A DNA stretch of 64,000 nt from Protoeuglena noctilucae (lineage: Eukaryota). Shown in pieces: positions 1 through 64,000 of this stretch. The translations under genes were made by a program, and so were the position numbers. Location of the stretch: positions 372,001-436,000 of the forward strand of contig OY253676.1 in assembly GCA_958009085.1 (NCBI GenBank), given 5' to 3'. A model generated the notes under the pieces. That model saw nothing but the letters and a program-made list of their open reading frames with translations, was not told where the DNA came from and did no database searches. The number at the start of each line of letters is the position of its first letter. Position 1 is the stretch's first letter.

Positions 1-1222
1 CTCAGACGACGCGCCACTAGCACAGCTCTGTGTCTCCAGCAATGCATGGGCAAGCACTGGTCACCTGGCGAATGGGTCCCGCCGAGCCCGGGGCCAGGAA
101 CGACCTGATGTCCTGCCGCGGACCTGAGCGGGCCCCGGGCGACGTCGATGGCCTTCCGGGCGCGGGGGTGGAGGCTGCGCGGGATGCGGCCGTGCCAGGG
201 CCGCCCTGGGAGGGCGCGGCCTCCGCTTCCCCGCCTGCGGAGCCTGGCTCGGGCTGCTGCAAAGATCCAACCGTGGTCGGCGGCTGCGTCGATGACGCGG
301 CGGACGGGCGCACGCTGCTCAGAAACGCGGCCCAGTCATCCTGCCCCTCGTCCCTGCACCTCGGGAACCGGGGGCACGCCGTCGTGCGGCCGGCGGGTAT
401 TCTCAGACGCTAAGAATCGTGAAAATTACGCGCAGCGATGGGAAATTGGCGGCATTCACCCGGCGCGCCCTTCCACAGGCAGCGAAGAGCCGTAGCGGGT
501 AGCTCGGCCGCTCCCAGGCGCATCTCTTTCTGCGTGGGAAGGCAGGGAGGCGCATGTGCACGGAAATTGATTGAGTTTGGTCCAACAGGTGGGGCCCTGG
601 GATCCTCCACAGCCGGGGTCACGCGCGGACGTGAGCGTGGCCTCCATGGCGAAGACATCGCGCAGCAGCCGGCATTCCAGGACAATCTACCGCATGAAAC
701 TCGCCCGGGCGGTCTTGATGGACACTCGGCGAGGCCGCGGGGCCCAGCGTGCCAATCCCCGCCGAAGACCGGCGCTCGGCGCGCGCAAACGTCCGCATCC
801 CGGCGACTCAGGTGTTCAGCCCGCCCGGACCATCTTTAATCTATAAGACCGAGGTGCAGGCCACGCCTGACAGGGAATCGGGTCTGCCGTGAACGAGCAC
901 AGCCGAGCGGACTGCTGTACACAGCGCGAGTTCCACGCCCTCGCGCCCCCACGGCCGGCAGCAGCACAGCGCGGGCGTCGGTCGCAAGGAACGACGAAAC
1001 CCACCGCGTCGACGGGCGCATCTGCCCACTGCGAGTTCAGATCGCGACACAGAAGTCCTGCGGGCTCAAGAACCCGCAAGAACTTCGCACTTCAGCCTGA
1101 GTCTGAGCCGAGGTACATGATTGTTGGACCGTCCAGGCTGGCTGCGATCCAGGCTGCCTCATCAGGGTCCTGTAGTGAAGAGAACGCGTGTGCTACATGG
1201 ATGTACGTGAGCAAGCAGCGAG

Positions 1223-2932
1223 ATGGAGAGCCTCGTGAGCCTCGATGAGTTTGAGAGGGCTGCGGAGGATGTGATTCCTCAGATGGCACTGGACTACTAC
1301 AAGGGCGCTGCAGGTGCGGTTTGGTTGCGGGAGACGACGGACGCGTGCTCGGACCCGTGCTCGGATGCTCGGGGCGGCATCTGCGACCCGTGCGGCCACA
1401 TTCACGCATGCAGAGGGGGGAGACAGCATGAGGGAGAACAAAGCTGCCTTCTCGCGCTACAACTTCGTGCCGAGGATGCTGCGGGAGGTGGGGACGGTCG
1501 ACACCACCACTGAAGTGCTGGGAAACCGATTGAGGTGAAGAAAGGAGCGGCCTGCCGCGGGTGGCAGCGCCGGCAGTGCGTGACGCCGGCCGTTCACGGC
1601 ATCCGCAGCATGCCCGTCATGATTGCGCCCATGGCGATGATGCGGATGGCGCATGCGGACGGGGAGATCGCGGTGGCGAACGCGTCGGGGAAGCACGGGG
1701 TGTCCATGTGCCTATCGACCATGGCCACGACTTCCTTAGGTAAACGGGCGACGTGAGCTGCTGCCCGCCATAGCCGGGCTGGCAGTGCACAGCGGCTGTC
1801 AGTCACCGTGCATGCAGAGGACGTTCGCCGCGCTTTCCAGTTGAGTATGGAGGAGCACCGGCGAAAGCAGAGCAGCAGCCTACAGTCGGACATGTGGTTC
1901 CAGCTCTACGTGCTGAAAGGTGCTGCTGAGGCCGAGTGCATGGTTGCACATACCACCTTCGTCCCTCAAGGGAAGGGCCGGCTAGCGCCCGCCCGCACCC
2001 GCAGACCGCAAGTTCACGGCTGATCTCCTGCGGCGGGCACAGAGGCACGGCTACAAGGCAGTGGTCATCACTGTCGACGCCCCCGTGCTTGGCAAACGTG
2101 AGGCGGATGAGAAGAACCGTTTCCAGCTCCCGCACCACTTGCGGCTGTACAACATCGGTGAGTGCCACTGCTCGATGAGATGGTGTCACGTTGCTGTTCG
2201 CATGCGCATTGATGAGGCTCGGTCTGCACACAGAGGGCCTGGAGAGCAGCATCCGGGAGCAGGGACTGGGGGAGCGGCAACCAGGCTCCGCGCTGACGAA
2301 GCTCTTCGCGGATCAGTTGGACAACACCCTGGACTGGAGCATCATCAAGTTCGTGAAACAGGTCGTCGACCTGCCAGGTGTGGCTCCGGGTGCACCCGTG
2401 GGTAGCTCAGCCGCGTGCAGGCAGGCCGCCGTGTCGTTACGTCTCACTGGGGCCTTTCGTGATCGCAGTGTTGGTCAAGGGCGTGCTTTCGCCGGACGAT
2501 GCCGAGCTGGCCGTGCGGGCGGGTGCCGACGGCATCGTGGTGTCCAACCACGGCGGCCGGCAGCTGAACCACAGCCTTGCGTCGCTGGATGCGCTGCCGG
2601 CCGTGGCCCAGCGCGTCGCCCGGCGGGTGCCGGTCTTGCTCGACGGGGGCATCCGCCGGGGCACGGACGTCCTGATGGCACTGATGCTGGGGGCCGACGC
2701 CGTCTTGCTGGGCCGCCCTGTGCTGTGGGGCCTCGCCGTCGCAGGGGAGAAGGGCGTCTCGCGGGTGCTGGACATTGTGAGGGACGAGCTGCGCCGCGCC
2801 ATGGCGCTGTGCGGGGTGCGGTCGGTGCAGGAGGCCAAGAGCCAGTGCCTGCTCATTCGCAAGGGGGAAGTGCTTGGGGACCCCCAGCAAGCCCAGCCTC
2901 CTCTCCCTCTCCAAGCCGTTTCGCGCCTCTGA
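1223..2932 (+). CDS. FMN-dependent (S)-2-hydroxy-acid oxidase (glycolate/lactate oxidase family), 7 exons, C-terminal SRL
   Basis: Exons approx. 1223-1312, 1414-1534, 1609-1739, 1818-1919, 2005-2157, 2234-2377 and 2469-2932 splice in frame through GT-AG introns. Family motifs: [70 protein letters not shown]. Confidence 0.95.
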
Positions 2933-3300
2933 GCTGTGGTCGCTCCTTGCTGAAAGATGTTGACGCAGGACCACTGGCGGTCTCAGGCCGAATTCGCGGC
3001 GTCTTTGAGTCTGGCCATGATCACGTCTGGCGCTACTGCCTGGCAATTGGTCCAGGACCCTGCAAGCTGCTCTTGAAGTGCCGGCCCAGCAGTGTGCGCG
3101 GCAAGGGGACACGGCCCCCCTCGCGCTGCAACCTGGCTGGACTCACCCTGGGGCCTCCTGTGCGCCACGCCCCCGCCCTCCCCCTTCGCCCCGTTAGCCA
3201 CTCGTCTCATCCTGGCACGGCAGGAGCGACCCGCAATTTCAATGCGGTATCACATTGCACATAAGCGCACGCGCGTCTCCAGGGGCCGTGACTGGGCGTG

Positions 3301-4843
3301 ATGGTGAGCGTGTGGGTAACAACGCCGGCCGAGCGGCCAGACGTGGCAAGCAGCGCCTCTGGAAATGATAGTATACGTAGCTTGCTGCAAGAGAAAACAA
3401 ACAAAGCCCTCGCAAGACCGCCATCGGTCCCCATTGCACGCGAACCGACGCTGGATGCCAGCAGTCATGAAGCGCTGCAGTGCGCCGCTGCGAGCGCGGC
3501 AACCGCGAGGCTTCCTCACAACCTGCTCCATCCACGCTGTTTTGCAAGGCGGCGCGGTGGGAGGTGACGGTAACGTCCTTCCCTCGGCGCCATCCCCGTG
3601 CCCGTGGGGATTGGGCGGGTCTGCAGTTCCAAGGCCTGCCGGCGTCCGACGAGGAGCTGTTCAAGTTCCACGCGCTGCGGTCGCGTTTAAGGTACGACGC
3701 GGCAGGACACCAGGCTTCCCTCCGCTGCGCGCGTGTGCTCTGCTGAAGTCGCAGCCTCGCGACTTTTCCCCAGGGAGGGCATCCGGGCAGAGCGCGATGC
3801 CATTGCGCCACTGAGCAAGTCTGTGGAAGTGAGCGAAGAGAGGATCCGGGCAGGCCTCCGTCAGCACGTGGTTTGGGACGAGCAGGCCAGGTACGGGACC
3901 CAGGAGCCCCAGACCACCAACTGCCCATCAGCTCATCGTCTCCAAACGCATTCGAGTCGCTCCCCCAGATCATTCGAGGAAGACCTGGCCCGCGCCATCG
4001 CCCAGCTGCGGTATGCACAAGCGGTGGCCAGGGCCTACCCACCCGAGCGCACGGCGGAGGGGTCTCTGCTCGTGGCCAAGGTGCGCAAGCGCGGGCCGCC
4101 CTGGAGACACCCAGGGCTGCACCCGCACGCGGAAGTGATGCACAGGAGCGCCTGCCCACGCAGTGTGCTCGAGACATCTACCTCGCGGAGGCCCACCTGG
4201 ACTACTTGCGTAGCCAGCTGGCGGGGCTAGAGGAGCGGCTATTGGCCATGCGCCAAGGTGCGGCTAGCCTTATGCGCCGGCGGGCACGCACCGAGACGAG
4301 CGGAGCGCAGGGCAGACGACCGAGACGAGCGGAGCGCAGGGCAGACGCACGGCTGTCCTGCTCCCACACGCAGAGCTTGGGCGGGACTCGGCGGAGCTGG
4401 CCAGGAGGAAGGAGGTCCTGCAGCGGCTCGTGGCGCAATTGAGGCAGGCATCCCGCCATTGCCGACAGAGCATGTGCTTCAAGCGGCTTTGGTGAGCGCT
4501 GCACTGCAAGCGCGGGTTGTCAGGCGCGGAGCAGCAGTGGGGCAGGTTGGATGAGCCCCACGTCACCTGCCACGCAGGCCCGAGGGGTGGCCGACTCCGG
4601 TGTGTGCATGCACGTGCGGTGAATGCTACAAGCAGCTCCGCGGGGGGAGCTGGGCGGATCAAAGGAGTGAGTTGCGCCTCTGGGGCAGGGCCTGGCCCAC
4701 ATGGTGTGGGGCCCAACGGGTTGAGAGGCAATACAAGATACTCTCCCCCCTGAGTCGCAGGTACAGCGCACCATGGCGTCGCTTTTGACGAGCTTGGTCG
4801 GATGTCGCCGTCGGGAGCCCTTTTCTCGCTCCAGCGTGCATAA
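3301..4843 (+). CDS. Hypothetical multi-exon protein, helical/coiled-coil, with a short Cys cluster (CACTCGEC) near the C-terminus; start uncertain
   Basis: A chain of GT-AG introns (donors near 3564, 3692, 3891, 4081, 4258, 4492, 4667) splices into a continuous frame (FQGLPASDEELFKFHALRSRL...SFEEDLARAIAQLRY...FSLQRA*) with TAA at 4841-4843. No family recognised. Confidence 0.55.
4290..4347. repeat. Exact 29-bp tandem duplication inside an intron
   Basis: accgagacgagcggagcgcagggcagacg occurs twice (4290-4318, 4319-4347). Confidence 0.9.
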
Positions 4844-5525
4844 TGCGAGTTGAAAGGATCGCCAAGCCGAATGTTTCTTGCGACAGATGCGCTGATACGC
4901 CCCAGAGTGACGGGGCCCACGGCCTTCAATGTGTGCGTCGCGTCTGGCGCCAGGAGCCGGGGGCCCGCGGCCTCTCAACGCCCCGTCACGCGCGCAACTG
5001 CGAACACGTTGATCACATCTCGCAGAATCGATGGGGCAGCGCCTCTCCACGGCTTTGGGCAAGGTGAGGGCGCTGGGCGCGTTAGGCCTCTCGCGAATGG
5101 CGCGGGAGCCTCCTCACATGTACTCGCCGTGATCCGTAATTCTATGGCCGACGGTGTCCGCGGACCGCCTCAGGCCTCACGCGAGATGCCGTGGTGACAT
5201 TTCCCCGCGCATCTCGAGTCCCTTGTCCACGGCTGTCGCGGGAGATCGCAACGCATGTTTGCATGGGCGGCGGGGAAATGTTTCAGGGCCGGCGGTTGGC
5301 AGCCCGCGCCCCCGCGCGCTTGCTAAATTGAGGCGCGGGCCTGGAGAGTGTTCTGCGTCGGATCTCCCCCTCGTTATGGCCTGCGCTGCCGGTCCCCTAC
5401 TCTTTGTAGTTAGCAGAAGGCGCGCCGCGGTTTGGGCGCCCCCCAGGCGCCGGCGGGAGTCTCTCGTTGCCCGAGCGCCTTGTCGGCCCACGCCCCCGCC
5501 CCGCCGATTCGCCGCGCAGAGCATC

Positions 5526-6135
5526 ATGGGCGGCGACGGTCACGGCAATGCCCACATCATCCAGTCCAAGCAGGACTGGGAGGCCAAGTTCGCCGAGGCG
5601 AAGGCGGTGCGTGGAGCACGGTCATGGCTCGCGCTGCTGCGGTCTCGGGCCCTGACCGTGGCCCTTGGCTCTGAGGCTAATCTGGATGGTTGCGTTTCAG
5701 AGCGCCTCAATGCCTGTCCTGGTGCAACCGCAGTCGGGCAAGAAGATCGTCGTGGACTTCTGGGCCGAGTGGTGCGGGCCGTGCCGGATGATCGCCCCCC
5801 ACTTCGCTCGGCTGTCGGAGGAGATGACGAACTGGATCTTCCTCAAGGTGGACGTCGACTCGCAGGACACGCTCTCCGCCGAATGCGGCATCCGTGCCAT
5901 GCCCACGTTCCAGTTCTACGACTCGGACGGCAAGAAGATCGACGAGCTTGTGGGGGCCTCCATCGATGCCTTGGTGAGGAGACGCTGCCCGGTGGCGGGT
6001 CTTACGGGTTTGAGCTGCATCGATGCTGCACGGCGTCCAGCCATGGACTGCCTCCGCGCTGCCCATCGCCGGCACCCCTACAATCTTGCGCTGATTCTCC
6101 CGTACTCGCAGACCACGAAGCTGAAGACGCTTTGA
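5526..6135 (+). CDS. TRXh: Cytosolic (h-type) thioredoxin, 3 exons
   Basis: Exons 5526-5606, 5734-5973, 6112-6135. Motifs VVDFWAEWCGPCRMIAP, FLKVDVD and IRAMPTF. No transit peptide. Confidence 0.95.
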
Positions 6136-6393
6136 AGGGCTCCTGCTTTGCACCGCACCCTGCTTGGCGATCAATCCGCTGTATTTTCGCTGCTTGGCCC
6201 CATTCCATGAGGCTACGACGTCTTTGAAGTGCATGTTTGCGCCACCTTATTCCTCGATGCCGAAGCGACGCGTCGCCTGACGCCCCGACGCCAGCGCACG
6301 GCACACCTCTCGCGAATTGTGGCCCCACGAGCGCGTCAGCTGGCAGCCGGGAGCGCAAGCCGTAGCCAAGTCATAACTCCGCCGCCGTCAGTC

Positions 6394-9171
6394 ATGGCGC
6401 AGAGCGCTCGACCCGACCCAGGAGGGGAGGAACCAGGGGAGGAGGAGCGTGCGGCTGACTTACCGAGCCGCAAAGTGCTCGAATTGCTCAATGCGTACAT
6501 CGAGAACCTGGTGGGCGAGCGTCCGTCAGGATGGGCCGTCTCCACGGTCGAGAGTGTCGCGGCGCTTGAGGTGCGGTCTGCCCGCCGAGAGCGCAGTCGC
6601 GCTCTGGGTCCTGGGCGACCACGAATGGGGCGCGTGCATTGCTTTCGCGTGCGTGAGCGCGTCGGCACGACTCTGGGTCCCTCGCACTGCCGGCCCTGGA
6701 CAAGAGAGGTCGGACTATGGGTTGTTTCCTCGCCGTGATGCTGCAGGGCATGACTCCGCAGGACCTCCTCAACCTCCCGACGACGCGCTGTATCTTCAAC
6801 GCCCCGGACGGAAAGCATTGTGAGCCTCCTGGCCGTATCTCACGCACCCTCGCTGCCTATCGTCCTCGTTTGCCCTGCCGAGCGAACGAATGCCTAGCGT
6901 GCCCCTCGCAGTCACGCATATCTCCGAGGTGTCAAAGGCCTTGCTGGAGAACGCGGTCTCCATCACCCCGTTAAGCACACGACCTCACAGCGCCGTCTCA
7001 TCCCTAGCCGGCACGCCCACCTTGGCTCTGGCCGATGGCAAGGTGCGGCGTGATGCGCCTTCTTGGGGCTGTTGCTGGCCCCGTTGTCGGCTGAGCAAGC
7101 GGAGCAGCTTGCCCTCGGCTACTCCAAGCGACTTCCTGCACCGAGCCCCCAGGTGCTGAGCTACAAAGTGGTGGATGCGGGGAAGGTGGCGCCGGCGGAT
7201 GCGGGCAAGCCTGCCGCAGCGGACGTTGGGAGGCCGATTGACCCTGCCCCGAGCGCTGGGGCGGTCGAGGGGACGGTGGAGCATGCGAGCGGGTCCAAGG
7301 GCGCGAAGGATGGCGGGGCCAAAGAGGCGGACTCGATCGAGACGCCGGAGGATGCTGCTAAGTTGCTGGAGGAGGTCAAGTCCTTGCGGAGCTACCGGGA
7401 GTGGGCCGCCGAGCGTATCAGGTGGGGGACTGGCAGTCCTAGTGTAACTGTCCGCGAAGCTCGGGCGGCGTCCGACGTTCCTTCCCCGGGCTCGGCGCGG
7501 TCCGGCGCTGCCCGGGCCTGCATCTGCGACACGCTCGGCCCGCAGTGCGCTGCTCAGCCAGGCCATGACCCGGGAGCGTCCTCTGGCGGAGGAGCTGAGG
7601 CAGCTGCGGGAGCGGGTGCGCGCGATTGAACAGGAGCGAGACGCACTCCGGGCCGAGCGGGACACGGTGTCGGGGCGGCTGAAGGACTTTGAGAGGGTGC
7701 TGGACCGGTTGCGCGGCGCGACCCAGGAGGAAGCGGAGCAGCGGTGGGCCTTCGAGCGGCGCATCAAGTCGGCCGAGGCCGAGCTCCACGGCGCCAAGCT
7801 GCGGTGAGTTGCAGTCGCAATGGGCGTAAGATGGCCACCGACCGCGGGTGGCGTGCCATGTGCGAGCCACCACTGCTTCGCGTGCTCGCCTGGTGCCCTT
7901 CTCGTCTGCCCTCTGACCCGGCTTCGCGCCTCGCACATCCCAGAGAGGAGGAGTACGAGCGGAAGCTGGAGGCGGCCGAGGCGCGGCTGGCGCAGGCGCA
8001 GGCGCGGCAGGGCACAGCCGAGGGGCAGCGCCGGCAGGCGCAGGAGGAGCTCCGGGCGGCGCGGAAGCGCGTGGAGAGCCTGGAGAAAGCGCTCGCGGAG
8101 GCGGAGGAGCAGCGGGACAAGCACGCGCGGGCGGCCGAGTCAGCGACACGGCGGGCGGTGACGGAGGAAGAGGCGCGGCGGCAGGCCCAGGGGGTCGCGA
8201 AGGGCCTGGAAGCGCAGCGCCTGGGGGACGCGAATCGGGCGCGGGCCGCGGAGGAGGCGCTTGCGACGGCGCGGCAGGACCTGGCGGCGCTGCGTGCGGA
8301 GAAGGAGGCGGCGTCGCGGGCAGCGGCGGCACTGCGGCGAGACATCGAGGCGCTGCGGATGCAGGCGGGCATGGCGAGGCCCAAGGGGGCCGGCGGCGGG
8401 TCCAAGGGGCGCGACGAGGGGCCAGGGTCGTCAGGGCCGGCGACGGCCGCACCCACGCCTGCGTCGCAGTCGCACTCGGTCCCTGCGAGCCCCCAGAAGG
8501 GCGTGCAAATATGGGCGCGGGGTGCGCCGACGCGGGGTATCCCGGCACCGTCCTCCCGGCCCCAAAGCCCCCCTCCTTTGGCAGCCGACCGCTCTCCGCC
8601 GGAGGCCCACGCCGCCCCCCGCAGCCGCGGTGCGGTCTCCACCCAAGAGCCGGCCGCTCCCGAGGGGGCACGCGCCGCGAGCGCGGACGGCGAGCGCACC
8701 GCGCAGGGGCTGCTGGACCCCGTCTTATGGGGTGGCAGCCTCGCCAGGCAGGCCGCGGCGCTGGGGCCGATTGGGTTCCTGCCAGCACCTGGTGGGGGTG
8801 CCGCGGGCATCGCAGGCGTCGCGGCCGCGCAGGGTGGCAGCGCGATGGGCAGCACGGGGCCTCCCCGGCTCGGCTCGGGCGACATGGGCTTGCCGGCGGC
8901 CATGGCGGCTGGCTTCGAGGGTTTGGAGGACGGCCTGGACTCGGCCGTGGCTGCGCTGGACGCCATGTTTGCTGTTGGATCGGAGCCCTTTGCAGCTTCC
9001 GATGGCCTCGGGATGGCGGGGGCTGCGGGCTCTGCCCTCCCTTTCCCAGGTGAGCCGGACAGGGTGGGACACGCGCTGTCACAGCAAAGCCTTTCGCGTT
9101 CATGTGGAAATGCTGGTACGAGCGTGCTCGCAGGCGGGTGGAATATGCCTGGTGGGTATGGTCAAATGTAG
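6394..9171 (+). CDS. Protein with an N-terminal MBD-like motif, a long central coiled coil and a low-complexity C-terminus
   Basis: The spliced N-terminus LELLNAYIENLVGERPSGWAV...CIFNAPDGKHFTHISEVSKAL resembles the MBD consensus (GW...Y.SPDGK.FRS..EV..YL). E/A/R-rich heptads at about 7565-8360. Stop TAG at 9169-9171. Confidence 0.7.
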
Positions 9172-9295
9172 AGCGGGGCGGGCAGGTGGCATGCACCGTT
9201 TCAACACAACGATGTGCATGTGAAGGAGAGTGCGGGTGGTTGTTTTGAGCTAGGCGTCGTTTCAATCGATGATGTTCACAACATCACCAGCCTCA

Positions 9296-11514
9296 TCAAA
9301 TGCCGCTGCCGTCCGTGAGCCGGGTCCTGCGAGAAGGCTTACGGGCATGCGTCAGTAGAGGTCGTGGTAGGGGCTACTAGACTCGAGGCACCATGCTTAG
9401 CCAGCAGTGCTCTGCCGACATATTACCAAGAGACTCAAAGCGGCATGTTTAGTCAGCTACGCTCAGCAAACCGTGTCTCACCGCATCGAATCCTTCTCTG
9501 GTAGGTCTTCCACAAACTTGTCCCACGTGGGGATGCCCCGGCCACTCTTGCGCACAGACCCGTCCAGCTGGATCTGCAGAGACGTCAGAGAAGCGAAGCT
9601 CTATCGGATGGTGTGCAACTTATCTGCGCGACCCTAACCACCCGGTGCAGTTGCATAGCATGCAGACACTGCGCCACCCACCTGCAGCCACAATAGCTGG
9701 CCCTCTGCACCCCCGACCTTCTCAGACTCTGGTTGGTCCCTCAGCCAACGCAGCCACTCCCCAGCGTCCCCCGGCTCGACGCGCCACCGATCGCTCTTCT
9801 TCTTCCCACCCTGCGCGTGCCACGTTCGCCAGCGCTCTCCCCAGTGACGTCATGTGAGCATTGTCAAGCCACTAGTAACGCACCAAGAGCACAATCCTGG
9901 GCCTCAACGGCAGCCGGGCCCCGCCCTATCTCTGTAGCCCACCCGAAGCTTCCTCGCGTGGCATGCCATGCCATTCTCACCTTGGCCTCCTGCTTCTCGA
10001 ACCCCTTTGAAGCCTCTCCCTCCTTCTTCCCCGTCGAGAACTCCCCCTTCAGGGCAGCGAGCATCCGGTCCGACTCCTCCAACGCGTCCCGGCCACCGAC
10101 GTCCACAATCACGGGCACCACGCACACTCCACGGAGGAGCAACTCCTCTTTGAACGCCTCCGCGGCGCGAAGGGCCCGCGACACCTGCCCCTGCGGCGCG
10201 GCGAGGTGGGCAGGGACCTTGTCGCCGCACAGTGATGGCGTCCACACCACGACTGCACAGGCTGCGGCACTGGACGGACGCAACCGAGCACAGGTCTGGG
10301 CCTCGCCTGCGATCCGAAGACGATGACGGGGCGGCTGACGAGGCGCAGCGACTCGAGGAGCACCGTGCGCCCGTTCACGACGACCTCGAGCTTCCCGAGG
10401 TCCTCCTCCCGCGCCACCTTGCTCTCGGCCTGGGCTTTGGTGCGCAGGTCGTTCCGCACCAGCGCAGAGAAGAGCGCGACGGCCCCGGTGTTGACGGCGA
10501 GGTTCGTCAGCGTCTCGTTCAAATCCGGGGCTCCCTCGCCTCCCTTGACGGCGGCCGCGAGCCGCGACAGGATGATGAGGAGGCCGGCCGAGGCACCGAT
10601 GAGCAAGCCACCGAAGAAGACCAGTCGAGGGAAGCGGAAAGGCGCGCGGGCCTGCGGGCATCGTTCGGATGGGGTCAGCGAGGGCACATGCACAGGCGCG
10701 TGCGGGAACGACGCCACAGCACGAGTGTCATGGCAGCAGAGGTCAGAGCTGTCTGTGCGAGGCTCGCGCGCGCCACATCTCGTACGCTCACCTCTGCGCG
10801 CATCTGCACCAGCTGCTTCTTGTCCGGTGCACCCTTCAGCCGCGTCAGCATCTCTGCCCACTCGCGGCGCTCCCGCAGCGCGGCAAGGTCCTTGTCTCGG
10901 ATCGCGACACTGAGCTTGAGATCGTAGCGCTCCACGGCTGCCTCCACCGCCCGGGCCGCCTCCTCCCACCGCTGCAGCTTGGTGCACGCGCATGCAGCGT
11001 TGTACTCGGCAGCTCGTGCCTCGTCCGCCGTCGGGCGCTTGTCCATTGCTGCGCGGAACATCCGCAGCGCGGACTCATAGTCCCCCCCGCTGAAAAGCTC
11101 CAGGCCGCGGTTCACGGCGTCCGCAGCCTTGTCGGGGATGGCCACCTTGCCCTCCGCCTTGGCGTGCACACGGGCCGGGCAACCGCGTGCGCTCAACCGG
11201 GCCGGAGCCTGCGACCACCCGAGATGCAGGTCGATCAATAGCGTCCTCTGACACGCACGAAGAGCGCCGCGCGGGACTGTGGCGACGCTTGGGGCACGGA
11301 TGAGGATGTGTGGTTGGCCAACCGGCGCAAGCCCTGCCCCGCGCGCGATGCGCGGACCCGCAGAGCAAAACGTTCCACAATTGAACCGACCGACAGTGCT
11401 GGATGTCCCATGCGCCCAACGTCGCAGCGGGGATACCTGAGGCTTCGTGTGAGTGAGGTGCCGTGGCCTGCCGGCACCCAGGAGCGGTTGGCGGCACGGC
11501 AAGGGGGCAATCAT
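9296..11514 (-). CDS. LPA1: LOW PSII ACCUMULATION 1-like protein (TPR + DUF3493), plastid PSII assembly factor; start uncertain
   Basis: TPR segment AVNRGLELFSGGDYESAL...AAEYNAACACTKL. Also AEARAPFRFPRLVFFGG, two hydrophobic helices, LESLRLVSRPVIV, EWLRWLRDQ and IQLDGSVRKSGRGIPTW. Last exon RTRLTDGSGI* with the stop at 9296-9298. Confidence 0.88.
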
Positions 11515-11774
11515 GACGATGCTGTGTCGGTTATGAAACCTTGACCCCAAGAATTGAGACGATGACGTTCGGTGGCGCCTCACGAAGATCGTACTCTCTA
11601 GGCGTGGCTCCCTTTGGTCGCTCTACCATGGATTCGGATGCAGTCTCTTCCGATACTGCCGAGGCAGGGCAAGACGAGTGCACTTTCAACGAAACCTAAC
11701 TCGATCGCCTGCCAGACTTCTGGCAAGCACCGCTGCCAGCTGCAGCTGTCGCAGGCTCCTACGTCCTACATCTC

Positions 11775-13505
11775 CTAAATGAAGGGCAGCAGGACATACT
11801 CGGCGTAGAAGAGGTTCCAGATGTTGCGGTAGAAGCCCTGGATGCTGCGCTTGGAGAACCCCTCGCGGTCGGCCTGGATGGCGACCGACACGAGGAAGGC
11901 CGCGTAGACAGCGTGCGCCCCCGCCATGACCGGGACGCAGAAGACACCGGGCTTGGTGACGGCAAGCACGGCGGCGGCCACGTAGTTGGCCAGCAGGAGC
12001 GAGACGGCGCCCCAGGCGATGCGCCGGACGCCGAGGCGCGTGGCGAACGTCTCGATGCCAAACTTGCGATCCCCCTCGACGTCCGGGAGGTCCTTGGTGA
12101 TCGCAATCACCGTCGCGAAGACCGTCACGAAGCACGTGATGAACAGAATGGCAGGGGACCACTGGAACGGAAGCCTGCACCGCAGGTGGCACGGGAATGA
12201 ATGAATGCCTGCAGGGTCGGGGGTACTGCCCGCCAGAGGCACGGCGGTCGCTCCGCAGCTCACCTGAGGGCGGCCCGGGTGGCGTAGTACACGCCGAAGT
12301 TGAGGAGGAAGCCCCGCACGGTGGCAATGATGAGGAAGGCGGGGACGGCGAACTGCTTCAGGCGCAGGGGCGGCACCGAGTACACGGTCCCGAGCAGGAG
12401 GCCCGTGGAGTACAGGGACGCGATGAAGGGGCCGAAGTGGACGTAGGACAGCGTGACGCCCAGGGCAGCCAGGCCCAGGCAGAGGACCTGGAAGCACGCA
12501 GCCAACGACGCATCGTAGTCGAGCCTCCACTGCTGGTGTCAATCAGAGACGACCTGGCTCAAGAAAGCCAGTAAGCAGCCCCGTCCTCAAAGCACATCAT
12601 GCCTTATGCCGTCGCACTCACCCACGCCACTGGCTTGGACAGCTCCCCCGCAGCGACGGGCAAGAAGGGCTTGTTCACCGCGTCGATGTCCACGTCGTAG
12701 ATCTGATTGATGCCCACGATGTACCCGTTGCCGCACAGCAGCGCCACCAGGCCTGCGACGACAGAGCCCGTCGCGTCACTGTGGCATCCACATTCTTGTG
12801 TGCTGCCCAAGGCAAAGGGAGCATGAGGTCTCACCCATGAGCGCCCTGGGAAATAGGGTCCAATCGACGAGCCCCGCGTTCTCCACCAGCGCCCGCGACA
12901 CCACCATCGTCGTCCCAAGCACTGAGGTGGGCACATGCGCACGGTTTTCCAAAGCTGTTCCCAAGGAGCGCACGCATCCGCTATGCCGATCGCCACGTTC
13001 TTCTCACACCTGTCCCTCGGATGGTGTGGGGCCTCAGGAACTTCCAGAACGCCTGCAGGAAGCCCGCCAGGCCGCCCGCCGTCGCGCGGCCCATCCCCTC
13101 CACGCCGCCTGCCCCGGAGTCATCCGCGGGATAGGACGTCCCCACCGCCGCATTGCACGTCTGACCGACGCGCGCGCCCGTCTCCGGGGCCGGCGGGCAG
13201 CGCCTGGCTCTGCTTTCGAGCACCGACGCGGACGCCACCCTCCAGGGGCCGGAACGCACACAGCCCCGGCCCTGCCCCGAGCGCTCGGCGCGTACATCCG
13301 CCCTGCGTGGACGGAAGGGGCAAACTCGGTGAGAAACTTCAAATCGCGGTCCCGGGGGTGGATAGGCTGTTCGTGGCTGGCCCGGCTCGTCTGCTGAGGC
13401 CACGTGCGACACAACGCGGCACTGCCAACAGGCACTCAATGATCGGAAAAAGCGATGGGTAAGGCAACCAGCATCCCAAGACGCGCGCCGGGGCAGCGGG
13501 AGCAT
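11775..13505 (-). CDS. HST: Homogentisate solanesyltransferase (plastoquinone biosynthesis, UbiA family); start uncertain
   Basis: Motifs [60 protein letters not shown] and [19 protein letters not shown]. Confidence 0.93.
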
Positions 13506-14053
13506 GGCGGCAAGTGTTGGCGAGCGATGCGCGACCACGATCAGAGCCGGGCACCCCCGCGAGTGCAGCTGCTGCATGCCCTCACATTTGCATGACAGCG
13601 GGCGAGACGCCTGGCAGTCCCCGCGCCTGCATCAGGCGTCCCTTCACAGCCCAGAGAGATGACACACGATGGAAGTGCGATGCCTCTTCGAGAAAGCGTG
13701 GATATGATGATAGTGCACAGAAGCGCCCAGCCGAACGAATTTCCCAGCCGCCAGACCCTGACTCCGGCCCGACTTGGCCACGGCGAGTCGTTTTCCCATC
13801 CTCACGGGCTCACGACCCTCTCCACATTGCGCAATCATCGCAAGGCGGGCGCCATAGCGAGGCAACAAGTCGCAGGGGCGTTTTTCCCGTTGCAGGACTT
13901 TGGGTCTCTTTTCAGGACGACCTGCGCTTCCTTTGGCGCAGCTGACGCGCCTGACCTTGTCGTTGTCGTGCCATTATCGCGCCTGTCCGAAGGGACGCTT
14001 CAGTTTGAGGCGCCGCCGCCCTTTTCAGGGCCACCAGCGGGGCACGGGACGTG

Positions 14054-17000
14054 ATGGCGCAAAAGGTCAAGAAGTCGACGAAAAAGTTCCATCAGAAGGG
14101 ACTCGATGGAGAACTCAAACGAAGGTGTTTCGCCGCCGCCGGACGGAGCCAGACTCGGGCCAGCCGGCGCCTACGCAGGGCGCGTCTACGGCGCGAGGGG
14201 GTCGCTCGAGCCGTTGCAAGCTCGCCTTCCACCCCTCCCCCGCAGGAAGGCCAAGAAGGCGGTGCGCAACATCGTGGAGCAGAAGGAGGAGCGTTTGAAA
14301 GCCGCGCAGGAGCGCCAGGAGGCCAATGACTTGAAAAAGAAGGCCCGCAGCGAGGTGCGAACCCCAGGGGCCGCGCGTGGCAGCGGCGTGCGCTCAAAGC
14401 GCAGCCTGTCATTCAGATGTTCCCACTGGCGGCGTCGTCGGTGTCTGCCCATGCCTTGTCTTGGCAACGGGCGCTCCCGGGTAGGCGGCGCGAGGCCCGC
14501 AACTCCTGCCACGGCCGTCCCGCGGACCCTGGGCCCCGCAGGCGGCCGCGGCGATGGACGTGGACAGTTTCCTGGACGGCGGGTTTGAGCGGCTGGCCGG
14601 GAGTGACTCGGAGGACCTGCCGAGCACCGCGGGCTCCGACTCCGACACCGACTCTGGCGCGTCAACTGACTCAGAGGACATGGACGACGAGGAGGTGTTG
14701 AAGATGCTGGAGGAGGCGAGGGAGGAGGCGGAGAGGGGGGCGGCGGATGAGGACGGGCCGTCGTCGTCGGCATCGGACGACGAAGAGGACGGGGCTGACC
14801 CGGCGATCGCTGCCAAGACGCGCGTGCTGCGGGACAGCATCCGCAGCCACAAGGAGCAGCTGGAGCAGCTCAGGCGAGAAAGGGACGCGCGTGCAATCAC
14901 CTCAGCAGGACGTGTGAATGGCATCGGCCCAGACATTCCCTGGAACACAGCATGGGAACTTGCATTGGCTGGGCTCGTCATTGCAGGGAGCAGGACCCTG
15001 CGTTCTATCAATACCTGGCCGAGACGGACAAGAACTTGCTGGCGTTTGGGGAGGGCGACAAAGACGCTGGGGAGGACGGTGAGGGGGGTTGCCGCGGGAA
15101 AGGGCGGACTGACTGGGCAAACAGCAGGGTCATGATCTGGAATGCGCTGGTTCTCGTTTGGAGTCGCAGAGGAGGAGGAGGACGGGGCGGCGAAGGAGGG
15201 TGAGAGCGATGAGGAGGAGGCGGATGGGGCGGGGCGCGCCCGGCGGCTCGTGGCGACCACAGAGCTCGTGGACGGGTGGTGTGCTGCGGCCAAGGAGCGC
15301 GCGTCGCAGGCCACGACCGCGGTGTTGCTGAAGGCCTACCGCGCGGCCTGCCATTACGGTGCGGAGGACGACGGAGACGGGGCCGTGTCTCAGGAGATGC
15401 TCATCACGTCGCCTGCCGTGTTCAACCGCCTCATGCTCTTCGTTCTCAAGGTGCGCGGGCGCCACGGGGGTGCGGGAGGTGCGAGCAGAGCGCAGGGGGG
15501 GCAAAGCCTCTCGGGGTTGGGAAGCAGGCGTGGCGAGGCGAGCTCTACAGCCTGCTGCAGCACATGCCACCGTGCGTTGCTTAAGAGCTTCACGTCCTTC
15601 TCGCCGAACGCAACTTTGCTGCCTCCTTGCAGGAGATCCACGGCATCTTTTTGCGGATGCTGTCCCTCGAGGGCCGCAAGTCCGTGACGCACGAGGACAT
15701 CGCCAAGTCGCCGCGGTGGAAGAAAGTGGAGCCGCTCGTGCGGACCTATCTGGGCAACACGCTGCAGGCGAGAAGCCAGAGGCTGGAGCGATGCACGAGG
15801 CCTTGCGCGGCCACGCAACCATCTGCTAATTGACATTCATCGTTTGCGTCATCTATGCCAATGCTCTCTTTTGCCTTCTGACACGCTTTCCTTAACATCC
15901 ATCCTCAACACCCACCCACCACTTTTGCCGCTGCCCCCCCAGGTCCTGCGCACCGTCACCGACCGCGGCCTCCTCGCCTTCGTGCTCCGCCGTCTGCGCG
16001 CCTCGGTGCCCCTGATGCTGGGCATGAACAAGGTGCAATCGAAGCTCCTCAAGCAGGCGGTAGAGTTGTTCCGGGACGGAGAGCGCAAGGCGCGGATCCA
16101 GGCCTTCCTCCTCGTACGGTGAGCCACGGCGAGCGAGCGAGACCATGCTGTTTGAAACAAGGCTGGTGGTGCAGTGAGGTAGTGAAGACACATAGCTGTA
16201 GAGTCATGTTTGGTACAGACAGATTGACGTGGTGGCGGTCAATGCCTGCCCTGTGTCTTGCCGCACATGCGACCGCTGCGTCTTCTCCCGTTACCATCCC
16301 AGGGAGATGGGCATGTCGCTGCCGGACCCTGCACTCGAGGACGCCCTGAAGGCACTGGTCAAGGCATATGCGGGGCAGGCCAAGCTGATGACCGCGGCCA
16401 GTGCCCCGCACCTCAACTTCATGGCGTCGTGCATCTCCGAGATGCTCTCCGTGGACCCCGCCGCGTCCTACGCCCTCGGATTCACCTACGTCAAACAGGC
16501 GAGGACTGCGGGCATGCTATCACGAGCATTTGTCGCTATGAGCATGGCCATGCTGCCATGGATGCAGTGAGGCATCAAGGGTCCAGGGGATAAGCAGGGA
16601 GTGTTTTTAAACTTACTCATCCTTACCCTTGACTCGGTTGGTGACCCATGCCAACGTGACCACCATCCAAAGCCACCCGACCTCCCATAACTTACCGTTC
16701 CCTCGCCCCCCGCCCCCAGCTGGCCATGCGCATGCGTGCCGCGCTCACCCAGCGCACGAAGGAGGCCTTCCGCGAGTGCTACAACTGGCAGTACATCAAC
16801 TGCCTGGAACTCTGGGCACGCGCCCTGGCCGCCCACCACGACCGCTCCGAGCTGCGGCCTCTTGTGTACCCCGTCACCCAGGTGAGGCAGCCAAGCGATG
16901 ATGATAGTGATGAGAATTATGTTCAGTAAATAGTAGACAAAAGGCGCCATGTTTAACAGGTGCGCGGCTGATGGCAACTGGCAGACATCACTTCCACCCT

Positions 17001-18796
17001 AGCATACTTCACCTCCCTCACGATCTAACCCACCCCCGCAGCTCCTGCTGGGCTGTGCGCGCCTCGTGCCCACGCCCCGCTACTTCCCTCTGCGCCTGCG
17101 CTGCGTGGCCATGCTCAACCAGCTCTGCCGGGCCACGGACTCCTTCGCGCCCATCGCCCCGGTCCTTCTGGAAATGCTCGACTTCTCCGGGTTCAAGAAA
17201 CGTGCTAAGGCACCCGGCGCGCCCCACGACATGGGTCTCATCCTGCGGGTGTCCAAGAGCGCCCTGCGCACCGCATCCTTCCAAGACGTGTCGATGGAGG
17301 GCCTGCTGCTGGCCCTGGCCGACCACCTCGCGCAGTGGAGCTGCCACGTCGCCTTCCCGGAGCTCGCCTTCCCGGTGCTCGTAAGGCTGAGGCGGTTCGC
17401 CAAGGCGAGTGGGCGGGGCACTGGGATGAACGATGGGGCATGCTATGGGCATGTCCTCACCTGTGAATACGCCTGACCTGCAACGGTCTTGAGAATGGGG
17501 TGATGCGATGAGCGTGTCGTTACCTTCTGCGAAAGCCCTCTTACATGCTATGCTCTCCCCCACTCCCTGCAGTCCACCAACGCTGAGAAGCTCCGCCGCC
17601 ACGTCCGCGCCTTCTCGGCGGCAGTCGAGCGTAACATGGAGTGGGTCGGGCTGAAGCGCGACGGGGTGGACTTCAGCCCCAGAGACGCGGACAAGATCGC
17701 GGCGTTTCTGGCGCAGGAGAACGCCAGGGGCGCGAGCCCCGTGCAGCAGCTCGCGAGGCAGCTGGAGCAGCGGGCACGCGAGCGGCGCAGCGCCATGCAC
17801 ACCGAAGAGGTGCTGGTTGGGGAGGGCGGGGGCGCGGAGGAAAGTGAGGACGAGGATGAGGACGATGGGGAGGACGGGGAGGAGGAGGAGTGGCTGGGGG
17901 AGGTGAGAGGGGTGGGAGACGGTTCGCGAGCACAGCGAGGTTCGTTTGCGTGGTGGGAGGGTGAGGTGGGGCGCAGCAGAATGCTTGTGGTTGGAAAGCG
18001 GAAGTGTGCGCGTTGCAATGTATGGCTGATTCGCGACTGCTTTTGCTCGCATGCCCCAGGCTGCTGGTCTTCTGCAGTTCCATCATGCCTCACGCTTTGT
18101 GAACTCTGTTACAACGCTTGCAGAAGCCCGAGGAGGGCAGGGGAGGCGACGACAGCGATGGCGAGGATGGCGGTGAGGACGATGGCGACGAGGAGCTGCC
18201 GCGGACGCCCGGGCCGCGGGTGTCTCGGGAGGGGCGGCGCGGTGGTCGCGCGAGGGTGGCCAACGGGGGCGGAGGGTGGGACGACGGGCTGGGAAGCGAC
18301 GAGGACGACCAGGTGGAGGACTTTGTGATGAGTGGGAGCGAAGACGAGGATGTGGAGGATGGGGGGAGCAGAAAGGGGCGCGCCAAGGTGAGGAGGGAGC
18401 GGTAGACAGCGGTGGGGCATGGAGAGGTGTGGGACTTGGTTGGGCGTGGTGGCAATCCTGGTGTCTCTGCTTTGATTTAGAGAGAGTGTGGGTGGCAAGG
18501 GGTTATGGTGGCCGTGCGTGCAGGGGAAGGGCAGCAAGGGCGTGGATGGGAGGGGCGGGAGGGGCGGGGAGGGCGTCAAGAGGGGTGGGGCTGGGAAGGG
18601 CGGGAAGGGTAAGCCGGGGCTGGGGGCGCGGGACGCGGGGGTGAGGAAGCATGGTGGGGGTGGGAAGGGGCCGGATGGTCGCAAGTGGAAGCCCGCGTTT
18701 GATGGGGCTGCGACGGAGGGGCAGCTGTGGAAACGTGGCCGGGGGTGCAAGGAGGGGTCCGGGAAGAAGGCCAAAGGCAGCGGGGGCAGGAAGTGA
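14054..18796 (+). CDS. NOC2: Nucleolar complex protein 2 homolog (60S biogenesis), about 13 exons, acidic tracts and a G/K/R-rich tail
   Basis: Motifs MDVDSFLDGGF, HKEQLEQLREQDPAFYQYL, KAYRAACHYG, ECYNWQYINCLELW, LVYPVTQ, PTPRYFPLRLRC and HVAFPELAFP. Four GC-AG introns are needed to keep the frame. Confidence 0.93.
16890..16975 (+). ncRNA. Candidate intronic box C/D snoRNA
   Basis: Lies inside the NOC2 intron 16882-17041. ATGATGA (16898-16904) and GTGATGA (16907-16913), then CTGA (16968-16971), flanked by GCCA/TGGC. Locally AT-rich. Confidence 0.3.
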
Positions 18797-19063
18797 GGCG
18801 GTTGTTACTTGATTGGGTTTAGGTACATGGTTGCGTGTCGAGAGGCGAGAGGCGAGAGGCGAGCTGAGCTGTTGGAAGCACACATCCTTGTCGACTCGAT
18901 TGAAAACGTCCCAGTGTCTTTTCACAGAAGAAAGCGTCAACGCTTCGCATGGCCAGGTGATCATCGCCAGCTGACCCACACCCCATCGCAAACGCTGCCT
19001 TATCCACGCAGCCGCCCTTGGCCCCAACCTCACAGCAACCGTCCCCGCCAGCCACTGCTGTAC

Positions 19064-19161
19064 CCACACCCCACCCTGTACATGCTTGCCCTCAAATGCG
19101 TACACACTCCACACCCCACCTCGTACATGCTTGCCCTCCAATGCGTACCAACTCCACACCC
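19064..19161. repeat. Degenerate 45-bp tandem repeat (2.2 copies) between the convergent NOC2 and HAS1 stops
   Basis: ccacaccccaccctgtacatgcttgccctcaaatgcgtacacact followed by ccacaccccacctcgtacatgcttgccctccaatgcgtaccaact and a partial third copy. Confidence 0.85.
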
Positions 19162-19188
19162 ACACCCCCCCCCCGCACCCGTTCACAA

Positions 19189-22100
19189 TCAGATGCGTAC
19201 GAACTGCCGGGTGTCCTTTTGATCCTTCGCACCGTGGGGGTTGGCTGCTGAGAATCCATGCCCCGTCCCCCGTCGGTCGCCCCCGACCTTCTTCCGCGTG
19301 TGGCGGGCCTTGGATTCGATGTTCAGGTTCACCTTGGGGGGCACTGCGAGGTGGGTGGGATGGCAAGAGGCAATGGACCGTAGACGACCTGTGAGCTGTG
19401 CGGTGCGGTGCGCAAGCGAAGCACACGGTTGCCGATCCGCAAGTGTTGCTAAGCGTCGGGGTGGAAGCGTGCGGCAACAAGTGAATGCCCTCGTCAGTGC
19501 GTGTGCATGTGCGTGCGTGTTTGTTTGCCATCTGTCTCTGCACTCGCCTGGGAACCCAAAGGACTTGGACAGGCCCTGGAGGTCGAGGGTGTGCACGTTG
19601 AAGATGTCCTTGAGCTGGTGGCTGTTGTAGGCCAAGAGGTACGACCTGAGGGGATCGAGAGGTGGGTGCGATGGTCGGTGCGATGGCGGGCGTTGGGTGG
19701 GGTGGGCGTGGGGTGTGCGTGGGGTATGCACGAGGGGCAGCGCAGGGTAGCCTCACCGGTATGCGTCCTTTGCGGACTGGTGAAGGTAGTAGTTCTTCGA
19801 CACCAGCTTCTCCAATTGGCTCTGCACGTTGGCCATCTTGCTGGTGGGGAAGTCGTACTCGTTCAGCGGCACACGGGCGGCTTTGAGATACCTGCGGGCA
19901 ATGGGAAGACCATAGAAATGGCGAGTGAGAGACCGCCCATGGTGAGAAACTGCCAGAACCATGGCATGCGGGGGGTCGATCATCCCCGTGCCTGACATCT
20001 TACCCCAAGACATGGTGCGGCAAGTTGAGGGGCCAGTATTATACACAATACACAACTGATAACCTCAAAAGCTCACTTGAGGAATCCGAGCTCTTCAGGC
20101 ATGAGCATGAGCAGCGCCCGCCCGCGCCCGTTGCGCCCTCGCGCCGTCCGCCCCACCCGGTGGATGTACTCTCGAGGGTCATCCGGGGGATCGAACTGAA
20201 TGATCCAGTCGACGGCGGGGATGTCCAGGCCACGGGCCGCCACGTCTGCGCGGAGGGCGAAGCGGGAGCGGAGACTTCACGACGCCACCCGGGTCACTTC
20301 CCGCAGCTCATACTCAACCCAGGCCCTCACCCGTGCAGAGCAGGATGCCCTTGTCGGCCTCGCAGAACTCGAAGAAGGTCGTCGTGCGCTTCTGCTGCTT
20401 CTGCTTGCCGTGGATGTCGCGGACGGGCACGTCGATGTAGTTGAGGAGCTCTGAGTAATACTTGACGGCGTTGCAGCTCGAGAAGAACACCATGACCTGC
20501 GAAAGGGGAGGTTGTCACAGGCACTGGTAATCCAGTACCACTGTGCTGGCTTAAATACGGTATGGCTTAGAATTTGGTTGAGTGTCTGCACCCCACCCAA
20601 CACCATACAACAACGCCAGGGTGCTGTGCCGGCTCACCTTCTTGCCGAGGTTCTTCTTCAGAAACGTGAAGAGCAGGAGGAAGCGCTTGTCCGCCGGCAC
20701 CACGCAGTAACCCTGCTCCAGGCCCTCCCGGGTGGCCGTTTCCCTCGAGTCGTCCACGCCCACGTAGATGGGCTTCTTTTTAAACGAGAGCCTCGCGAGG
20801 TCCTCCACCTTCGTCGTCTGCAAAGCACACGCACGAGAGAGGTGCTCAGCGGCGGTGTTATGGGAGGCGGATGTCGCAGTGAGGTGGGTGTGCATGGCGC
20901 GGCGTGTTGCATTGCCGCTCGCCCTGGTCAGCTGGCTGCCTGGTCACCTGCGTCGCCGAGAAGAGCATCGTCTGCCGGTCCTTGGGGAGGATCTTGACGA
21001 TCTGCCGCATCTCCTCCTCGAACCCGATCTCCAGGATGCGGTCCGCCTCGTCAATCACCAGCACGGCCAAGTTGCGGTACACGAAACCCTTCGTGTTCTG
21101 CGGGAGGCCCAGCATCGCACGGCAGCGTGACAACACCGAAACTAAGACGACCAGAAACCAAATTCCCGTGTCTCTTGCCCTAGTCTTGCCGCCCTGTCAG
21201 CCCCAAAAGGGTCCCAGCCCTCACTCAAGCACACACAGCACGTAGAAACCCTGTCTTGCCTGCAAGTGGTCCAGGAGCCTCCCCGGGGTGGCCACGACGA
21301 CGTCGACCCCCTTCACGAGCTTCTCCGCCTCGCTGCGGCGATTGGCGCCCCCCATAACGATGCCGTGGGTCTGGCTGTGGTGCCGCATCAAGTCCCGGCA
21401 CACGCCGTAAATCTGCATTGCGAGCTCCCGCGTCGGCGAGATGACCACGACGCCCGTGCCGTTGCGATGGGTGAACTTGGTCCTGTAGAGCAGCTCCACG
21501 CTGGGAACCAAAAAGGCGAGCGTCTTGCCGGACCCCGTGCGCGCTGCCCCGAGGAGGTCGCGCCCCTGCGGCCGGAACAGCGAAGTAATACGAAACGTCA
21601 CAACGCATGGTCAAGCAATGAGGCCGCACGCTGCCCTGGGCGCGCCGCTCGCCTGCAGCAGCTGTGGGATGGTGCGGGCTTGGACCTCCGTCATGTTCTC
21701 GAAGCCCATGTCGCTGATGGCCTTCTGTGTCGGTTCGGAGAGCTCCAGCGACGCGAATTTGACGTTGGACATGATGCCGGAGACGTTGGCGTGCACGTGC
21801 TCCACCTCGATGCCCAGCCGACGGCTGAAGGACCGGTGCGCGTCACTGGTCGGAGGGGGCTGCGGGAGCTCGCCGCTGCAGGGCAGGGGTCGAGAAGACA
21901 GAGTGACATGGGGTCCGGAGACACGCGGCGGGCGCGCGCGACGCGAGGGCGGCGCGACGCGCTGGCAATGCCCGTCGCCTTCCGGAGTGGCCAGCGCGCC
22001 GCCGCGGGCGCCGCACGAGTCACCTGGTCCCTGGCCGATCGTCCTCGTCGCTTGAATCGCTTGCACGCGCCTCGCCGCGCTCTTCATCCCTCTCCTCCCG

Positions 22101-22488
22101 CCTCCCAGCTGTGCTGGGCTGCCCCGCACGCGCACGCTTCACCCGGTCCCGGGCCGGAGCCTCGCCCTCCGCATCCGCGTCACCGCCCGCAGCACCATTA
22201 GCTGCTTCATGAACTGCAAGCATCATAGCGAACGTTTCTCGCATGCTCGGCGCCGTGGCGCCTTCCAACAAAGGGAAATTAGGGCACCAGCCCACGCGCG
22301 TCCGCCGCGGACGCGATGGCGGCGGCGGTGCTCGTTATCATGGACACAGAACAGCAACAATTATCTACGCACAGGCTGGGCAGCGGCGCACCGGGTGTGG
22401 CCGCAGTTTCCCTCCCGTCTCCACCGTCCTTCCCCTTGGAATTGTGCCTCTTGCGCTTCTTCTTGGCCTCCACCGCCGCTGCCGTCAT
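19189..22488 (-). CDS. HAS1: DEAD-box RNA helicase HAS1/DDX18
   Basis: Q motif GFENMTEVQ. Also [72 protein letters not shown] and [22 protein letters not shown]. Confidence 0.96.
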
Positions 22489-22935
22489 TTCGGCAATCCC
22501 CCTCCCCACACACGCTCCTGATTGCGGCCCGAGACACGTCCAGCAGGCGGCGTCCTTTCCCGTGCTTTGCTCAGGATGAGGGACGGCGCGGGTCAGCGGG
22601 CGAGGGATTCCATGCAAGCGGCACTACACGTCAGCCACATCGGGAGCGCGAGATGACCCGCCGCCACTCCAGTTTCTGGCCGTGTGCACGTCAGTGGGGT
22701 GGGCGTGCTCTCATAGCGCGGCGATGCATCCCACGCACGTCTGCCTAGCAAATTCGTACAGCATAGAGGGTCGTCGCACGCGTTCAGAGGCTGCTTTCTT
22801 GTGAAAAGCTCGCCTGGTTTGGCTGAGAAGCCATTGCTCTGTAACACTTTTCCCAACCGGGGTGCGGAGGTAGAGGCCGAGCACTAGGGCGCGCAGCGCC
22901 AGGGGAGTCGCTCGTCGCGACGAGGGGGCGTCGCC

Positions 22936-24336
22936 ATGAGCAGGTCGTCGGACGCGCAGGATGCCGTGCTGCGAGTCGTGCAAGCAAGGGATGAAGGCGT
23001 GGACGCACGGACGCTGCAGGTACTGCTTTGGTGAACGTCGTGGCCCGGCCCATCTGCTGCTGCTAGGGCTGAGAGCTAAGGCAGCGCCATTCCCGCACGC
23101 GTCCCGCCCCACCCTTGCCCGCAGGAGCTGCTCCCGGACATTTCCACGGAGCAGCTGATGTTAGCTATCAACGCATGTCTCAAGATACACCGGCTGCAAG
23201 TGTTTAAGCGCGGCGGCACGGAAATCTTCAAGGTGAGCCCTGCTTGATGGCCACAATGCGGCTCCTGAGCCGCGAAGCATCCGCGCCGCACCCAGCGCGT
23301 GCGCATCTCGAACCCTCCGCAGTACGTGACCCTCGAGGAGGCGCAGAAGCTCAAGGGACTGACCCCTGACGACATCCTCGTCCACCAGCTCATCGCGGAG
23401 GCCGGTAACTTGGGCATTTGGAGCCGGGACATCAAGCTACGCAGCAACCTGCCGCAGGGGACGATCGGGCGCATCATCAAGAACTTGGAGAGCAAGCACC
23501 TGATCAAGGCCGTCAGGTGCAGCCTGCCTCCCGTCTCGCCCTGCTATTGGCAGCAATGGGGGGCTGCAGCGGGGCCGTGCCTTCTCATTTTCGTATCGGT
23601 CTTTCCATCAGATCGGTGGAGGGTGCGAACCGGAAGGTCTACATGCTGATGGAGCTGGAGCCAGCCCAGCAGATCACGGGCGGGGCGTGGTACACGGACC
23701 GCACCCTCGACAGCGAGTTCGTGGAGAAGGCGCGGGAGATCTGCCTGCAGCTCATTCGAAAGAACAAGGTCGCGACGCTGGGGGACATCATGGGTGAGCG
23801 TGGTTCTTTAAAGGTTTAAACGCTGCGCTGCGCCACGCCACGCCACGCCACGCTGCCAGTGGGATGGTGTTATCACTGGGCGGCTCCCGTGCACTTGCAG
23901 ACTTCATCAAGCGCCACAACGTCTTCACAGTGGACCTGACGGCCACCGACGTCGATGCCGTGGTGCACACCCTCATCTACGACGGCCTGGTGGAGGAGTT
24001 TGAAGAGGACGGTGCGTGCACAAGCACTTTGCTGTAACTTGGTTAACCATTGCGACGAACATGAAGTCTGCAAAGACCATGGGGTAGCTGCACCAAGACT
24101 TCCCGACGGTTCTGTCGACGCCTCGGCGCGATGTGCTGAGATGCAGTGCAACGCCTCGTGCGTCGACCGTCCTCCCCGCAGGAGAGGACCACTTCAGGCC
24201 CGCGCGTCTTGAACCCAAGTCTTCGTCCTTTGGCACCATCCCGTGCGGCGTCTGCCCCGTCATCCACAACTGCTCGCCCGACGGGCCGGTTTCGCCCTAC
24301 ACGTGCGAGTACTTCAAGGCTTACTTCAACTTCTGA
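22936..24336 (+). CDS. RPC6: RNA polymerase III subunit RPC6 (C34/C39), 6 exons
   Basis: Motifs AGNLGIWSRDIK, KNLESKHLIKAVRSV, RKVYMLMELEPAQQITGGAWY, LDSEFV and TLIYDG. C-terminal Fe-S motif PCGVCPVIHNC...TCEYF. Confidence 0.93.
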
Positions 24337-24524
24337 GATGGCTTCGTTTGAGTCGTCTCGCAACCACCTGCTGTGCTCGTTGCGCCTCGACGGCAGCACG
24401 ACTGCAGCGTCCCCTCTCTTTGCACGCCACCATTTGAATCCCAGCAGTGCGCTCGTGTTACGCTACGCATCGGCACTCATCCTACCAATGCTGGCGCTGC
24501 CCCAGCATCTAGATGTCACAGGCA

Positions 24525-27106
24525 TCAGTCCTCCTTGGCACCGCCCGTGCCATCCTCTTGGCCCTTCCCGACGGCCGGCCTCTCTGGGACCTTTGCGTGG
24601 GCTTGGCTTTTCAAACCCTGTGCGTGCTCTGGCTCGATAGCTCTGAGGACCTGGTCCTTGGTGCTGACCAGCCGTGCCAGAGTGCCGAAGACAGCCTGGG
24701 AAGAGGAAGGAGTGGGTCGATGTGATCCGAGTATATGCACAACAGGCAGCAGAAAGCGCAGCGTGATGCAGGCGCACAGCAGTCTTGCAAACAGCGCCAC
24801 ACCTTGGGGAAGATGACGACGAAGAGGGAGGCCGCGAAGCCCAGGAAGGTGACGGGGTTCAGGAAGAGCTTGAGGCGAGAGATGGCGAAGTAGACGCGGA
24901 CGTCGTTCTCGAGGTCCCAAGGCGTGCACTTCTCCGCGGCAATGGTGACCGACTTGGAGCCCAGGAAGTCGAGGGGCCAGTGGTGCGTGCCCAGGGTGAC
25001 GCGCGCGGACGGCGGCGCGTCCACGTGCAGCACGTTTGCACCCCAGGGGAGGCGGACCTCGACCTCGCAACGATCGAAGGCCACCTCGCTCAGGCTGGGG
25101 CTGTGGGCAGACACGCGCAGAGAGTTCTTTCAGGTTTGGGTGAGTCCTCACTAGCGCCGCTGGGTCACCTATCATGCACATACGCCTGCCCATGCAGAGC
25201 TCGAACAGCAAGGGTCGCCTGAGTGTCGCAGCCACTCACCCGACAGCACGCATGACCCGAAGAATCACTACAGCAATACAAGCGTGATTCAAGAGCAAAG
25301 GCACTCACCCGAGGGGGAGGACCACCGCCAACGGCATCTGCCCTTTGCCGATGGCGAGGCCTGCCTGAGAGCCGTCCTTCTTAATCAAGTTGAACTCGGG
25401 CTTGGGGTTGCCTGTCGTGGGGAGCGAGTAACTGAGCTGGAAGGTCGTGCTCTGGCCGCCCAGGAGCACGTATCGAGGCTCGAACTGCGGGGACGGGGAC
25501 AGGCGTTGATGGATAAAGGGTGTCGGCATGCGTGGGTCTGGCAACGAACGCAACTGCTATTGTACATGATTTGCAGCGCGAGCGAGCGAGGGATGATTGG
25601 CAAGAGGCGACCAAAGCAGGATGCATTGCTTGGCGTCATGAGTGCATGCACACGCTCACCAGGTAGGCGGTGAAATCGGGTTCAGAGACCTGCGTCCCAG
25701 TAAAGATGAGGCCGATGCGGTCCCGCAGCACGAAATCGGTGGCGCCGGGGGGCAGGGTGGCGGCCATACGGTCCACCATGACCATGGACGAAACGTGCTT
25801 CCTGCGACCGAACCTCAGGCGGGGGTCACGAGGTGCAGCGCGGCCCCCATCTGGATTACGAAATAATCCCGGCCCTCACCTCTCCCTCCGCTCCCGGGCC
25901 ATCTCCACCGCCATGCGGTCGAAATGCCCCAGGACCCGCGGGGCTGCGTTGCGGACGGTGTAGAGCTCCGTGACGCGCGTCGAGCTCAGGAGGGGCACCG
26001 CCACCACGCGCTGGACTCGCTCTCCCTCCAGCAGCACTCCGTTGTGCCAAAACTCCACTGCAGGTGGCCGCGCTGAGGCGTTCAGGGACTGAAGCAAGAG
26101 TGAGGTGGGGTCGGCAGCACCCCGAACAGCGCACGCACCTCTCAGTTGCGGGCGCTCCCCTACGCCAGACCACTGCCCCACGTTGAGCCACTTGATCGTC
26201 GTCTGGGACTTTTTCTTTTTGGGCTTGCTCGCCTTCCCACCGTCGCCCTGGCTGTCGCCTGCGTCCAACTGGCCACCTGCCGTGTACTCCTCGACCCGCG
26301 TCGACGGGAGCGTGACGGCGACACTCTCGGACAGCACGCGGTGGCCGGGGATGTCCAGCTGGAGCGCGTCCGTGAACACCATGCGGTTCTGCAGAGACGC
26401 CGAAAAGCGGGGCTCCAGGGAAGCGCGATCGCCCGCTCTGCGCTCTTCCGGTACCTCCCACGTACCTCTGTGAGTCCTAAGGAAATGTCCTCGAAATCGA
26501 TCTCCTCCGGATCCGTGCGCAGGGCCCCGAGCATGTAGCGGCGCACCACCAGCGTGTTCTCCTTGCCCTTCTGCACGCCCGCCGCGGACAGATCGATCGT
26601 CGCGCATCTCCCATCCTCCAGTTGCACCACGGGGAGACTGTCCCGGTGCGTCGCGGGCGCCTGGTACATGCCCGCGGCCAGGGACCCCAGCGTCTGCCCT
26701 GCCGCAGCGCACAGCGTCAGCGCCTTGATCTCGTCTTTGAAGGTGATGACGCTGCAATCACAGAAAAGGTGCGCTAAGAGCCATTCCGCACGCGCATCGG
26801 GCCTCCGATCGCGAGAGGCGAGCCTCTCCACGCGCGCACCGAGGAAGCGCCCACGCGGCGTCCCCCGTGCATCCCTAGACCGATGGCGCGACCAGCTGAT
26901 GCATTTTCATGCACGTCATTCGCAGAGAGGCGCTGAGCGATCCAATCGACGCCGCGACCTCACTCGCTGGCTGCTGTCCACGTCCCCAGCTGCGCCACGT
27001 ACAGGCTGCGCGAGACGCTGTCGATGGTCGCTCCATGTGAAATCACAACCACAGCGGCAGCAACGCAGCTTGCAAGCAGCGCGGTTGGTCGCCCGGGACC
27101 CCGCAT
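24525..27106 (-). CDS. Divergent ribophorin I (OST1/RPN1)-like type I membrane protein
   Basis: Signal-peptide-like start MRGPGRPTALLASCVAAAVVVISHG. Ribophorin-like motifs in order: ELYTVRNAA, LPPGATDFVLRDRIG, FEPRYVLLGG, VRLPWGA and LDFLGSKSVTI. One C-terminal TM segment (LNPVTFLGFAASLFVVIF). Confidence 0.7.
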
Positions 27107-27431
27107 CCTGCCCCCGCCTGTGCTATCCTGCTAAAACTTCGGTCCAACCATTCCACGGTGCTGAGACCTAGTGTGCAGCAGACAGCTCGGTGACGGCCAG
27201 TGTTCCAGCGCAGCCAGGTGCACACCCCTCGCTTCAAACTCTCTCCTGCGCCCTGACGCCCTCTTGCAGCCCCCTGACAGGGCCCCGACAGGGTGGCAAC
27301 GACAGGCGGTCAGCGTCTGCATACGCGCACGACACAGAGGGCTCGATGTGGTGTCATGACATGAAGGGCTCGGTGTGGTGTCATCTAATCCTGTGGCAAG
27401 CAGGGTCACTCAGGACTCAGGAGTGCGCTCC

Positions 27432-28731
27432 TCACGTCTTGCGCCCCTCATCGCGCAGCAGCGTCTCCTGGTTGCTGGCCCCCTGCTGCCGGCTCGACCC
27501 GTCCGACTTAACGTAGTGCTTCCAAGGCACGGGGAAGAGGAGGGACGTGCTGCTCCGCCACCGCTGGAACTCCGCGTCGCCACCCCACCGCTCCTTCTGC
27601 TGCTTCTCTTGCAAGGGGATACCGGATGCCTTGAAGAGAAGGAGCATCGTGAAGAGCGGGCTCGCGACAGCCTGTGGAAAGAGAGGGGGCACGCGATGGC
27701 AGGTGGGACGCCGGGAGGACGCCGGGAGCAGGGGCCGTAGGGATGCCAGGCTGCTGTGGCTGGCTCACCACGAACTGCCACGTGCGCAGCATGGACGTGG
27801 AGAAAATGAAGACGCCCCACCAGATGCATATCTCCCCGCCGTAGTTCGGGTACCTGGCATAACTCCACACACCCACGTCAACGAACTTGCCCTGCGATCC
27901 GCTCCATCAGGGTCGGCATGACGCAAAGCATGGGCGTGATTAGCTTCATGCCGTGGCGATTGCAACGCGCGACACTTGCCTTGTTGGCGGGGTCCATTTT
28001 GAAGAAGAGCTTTTGGAAGTCCGCCGTGCATTCCAGCACCATGCCGAGCGCCCACAGGACTGGGCCAATGATGTCCTGGGGCTGGAGCCCGGCGGGGTCG
28101 GCGCCGGTGCCGTTCACGATGATGGCCGGGAGGCAGTTGACCCAGCACCACACGGACTGGAGCCAGTAAAACACGAAAAGCGTGGCGGGCTTGTCGAGGA
28201 CGTCGTGGAACCGGCTGTCGCCCCAGCGCAGCGCCCGATAGAAGAGGAACAGGCCCAGACGGAGCGTCCAGACCGTGATCATGACGGAGATGACCACCTG
28301 CCTGCGCGGTGGGGGTGCGGAAAGAAGTGGTGGCGCATGCGTCGCTTCCTGGTGCGAAGGCCGCCGCCTGGGTGCGCGCCGGTACCTGGCTGGCGGGCCA
28401 TCCGGCGTGCCGGCTCCGAGAGTAATCCCGAGCATCAGCAGGTTCGCTATCGTTCCCGTCACATCGTACACGCGCTCCGTCTTGAGGGCACTCGCAATTG
28501 CCCACGAGACCGTGTTCACTCCGAGGGACAGGACTGTATCGCAGGGTCGCGAACGTCAGAAACGGTCATTATCAATGGACGGGTGCGGCGACGCGGCCAG
28601 GAGACGCGCGGCGAGGCACGTGAGTGGATGGACAAAGCAACGCAGCGAGCACTCTCACTATAGGCGATGAGGAGGCTCTGCTGGACGCAGCCCATGCCGG
28701 GGAAGATGGAAAGCCCGCAGTGCGCCTCCAT
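27432..28731 (-). CDS. DUF1295 / steroid 5-alpha-reductase-like membrane protein
   Basis: Motifs KTERVYDVTGT, WTLRLGLFLFYR, DSRFHDV, ECTADFQKLFFK, GVWSYARYPNYGGEICIWWG and SGIPLQEK. Confidence 0.9.
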
Positions 28732-29106
28732 GGCTGCCGAGACGCCGGGCCGAAGACGAGGCGGGTGGCCAAGTTGACCGAGCCCGTTGCACGAGCCTAG
28801 CACTAGGCTCGCGGGGCCTGTGCGGACGCGGAGGACCTTGGAGACGCGCGACGGATGAGAGACTTTTGCACGAGCGAGGGGGTTCCAATGGCACTTCAGA
28901 ACAAGCATACGAGCTCGGTGTCCGTGGTCGATGCTATCCGGCGCCCGTCGCAAGACGTATAGGAGAGGACTGCCTACGACGCGAGTCCTCGAGATCCACG
29001 CAGCGACTGCACGAGTGCAACGTGCCAGCCTGGCACGGCAGTGGCTGGGATGCACCGCATGCCAACAAGTGCCGGACTTGCGGAGGCAATTCGACTGCTG
29101 TCGCTG

Positions 29107-29935
29107 TCATTTCTTCCCCTTCTTGGCCTTCTTGAGCGCCTTCTTGCTGATGTTGGCCGCGGGTCCCGCTGCGGGCCCCATGGCGGAGCCAAGCACGGCC
29201 GCCAACTCCTCGGCCCTCTTGAAGGGATCCTCGCCCGGCTGCAGGAAAGGGATTCAGAGTCGATGAGTGCACCGAAGGCATCACTGCCGTACCGCAGAGG
29301 GCACATGGGGCAAAAGCTCACGACCACTGCCAGGGGCGACTAGGGCGGGACGCACCGGTGGCTTGCCCCCCCGCTTGACCCTGTCCTGGCTTGTGCGTAT
29401 TGCCTGCGGCGAAGTTGTGCGACGACTCAGTCCTGAGCTGGAGGTGGCAGGGGAAGCCAAACGACATCCCCCGCCGGCCGTCCTGAACACGACCCAGGCA
29501 GGAAAGTTAAAGGAAAGCAAAATGGATCGGCAGAGCATCACCTCGGCAATTTTGATGTACACGTCCTTGCGAGAGCGGACGTCTGGGGAGCAGAGCTTGC
29601 CCGTGTCGTCTCGCAGCGCCACGCGGAGTCTGCCCCTCGTCAGCCAGTCCCGGGGGTACGCCTTGTCCTCGGGCTCGCAAGCGAACCCGACTTTCGTCGC
29701 CGCCTGTGCGATTTCCTCAATCGTCGGCCCTTGAACCGCCTTCTCCCGCGCAATTCTCCGCCCCTCCGCGGTCGTCTTGCTGCATGCAGGCACGCTCGTC
29801 TGCGATCGCATGCAAGCGAGCGCGGCGCGGAGCCATGAGAGCCCCCAAAACATCGACGCACGACTAGCGCCCTCGCCTGCTGTCCAGGTAGGCCGGGTAG
29901 ACCACCACCCGGCGGTCTGTGACGGTGTCCACCAT
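29107..29935 (-). CDS. SRP19: Signal recognition particle 19 kDa protein
   Basis: MVDTVTDRRVVVYPAYLDSSKTTAEGRRIAREKAVQGPTIEEI...EDKAYPRDWLTRGRLRVAL, with a Lys-rich C-terminus (KKAKKGKK*). The first intron has a GC donor at 29876. Confidence 0.95.
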
Positions 29936-29961
29936 CTAGGGCGAGCGGACACGTGGAGCAC

Positions 29962-30365
29962 TCAGTAAGAGTCGGTGCGGTCGTACATGCGGGCGAAGTA
30001 GTGCATCATCTGCCCCCAGTAGCCCTTGCTGTTGCTCTCGAGCTTCGCCTCCTTGGAAGTCTCCTCCACCCTCTTCTTCAGGTCCAGCTCATCCACCGCC
30101 GTGATATGCTCTGCAAACAGGCCGGCTCGCGGGCTCAGGAGACAGCGCTGCCCTCGCGTCAGTCGCTCTCACGAGTGAATCGGTCCAGAAGGATGCGAGG
30201 CCCCGGTGGGCTCACGAGGGGCGGAGGGCGCCGGCAGATTTGCGCGCGGGCGGGTCTACGCTCACTTGTGCGCGGAGGCGCGCCGCGGACGGCCTCCTTG
30301 GCCTGCCCCGCCCTGCTGCTCGTCTCCTTGGTCTGCCTACCAGCGCTGCTGTTGTCCCTGTTCAT
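29962..30365 (-). CDS. Small unknown 82-aa protein (2 exons) ending 26 nt upstream of the SRP19 start
   Basis: GCC-ATG at 30365. Exon 1 runs 30365-30266, then a GTGAGC...TTTGCAG intron 30265-30111, then exon 2 30110-29962 in frame. Product MNRDNSSAGRQTKETSSRAGQAKEAVRGAPPRTKHITAVDELDLKKRVEETSKEAKLESNSKGYWGQMMHYFARMYDRTDSY*. Strongly G/C-ending codons, as in neighbouring genes. Confidence 0.72.
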
Positions 30366-30664
30366 GGCCAGCCGAAATCGCAGTTCCTCGCACGTGACAT
30401 CAGCGGGGCCGCTCTGTGCAGCCAGCGACATCACGCGCACGGCCGTGTGACGCTGACGCGGAGAAATCCGACGCAAGAACACTGTAAAAACTGTTCTGAA
30501 CAGTTTTCACTTGGATCCATTTGCCTCATATGCTGAGTGCCAGTGCTTGAACTTGCCTGCCGAGCAGCCTTGGCGTCGCTGCTGGCGGTGGCGAACGAGG
30601 ATGGGACTTCTCCGTTGAGGGGTCGCTTTCCCGGAGCCGCCTTGCGCAAGGCGGCTTAGGCACG

Positions 30665-33600
30665 ATGCCGGCACCTGACCGTCGCATCAGGCTCCACATC
30701 GCCAGTGGGCCTTCCCAGGGGCAGGCAGTGCAGTCCGAGTGCAGATGGTGAGCAGGCTCCCTGCTCTCGGCCAGCCGAGCGGGTGCTGATATCGCGGCGA
30801 AGAAGCGCGCTTGTCCTTCCTCGCAGCTTGCTCCCGCTTCCATCCAACGCGAAAGTCGTCGCGGACGTCGCCGCCGCCATCAAGCGCTTCTTCGACCTCG
30901 ATGGCGAGCCAGCGCTGACCGTGGGAGGCTACGCCGTCCTCCCGGAGCTCCCCGCCTCAATTTTCCGGGACGACGATGAGGTTCACGTCACCGTGGCGCC
31001 CGCATCGCATCCCGCCCGCCGGAATCCCCGCCAGCAGTCCACACCAGTCGCCCAGGGAGCACAAAGGTTGGTTGCAGCAGCTTGGCCAGAAGGAGCCTGG
31101 GACACGCCACCCGCAGCCTGTTGATGATACGCTGTGCCCGCCTGGCCTGGCTGCAGGCGCACGGCGCTTGCTGCGACTCCTGGTGCACCCCACCCGCTGC
31201 CCGCCCCGAGGCCTGGGGGTACCGAGGCGAGACCCAACAGGGCTTCGGGAAAGGCCGTTGCGTCTGACGTGAACGCGGGCCTCGTTTCGTCGAGCTCCTC
31301 AGAGTCAGGGACGAGCTCGCGCAAGGGGGCGGGTCACGTGGGGTCGCCGGCATCGTCATCGAAGAGCCCTTCCTCATCCTCTCTTGCCTCGGACACCTTT
31401 TCCGCGGACGCGTCTTCGTCGAGCGCATCGTCCTCCGAGACGTCTTCCCCTGCTTCCTCGTCGTTTGACACGACGTCCTCTGACGCCTCCTCTGACACGT
31501 CCTCCACTTTGGCCTCGTTGAGCGAAGCCCCTTTTGCGTCCCCGAGTCCAAGCGAGGCCTTGCCCGACACGCAGGGGCCCTCAGGAGGTCAGTGGCTTGA
31601 ACAGTGACGCGCGCGCTTTTTACATGCAACAGCGGCCTGGGTCGGGGTGCGTGTGATGGTGTCATGATATGCTGACCTCCACTGTGGCCCTTGGGCTCAG
31701 GGAACGAGGAGGACGCGGGGTCATCGAGCACGGACACCTCGGGGCCACCAGCTGCGCGCGGGAGCGAAAAGCCGGGGGGGCCTGAGGGGCCGGATGGGGG
31801 CGAGTCGGCGGCCAAGAAAGGGTCGAGCCGCAATGCGCGGCGGAAGGCGGCAAAGCGCAGACTGCGGCGACTGGGCGTGTTACCACCCAAGAAGAAGTGA
31901 GGAGCACGCTGTTGCGATGTGTGCCCAAATGTAGCATGACCCATAGTTGCTGGCGAACCTTGCCTCGCCTCACTCGCCTGCCGCGCTGCAAACCCCTGCA
32001 GGGTCTGGCGGCCAGCAAAGGACAGGACCAACGTGGCGGCAGCTGGGGGTTTGGAGCCTGCGGCAACGAAGGAGCCTTCATTACCAGCGAAGAAGCTCCC
32101 GGCTGCGAGGGAAGAGGAGGAGGACCGGGCGTCTCCGGGGCAAGGGCCAGAGGTCGCGGCACGACCTACCGACGTTGTCGTGCCCGATCACACCATCGCC
32201 CCGAATGGCAAGCGGCGCAGGGCCGTCCCCGACAGGGCGCCAGACCATGTGCGGGAGGACGCGCACGCGATGTCGTCGCCGTCGCCGGGGAGAGCGCCGA
32301 ACGAGCGAACGATGGCAGGCGTAGTTGCGACGGACAACGGGGGAGGGCGAGCGGACCTGCAAGGAGGGTCGCCCGCGCACCTGGCTTTGGTAGCCGAGGC
32401 CGTGGCGTCTTTGGCGTCGTCGGGGCTCGAGCCGCAGGGCATGCCGCCTGCAGGGACGTTCCTTGCCTACCGTGTGCTGGAGATGGGACCGGACCTGTGC
32501 CCAACGGTGTCTGAGTACCGCTTGGGAACTCTCGTGGAGTGCGATGCGGCGGCCAACACGGTCGCCCTCGCACCGCACCCCATGGCGCCCCACGCCGGGC
32601 TGCGGGGTGCCCAGGACGGTACCGCCGATAGTAATGGCGGCGGTGAGGGAGACGACAAAGACGGAGGGGTCGGGTGTACGAGGCGTCAAAGGGTGCGGCT
32701 GGAGGCGGAGTCGCTGTACGATGCTGATGGGGTGCTCCGGGTGGCGATGGGTGCGCTCCAGGGCGTGCGGATGGTGAGCGAGGAGGCACTGGCGGGCGCG
32801 CTGAGAGGGAGGGAGGCGGTGGGCACAGAGGGCGAGGGCAGCGGCCGAGCACCGGTCCCTGCTGCTTTAGGAGTGGCCAGGGGCCCACCCAGCAAGCGGA
32901 CTGCCGAGAGTAGCCAGGGGCCAAGCCAGGGGCAGCCTTTGGACCCAAGGATGCTGGCGGCGAATGTTTTGCTCCTCAGGTGAGGGTGCATTTGCGCGGT
33001 CATGCGGGCATGTCTTTGTCTCGGTCGCTCCGGGCCGATCGTCTCGCGAATTGCGAATCAAATCGTTTCGTTTGTTAACTCGCAACGCAGAGCGAGGCGC
33101 GCCGCCCTCGTTGGGGCTCTGGCCCAGTCGCCCACGGGAGCTCCAACGGCTGCGGTCGCATCCATGGAAGGTCTGCCGGGTCCGCCCTTGCGAGGACCCA
33201 CGGCTTTCCAGCACCCTGCCGTGGGGTCGCCCGCGCCAGTGCAGACGGCGCCGCACGGCGCAGCCTCTCAGTCCCAAGACGGGTCCGGCTCTGCAGCGAA
33301 GGGTTCCAGGGGCGGTGTTTCTGCACAGGCCCAGCCGGCCACGACGCCCGGGCCAGAGCCCCAGTCAGGCGGCGCAGTGACAAGCCCTGCACCCCAAGCA
33401 GGGAACTCAGCCACAGGGGACCCGCCTGAAGTCGAAGTGCCCATGGCTGCAGTCGGCCCCACAGATGCGCAGTCGGAGGGAGGGCATGGGAGTGGTAGCG
33501 TGGAGGCAGGCGAGCGCAACGGTAGCGCGGGGGGTAGAGGCGAGGGCGGGGCGCAGGGGGGCAGGGGGCGGGGCAGGGGGCGAGGCCCCAGGCCGCGCCC

Positions 33601-33682
33601 TGGGGTGAGGCGCGCGGCGGTCGGGGCACTACTGGCGAGCTTGCGCGCCATGCAGGATCCGGTCTTGGCTCCGATTGATTGA
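30665..33682 (+). CDS. COIL: Coilin (Cajal body protein)
   Basis: N-terminal coilin-like domain (RRIRLHI...VADVAAAIKRFF...LTVGGYAVLP...IFRDDDEVHV), a Ser-rich linker, SRNARRKAAKRRLRR, a Tudor-like segment LAYRVLEMGPDLCPTVSEYRLG, and RG repeats near the C-terminus. Confidence 0.82.
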
Positions 33683-33862
33683 ATGCCATGTGCGAGTCAC
33701 CGAGGACGCAGGGACATTCATGAAGCGTTAAAAACATGCTAACGTGCTGCGCGAGTTTGGTAGGGAGTGTGGCATGGCAAGAGTTGGGCAGCGGTGTCAG
33801 GAGCACTGCGCGGGCTAGAGGGCGTGTCTGTGGCACGTCACGACCGTCGCAGGTCACGGCCT

Positions 33863-36800
33863 TCACTTCCCCTCAAGGACGGAATGGAGAGCGAGGGCGG
33901 CGTGCTCTGCGGCGGCCGCCAGAGAAGCCGCGTCCTCTTGGGCCCCTCCCTCGGAGCCGGCCATGCCCAACGCCTGCACGGCCCGCACCAGCGCTGCGAC
34001 GGCGTTGGCGTCGATGCCGTCCGCCGCATCGTCGGGGAGAGGCTCTAGGCATGCCTGCGGGGTAAGACGGGGTACGGATGGGTGATTAAGCAATGTTATC
34101 AGCTGAGAAAGGGGCGATTGGGCGGGTGACGATTGGACTTTGCGAGGCGGGGCACGCCTCAGCGGTGTGACGAGAAACGCAAGCGACGAGCCAAGACATC
34201 AATGCGCGCGTCCTCGTCCTCACCAGCGCGCGGAGGATCCCCTCCTGCACGGCCGGGACCGGCGCGAACCCTCCGTCCCCCGGCTGCAGGCACTCGGCGA
34301 TGGCGTCGGCGTAATCGGCAGCAAGCAGCACGGCCCCGCACTCTCGGGGGTGCATGTCACAGAGGAAAGAGAGGGCCTCGGAGGCGAGGGCCCCGACACC
34401 GCCGTCCGGGTGCCTCAGGAGGTCGACGACGACCGGCAGCGAGTCGAGGAGCGCGGTCGACGCGCCGGCCCCTGGGGCGTCCGCGTGCCTGGCGTGCTGG
34501 TCCCTCTCCAGCAGGGAGCAGCACAGGTCGAGGACGGGCTCCAGGAAGGGCTCGACGGCGTTGTCGTGGGCGTAGGACAGGACGGCGTGGACGCGGGAGG
34601 CAACCGACAGCCGCGCGGCGTCGGGGAGCGACAGCGCCCCACCCACGACGAGGGCGCGGCAGATGCGGAGGTTGTGGACGTTGTTGTTGGGGCTGTCGAG
34701 GGACAGGAACGCGAAGAAACGGGGCACGACGCCGAGGGACTGCACGGCGGGGAGCCACCGACCGCCGGCGTCCATCAGCGCAACGAAGATCTTGAGGGCG
34801 TTGAGGGGCATCAGGTCGGAACCCCGCTCCTCGAGGAGGCCGGGGAGGAGAGGAAGGATGCGGGACTCGAGGGCCCGCTCCATGCTGGGGGACGGCGCCG
34901 GGTGTGGCGGGGGTTGCGTGCCGTCCGTCGATGGCCCGGCCCCCGCGTGGGACTGCCGGGACAGGTACGTGAGGACCACGTCCGAGAGCAGAGACACGCT
35001 CGCAAACCTGCGGAAATGGCAACGAGCGAGGTGAAGGTCAGGGTCTTCGGAGGGCGAGGGCGGCGGTGGGCCCGACGGTCAGTCGCACGTCGGCTGCTGC
35101 GACAAGGCGGTCTCTGTCACGCCGCCCGGCGCCTCACCGCATCTCCGAGTCCGCCTCGGGGTTCCCGACGACCTCGGCGAGCGCCGGTACGAGGGCCGTC
35201 GCCGTCGCCTCCACCAGTGCTGCCGGGGGCGGCGCTGCTTGCGCCGCCTCGCTCGCCCCGTCCCCGCCCGGCCTCGGACCCCCCGACGCGCCCACGAGCG
35301 CCGGCGCGTGCTCCTGCAGCGCCGCCATAGTCTGCACCAGCGACTCGCGGAACTCTGGCAGCCCCGTGAAGGACACACCGGGGGAGGTGACGGCCGTGGC
35401 GAAGGCGGCCAGGCGCGTGACGAGGTCCGGAGAGACGGCGGCGGAGCGCAGGGCCGGGGAGAGCAGCAGGGAGGGCAGGACGGTCATCTGGTGGATGGGG
35501 GACCGAGGCTGCCCGGCGCCCACGGCGGCCCGGGTGGAGCCCCCTGACGCGAACCTCCTCTTGGTCAGGGCCGCCAGGTCGTCTGCCGCCTGGGTCAGGA
35601 AGGTCCCCAGCTGCTCGGCGATCTCGTTGCGGAAGGCCGCGAGGGCCGCGCGGAGGTACGGCTCGCGTTCCCTGGAGAGCTTCTCCAGGCGATCGAAGGC
35701 CTGGCGGGGGCGGAGGTGAGGGGCGGGCGGTGAGGTGAGGGGTGGGCAGTGTGGCGGGAGAAGGGCAGTGGGGTGAGGGGTGGGCAGCGAGGTGCGGGGC
35801 GGGCAGCGGGGTCCGGGGTGGGTTTGCAGTGAGGGGTCACCTTGGGCCCAAGGCGGGCGAGGAAGCCGAGGGACTGTCGACACAAGAGCCCCGTGGTGAT
35901 GACGGCCTTGGCCTGCAAGACGGGCAGGGGCGAGCTGAGGAGGTGGAGGAGCCCGCAGGAGAGCTGGCGGTCGTCCAGGAGCTGGGTGCGGACGCGGGAC
36001 TGGAGGCCCTCACTGGCGGCGGCGAGGCTGCGGGGTTAGAGAGGGGCGGGGGTGCGGTGTAAGCGCAGAGTGGGCCTAGGAGCTAGTCTGTCCGTAAATG
36101 CATGCCTGAACATCATCCACGCGCCATCACGCACCTGAGCATGGTGGCAGAGGCCCCCTGGCTCTTGGAGGACGTGTCAGTGAGCCCTTGCACGAAAAGG
36201 CGCACGCCCCACTTGTCAAAGACCTGCGCCAGGAGCGCCGGCTGCACGCGGCACAGCCGGCACAGCGTCGACGCAGCCGTGCCCCGCAGCGCGTCCTGCT
36301 TGGTCGAGGACATGATCTGAGCCACCAGGAAAGCCGTCTCGGGCGTCGCCACACGCGTGCCCCAGTCGCCGCCCTGCGTCGCGATGTTCTCGATCGCCTT
36401 CAGCGCGTAGTGCTGCGTGACCTCGTCCTCCCCCGGCCGCAGCGTCCGCACGACCTGACTCAGCACCGTGCCAGGCACCTCCCAGGGGCCGGCCCCGGCC
36501 CCCGCGCCACCCGCGCCCCGGCCCTCCCCCTCGCCCTCCCCTCCCACCCCGTTGGCCGTGTCGCCGTCGCCGTCGGCCCCGCTCCCGCCCGCCCCCGCGC
36601 CCCGGTCGTGCTGCTGCGTCGCGCAGAAGAAGAGCAGCTCCCCCAGTGCCCCCATGGCGCGTCGCCTCACACGCTCCGCCGGGTCCTTTAAGGCCTCCGC
36701 CACCACCTCGAGGACCCCCGTGGCCGCCAGCTCGTCCGCGATGTACGTCGCGTGCCGCACGAGCCGCCCGATCACGCTGCAGAGGCGCACGCGTAGGCGG

Positions 36801-39800
36801 TCGTGCCGCACCGTCCGCAGCATGCGCACGAACAGCGACATGAGCGTCGAGTTGATGAGGAAGTTGGCCGTGCCCGCGTCCCCGCAGAGGGACTCGAAAT
36901 ACGCCAGGATGTTGATCTTGTCCGTCATGGCGCTGCGGGGCACGGGGCGAGTGCAAAGGGGCGTGAGGTTGCGCGGGGCAGTGGCAGAAGCAGTGCTGGT
37001 GAGAGTGTCTGTGGCCGGCCGTGGACCCAGCTGGTGACCAAGGCGACAAGGAACACGCGTGCTTTTGCCAGCAGTCACTTGCCCGGCACACTGGGGCCGT
37101 GCCGGGCCAGCGCCTCACCTGGAAGACGACAGAGCTGCGTAGATCTGCTGCAGGAAGGTTTCCAGAGACGCGGCGGGTGCCATGAGGACTTCTTGCAAGG
37201 ATAGGGGCTTGAAGGGCAGGGACCCTGTGGGAATGAGCGAATTGGTGGTGCATGCGATGGGTCGGATGGATGGATGTAAGCGGTAACAGACCCACGCTTT
37301 GCAACAAACACCAACGGGTTCCTGACCTGGATCCCATCGTGGCTCGGGAACGCGCTCGATGCGCCGGTTGCCGACGATCGGCTTGACCACCATGTCGCTC
37401 GCATGCCACACGACGTCGTCCAATCGGACATCCCCCCGCGCGGCGCCCATAGACTCGAGATTCCCACGCACCCCCACTCCCAGGCCCCCCGCCGCGGACT
37501 CGTCCGCTTCCCCGGCCTCCTCCCCGCGCTTTCCCGCGCGAGGGTTCAGGCCGAGCTGCGGGGTGGCGCTGGGCCGGGCATCCACCACCGACGGCGACCC
37601 CATGCGCGCCGCCTGCTGAGACAGCGTGCTCTCGACGCTCTCCGCCCGCTGCAGCGGCGCCGCCTGGCCCGCCCCCGTCCCCGGGCCGGGGCCGGGCGGC
37701 TCCCCGGGCAGCCCCATCTCCCGGCGCTCGCGCCGGGTGCCACCCACCCCTCCCGCCTCGCGCGACACGCTCGCCGGGGCCGTCGCGAGCGCCGCCCGCG
37801 CGGACGAAGCTTGCGACGCGTCCCGAGGCCCCGGCTGCGAGGTGGACACGGATGATGGCACCCCAGACCCCGCCGGCTGGGAGCTGGGCCGCGCTCCCTC
37901 GGACGACCCCAGCGCCGTCTCCTCCTCCTCCGCATCGGCGCGCTCCTCGAAATCCAACTGCGGAACACGGCGCGGTGAGGCGAATCCGCACGGGCCGCTC
38001 AGCCAAGCCATTGGGAGTGAGCGGCGATGTGTCTGGCACGCTGGCTCGACAACTTCGGGTTGTTACCACAGCTGTGCATGATACGCGAGTCCCACGCCCC
38101 GCTCACCTCGGCGTCCGTGTTGTCTAAGGCCACGTCGCCGCCCTGCACCCGGGCATGCCCTCCCGGCCCCGCGCCGCCCCCGGCACCCGTCCGCTGCTTC
38201 CCGTAGTCCCCGCCCGCGTCCGCGTCGCCCTGCTCCTTCTCCACGTTGCGCGACGCGATCTGCGAGATGCGAAACACGTCCACGCTCCGCCGCGCGTCGG
38301 CCGCCTGGGCCCGCGAACGCCTCACGGGGTCCTCGGCCCCCATCGGCGCCGGCTCGGGGGCCAGACCGTGCCGGCGGATGAAGGCATCCAGGGCGGGCTC
38401 CGCGGGGATGTCCCGGAGCGTGATGGGCGCTTTCCAGAAGGGGTGCTTGACTGCAAGCGGCATGCGAGAGCCGCAGGTGAGTGCCGCAGACCTCCCGCCG
38501 GGATCTCATTGCCTAATCCGCCCAGCGCGGACTACCACGCCGCTTCGGCGACCGTTCGGGGCGCATGAACGGGCGCATGAGGAGTGCGTGGAAGCCCACG
38601 TGTCCCAGCCACGCTCACCAATGTCGTGCCACGCGATGCGAGTGGCGGGGTTCTTGTCGAGCATGCGGGAGACGAGGTCCTGGAAAGCCGGGGAGTTGCC
38701 CTGAAGTGGTGCGGGCTCCGAGTGGAGGATGTCCGAGACAAGCTGGGCCAGGGTCGGGGCCACGAAGGGCGGCCGGCCGCTCGCCATCTCGTACAGCACG
38801 CATCCCAGGGACCAGATGTCCGATCTGAGGGTAAGGGAATCGAGACAGGCGCAGCGTCGGCGTCGAACAGGTTGAGAGAGGGCCGGCTGTTGCGTGGAAT
38901 GATGCAGCGGGAGCCCAACACCAGACCCTGGGTTGCATCGGCTCGCCTGGTGGAGTGGATGGCGCCTTCCATGAACAGCTCCGGCGCCATGTAGACGGGC
39001 GTCCCGTGCTTGGCCGTGGGCAACGGCTGCCCCGCCTGGGCCTGGCGGTTGATCTCGGTCAGCTTGCGGCTGAGGCCGAACCCGCCCAGCTTGAGCCGGC
39101 CGTTCTCGTCGAGCAGCACGTTGGACGGCTTGAGGTCGCAGTAAATGAAGCCCCGGTTGTGGAGGTACGTGAGAGACGAGACCAGGTCACGGGCAAAGTC
39201 GTGGATGGACGTCTCCGGGAGGGACATGTCCTGCTTGAGGAGAGCCAGGAGCGATCCCCCGACGCAGTACTCGAGAATCAACCACAGGTGGTTGGTCGTC
39301 TCGTACCAGGCGAAGAACTTCAGGACGCCCTGGTTGTCGAGCACATGCATTGCCTTAACCTCTTGCAGCACCCTGCGAAGCGCGGGAGCGTCGCGGGCCT
39401 CCGCCGGCGCGACTGTGCGATAATCGAGGGCATAGTGGATGCGGACGCGGGCCGCTCGCCTCGGCTTCTGGTCCTTGTCGACTGACTTGATGGCGTAATA
39501 GCTGATGGTGTGTTTCTTCCTCCCCTTGTAGACCACCGAGTGCTTCCCCCGGCCCACCGCCTCGTAGATGTGATAGTTGTTCTGCAGGGCGAGCGGGGGC
39601 CTCTCACGGATCGACGGCGCGGAGCCTCAGCGGGGGAAGCTGCGGCGTCGCCGAGCAGCTCAACCCAGCCAGGCAAGCTCCCAGCGCCGCGACCCTCGCG
39701 CGAGAGGTTCGGGTCTGCCATGTGGGACTGGCGTCGAAGACAAAGATCCGCGCGGAGATCCGATCCAGCCTCCTCCGGGCTCGGGCCACGACCGCAACGC

Positions 39801-39813
39801 TGCCCCTCACCAT
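33863..39813 (-). CDS. RUK: RUNKEL/ULK4 pseudokinase with C-terminal ARM/HEAT repeats
   Basis: MNNYHIYEAVGRGKHSVVYKGRKKHTISYYAIKSVDK, WYETTNHLWLILEYCVGG, YCDLKPSN, WHASDMVVKPIVGN, GRLVRHATYI and VRRRAMGALGELLFF. The first coding exon is ATG only (39813-39811). Confidence 0.93.
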
Positions 39814-40464
39814 GATGCACCGCTCCCCGGTCTCAGGCGCGGCGGAGCCAAGTCAGGGCAATGCACTGAAACCTTCCAGCTCCTCCTCAAATCACGGCAC
39901 CGGCACGAGCGGAAGCTCGCTGCGCGATGCGTTTCCGAGTGATGGCAAGGAGGCCTGGGCAACCATACTAGGGCTAGCCAACCTCAACAATTTGCACTGA
40001 ACAACGGAGCGACAGGGCTCGCCAGGCCCTCCGCCGGCTGTCCTCCGCGTCGACAGACCGCCCGGACCCTGAAACGCCCAACACGGAGGAGCGTCCCCCA
40101 ACACATAGACTGGACGACCAAGCGGTGCGACGCGTGAAACGACTTGCCACTCAGCGGGGAGGGTAGAACACTCTGACACAGAAAGCTCAGCCTTCTGGTG
40201 TGCGAGGGGGCGCCAGGAGCTACGGGACGACAGAGAATACCGATGGGGTCTCGCCGCCGAGGCCATCGTCGGAACCGTGGCAACCCCGCGGCTTTCTCGT
40301 GACTGCCTCTGAGCCAAGGAGTTCAAAGTTTCAGCGCGCACCGTCGGCGCGCCTCCCGATATCTACTCGCCGCTGGTGTGGAGGACATCACCCCTATCGC
40401 TGGCGCCCCAGCTGGCCCAGATTTAGCGGCGGGCGTCGCTCCCGCCAAGGCCCTGCAGCGCGGG

Positions 40465-43400
40465 ATGCCGGCGAAGGAGATAACCGCCGAGCTGGTGCAG
40501 GGGCTGACGAGGAAGTATGGGCGGGTGACGTCGCTCAATTTGGAGCGGAACGGTGAGGGGACGGCGACGCGGTGGGTCGTCGTCGCATCCAGAGCCACGG
40601 TATTGGGTGCACGAATTGCCTGGAAAGCCGCTTGTCGGGGCAGACACCGCTCAAGCATCGGGGGCTTGAATTCGCTGTGCTACTTGGTTGTCCCTGTCGG
40701 GACCGAGACTCTCCCGCGTGGCTGCAGGGCTGGAGAGCATTGCCGGGCTGCACTTACTGCCCGACCTGCAGTCGCTGAGCTTGGCGGGAAATGCCATCGT
40801 CTCCCTGAACGATCTCCCGAACCTTCCGTCCCTCACGCGCCTGTCGCTGGCCCGCAACGGCATCCAGGACGTCCCCCGCACGGCGTTTCAACACACCCCG
40901 GTGCCTTGCGACCCGCTCTGGAGTTGCGTTTGGTCCACGGGCGCCTTCTGGCTTCCTAATTACCCATTTTACTTCCTCCCGCAGGCACTGGAGCATCTGG
41001 ACCTCCGTGGCAATGGCATCGACAGCCTCACTCGCCTCGCATCGGCACTCTCCCGCCTGCCGCACCTTCGCTCGCTGCTCTTGGAGGGCAACCCGGTGTG
41101 CCGGCACCCGGGATACCCCGCCGCGCTCGTCGACTTCTTGCCGAGCATCGAGACACTCGACGACACGCCCGTCACCACCCTGGCCCGAGGCCCCTCACCC
41201 AGCGCAAGCCCCAGCCGGGGCACAGAGTCTGCCGCGCGCAGTGAGAGCGACACCGGTGCGTGACGAATCCATTCTGGCGCTTCTCTTTCCTAATGTGCCC
41301 GTCGGCCCTCTCAATGTCGATCCACCCTGTGCTCGTGGACCTCTGCAGGCGATGTGGACGAGAGCTCCTATGCCTCCCGGGACACCGCGACGCGGAGCCG
41401 TGAGTCCGACATATCGGCAGAATCACCCTCCCGCTCCCTTGGGGCGGGCCCGGGCGCTAGAGGGGCCATGTCGATGGGGCCGGGCGCGGGCCGCAATGCG
41501 ACGGCAGGTCCGGGCAAGGGTGCGCGGAGAGTGACGCGCGCGGCGGCGGCGTGGACGCCCTCGCCGGGCTCATCGCTGCGATTTACGGACGATGCTGGGG
41601 ACTCCAGCTCGGAGGAGGTGTCCGGGGCGACCTCGGAGGGTGCGGGCGGCGTCCATGCTCGGCCAATGCAGGCAGCCCCAGGGTCGCAGGAGCGGGCCCA
41701 GGCAACCGGATCCCGTGCCGTTGCGCCGCCCGTGCGTCCCGCGGACGCCTCGACGGACGCCTCGTCATTGGGCGCATGGGACCGCACACGCTCCGGGCCC
41801 AGCTCAGCCACGGCCTTGGGCCCTCCGCAAGCCACGGCGTCTTCGTCAGGGGAACCGGACACGCATAGCACGTGGACTTCCTCCGATTGGACTGGAGACG
41901 GTGTCTCACGTCGCAAGGGGCCCACGCCGGCCAGCAGTGCCGCACGCCCCGACCCGCCCCACACCCACCGCACGCCTGCCAAGGGCGGAGTGCGCTTGCC
42001 GGCGACCTCGCCCCAGGGGACGCGGGGAGCGGACTCGACAGAGCGCTCTGTGGACCGGGCGGCTGGCACCGTGGCAGCGGCTGACTTGCTTCGACGCATC
42101 CGGCGCGCCGTCGCTTTGCACCGGTCGACCGACACCGCAGAGGGCCGCAGCCAACCGGGCGGGTCTTTGCGAGAGTCGAAAGAGTCAGAGGCGGGGGCGG
42201 AGAGCAGCTCTGGAGCAGCGGGGTTGCGGGGTTGGCTGCACGCGGGCGCAGGTGTGGCGGACGCTGCAAAAGGACCTGTGCAGGGCGATGGGGCGACCCG
42301 GCAGGAGCTCCAGGAGATTTGGGACCTCCTGCGTTCCAGTGCAGAAGGTGCTGCTGCCCTGGGCGGAGGCGATGGGCTGGGCCGCGACGCAGGTGTGTGC
42401 CCACGCTTAGGTATCGGCGTCACAGTCACGGTGCTTGCTAGGCGAGGCGTCGGTCCATGGCTCTCGTTGTCGACTGCTTGCAGAGGAGGACGTGCTGCGG
42501 GAGATCCTCAGCGAGCTGCGGTCGGCGCCGTCGCTGCCCCAGTCGCCGCCCCCCGAGCTGCCAGCGTCGCTGCTGGCCAGCACCGAGGGCAGCGAGCTTC
42601 GGGACCTCCGGGATGGAATCAGGCGAGTGGATGTTTTGAGCAAAGGGCTTTGAGCATGATGCGGCAGCTGTGCCGGCGTGGAAGTCAGTTTGTGCGCTGG
42701 CGCTCGCCTTTGCAACAGCGTCGCTGATTGACGGCGCTCATCAAGCGGCAGCTCCGTTGCCGCAGGGACTTGGTGGAGCGCGTGTCGCGTGTCGAGGCGT
42801 CGGTGTCCGCTGCGCGGCTCACCCGGGACGCGATGCGGTGGGAGGCGTTACGGGGACCGGAGCCAGCGTCGCTGCCACCCCCAGGCCAAGGTCTCATGCC
42901 AGGCTCAGGGTCGCAGCCCGGGCAGATTGCCGGCCCAGGCTTGCCATCATGGCACCACGGCGCCTCCCCTGCATTTCAGGGAGTGTCACGTGGCCTAACG
43001 ACGGACGGCTCCGTGCCTATCCCGCATGCCAGCCTCTCAACCACGCCCCCCGCCGCCGGGGCACCCCTGGGCCAGGGCTTCACGTGGCATGGCCTGGACG
43101 CCGCCCGCGTGCTGGGACCCGGCGCTGCTCAGGTCACCAGCTCCTGGGCAGCTTTCGGTCGTGGACAATTCGTTCACGGGACGGCGCCAATGCCGCTGAC
43201 GGCATCAGGGCCCCTCTGGGTCGCTGCAACGCCCCAGTCCGAGAGCGCCGTCCCCGCCCCGCCGGCCGGTTGGCTGGGAGCACGCGAGGCTGCCGTGCAG
43301 ACCTGCAAAACAGAGAGCAGGACCAGGGACCTGCAAGAGTCGATTGGAGCCGCCAAGGCTGGCAGTGAGGCGGGCCTCAGCCGAGCGGAGGCCGACGGGA

Positions 43401-46400
43401 GCCTTGCGAGCGGGCCACCGTCGCCAAGTAAGGAGGGTGCCGGGGAGGGCGCCATGGAGCCAGGCACAGTGTCGGATGTTCGCGACAGTGGCGCCGGCTC
43501 CAGGGTTCACTCAGCTGGATCTGTGGGGCAGGGAGGTTCACACGGCGTGGCGGCTGGCGCAGTCACGCCAGCATCGCCCGGCGACGTCCCTGTCCAGAAT
43601 GACGCGGAGGCGAGGGCACTCGGAGCCAGCTCAAGGAAAGCAGAGGGTTCCGCCAGCCGCAGTCGCGGCCATAGCCGCGTCGAGATGGGCGTGCAGTGCA
43701 CCGCGGGGAGCGTGGCCAGCAGCCTCGAGTCTGGATTCACGTCAGGCTGGGACGTGGAAGGCGATGCGTGTCAGTCAAACGACGGCCCCACGGATGTGCC
43801 AGGCGCGGGAGCGAGCCGGGGCGGCCGCTTAGGCGTGCGGGACACGCCAGGGACGACCGTGGAGAGCTCCAGCAGGAAGCCCGACGACAGCGCGGCGGCG
43901 ATGACATGGACGCCGTCGGTGGTCACGGGCACGGCACCCTCGCTTCCCTGCGATGGGTCCCCAGCTCGGCCTTCCACCGGCGCCGACCGAGATGAGGCGA
44001 GGCCAGATCCGCAGGCAGGTCGTCTGCGCGCGGCAGGCTCGCACAGCCACCCCCTCACGCCCATGTCCGTCTCACCAGTTGTCGAGCCCAGCGCTGTGGG
44101 TCGCCAAGCAGCGAGTGGTGGGCCTGGCTCCCCGCGCCGGGCCCTCGATCGCGGATTTGAGGCATGGGGAGCCGAGCCGGCCAGTCTCGGCACGGTGAGC
44201 GGGACCTCGTTCGGGGCCCGCGACGGCGAGGCCGGCACTGCGCAGAGCGAGCGGCACCCGGACGGCACCCACGCCTCTATGAGCGATGTGCCCTCGTCTG
44301 CGCCCACTCCCTCCGGGCTCAGCGCGCTGTGGGAGGAGTGCCTCTTCCTGCGGCAGCGGTGCCGGGAGCTGGAGCTGCGCGGCGCATCTGGGGTCCACGG
44401 GGACACGTCCGTCGTCAGCGCCGCGGCAGGGAGGGACAAAGGTAGCGTGAGCAGGGGCAGCAGAGACAGACTCGAGGTGTCTTTGGCGGAGAGTCAGGGG
44501 CTTGTGCGTCCGGGAGTCGGTGCAGAGGGCCCCGGGGCAGCTGGAGGGGAGCAGGTGCGTGGCAGGGGCGCCGCGACATGATGACGAGGCTTGCAGAACC
44601 CTTTGGATGACTTTGCATAGCAGCCTTATAGTGAAAGTATGCTTTTCCTGCTCGCTCTCCGCCTCTCGACGACCCGGATGCTGTGCATTTGCGTCTCCAG
44701 GTCTCACTCTTGCTCGCCAGAAACGCGCGTCTGGAGGCGCAGCTGCGGGCGGCCGAGGAGCTGTTGGCCCAGGCGGAGGAGGCGCTGTTCCTTCGCGGCG
44801 ACCACGCGCCGGCCGACGCTGCCACGAGGTCGGGGGCGGGCAACGATCAGGCGGCGGCGGCGGCGGCAGCGGAGCGGCTGGCGCAGGTCGAGGCGGAGCG
44901 GGACGAGCTGCGGGCGCGCGTGGTGCAAGCGGAGGCGATGTTGGCGGACGCGGAGGGCCGAGCAGCGGCAGCCGAGGCCCGAGCTGCAGAAGCAGAGGCC
45001 AAGGTGGCAGACGTCGCGAGCCGCGCCTCAGCGTGTGATGCCCGGGCAGCGGAGGCGGAGGCTGTGGCGGCCGATGCCGAGTCTCGAGCAGCAGAGGCAG
45101 AGATCCGCGCAGCAGAGGCCGACAGCCGCGCAGCGGTGGCGGAGGCCAAGGCGGCAGAGGCCGTGACCCGAGTTGCTGCATCCGATTCCCGGGCTGCGGA
45201 GGCGGATGTCAGGGCCGCGAGCGCCGTCGAGAGGGCTTCCCAGGCCGAGGAGCGCGCGAGGAAGGCCGAGGTGGACAGAGACGGTGCTGGGCACTCGGCA
45301 TCGGAGGCGCTCGCTCGGGCAGAAGCTGCAGAGGGCAGGGCGGCACAAGCCGAGGCCGGGGCTCGCGTTTTGGTCCCTAAATTTACAGCCCTGGCGTCCC
45401 TGGTGGAGCGCCAGCAGAAGCTCCTCGCATCGGCGGACGCCGCGGTCCAGCGGGCCACTGCCAGCGCCACCTTTGCCGCGAGACGCGTCGTCACCTTGGG
45501 CACCATCCTCTGTCCTGAGCAGGATGAGCTCGCTGCCTGCACGGCGGGATCGGTTCCACAGTCGACCTGTGGGATCCAGGGCGATATTCAGGACGCCCCC
45601 AATGTGGTGGGTCCCTCGCTGCGGGCCCCGGCTGCAAGCAGTAGCGTGCGGGAGGCGTCTCAGAGCCTCAGCATGAGCGTAGTCCAGCGAGCGTGGGAGG
45701 CAGAGGCCCACCGGCTGCAGGCGGAGCGGGGCGCGCTGGTGGCCCAGCTGCGGGCCACAGAGACACACAGGCGAGCACCACAGTGCTGGGCTCATTGACA
45801 CGGGCATGGGCACGGAGCGCGGGTGCAGAAGCTTGTTTCCCTTATCTCCGCAGTCGCCACGCGGAACGAGACCTCGCAGCAGCACTGGCGGAGCTCCGGG
45901 ACGCAGCAGCCCTTTCTGCTCAGCTCGTCCGCGAAAAGGGGGAGCTCGTGGCGCGCCTGGAGGAGGCGGCTCGGCAAACCCAAGAAGCTCAGAGGGCGGT
46001 GGCGGGAGGGAGCCAAAAGGCGAGGGACTGGTTGAGGGTGCAGCCGTGCTGTCGGCAGCGGCGCTGGTTCGTGCGTTTAGCGACTCCTTGCTCTCGCTGA
46101 CGCCAGGACAAACAATCAGCGTCCATTGCCAGCCTGCGCCCTTCCACCCTCTCCGCCACCCACGCCACGGTCCCATCGCGCAGGTGGAGGCAGCCGCTCG
46201 GGAGAGCGAAGAGTCCCTGCGCAAGGAGCTCGCAGCGGTACAAGCAGCGCTCTCCGACGCGCAGCGGGAGCGGCGGGCGGCAGAGGAGCGGGCGGCCGAG
46301 GTGTCCCGCCGAGACGCAGAGAGGGCCCGAGAAGGCGAAGCGCGTGCGGAGGAGCTGGCGCGTCGTCTCGCGACGTGCGAGGACTCACTCACTTCTCTGA

Positions 46401-46747
46401 GGCGGGAGCGGGAGGCCCTCGTCGCGCTGCTGTCCGCGCTGCAGCAGCGGGGGCCCCGGGCGGGCATGCACGAGGAAGCAGGCAGTGACGAGGACCTTCA
46501 AGGCGGACCTGAGGGCGGTCGAGGCCCCGTCGAGGGGCTAGGCTCGAAGCCTTTGGGCGACCATTGGGCTGGGGCGGCAACGGTGCATGCGAGAGCTACT
46601 GGCGAGAAGGACGGGGCTGGGGCGGGGAGGCCAGCCCTCCCTGCGCCGAGGCCGGGCGTCCTGCCTCCTGGGCTGCTGGAGAGGGTGCGCGCTTTGGAGC
46701 TGCTCGGGGCCGAAATGGGTTTCGCCCACTTTGGCCAGTCCTGCTGA
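40465..46747 (+). CDS. N-terminal SDS22-type LRR + LRRcap, long disordered middle and C-terminal coiled coil (centriolin/LRRCC1/CEP72-like architecture)
   Basis: ITAELVQGL...VTSLNLERN, LQSLSLAGNAI, LTRLSLARNGI, LEHLDLRGNGI, LRSLLLEGNPVC and YPAALVDFLPSIETLDDTPV. Coiled coils at about 44700-46450. Confidence 0.75.
44950..45360 (+). repeat. Degenerate 21-nt (heptad AAEAEAR-like) coding repeat
   Basis: Translation AAAAEAR AAEAEAK ... AAEAEAV AADAESR AAEAEIR AAEADSR AAVAEAK AAEAVTR. Confidence 0.75.
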
Positions 46748-47097
46748 TTGTTGATGCGCTCCTGGCACGCAACGCGGTTGTGAGTTCGAGGCGGCAGATG
46801 CACGGCGCATGTGCTGCAATGCAAATCTAGCGTGGTTTTGGCAAACGAATTCCTAAGCTAGTCGGTGGATCGGAACAGGAGCGCTAAAAAAGGTGGCGTA
46901 ACCACGCTAGATTTGTCAGAACTGAAACTGGAATTGCAAATGCAGGTTTTCCTAGGGAAAACAGACGGGCTCACGCATCGTATGACCTCTCTCGTCAACA
47001 GCTCTTAAAAGCTTCGCCTCTACTCTGGCTGGGTAATGCAGAAATGGTCCGGCCTTGATGAACTCAGCACTACAACTTTGCAACACGCATGACTTGC

Positions 47098-50000
47098 TCA
47101 CTTGCGGCGGCCCTTCTCGCCATCATCAGCTTGTCCCTCTCCAGCCTGCAGAAAAGGCAAATAGATAGCTCATTTTCAGTCAGAGATAAAAATGCCAAAA
47201 GAATGCCGAGGCACTGCCCCATGCAAAGCACGTTAGTTGCCAGAGCCTTCACCTTCTCGTCCTTCTTCTCATTGCTGTCCTGGTCTCTCGACTCTGCCAA
47301 GTCCATGAGGTTCTCCTCGTTAGTCGACGACACCATCTCCTCGACCAGCGCGACCACCGCCTCCTCGATGGCCAGCTCCTTGGGCAGCTCGGCCATGAGG
47401 TGCGACAGGCGCAGGGCATCCACGCCCAGCAGCCGCTGGAGCGGCCGCAGCAGGAAGATGGTGTAGCTGCGAGAAAGGGGCGGCGGAGGCCATGGGCCCC
47501 TTTGGCAGCGGCGTGCCCAGTTGCGACGCCCGGCGCCACTGGGATGACCAGAGAGTACGCTGCTGGCCGAGGATGCGCACCTAATCCCAGCAGTGATCGT
47601 CCCGACCAGCAGGAGGACGTGCAGGGCGACGATGGTGTTGACAATCGTGCTCTGCGACTGCCCGGCCGCCCTGATCTTCGTCTGGGCGTTTGCGATCGAG
47701 TCGTCGCCCTGGGTCTGCAGGAACGTGTACCTGCGTGGCAGAGGATGGAGGCGGACGGTGAATTGCCCGAGGACCTGGAACGCTGCACCGCAACAGCCCC
47801 TCGTTGACAGCAAGGGTCCTGCTGCTGCTTGAACAGGGACGAGCTCTTACCTACCAAGTGCGCACAGACCCGTCTCACCTGCTGTTGGTGACGGTGAGGG
47901 CCGTGTCCTGTTCGTCCGGGAGGGCATTCGTTTCGTCGCTGAAGCGGCTCATCAGCGCGTAGTAGCCACGCCCCACAGAGGGCCACAACGGGTCCGACTC
48001 GCTCACACAGCTGATGGACTGCATGGGGCGGCAGGGGGTGCGCTTGAGTGCCAGCGCAACCTCAACCGGTGAACAGACGCATGCTGCCTCTTCAGCTGAG
48101 GCAAGCACTCGAACACTCACGCTGAAGCACTGGTGGGTGAAGTAGATGTTCCGCAGCGTGGGGCTGAAGACGACTGTGCCGCCTGGGACGTGGTACTTGC
48201 CCATGAACGTGCTGTTGCCCCAGATCAGGGCATCGACCGCGCTCTGGACGATGACTTGGTTCAGTCTCAGCCGGTCTCTGCGAGGGCAGGGTCGCCTCAT
48301 CTCATGTCACCCAGCTGCGGTCGCTTCCTCTAAGAGCATGCAATGCAAGCATGGCGCAGGCTCACTTGACGGGCCCCGACGCCGTGGCCCAGGGCGACCC
48401 GTTGAGCCTGTTGATGGTGTCCACCACCAGGTCCGTCGTGCTGCAGAGCGTCTTGGACGTGTAGGCGGTCATCAGGTACGAGACGCGGGACGGCTCCAGC
48501 AACGTCGACGTCATGGACTGCAGCGCCCACGTGACCCCGTAGAGCACCCCCGCCACGACCGCCCACGCGCCGAAGGGACCCAGCACGCGCAGCACCACCG
48601 CCTGCTGCGTCCGCTGCTTGTTGCGCCTCGCCATGACCTGGTCCCGAGCCACTGCGGTCAGGTACAGGCAAGCGGGGAGTCGCCTAGGGCTGGGCATGCA
48701 CGCGGCTGCTCATGTCGCCGACGCTGCCTGCGTTTGCAGCACGACATGTTCGCCCGGCTCACCCTTGACGCGGTCGAAGTCGATCTTCTGCGAGAGCAGC
48801 AGGCGCATGGCCTTGGACGAGATGCCCGACGCCTTGGCGACCTCCATGGCGTTCTTCTCCGCCGAGTCCTCGTCCTGCTCCTCCTCCGCCAGCTCCTCCA
48901 GCATCGTCAGGTTCACGGGGCGCCTCGACATCTCCAGGATGAGGCCCCTCGGCGTGGCGATCAGCACCGACATCATCCCCGCGCGCACACGCAGGGACGC
49001 GGCGATCGCCCGGTGGATGAGCACGAGCCCGACGGGCACCAGGACGCCCAGGTTGATGGCCAGGAACACCACGGCGATGATGCCCAGCGTCAGCAAGTTG
49101 GACTTGGACACCTCCACCAGGGACCCCAGCAGCTCCTCGTAACGCCCCGCCAGGATGACCAGGCCGTTGTTCTTGAGGTACTGGAAGCTGGCCAGGGGCG
49201 CGATGTCCCCCTGGCTGAGGTCTGCCTCGGTCATCTTGGCCAGCTCCAGGCCGTAGCTGGCGTACGTGTTGCCGCATTCCCACAGATTGGTCATCTGCTG
49301 CTGGGCCTGGGCCCCCACCGTGTAGCTGCTGGCCGTCAGCACCGTGACCTGGATGTTCTGCACGAGCCAGATATCCTGCAAGCGAGGCACGGCACCGGGT
49401 TGCGGACCGCCGGTCGCAATTCATGCTTTCCAGCACTGCCCACACATCCAAGGGTGCGCACCGTGAAGATGGGCTTGTACTTCTTGTCCTTGAACATGGT
49501 CGCCGTGTGGTACAGCGCGTTGTGGTCGTCGAGGAAGGTCGTGGTTTTCCTCAGGAACAGCTCCTGGTTCCTCTGGAGGTCCGAGCCGGGGATGGGGGTG
49601 CCCACGGACAGCCCCTGGAGAAGCCTGGCGTGCCGCTTCATGTCGATGATGTCCTGCAGAGAGCAGACCAGCACGACCATCGCAAACTGTCCGCCGCACT
49701 CCACTCTCGGTGTTCAGGCACCTGATATGCCACCGCGACCAGGGGCGACTCGTGCATGCGTCTCGCCTTGATGGCTGCTCCGGCCTTCTGCACGTAAGTG
49801 CTGAGGGCCCTGTACTCCGAGACCCTGACCATGATGAGGGCGAAGGCGATGGCCTGGGCGGCGATGATGGCCAGCGACACAACCATCATGGTGTAGCGCG
49901 CCACAGTGACGGGGCGCATCATGACTTGAGAGGACAGCAGCGCGTAAATCCTCTTGAACTTGCGCCCGCGGATCTGCGAGTATGGACGCAGGCCCGTCAT

Positions 50001-53000
50001 CGTGAGCGAGGCACCAGGCAGGATAGCCCAAGCGCTGTCGTCATCCAACAGCGCGTACCCTAGCACCAACCCCGGGCTTTCACCTGCGCCGTCTCGTGCT
50101 CGAGCAGGTCCAGGCCGCCCATGTCGTCTTCCGCCTCCCGCACAATCCCCATGCCGCCGTCGCCCTGCCCCTCGGACCGCGCCGTGTCGCTCATCACCGA
50201 CGCCGTGAAGCTGCTCTGCCTCGCCAGCTCGTTGTTCTCCTCCTCCACGTTCTTGTCGAGCTTGCCCGCGCCGGCCTGCATCCCCCCGTCCTCTCCGGCT
50301 TCCCTGCCAGCCTCGTAAAGAGACCCGTCACCCTCGCCATCCTCGCCACCCTCGCCACCCTCACCACTGTCGCCGTCCTCGTGCAAAGGCTCGTCAGCCT
50401 CGTGGCCCTCGCGCTCCACCGTCTCTCCGCTGCCCTCGCCTTCGTCGCCCTTGCCCTTGGCGACAGGAGGCTTGCTCTGGCTGTTGAGACGGGACCGCCC
50501 GGCGAGCCGCATGCTGTCCTGGCGCAGGCTGTCCCGGCGGGCGAGGTTCCCGATCGCGCTCGAGGGGCGCCGAGACCCGACCTTGGCGCTCGCGGGGCGC
50601 GAGCTGGCCTCGGTGTGCGCGGCAATGATGCTGTCACGAGGCAGAGCCGCGTTGATGACCTGCGAGTCCTTCTTTGCCACATCCTCGTGGACGGCCTGCT
50701 GGGTCGAGCCTGCACGTAGCATTGAGGAGTACAGGGTGGGTCAGTTGTGTTACAAGCAACCGAGGCTAAAAGCGGCTCTTGGCGACATCAAAGCGGCGCC
50801 AGCACTCGCGGACCTTGCTGAAAGGAGCATACGTCGCAGAGAGCCACACGTGTAGCGAGCTCACCACTGTTCTCGATCGAGGAGACCTTCTTTCCATGGG
50901 ACGAGTGCTGGAGAGACTCTTGCAAGCGGCTGATGGCTTGGCTGGTCAGCGACTCCACCGCCATGTCCTGCGCGTCCGCAAACGGCCCCATCTTGTCCAG
51001 CGACCCGTTGCGGTCCACCCAGTCGCGCACACGCTGACTCGCGAAGTCCCGCCCGACGCCAACAGCGCCCTCGCCATCCTCTCCGCCCTCGCCGCTGCTG
51101 CCGCCGCTGTGCGACACGCTGCCCAGGTCGGCGCGGCCCGTGGGCGCCCCACCCACGCCCGAAGGCCGCGGCTGGCTCGGCGCCTTGGGATGTCCCGATC
51201 CCGGCTCCTCAGGCGCCTCGTGCTTGTGCCCGGACGCCCCAGGCTGCTCCGGGTGCTGCGCCTGGGCCGACTCCGTCTCCGAGCTCCCACCCCTGGCCGC
51301 AGCAGCCACAGCGGCCTCCGCCGCGCCCGGTAGCGCCGGTGCCGCGGCGGACTCCTCCGTAGGCTTCGCCTGCTCGGCCTGACCCGCCGCTCCCTGTCCG
51401 TGCTGGTGTGCGTCCCCCCCGCCAAACACCTCCCGGCGCTTCATGCTGTCGACGCCCTCGATGAAGGCGCGCGCCACCGGGAGCTTGGCGGGCCCCGGCG
51501 ACGGGCCCGTGGCCTCCAGAAGCATCAGCACTTCGTCCTTGGTCCCCTGCATCCGCGCCGCCTGGCACGTGCACTTGATGCCCAGGGGCCCCTGGTACGT
51601 CTCCGAGAAGAACTCCTGCCCGACCAGCGACTTGTGCTTGTTGCTCCCCGCCTTGCGCTGGCCGGGCAGCAGCAGGAGCCCGTCCGCGATGCCCGCCTGC
51701 TTGGCCAGCCGCGGCAGAATGGCCGACAGGTTGCTGCCCACGAGCGAGTCCGCGCTCATGCCGGTGTGCCGGTGCACCGGCCCGTTGATGATCTTGAAGT
51801 TCATCTTGTCGTTCATCTCCAGCACCACGTTCAGCAGGTCCAGGCAGTAGAGCGTCATGGTGAGCGTCGGCTCGGCTGACCGGTGCCCCTCCTCATCCTC
51901 CCCGTAGTCGGCGTTGAAGTAGACGATCGCGATGCGCATGGACCCGTTCGCGTGCTTGATGGACACCAGCTGGGGCTCCGACTGGAAGGGCGGCTTGGCC
52001 GTCGCCTCCAGCCACGCCGCCATGAAGGGCTCGAGGGGCCCCCGCATCAGCATCATCTTGTTCAGCGGCATCCCCTGCAGCCCCTCCCTCGTGAAGCCGA
52101 ACGCCGGCGTCGTGCACTGGCAGTGCTGTCTGGCGTCCGTGATGACGCCCTGCTTGTCCACAAACACCGTCACCGTGGCATGGTCCTCGATGCCTGCGGT
52201 CGGGGCGCACAAGGGTGCCAGTTGCAACGCAGCGCTGTGCCCTCGGTCATCTGAAGCAGCTCCTTGGCAAGGAGGGCCTGGTGGGCCAGTAAGCAAGGCT
52301 GGCGACAACCGGCCACTCACCCTGCACCAGGTGCTGGAAGCGCATGGTGAACTGAGGGGCGCCCTCGTCAGTGGTCGACTTGCTGATGAGTGAAATTTGC
52401 ACGTAGATGATGCCGTTCTTGGACGGCATGCGCACCACGTGCTGGTCCAAGGCTGCGATCCTCAGGTTTGGGTCCTCGCCAGCCTTCTCAAGACGCGTCG
52501 CGTAAATGGCCGAGCAGGGGTGGGCGAAAATCTTGATGATAGGGAGATTGACGAGCGCCTTCTCCGTCTGGCTGCAGAGCTTCTTGAACGCGGTGTTGTA
52601 GCTGACAATCTCGCTCATGGGGCCCAGGACCACCAGGGGCGGCTCCTCCCCCACGCGGGCCACCTTGACCGCCACGAGGCGCGACTCGCCGTACCCCACG
52701 TACGTGGCCTGCACCGTCGCGTCGAACCGCTCCCCGAACTTGGACTGCACGGCCGTGACGGTCTGCGACGGCCTCTCGTCCCCGCACTCCTGCGGGGCGC
52801 CCGCCACCACGGCGCGGATGGTGGCCTCGTCGGGGAAGATGACGTTGATCTTGGTGCCCTGCAGCTCCTGGATGCTCCATCCCATGAGCCCGCTGAAGGG
52901 CTTGGTGGCGTGCACCAGCTGGCACGTGGTCGTCATGTAGCAGATGGCGTCCTCCTCGTTCGTCTCGCGGGCGCGGATGACGCCCATGTACCCGTCCATG

Positions 53001-56000
53001 CCGTTCTGCAGGCCAGGAGCCGCTGCCATGGTTGCCGCGCTGCATGAGTGGCGCGGTGCTGCTGTTACATGCCGCAGTGCCCCTGTCACTTGTGGCACCC
53101 CCGGCTCACCTGGGAGATCTTGGTCACGCAGATGGTGACCGGCAGCAGGTTGCCGTCCTTCTGCAGCGCCACCATGGGCATGACCTTGTTCATGATGTGC
53201 AGCTGCCCCGTCAGCGCAAAGTTCTTCAGGTACCGGTCGTGCTGCTGGGAGAAGGGCACCGGCATGAGCGTGGAGACGTTCCGCCCCATGAGCTCGCCGC
53301 GCTTGTAGTTGAGGAGCTTGGTGAGGTTGGTGTTGGTGAAGTTGATCATGCCGTCCGTGTCAATGACGATGACCGAGTCCCGCGCCTCGTCGATGTTGGT
53401 CAGCGACGGCTTATCCTTGATGCCCGAGGCGCCCATGCCCTCCTCGGCGTTCGCCTCGCCCTTCGCCGCCGCCGCGTCCTCCAACCGCTCCGCCTCCTGG
53501 TAGTACTGCATGGCCAGCCCGCTGTTGTCCAGCACGTCCTCCAAGAACTTGCCATACATCTGCGGAGCGAGGCGAGGCGCCAGGTCACGCGGCGGCGCGT
53601 GCGCCACGCGGGAGGGCGCGCTCGAAGCCCGGCCGCCGTGCCTGGAGCAGCTTGGGGTAGTTGCTGTGCCGGGAGATCATCGACTTGTAGATGCCGTCCG
53701 CCGCCAGCTCGTGCTTGTCCATCCGCCGCACGGCCGTCGCCACGTCGTCGATGCCCAGGTCGCTCTTCAGCAGCGACTTCCACACGTCCCGGGACGCCTC
53801 GATCGCTTTCCTGCAACCACCGGGGCGGGCCTTGCTCCATGTGCCCTCTGCTGCCGTCGATTGCCGCCTAGCCCAGCGACCACCACGCTGCCCGCCGGCC
53901 CTGCGCCCCGCACTCACTTGTGGACCTGCAGGACCATGCGCAGCTGGTGCTGCAGCTCCACATAGCTGCTCCAGTCCATGCTGTCGCCCCCCGTCGAGCT
54001 CTGGCACTTCCTCAGCTCCTTCTCCAGCGACAGGAGCTCGATCCGCACGCTCTGCAGGCACACCACATCCAGCTGTTGTTGCCGGACCCACCATCACCCT
54101 GCCTGCCACAGGCCCTGTCTCGTGCTGCCCGCCCTCACCATCGAGACGCTCATGCCCCGGGCTTTCTGCACGGACGACTGGGCCGAGTGCACGTCCTCCT
54201 GCCCGTACGCCTGGATGATGGCCATGGCCATCACCACCTCCGCAGAGTCGGGGAAGTGCGACACGGCGTGGTTGACCGCTGAGAAGCACCCGTCGATGTC
54301 CTCCTGGGGCACCCGCCGCTGGCCCTCCGTCTTGCGCAGCACGCGGATGAGCAGCTGCGCGGGCAAAGTGGGGGCGCATGGAAGCCAGCGCGACGTGCAC
54401 AGCATGGAGTGCCCATGTCCCAGCATGGAGATGAGGGCAGCCATGCCTCGCCCCCACTCCCTGCCCTCTGCTTCACCCCGCCCGCCTGCCCACCTCTGGG
54501 TCCTCGTGGTCGAAAAACTTGTGCACCCGCAGATCCGTCTGCGACAGGTTCTTGCGGATCTCCTTGAACTTCTCCAGCACCGCCTCCGCGCGCACGATCC
54601 TCTTCCTCGCCCCCAGAATCGCCAGGGTCCCGCCCACGACGCTAATGGGGATCAGCAGGATGGCCGCCGCGTTCACGCCCCCCACTTGCACCGTCGACGC
54701 CAGGGAGGCGCAGCCGATGGCGCCCATGGCGAAGGCGCGGGCCTTGGACTGCCCCTGGCCCAGGTACGGCAGCCGCACGATCATCACGTAGTTCAGCCAC
54801 GCCCACAGAAGCACGATGACGACCCCCGACAGCACCGGGACGGCGCCTGTCAGCAGGTGCAGGACGATCTGCGTGTGAGACGAGGCAAGCATAAGCGCGG
54901 CGCTGCGACCCGTCCAGGCACCCGGCGCTCGCCGACCGCGCCACGTGCCCCGCCGACCGCGCGGTCGCATTACCCCCCTGTCTCACCAGGGACGTGACCT
55001 TGAGCAGCTCCACACGCGAGACCGCTGCCATGGACCCGCCCGCGAAGGGCACGGGCGTCACCGGGTTGAGCTCGCAGTCCTTGATGCACAGCAGGACGTA
55101 CATGGGCGCGTGGAGGAGCAGGGCCACCGCGAGCCCGACCAAGCCGATGAGCAGGACGGTCCCCTTGCACTCGGTGCTCTCCAGGAAGATGTTGTGCCCC
55201 GAGTGGCCCGTGATCTTGCCGGACCAGTCGCAGGACAGGGGCGCGAGCAGTACTCCCAGCGCGGGGAGCCTGCGGGCGAGCGGCTGCCGTGTCAGCGCAC
55301 CAGGCGGCCCGCACGCAACGCCACAGCGTGCCCCAGCCCCTCTGGGCTGCCACCGCCTCACCCAAACAGCTTGTAGTAGAACACCTCGAATAGCCTCGAT
55401 ATCACCAGCTCCGCCCGGTGCGGCGTCCGGCCCCGCCGGGTCACCACCCCGATGCGAATGGCCAGCAGGAAGTGGGCCACCGTCATGGCCAGCGCACACA
55501 GGGCCAGCCCCTTCTGCAGCGCGGGAACGGGAACGACCAGTCCGCATGCGCCACCGCTGCCAGAGTGCCTCGCGGCTTCCCCGCGCAGAAACCCCCTTGT
55601 TTCCACTCACCAGCACGCGCTCGTCCCTCGACACCCGGGCCCACCCGTGGCCCTGGATCCGCAGCATCCACCGCCCGATGGGGTTGTCCCACGAGAAGTG
55701 GTAGCCCCATATCGGGTGTATCGAGTAGATGGCCACGAACACCACCTGGTACAGCAAGATGATCCCCTGCAGCAGCGCAACGTGCGGGCGGCATGACGCC
55801 GGGCCCAGAGCGCGCCCGGGCGCCCGCGGAGTCGACGAAGCGGCGGCGTGGGCGGACGCAATTCTCACCTGCAGCTTCCACGACTTCTCCATGCCCAGGC
55901 GGTCCGCCGCGCCCAGGTACGCGAAGGCATAGTCGGCAGTGTAGGCGCGCTTGGACAGGCCGACGCCCGCGTCCACGCCGCCGGCCGAGAACCCAGCCAC

Positions 56001-56042
56001 TGACGACCCCGCCTTCTCGGAGCCGTGGGCGCCAGAGCCCAT
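47098..56042 (-). CDS. Large multi-pass membrane protein with about 5 PAS domains (FixL-like FXL / TmcB-like family), about 20 exons
   Basis: N-terminal TM cluster, then a helical region (KAIEASRDVWKSLL...YPKLLQMYGKFLEDVL). PAS1 is DSVIVIDTDGMI...LMGRNVSTLMPVPFSQQHDRYL, followed by further PAS-like repeats at about 51700-52960. An acidic linker precedes the C-terminal TM segments. Probable stop at 47098 (alternative 47070). Confidence 0.85.
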
Positions 56043-57108
56043 GCTACTGCGGCGCAGGGAGGGACGAGAGGCTTCTCAACGGCGCGTCATCCTGCGCACC
56101 GAGCACTGCGGGTCTGAGGCCGGCCCGGCCGGTGCTTCCGCGTCGGTTGACCTGCACGCATCCTTGCCGAGGGTGGCCCCGTTCGTCCCAACCGCATGGA
56201 ATCGGATCGGGCCAGGGACGTTACGGCACGCCGGCGAATGCGCTCTCTAGTGCGCACAAGGGACCACGTCGTGTCGTACGAGCATGTGCATACGAATTTT
56301 GCATGGGAAACCCCTCGTCGTCCGGGAACAGCCACGGGAAATGCAGTCGCATGTCGATGCCCTCCCTCGCGCTGCGCCTGCTCCCAAGCCGTCTCCTGAA
56401 CTAAGGACGCCGCGATATGTCCCCAAGCCAGCACTGATACATGCAGAGGGGCTCTCAGCAGCTCCCCCGGCTCGCAAACGCCAGCTGGGACTCGGGCCGA
56501 GTCGCCGGGCGGCCGCAGAGGGTGCAGCGAGGAACCAGAGCGCAAACATGAAACAAGTCATTGGGTGGTGGGGTTTCGGGCCTCCGTGGCCCAGCGAGGA
56601 GCGAACGCGGAGGCGAAGTCAACGTGCCAAGCTGAGCGTCACCTCTGCCCGTAGGACGAGCCTCCTGTGCTTGACGCATTGTCCGCCATCTTCACGCGAG
56701 TGCGCACGGCGCGGCCGCGCGCGAAAAAGTCTCCCTGTTGCCTCCCAAGCACGCGTCAAGATCTCGCTGGGTGCGTCGCACGCAAGCGTCCTACGCCGTT
56801 TCGTCAAACACAGTCTCAAAAGTCTGGTATGATGCAACCTTTGTGAACTGCGGACCGAAACGAGGCCAAAACTTGAAGAAAGGGAGAGGGCAACGTGAGA
56901 CCCTACCAGGTAAACCCCCGCTCCTCTCGAGGCCGGGCAAGAAAGGAGGAGGGCGGGGACCGCTAGCAGATGATCGGTACAGAGCATGAATGTGCGGGGA
57001 AGGCCGAAAACTGGTTGGTACACACAGTGCATGGGGCCGCACGACGGGCGTCTCACAGCTCCTCCAGCCAGCAAGTCGCGCTGTCGTGGGCAGGCGCGCG
57101 GGCTCCTG

Positions 57109-57308
57109 NNNNNNNNNNNNNNNNNNNNNNNNNNNNNNNNNNNNNNNNNNNNNNNNNNNNNNNNNNNNNNNNNNNNNNNNNNNNNNNNNNNNNNNNNNNN
57201 NNNNNNNNNNNNNNNNNNNNNNNNNNNNNNNNNNNNNNNNNNNNNNNNNNNNNNNNNNNNNNNNNNNNNNNNNNNNNNNNNNNNNNNNNNNNNNNNNNNN
57301 NNNNNNNN
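57109..57308. other. Assembly gap (200 N)
   Basis: Run of N characters. Confidence 1.
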
Positions 57309-57924
57309 AATGCGTAACACCAGCTGTCATGGCGACCTCAGCCTGGCGGCCTCTGCATTCGTGCCCGGTGACGCCGTCAAGCCCAAAATATTTGCCGTCT
57401 CCAAAGGATGCCGTTTTCGCAGAACAATCCAATCCGTAGGGCCTTCCGAGCTGCTCACTGCGGCTCAGGCCAAGCTGTCGGCGCTATCCCCGGCAGTTTA
57501 CGCGACAAGTTGACCTAGCACCTACCTCGCAAGCCCTCTGCATGCTCTGTATGGATCGGCGGCCACCCTATCAGTCGGGTGCCGCCGTACGATTGGCTGT
57601 GCCTGCTGCCCGCAGAGTTTTTTCCATTGGCTTTGTTGGCATGTTTTCCCTGCTCCGCCGTATCGCGCATCAGTGGCAGCGCCACTTGCTGCCTTTGTTT
57701 TTGTGACTGTGACTTTTCAGCGGGGGGCCAACACTGTGACGGCCCCCCGCGGTAGCGGTCCCCAACCTTGCCCGTTTTGTTCCTTCGTTACCCGTGGTCT
57801 CGTCAATGCGGCCACACTGTGTCCCCGCATTGCCTCATCTCATATCCAAACCATAGCTGACCACGGAGGTCTGCCAGCAACCTTAGGCCTGGTGCCCGTT
57901 TGGTTATTTTCTTGAACAAGCACT

Positions 57925-60721
57925 TCAGCGCGAAGCAACCTGTGCGGCTGAGTTCTCGACCTCCCGGCCCGTGTACACCCCGTTGATGGTCTTGCCAGTG
58001 ACGCCAGGGCGCAGACCTCCCTCGCAAGTGGACAGGATCTGGCGCCAGTCCCTGTAGAAGGCGCGAGGTCGTCACACCGTGGCTGTATCGCATTTATGGC
58101 TGCCTTCCCCGCCGCAGGTGCCCTAGTCACCATTTGTTGAGAGCAAGCGAGGGCAGCGAGCGAGGGCAGCAAACCATGTACCCCTCCAGTGCGCTTGGCA
58201 TGTCACCTGGCCGCGGCTCCCGGCGCCCCCCGGAACTCCTCCGAGAACGGCACGGTGCTCTTGATCTCAAACGTCGTGTTGGCGGCCATGGGCAGGTCCA
58301 GAAGAGCCACGCAAAGGTCCGCCACGTCCTCGCGCGACACCTTGCCCTTAATCGTGTCCCCCTGGTCCACCACCTGCGACGGGCCTCGCAAACAGAGACG
58401 ATCACGGCGTGAGCTATGTCGGACGATACACATGGCGGCGTCAGGCCCACCGCTCGGTGCCCAGGGGTGCCTCTGTCAGCCAACAACACACCAGGTCGGC
58501 ACCGGCGGGCTCCTCAGTCAGAGCAGTCGGGCGCACGATGGCGTGCGGGATCCCGCTCGCACGAAGAGCGTCCTCTCCAGCCAGCTTGTAGGTAAGCAGG
58601 CCGCCCAACTGGTCGTTGAGCCGCACGGCTGGGGGCTCCATGTTTACATCGATCCCTGGCCGGTCGCACCGCGTCACCCCCGCACTGCTCACGTGCACCA
58701 CCCGGGGCGTCTGCGGAGCGCGACGAGAGATCAGTGAAACAACGTGAGGGTCGTTGCACTCAGGACGACCCCCGACGAGCAGCGAGTGCCGGCAGTAAGC
58801 GGTAGTGCTCACCACAGCCTGCGTGGAGTACGGCGCAATGTACTCGATGGGGAGCTCAAACGCGCCCGCTCGGAACGCCGGGCTCAGCTCGCCGTCGTAT
58901 TCGAATTTGGACAGCATGAGCTGGATGCTGCACACCCTGGTGGGGTCCACAGCCTCCCCACCCCGAAGCATCCGCGCCCTGAGGGAACGCGCGATGTACT
59001 GGGTGCGTGAACTAATGAGCACCTTATTATGGCAATCGCAAGGCCCTAACCCTTGCTGGCACACTCCCCGCGCATGCAGCTCTGAGAGGCACCACCGGAG
59101 GCACCACCGCTCACCGGAAGACAGGTGCCATCTCGGAAAAGGGTACCCGCACCGTGTGCCACTCCCCGGCGACCGTGTCGAAGCTGCGGCAGTAGCTGAT
59201 CGAGTCCCAGCCGGGGTCGCACCGCAGGATGAGCTTGTAGCGCAGTCCGTTCCCGCGCACGCGGAGCTCGACGCCCTCGTAGGCACCCAGGTCGAGGGGA
59301 GGCTCGAAGTTGCGGCTGCGCGTCGATGCAAAGCCCCCGGAGTTGGCCTCCGAGACGACGCCGCGGAACACGGCGGGGTCGCCGGGGCGCGCGGGAGGGT
59401 CCAGGCGGGACGAGCTCACGCCACCCATTACGACCTGCAAGTGGGTGTCGGGATGGGGACAAAAGGTCATAGAGAAGACACTTTGGTGCCGCCCATTGCA
59501 GGCATGGGTCAGCAAACCAAAGCAAGGCTGCGAGCTCGGTTGTAGCAGGCAATCCACGCGACAAAAGCAACTCACGTCGTCGAGGGCCCCAAACGTGACG
59601 CCAGGGGCGGGGAAGATGACTGGGCCACGCTCGCCTCCCGCCCGCACGTGTAAGCGTATGGCATCAATCAGATGCTGCATTCCTTGCAGCTCCACCATCT
59701 CAGGCGTATCTCCCGGGATCTCTGCGCGTGTGTGGCATCCGAGCGGGTCAGCACCATCCTATTCCTCCTGCCCTTCACTCCCTCTTGCAAGTGCACTCTG
59801 CGCCCTCATAAATCAACTCACCGGGATCGTAGAACTTGATGCCCTGATAATACTTTGATCTGCGTACGTCGTCGCCCTCCTTGGGCGTCACGACGGTCGA
59901 GGCGCACGACACCACGGCACGCACTCCCTCGAACATGAAAGGCTGCATCGTAGCACGCTGCGTCAGGTCCGCCGCGACCACCTCCAGTCGGTCGGGAGCC
60001 CCGGGGAGCCCCGCCAGCAGCTGGGCCGCCTTGCTCGTGTCCCTGCGCACTCACAGAGTGGGAGGGGGCTCTAGCCAAAACGACAGCGTTCTCGCACATT
60101 GTGAGTCGTGTCGAGGACACGCGTGCTAGCGACGCGCGGGCCTGTCGTTGTCACCTGACCAGCGCTCGCACCCGCACGTCGCCCCGAGCAAACAGCCGCT
60201 GCACGACGCGCCGCCCGACCCCGCCCGTGGCACCCGTCACAAGCACCATATCCTGCTTCCTCGTGCCGCCCCCCGAAGGCATGGATCCGGGCGCCAGCTC
60301 GCCCGGCGCGAGCACGCGGAGGATTGCGGACTTGCGCGCCTCCAGGTCGGCGCTGGGGCTCAGCCCACCGGATGAGATCCCCGAGAAGACGCGCTTGATA
60401 AACTCCAGAGGCCCGGGAACCGGATTGAAGAACATAACAGTGCGGGCGAAGCGCGCGATATCCCACGGTTCGCGGTCACCCTTCTCCCCGGCCGCGACGG
60501 TCACCGAGAGCCTTGCGCTGCAAGCAGGCAGATGTTTCTTGTGCTTCCGGCATCAAAGTATCAAAAATGCCCGTGAGAACGTGGTTGCATGCTTCTCGCG
60601 CGACGCATCACCCGGTGTGTGGTCGGCCTCCTTGCAGGCCGCGCGGGGCCCTCCCGCCCCTTGGAAGAGGCGATGGTGCCACAGCCGGTTTCACAGAGGC
60701 CAGCGAGTGTGCCGGACGCAT
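57925..60721 (-). CDS. Plastid-type NAD(P)-binding Rossmann protein with an inserted CIA30 domain (UOS1/At4g18810-like, HCF173-related family)
   Basis: Transit-peptide-like start MRPAHSLASVKP. Motifs EPWDIARFARTVMFFN, VLVTGATGGVGRRVV, KYYQGIKFYDP, GALDDVVMGGVSSS, NSGGFASTRSRN, LMLSKFEYDGEL, EPPAVRLNDQLGGLLTYKLAGED, DQGDTIKGKVSRED and GVTGKTINGVYTG. Confidence 0.9.
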
Positions 60722-60900
60722 TCTGATCCGCCTCGCAAGCACGCGATTTTACTTCACAGCCGCGACAACTACCCACGCACGGGCGATGGCGGGGCTGCGC
60801 GCGACACTGACGCAACCAACACACGCTCAACGAAATTGCGACCCCGGGACTGTGCCCCGCCCCACCGCTCGTCCGGAGAAGCCGTCAGCCTGGCGCGTTC

Positions 60901-63900
60901 TTACGATGCCACCGCTTGTGCCGCGTCCAGCAGGTCCTGGACGAACTTTCTCGAGTTCTGGGAGCAAAAAATCGCAATCGACGTGCGGTCCGCAATCGTT
61001 CCGCGGCAACATTCGGCCCCCCCCGCCCCGTAACTCACCAGCACGGTCGTGCCCCCCAGCACGAACGTCGAGCCGGGCATTTCCTTGGCCAGCTGCGCGA
61101 GCGCCCTGCTCTCGGCGTACGTGCACCCGCCAACGACGAATAGCACGATCTCCCGCGGCGGCACGTAGCTGCCCAGGCTCCCATACGCCTGGCCCCCCGC
61201 AAACGGGTAGCTGCGAGCAGGCAGGGGCATCTACCGTCGACAGGTGTCGACAGGTGTCGACAGGTGTCGACAAGTGGTGTAAGGCGGTCCAACAGCGCCG
61301 CGCTGCAGCATACATCGATGCGATGCCGGCCGTGCACCTGTCGGGCTTGAGCTTCCCGGCGATGGCGTCCTTGACCGTGTGGTAGGCGAGGGGCAGGTGC
61401 ATACGGTACCACTCTGTGTTGATGTTCTGGAATGTGCTCTGGAGGCTGCCCATGACGGACCGGTTGCGGAAGAGATCACCGACGCGCTTGTCCTTGGAAG
61501 ACATCCGCATCACTGCAGAAGGATGCAGGGAAGGGGGTCACGAGAGCAGCCAGCACAGCGAGTGTCGCAATGCTCGACGCGGGCAGGCGGGGGAGGGGAC
61601 GTGCATACGCAGGCAGCCCGCGGGTGCCCATCGCTGCATCGTTGCATCGCTTCGTCGCTGCGCCACTCACGCATGTCGATGGCGCGGCTCGCCATGCGGC
61701 CCTCCGGGGTGGCAGCGGACGCTTCCAGGCTGCTCGCCAGCCGCGACACGTGGCTCATGACCTCCGGCTCGTACCTCAGCGCCAGCAGCATCAGCAGGCG
61801 CAGCTTGTCCAGGTCTGCGGACGACATGCCGGTGAATGTGACAACCACGCTCCCCGCCCCACGCAGCGCACCTGTGCCACCCGATCCACCCCTTACCGGA
61901 CGCTCGCTTGCCCATGACGATGTCCTGCACCTGCTGCAGGTGGCTCTGCATGGCCGCCTGGGAGCACGCGATGGCGTATTCGAGGGACCCCTGGGTCATC
62001 AAGTCCCGCTCTGAGATCATCGTCGACATGGTGTTGAGGCACTCCACGTGCTTCACCGTCATGATCTTGCTCGCGCGGTACTGGGGGAAGTCCTCCAGAA
62101 TCTTCTTCATGTCCTCCAGGTTCATCGCAGCGCTCGTCTGCGGCAGGCGAGGGTGCGAGGGCGGCTCAGGACCGTTACCAGCACTCACAGCGCCTTGACC
62201 CGGCCCAGCGACGGACCGGTCCTCGTGCTGGGGCTGCCCCTGCCTGCACCCGCTTCCTGCGCACGTTGGGCTATGCGACCGACCCTCCCACCGCACCGTA
62301 CCTGGGGCGTCTGCTTGGCAAGCTCGGCCATGAGCGTACGCACAGCCTCTCCCAGGCTGCCGAAGTCGGCGTGGACGTTGTTGGCGTAGAAGTCGTCCTG
62401 ATACCTCGAGAAGATGACCTTGTCCTCCTCCTTGCCCGCCTTGTTGGGCGGCGTCAAGTCGACCGTGTTGTCCTCCATCCCGATCAGCTCGTGAAGCATC
62501 GCCTGGTACGTCCACTGGCTCAGCAGCGGCGTCACCTGGACGCATGTAGTGGGTGTTGGTAGGAACAGGGCCAGCTGCCCAGGCAAGCTACGTGCGTCCA
62601 AAAGAGGACGCCGGATGGAACACAGCACGACATGCATTCGTGCTCGGAGATGTTGTCCCAGCCGCCATTAGCACGCCTTCTTGTCATTCTTCTTGTCATT
62701 TGTTGCACATTCATCGTCAATGAAGCGTCGCAGTCCTCACCGGGTCGTCAAGGCGGTCCACAACCAGCACGACGGGCGGGTGGTCCGCCCCCCGCGTCCC
62801 GAAATCAAACAGCTCCGTCTCTTGGCGGTAGGCGAGGTTGAAGAGGCCCTCAGCGATGCGGCGGCAGTGCTCTGCGGGGCGCAGCGGGGCACGGGGCTGG
62901 CCTGCCACCCTCGCACCCACAGCTACTCATCCCTGCACCCTTGCTCCCCCAAAACCGTGCTAGGAACCGCGCAAAAGACTCCGCATTGTCGACAGCGCCA
63001 CAGACTCTCACCCGAGTTGCCCTGGAATCGCACCAGGGGCTTCCTCTTCATAGAGAGGACCACGGCCGCAAGGGCAGCAATACTTCGGTCCTCTACGGCC
63101 TGGGCAGCCCCGGGCTGCCAGGTGGGCGGCACGAGGCACGGAGAGTTCTTCTCCACCGGGGCCACGAACAGGCCGACGTCCAGCGCCAGGAAGTCCCCGT
63201 ATAGCTCCTGCGAGCAGCAGGGGGACACCGGGCCGCGGTCGCAAGCGCGGGCTCCCGCTGCCGGGGCCCGGCGATTGGGTCAAAGTGAGAAGAAGTTGCC
63301 CTGGACTCACCTGCACGGAGGCTGTGCGTTCCTGCACGTCGGCCTCTGCCAGCTCCTGCAGCACGATGTCCGAGGCCGTGTTAGTGAAGAACAGGTGGTA
63401 CTCCTTGTACTTGGGGGCGCGGAGCTCCCGGCGCAGCAGCGCAAGGTTCTCCTTCGTCGGGCGGACCAGGCAGACGGCGCGCAGGTGGTCTAGTTTCTCC
63501 CTGCGGGCAGGGGCCCGGGTCAAGGTCACGCACTGCAGCCAGCCGACGCCTTCTTCCGGCCCGCCGCGACATCACACACCTGTGCTCGTTTTCCAAAATC
63601 TCTGTGAGGTACATTTCCCGCTCCAGGATCTCCGACTGGCTGCAGGCGGGGCAAAAGACGAAACACTCCAAACGGGCCCCGCAGATCGCAGGGGCCGGGA
63701 CGCCAGGCCAGTGCCGCGCCATTGCAACCACAGACCGTACTCCTATAGACCGTGAACTGGGGCGGCTGAGCGAGCAGCGAGGCGTCGCGCGATGGGCACC
63801 TCAGGACCGTCCCAATGATGCGCACGGTCTCCTTGTCCAGCACGAGAACCTTCATGCCCGAGACTCCGTCCACCACCTTTGAGAAGTACCCCCGCAACAC

Positions 63901-63915
63901 GTTGGTGAGGTCCAT
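60901..63915 (-). CDS. VPS45: Sec1/Munc18-family vacuolar protein sorting protein 45
   Basis: Motifs [102 protein letters not shown] and IVLFVVGGCTYAE. Confidence 0.95.
61236..61276. repeat. 10-bp tandem microrepeat (gtcgacaggt x about 4) in a VPS45 intron
   Basis: gtcgacaggt gtcgacaggt gtcgacaggt gtcgacaagt. The palindrome TGTCGACA recurs every 10 bp. Confidence 0.9.
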
Positions 63916-64000
63916 CGCGCCCCCTCTTGCCCGCTGACCCCCAACGGAGTTATGGATCGCTCACAAACGAGCCCCGTCGCCTGTAAGAGCGTATCTCCCC

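Follow-up and report, generated by a model that had tools for sequence, protein, structure and literature searches.

Does the gene for SRP19, a core component of protein targeting, share its transcript with a small, intron-split open reading frame (ORF) that stops just upstream of it on the same strand? The initial annotation of the 64,000-nucleotide stretch of DNA analysed here (the window) had proposed that one transcript encodes both proteins, and each of its coordinates (ORF, intron, stop, spacer and SRP19 ATG) was reproduced in our analysis. The features on which the argument turns are the following.

30365-29962, minus strand: small ORF, two exons, 82 codons, ATG at 30365
30266-30365, minus strand: small ORF exon 1, 100 nt (33 codons plus 1 nt), beginning with ATG 30365
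30111-30265, minus strand: small ORF intron, 155 nt, GTGAG...GCAG (GT..AG), phase 1
29962-30110, minus strand: small ORF exon 2, ending in TGA 29964-29962 and encoding the conserved C-terminal 48 residues
30366-30436, minus strand: minimum 5' leader of the small-ORF RNA, from the RNA contig ends and the list of ATGs
29936-29961, minus strand: spacer between the two ORFs, 26 nt, without an ATG, ending CCCTAG
29107-29935, minus strand: SRP19 gene, 158 codons, exons 29935-29877, 29779-29542, 29403-29356 and 29238-29107
28732-29106, minus strand: stretch from the SRP19 stop to the next ATG, 375 nt, fully covered by the same RNA contigs
28001-28731, minus strand: start of a gene for a DUF1295-family membrane protein, ATG 28731, introns 28658-28534 and 28384-28301
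30437-30534, no strand assigned: gap between the ends of divergent RNA contigs, 98 nt, candidate shared promoter region
30665-31900, plus strand: divergent coilin-like gene, ATG 30665, introns confirmed by RNA

The identity given to SRP19 is well founded, its exon 2 matching Pfam PF01922 (E 2.1e-22, 80.2 bits against a cut-off of 25) over profile positions 11-90 of 95, and the conserved N-terminal YPAY segment was also found; the first intron is of the GC..AG type. Compared with the rest of this family the protein itself is ordinary, and the unusual feature is its position right behind another ORF. The terminal TAG of the spacer is in frame with SRP19 and directly abuts ATG 29935, so that the SRP19 start cannot lie farther upstream. 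The 26-nt spacer is too short to hold both a 3' UTR and a promoter, in agreement with the proposal that SRP19 lacks intergenic promoter space of its own. The two ORFs are read in different frames (offset 2 in the window). A spacing of 180-380 nt had been described for other tandem genes of this region, and this was borne out for the single pair checked, the SRP19 stop and the DUF1295 ATG, which are 375 nt apart; the DUF1295 gene (Pfam PF06966, E 2.3e-18) extends below position 28000. On the other side of the pair, the ATG of the divergent gene (30665) lies 300 nt from that of the small ORF, as had been stated, and the Coilin_N match after which this gene is called coilin-like is weak (E 0.005, 17.1 bits against a Pfam cut-off of 32.9). 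The 98-nt gap between the divergent RNA contigs contains a 21-nt palindrome (30487-30507) and extends into the stretch where GC is lowest in this neighbourhood (30460-30559, GC 0.40), and it may represent a promoter shared by the small-ORF and coilin-like genes. A search of the window against Rfam returned only a sub-threshold radC match in the leader on the coilin side (E 0.055).

Chance ORFs of about 100 amino acids or more, both wrong-frame and antisense, are present in the same 2.6 kb of this 66% GC DNA, and the length of the small ORF therefore carries no weight of its own. The small ORF is a true coding gene by its codon periodicity, its RNA-confirmed splice and its conservation. The coding-like codon bias noted earlier is evident from the GC content by codon position, which is 0.51/0.46/0.89 for the whole small ORF (0.55/0.64/0.88 for exon 1 and 0.49/0.33/0.90 for exon 2) as compared with 0.62/0.50/0.84 for SRP19. 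The predicted intron is confirmed by a joint between 30110 and 30266, skipping 155 nt and reading CT..AC on the plus strand, which is present in all three RNA runs (X1, X2 and X3) and absent from the one DNA run (X6), where no joints were detected at all. The start codon at 30365 has the good context that had been claimed for it (...ggccATGaa) and is followed by four internal ATGs. In the 5' leader there is a further in-frame ATG at 30431, which would give a 104-aa form and lies within both the X1 RNA contig and a cDNA-type database protein (P0006) that begins at the GTG immediately before this ATG; an out-of-frame ATG at 30400 opens a 12-codon ORF.

The RNA evidence consists of assembled contigs from one study, in which three marine metatranscriptome runs were examined here. 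In each of the three runs a single spliced contig passes through both ORFs with no mismatches to the window, beginning between 30381 and 30436 (X1 reaches 30436, X3 30396 and X2 30381, with joint side lengths of 171, 131 and 116, respectively) and with all four introns of the pair removed; the three SRP19 intron joints were likewise present in 3/3 runs. The small-ORF stop codon and the spacer are retained uninterrupted (piece 29877-30110). The same contigs cross the 375-nt gap into the DUF1295 gene (piece 28659-29238), so that their continuity is not specific to the small ORF and SRP19. Contigs can also merge overlapping transcripts, and both ORFs may therefore stand in one contig without this being proof of a single mRNA. 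Of the proposal that one transcript encodes both proteins, the part that stands is that spliced contigs carry both ORFs; that a single molecule does so, and that SRP19 is translated from that molecule, we infer.

Conservation of the small protein was examined with a phmmer search of 1.84 billion representatives, which returned five matches. Three of these (P0002-P0004) were set aside as spurious, being repeat proteins aligned in 5-6 short stretches. Word-indexed searches confirmed 1/1, 3/12 and 3/58 candidates as matches. Apart from one cDNA-type entry, the database records of the small protein contain the exon-2 fragment only; the exception is P0006, a JGI/IMG protein of 105 aa from a 2318-nt contig, which corresponds to the spliced form of the small ORF. 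Homologues were identified in two further lineages, one represented by P0008 (65% identity by BLASTP, 60-68% in MAFFT alignments) and the other by P0005 and P0007 (49% identity). Across the three lineages 21 of the 48 C-terminal residues are invariant, including the final three, and the conserved motifs are KGYWG, MHYF and the final DSY. Most of the conservation lies within the last ~21 residues, extending in all three lineages to the residue before the stop, while the N-terminal part encoded by exon 1 is poorly conserved and barely alignable.

The family members come from Logan, ENA and JGI/IMG, and no homologue was found in any named proteome; scans of the viral_contigs and genome_contigs collections gave 82 and 61 pattern matches, respectively, with no confirmed relatives among them. 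Neither exon of the small ORF matched Pfam at E values up to 1, and a Pfam search with three family members gave a single match at chance level (0.12). A profile search of the PDB with the small protein had a best E of 0.25, and no usable match was obtained from the ESM Atlas with either the whole protein or residues 58-105. The AlphaFold2 model has a mean pLDDT of 58.5 and a pTM of 0.22, and in this low-confidence model the conserved part is predicted to form two helices meeting at the invariant KG. The small protein may tentatively be described as lineage-restricted, with a variable and probably disordered N-terminus and a conserved, putatively two-helix C-terminal half.

As regards conservation and linkage to SRP19, the small protein occurs in the two other lineages and the colinear pair in one of them. 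This relative is represented by three contigs of one taxon (L001-L003), 98-99% identical to each other, and linkage to SRP19 is accordingly seen in two of the three lineages that carry the small protein. Its small-ORF homologue has an ATG exon and an intron in the same phase 1, with conserved residues on both sides of the exon junction, and ends 85 nt before the SRP19 ATG (3722). Identities between the window and the relative are 93/158 for SRP19 and 31/76 for the small protein. The neighbours differ: upstream of the pair lies a PQ-loop gene in the relative and the coilin-like gene in the window, and downstream a RUNKEL-like kinase gene in the relative and the DUF1295 gene in the window, where the homologue of the kinase gene (39605-34236) is on the opposite side of the pair. 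The pair thus stays intact in a diverged relative with other genes on both sides. The spacer (26 nt in the window versus 85 nt in the relative) is conserved in neither length nor sequence. Nor is the frame of one ORF relative to the other conserved, the offset being 2 in the window versus 1 in the relative. Between L001/L003 and L002 there are two differences in the small ORF, both synonymous, and three in SRP19, two of them synonymous, which are too few to weigh. Rfam gave no matches at the relative's locus.

Bicistronic and polycistronic nuclear loci have been described in green algae (Gallaher et al. 2021, PMC7896298; Duenas et al. 2025, PMC11892635). Examples given there include REX1-S/REX1-B, CDC26/TTM3 and loci with TOM22 or OST4 as ORF 1 (PMC7896298, PMC11892635). 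The published medians are 291-357 nt for ORF 1 and 40 and 183 nt for the spacer between the ORFs (PMC11892635), the median observed/expected ratio of AUGs upstream of ORF 2 is ~0.5 (PMC7896298, PMC11892635), and extra AUGs before ORF 2 strongly reduce its expression (Duenas et al. 2025, PMC11892635). A conserved colinear pair serves in both studies as a criterion for candidate loci (PMC7896298, PMC11892635). On these descriptions the locus resembles the class in several ways: ORF 1 has 249 nt, codes for a small protein without an assigned function and is followed on the same strand, after 26 nt, by a larger ORF 2 of housekeeping type; it has a short 5' leader; its ORFs occupy different reading frames; and a colinear orthologous pair exists in another species (L001-L003). 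It differs from the class as described in two statistical tendencies, in that ORF 1 of the window is not depleted of AUGs and, by the generic rule, its start context does not look weaker than that of ORF 2. Where the class calls for full-length Iso-Seq or EST evidence that one mature mRNA carries both complete ORFs, the evidence here consists of contigs. Members of the class are further expected to have no monocistronic mRNA for ORF 2 and to have both ORFs translated, as judged by proteomics or ribosome profiling; for ORF 1 of the window, its coding constraint offers indirect support of translation. The host, a GC-rich marine eukaryote, is not among the species studied in PMC7896298 and PMC11892635. 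The pair of small protein and SRP19 was not found in seven of the ten supplementary files of PMC7896298 or in seven files of PMC11892635, and a literature search for bicistronic SRP19 yielded no algal paper by title. On balance, we lean towards the reading that the locus is a two-ORF transcription unit, to be added to the known nuclear bicistronic loci of green algae.

On this bicistronic reading, transcription would begin near 30440 from a promoter in the AT-richer gap of ~100 nt, shared with the coilin-like gene, and removal of the 155-nt intron would yield an mRNA with the 82-codon ORF (104 codons if ATG 30431 is used), followed 26 nt later by SRP19. The small protein would arise by ordinary cap-dependent initiation, and those ribosomes that get as far as the SRP19 AUG would translate SRP19 from the same mRNA. 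The small ORF had been considered unsuited to simple leaky scanning, and the counts in the window agree: the 346 nt that precede the SRP19 ATG contain seven ATGs (observed/expected 1.85), ORF1 alone contributes its four internal ATGs with a ratio of 1.58, and the start contexts (G at -3 and A at +4 for ORF1, T at -3 and G at +4 for SRP19), with a purine at -3 of ORF1, run opposite to the trend for ORF1 to be the weaker by the generic rule, from which the species' own consensus may differ. The relative fits that trend, with C at -3 of ORF1 and G at -3 of SRP19, and has two ATGs in the 316 nt before SRP19 as against 2.9 (2.94) expected (~0.68). Judged from start contexts and AUG counts, leaky scanning alone would fit the relative well and the window poorly. 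No excess RNA structure was predicted around the stop and start codons (z -0.80 in the window, +0.86 in the relative), which leaves an IRES-like or shunting element unsupported. We favour a mixture in which part of the ribosomes would pass the AUG of ORF1 by scanning and the remainder would reinitiate once they had translated one of the very short ORFs inside it (4, 15, 14 and 8 codons). The ORF1 stop, which lies 26 nt ahead of the SRP19 AUG, is also the end of three of these.

These features may also be read in other ways. Two separate, overlapping mRNAs could be produced, with transcription of SRP19 starting within the intron or exon 2 of the small gene, the small-ORF mRNA ending inside or beyond SRP19 and the contigs merging both transcripts; the adjacency would then have been kept only since the upstream gene houses the SRP19 promoter and a break between the two would do harm. 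We consider this possible, if rather doubtful. The unbroken passage of the contigs over an ordinary gap into the DUF1295 gene indicates that overlap or read-through between neighbours is evidently common here, and with seven upstream ATGs, and position -3 occupied by G in ORF1 and by T in SRP19, efficient translation of SRP19 from the long RNA is itself doubtful. The GC minimum of the relative's 9.6-kb locus (3161-3280, 0.40) lies inside the 390-nt intron of the small ORF and could be a promoter, but ordinary introns have low-GC patches too, as SRP19 intron 2 shows (29500-29559, GC 0.42). Against an internal start, no contig end or alternative form was found inside the small gene in any of the three RNA runs, although contigs hide minor forms, and a start upstream of the acceptor at 30111 would leave the intron unspliced, whereas the depth in the intron bin is fully explained by exon bases. 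The AUG-poor ORF1 of the relative, with its weak C at -3, moreover looks adapted to the passage of ribosomes, an adaptation that would be needless if SRP19 had an mRNA of its own.

A single transcript would equally be expected if the small ORF were a cis-acting, conserved-peptide upstream ORF (uORF) on the SRP19 mRNA, with the nascent C-terminal peptide in the exit tunnel at termination setting reinitiation at SRP19 and the free small protein a by-product. Regulatory uORF peptides are typically conserved at the C-terminus up to the stop, and the conserved-peptide uORFs (CPuORFs) of plants lie near the main ORF and encode peptides conserved between species, most strongly at the C-terminus. The small ORF resembles them in lying close upstream of the main ORF (its stop is near the main AUG in both the window and the relative) and in encoding a conserved peptide with the strongest conservation at the C-terminus, in three lineages, while the N-terminal exon can barely be aligned; that no fold or family was recognised for the small protein also accords with such a role. 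However, 76-104 codons with an intron of its own is long for a regulatory uORF, and where a plant CPuORF acts through a short segment in the tunnel, the small ORF is much longer, spliced and predicted to be helical. The two helices predicted with low confidence for the conserved part would be more like a folded or binding module, and the spacer differs in length and sequence between the two lineages. We therefore regard this role as improbable. A splice switch had also been envisaged, in which an alternative 3' splice site at the AG before the SRP19 ATG (29937-29936), preceded by the pyrimidine-rich ...CCCTAG, removes small-ORF exon 2 and toggles output between the two proteins. The donor at 30266 joins 30110 only, and a joint leading from it to 29935 was found in none of the three RNA runs, bearing in mind that contigs drop rare variants and may hide a minor isoform. 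Since exon 1 is 100 nt long, its splicing to this AG would be out of frame with SRP19, and the product would still initiate at ATG 30365 and cross the SRP19 ATG out of frame; the relative's spacer, furthermore, ends ...ccggtg and has no AG at the equivalent place. Such a switch appears very unlikely.

As to function, it is a speculative and rather improbable suggestion that the small ORF acts as a long, spliced, peptide-dependent translational gate tuning SRP19 synthesis, or that the small helical protein is produced alongside SRP19 from one mRNA as a lineage-specific partner of it or of the signal recognition particle; were either the case, a new small protein would be functionally tied to the assembly of this particle. 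If the bicistronic reading is confirmed, a conserved pair formed by an orphan small protein and a core protein-targeting component would join the green-algal list; the lineages concerned are seemingly marine picoplankton and have earlier been examined only indirectly. Intron-split small genes of this kind would then be seen to escape ORF-based and prokaryote-style gene calls. The arrangement in the window is not predicted by the leaky-scanning model, and the relative's version is AUG-poor; once confirmed, the locus would offer a natural test of how ORF2 is translated behind an AUG-rich ORF1 with a decent start context.

Reading of the minus strand with scripted splicing exactly recovered the gene arrangement described in the initial annotation, in which a small two-exon ORF (ORF1; 82 codons after splicing) stops 26 nt before the SRP19 start codon.

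Features of the small ORF/SRP19 locus in the window
30365-30266, minus: small ORF exon 1, 100 nt, ATG at 30365 (sequence reading, spliced by script)
30265-30111, minus: small ORF intron, 155 nt, GT..AG (sequence reading; joint in RNA contigs)
30110-29962, minus: small ORF exon 2, TGA at 29964-29962 (sequence reading)
29935-29877, 29779-29542, 29403-29356 and 29238-29107, minus: SRP19 exons, ATG at 29935, 158 codons
28731, minus: ATG of the DUF1295 protein gene, the third minus-strand gene, with two further introns confirmed by RNA contigs
30665-31900, plus: divergent coilin-like gene, ATG at 30665, 300 nt from the small ORF ATG

SRP19 exon 2 matched Pfam SRP19 (PF01922) with E 2.1e-22, and the ORF cannot extend further upstream because an in-frame TAG directly precedes its ATG. 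Its first intron (29780-29876, minus strand) has a GC..AG splice pair, the joint being present in 3/3 RNA runs, and its stop lies 375 nt before the DUF1295 gene ATG. The divergent gene, earlier named coilin, has only a weak Coilin_N match (E 0.005; 17.1 bits, below the Pfam cut-off of 32.9), and the remainder of the product is a long Ser-rich low-complexity region.

A search of sequencing runs showed that marine metatranscriptomes contain approximately half of the words sampled from this stretch, which is what spliced RNA would give. Contigs from three RNA runs of one study (X1-X3) and from one DNA run (X6) were compared with positions 28000-32000, and in all three RNA runs a single contig spanned the small ORF, the spacer and SRP19 with zero mismatches to the window. 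Joints in these contigs (30110/30266, 29779/29877, 29402/29541 and 29238/29356) fell exactly at the predicted introns; none of the four was found in the DNA run. The RNA contigs ended at 30381, 30396 and 30436 (16, 31 and 71 nt upstream of the ATG at 30365) and that of the divergent gene began at 30535, leaving a 98-nt, AT-richer gap that is likely the promoter region shared by the small ORF and the coilin-like gene. Within this gap, in the lowest-GC patch (30460-30559, GC 0.40), lies a 21-nt palindrome (30487-30507; 10-nt arms around one central base) that may belong to a bidirectional promoter serving both genes.

The spliced product is also represented by a JGI/IMG protein (P0006, 105 aa, from a 2318-nt contig), which starts just before an in-frame ATG at 30431 (minus strand). 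This ATG lies 66 nt upstream of that at 30365, and the longest RNA contig extends just 5 nt beyond it; a start there would add 22 residues, giving 104 aa, and the AlphaFold2 model places a predicted helix (residues 15-26) in the extension, of which no equivalent was found in the relative described below (L002).

At a window GC of 65.8%, and with antisense or wrong-frame ORFs of ~100 aa or more also listed in the same 2.6 kb, the open length of the small ORF alone is unremarkable, so its status as a gene rests on RNA, coding and conservation evidence. GC by codon position was 0.51/0.46/0.89 in the small ORF and 0.62/0.50/0.84 in SRP19. A phmmer search with the 48 residues of exon 2 against 1.84 billion representatives returned five matches: the window's own exon-2 fragment (P0001), a true relative with 49% identity over a full-length alignment (P0005), and three repeat proteins, which were discarded as matching just in short repeated stretches. 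Profile searches gave one further lineage (P0008, 65% identity by BLASTP) and none beyond it. When all three lineages were aligned, 21 of the C-terminal 48 residues were invariant, among them the motifs KGYWG and MHYF and the last three residues of the protein. Relatives were not found in Pfam, PDB or Atlas, and an AlphaFold2 model of low confidence (pLDDT 58.5) points to a disordered N-terminus followed by a conserved half with two helices. Overall, the feature is real and well conserved, the small ORF being a coding gene with relatives in other lineages.

Homologues of the small protein thus occur in two other lineages, and its linkage to SRP19 is conserved in three loci from a metagenome contig scan (L001-L003; GC 69-74%), which are 98-99% identical to each other and hence counted as one taxon.

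Features of L002
3016-3100 and 3491-3636: small-ORF homologue, ATG exon and exon 2, separated by a 390-nt GT..AG intron; product 76 aa
3722: SRP19 ATG, 85 nt after the small-ORF stop, with a second in-frame ATG at 3740
4928-9423, plus: kinase/HEAT/RUNKEL-ARM gene, downstream neighbour

The L002 intron has the same phase as that of the window, with conserved residues on either side of the junction, and the homologue cannot be longer because of an in-frame stop 42 nt upstream; identity between L002 and the window is 93/158 for SRP19 and 31/76 for the small protein. The upstream neighbour is a divergent PQ-loop gene in L002 and the coilin-like gene in the window, while the large, conserved kinase/HEAT/RUNKEL-ARM gene (tblastx segments 60-84% identical) lies in the window at 39605-34236 (minus strand), on the opposite side of the pair. 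As the flanking genes differ on both sides, the pair has stayed together through rearrangements in this one other taxon. The 390-nt intron also holds the patch with the lowest GC anywhere in the 9.6-kb locus (3161-3280, GC 0.40 in a contig of 74% GC). This patch has no Rfam match and might represent a promoter within the gene, the remnant of a mobile element or simply AT-rich intron.

In the accessible text of Duenas 2025 (PMC11892635), the first ORF of green-algal bicistrons is small (medians 291-357 nt), the distance between the two ORFs is short (medians 40-183 nt) and so are the 5' UTRs, and the window pair resembles them structurally (ORF1 249 nt, spacer 26 nt). Colinear orthologous pairs serve as a criterion in that survey and, in its accessible parts, in Gallaher 2021 (PMC7896298), and the colinear pair is kept in the other taxon (L001-L003). 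The same text of Duenas 2025 describes AUG depletion before ORF 2 (median observed/expected ~0.5) and a start context that is weaker for ORF 1 than for ORF 2, with experiments that favour leaky scanning and in which AUGs added before ORF 2 lower its expression. The window departs from both scanning features, with seven ATGs over the 346 nt leading up to the SRP19 start codon (observed/expected 1.85) and G at -3 of ORF1 against T at -3 of SRP19, so that the poor fit to simple leaky scanning noted initially was well founded; the relative, however, fits them (2 ATGs over 316 nt, where 2.9 are expected; -3 C at ORF1, G at SRP19). The searchable supplements of Gallaher 2021 (7/10 files) and Duenas 2025 (7 files) gave no SRP-term match for the pair, and no relevant title came up in a literature search combining 'bicistronic' and 'SRP19'.

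Single molecules and transcript ends are not visible in assembled contigs such as these, and the same RNA contigs continue unbroken over the 375 nt past the SRP19 stop into the DUF1295 gene (piece 28659-29238, minus strand), so RNA continuity is not specific to the 26-nt junction. Over that gap, either the SRP19 3' UTR overlaps the leader of the next gene or transcription reads through; the small ORF, SRP19 and the DUF1295 gene may also form a three-ORF unit. A serious rival, although we consider it rather unlikely, is that transcription starts internally and yields an mRNA for SRP19 alone. On balance we lean slightly towards placing the locus in the green-algal bicistronic class, whose defining feature is a single mature mRNA holding both ORFs, which the assembled contigs here may or may not represent.

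Output had also been suggested to switch through an alternative 3' splice site before the SRP19 ATG, an idea we consider very unlikely, as no such joint occurred in any run and, on the product of that splice, translation begun at ORF1 would pass the SRP19 AUG in another frame. Excess RNA structure around the junction was found in neither the window nor the relative. The four internal ATGs of the window ORF1 open ORFs of just 4, 15, 14 and 8 codons, three of which terminate with ORF1 itself, 26 nt ahead of the SRP19 AUG. ORFs as short as these allow reinitiation and, given the poor scanning fit, we propose a mixed route by which ribosomes would reach the SRP19 AUG through bypass of the ORF1 start together with reinitiation. 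Conserved-peptide uORFs are typically conserved at the C-terminus up to the stop, and the small protein, by analogy, recalls them in this respect; such a nature is a possible, though unlikely, reading of it. The mechanism by which SRP19 would be translated in the window is mildly at odds with the current leaky-scanning model.
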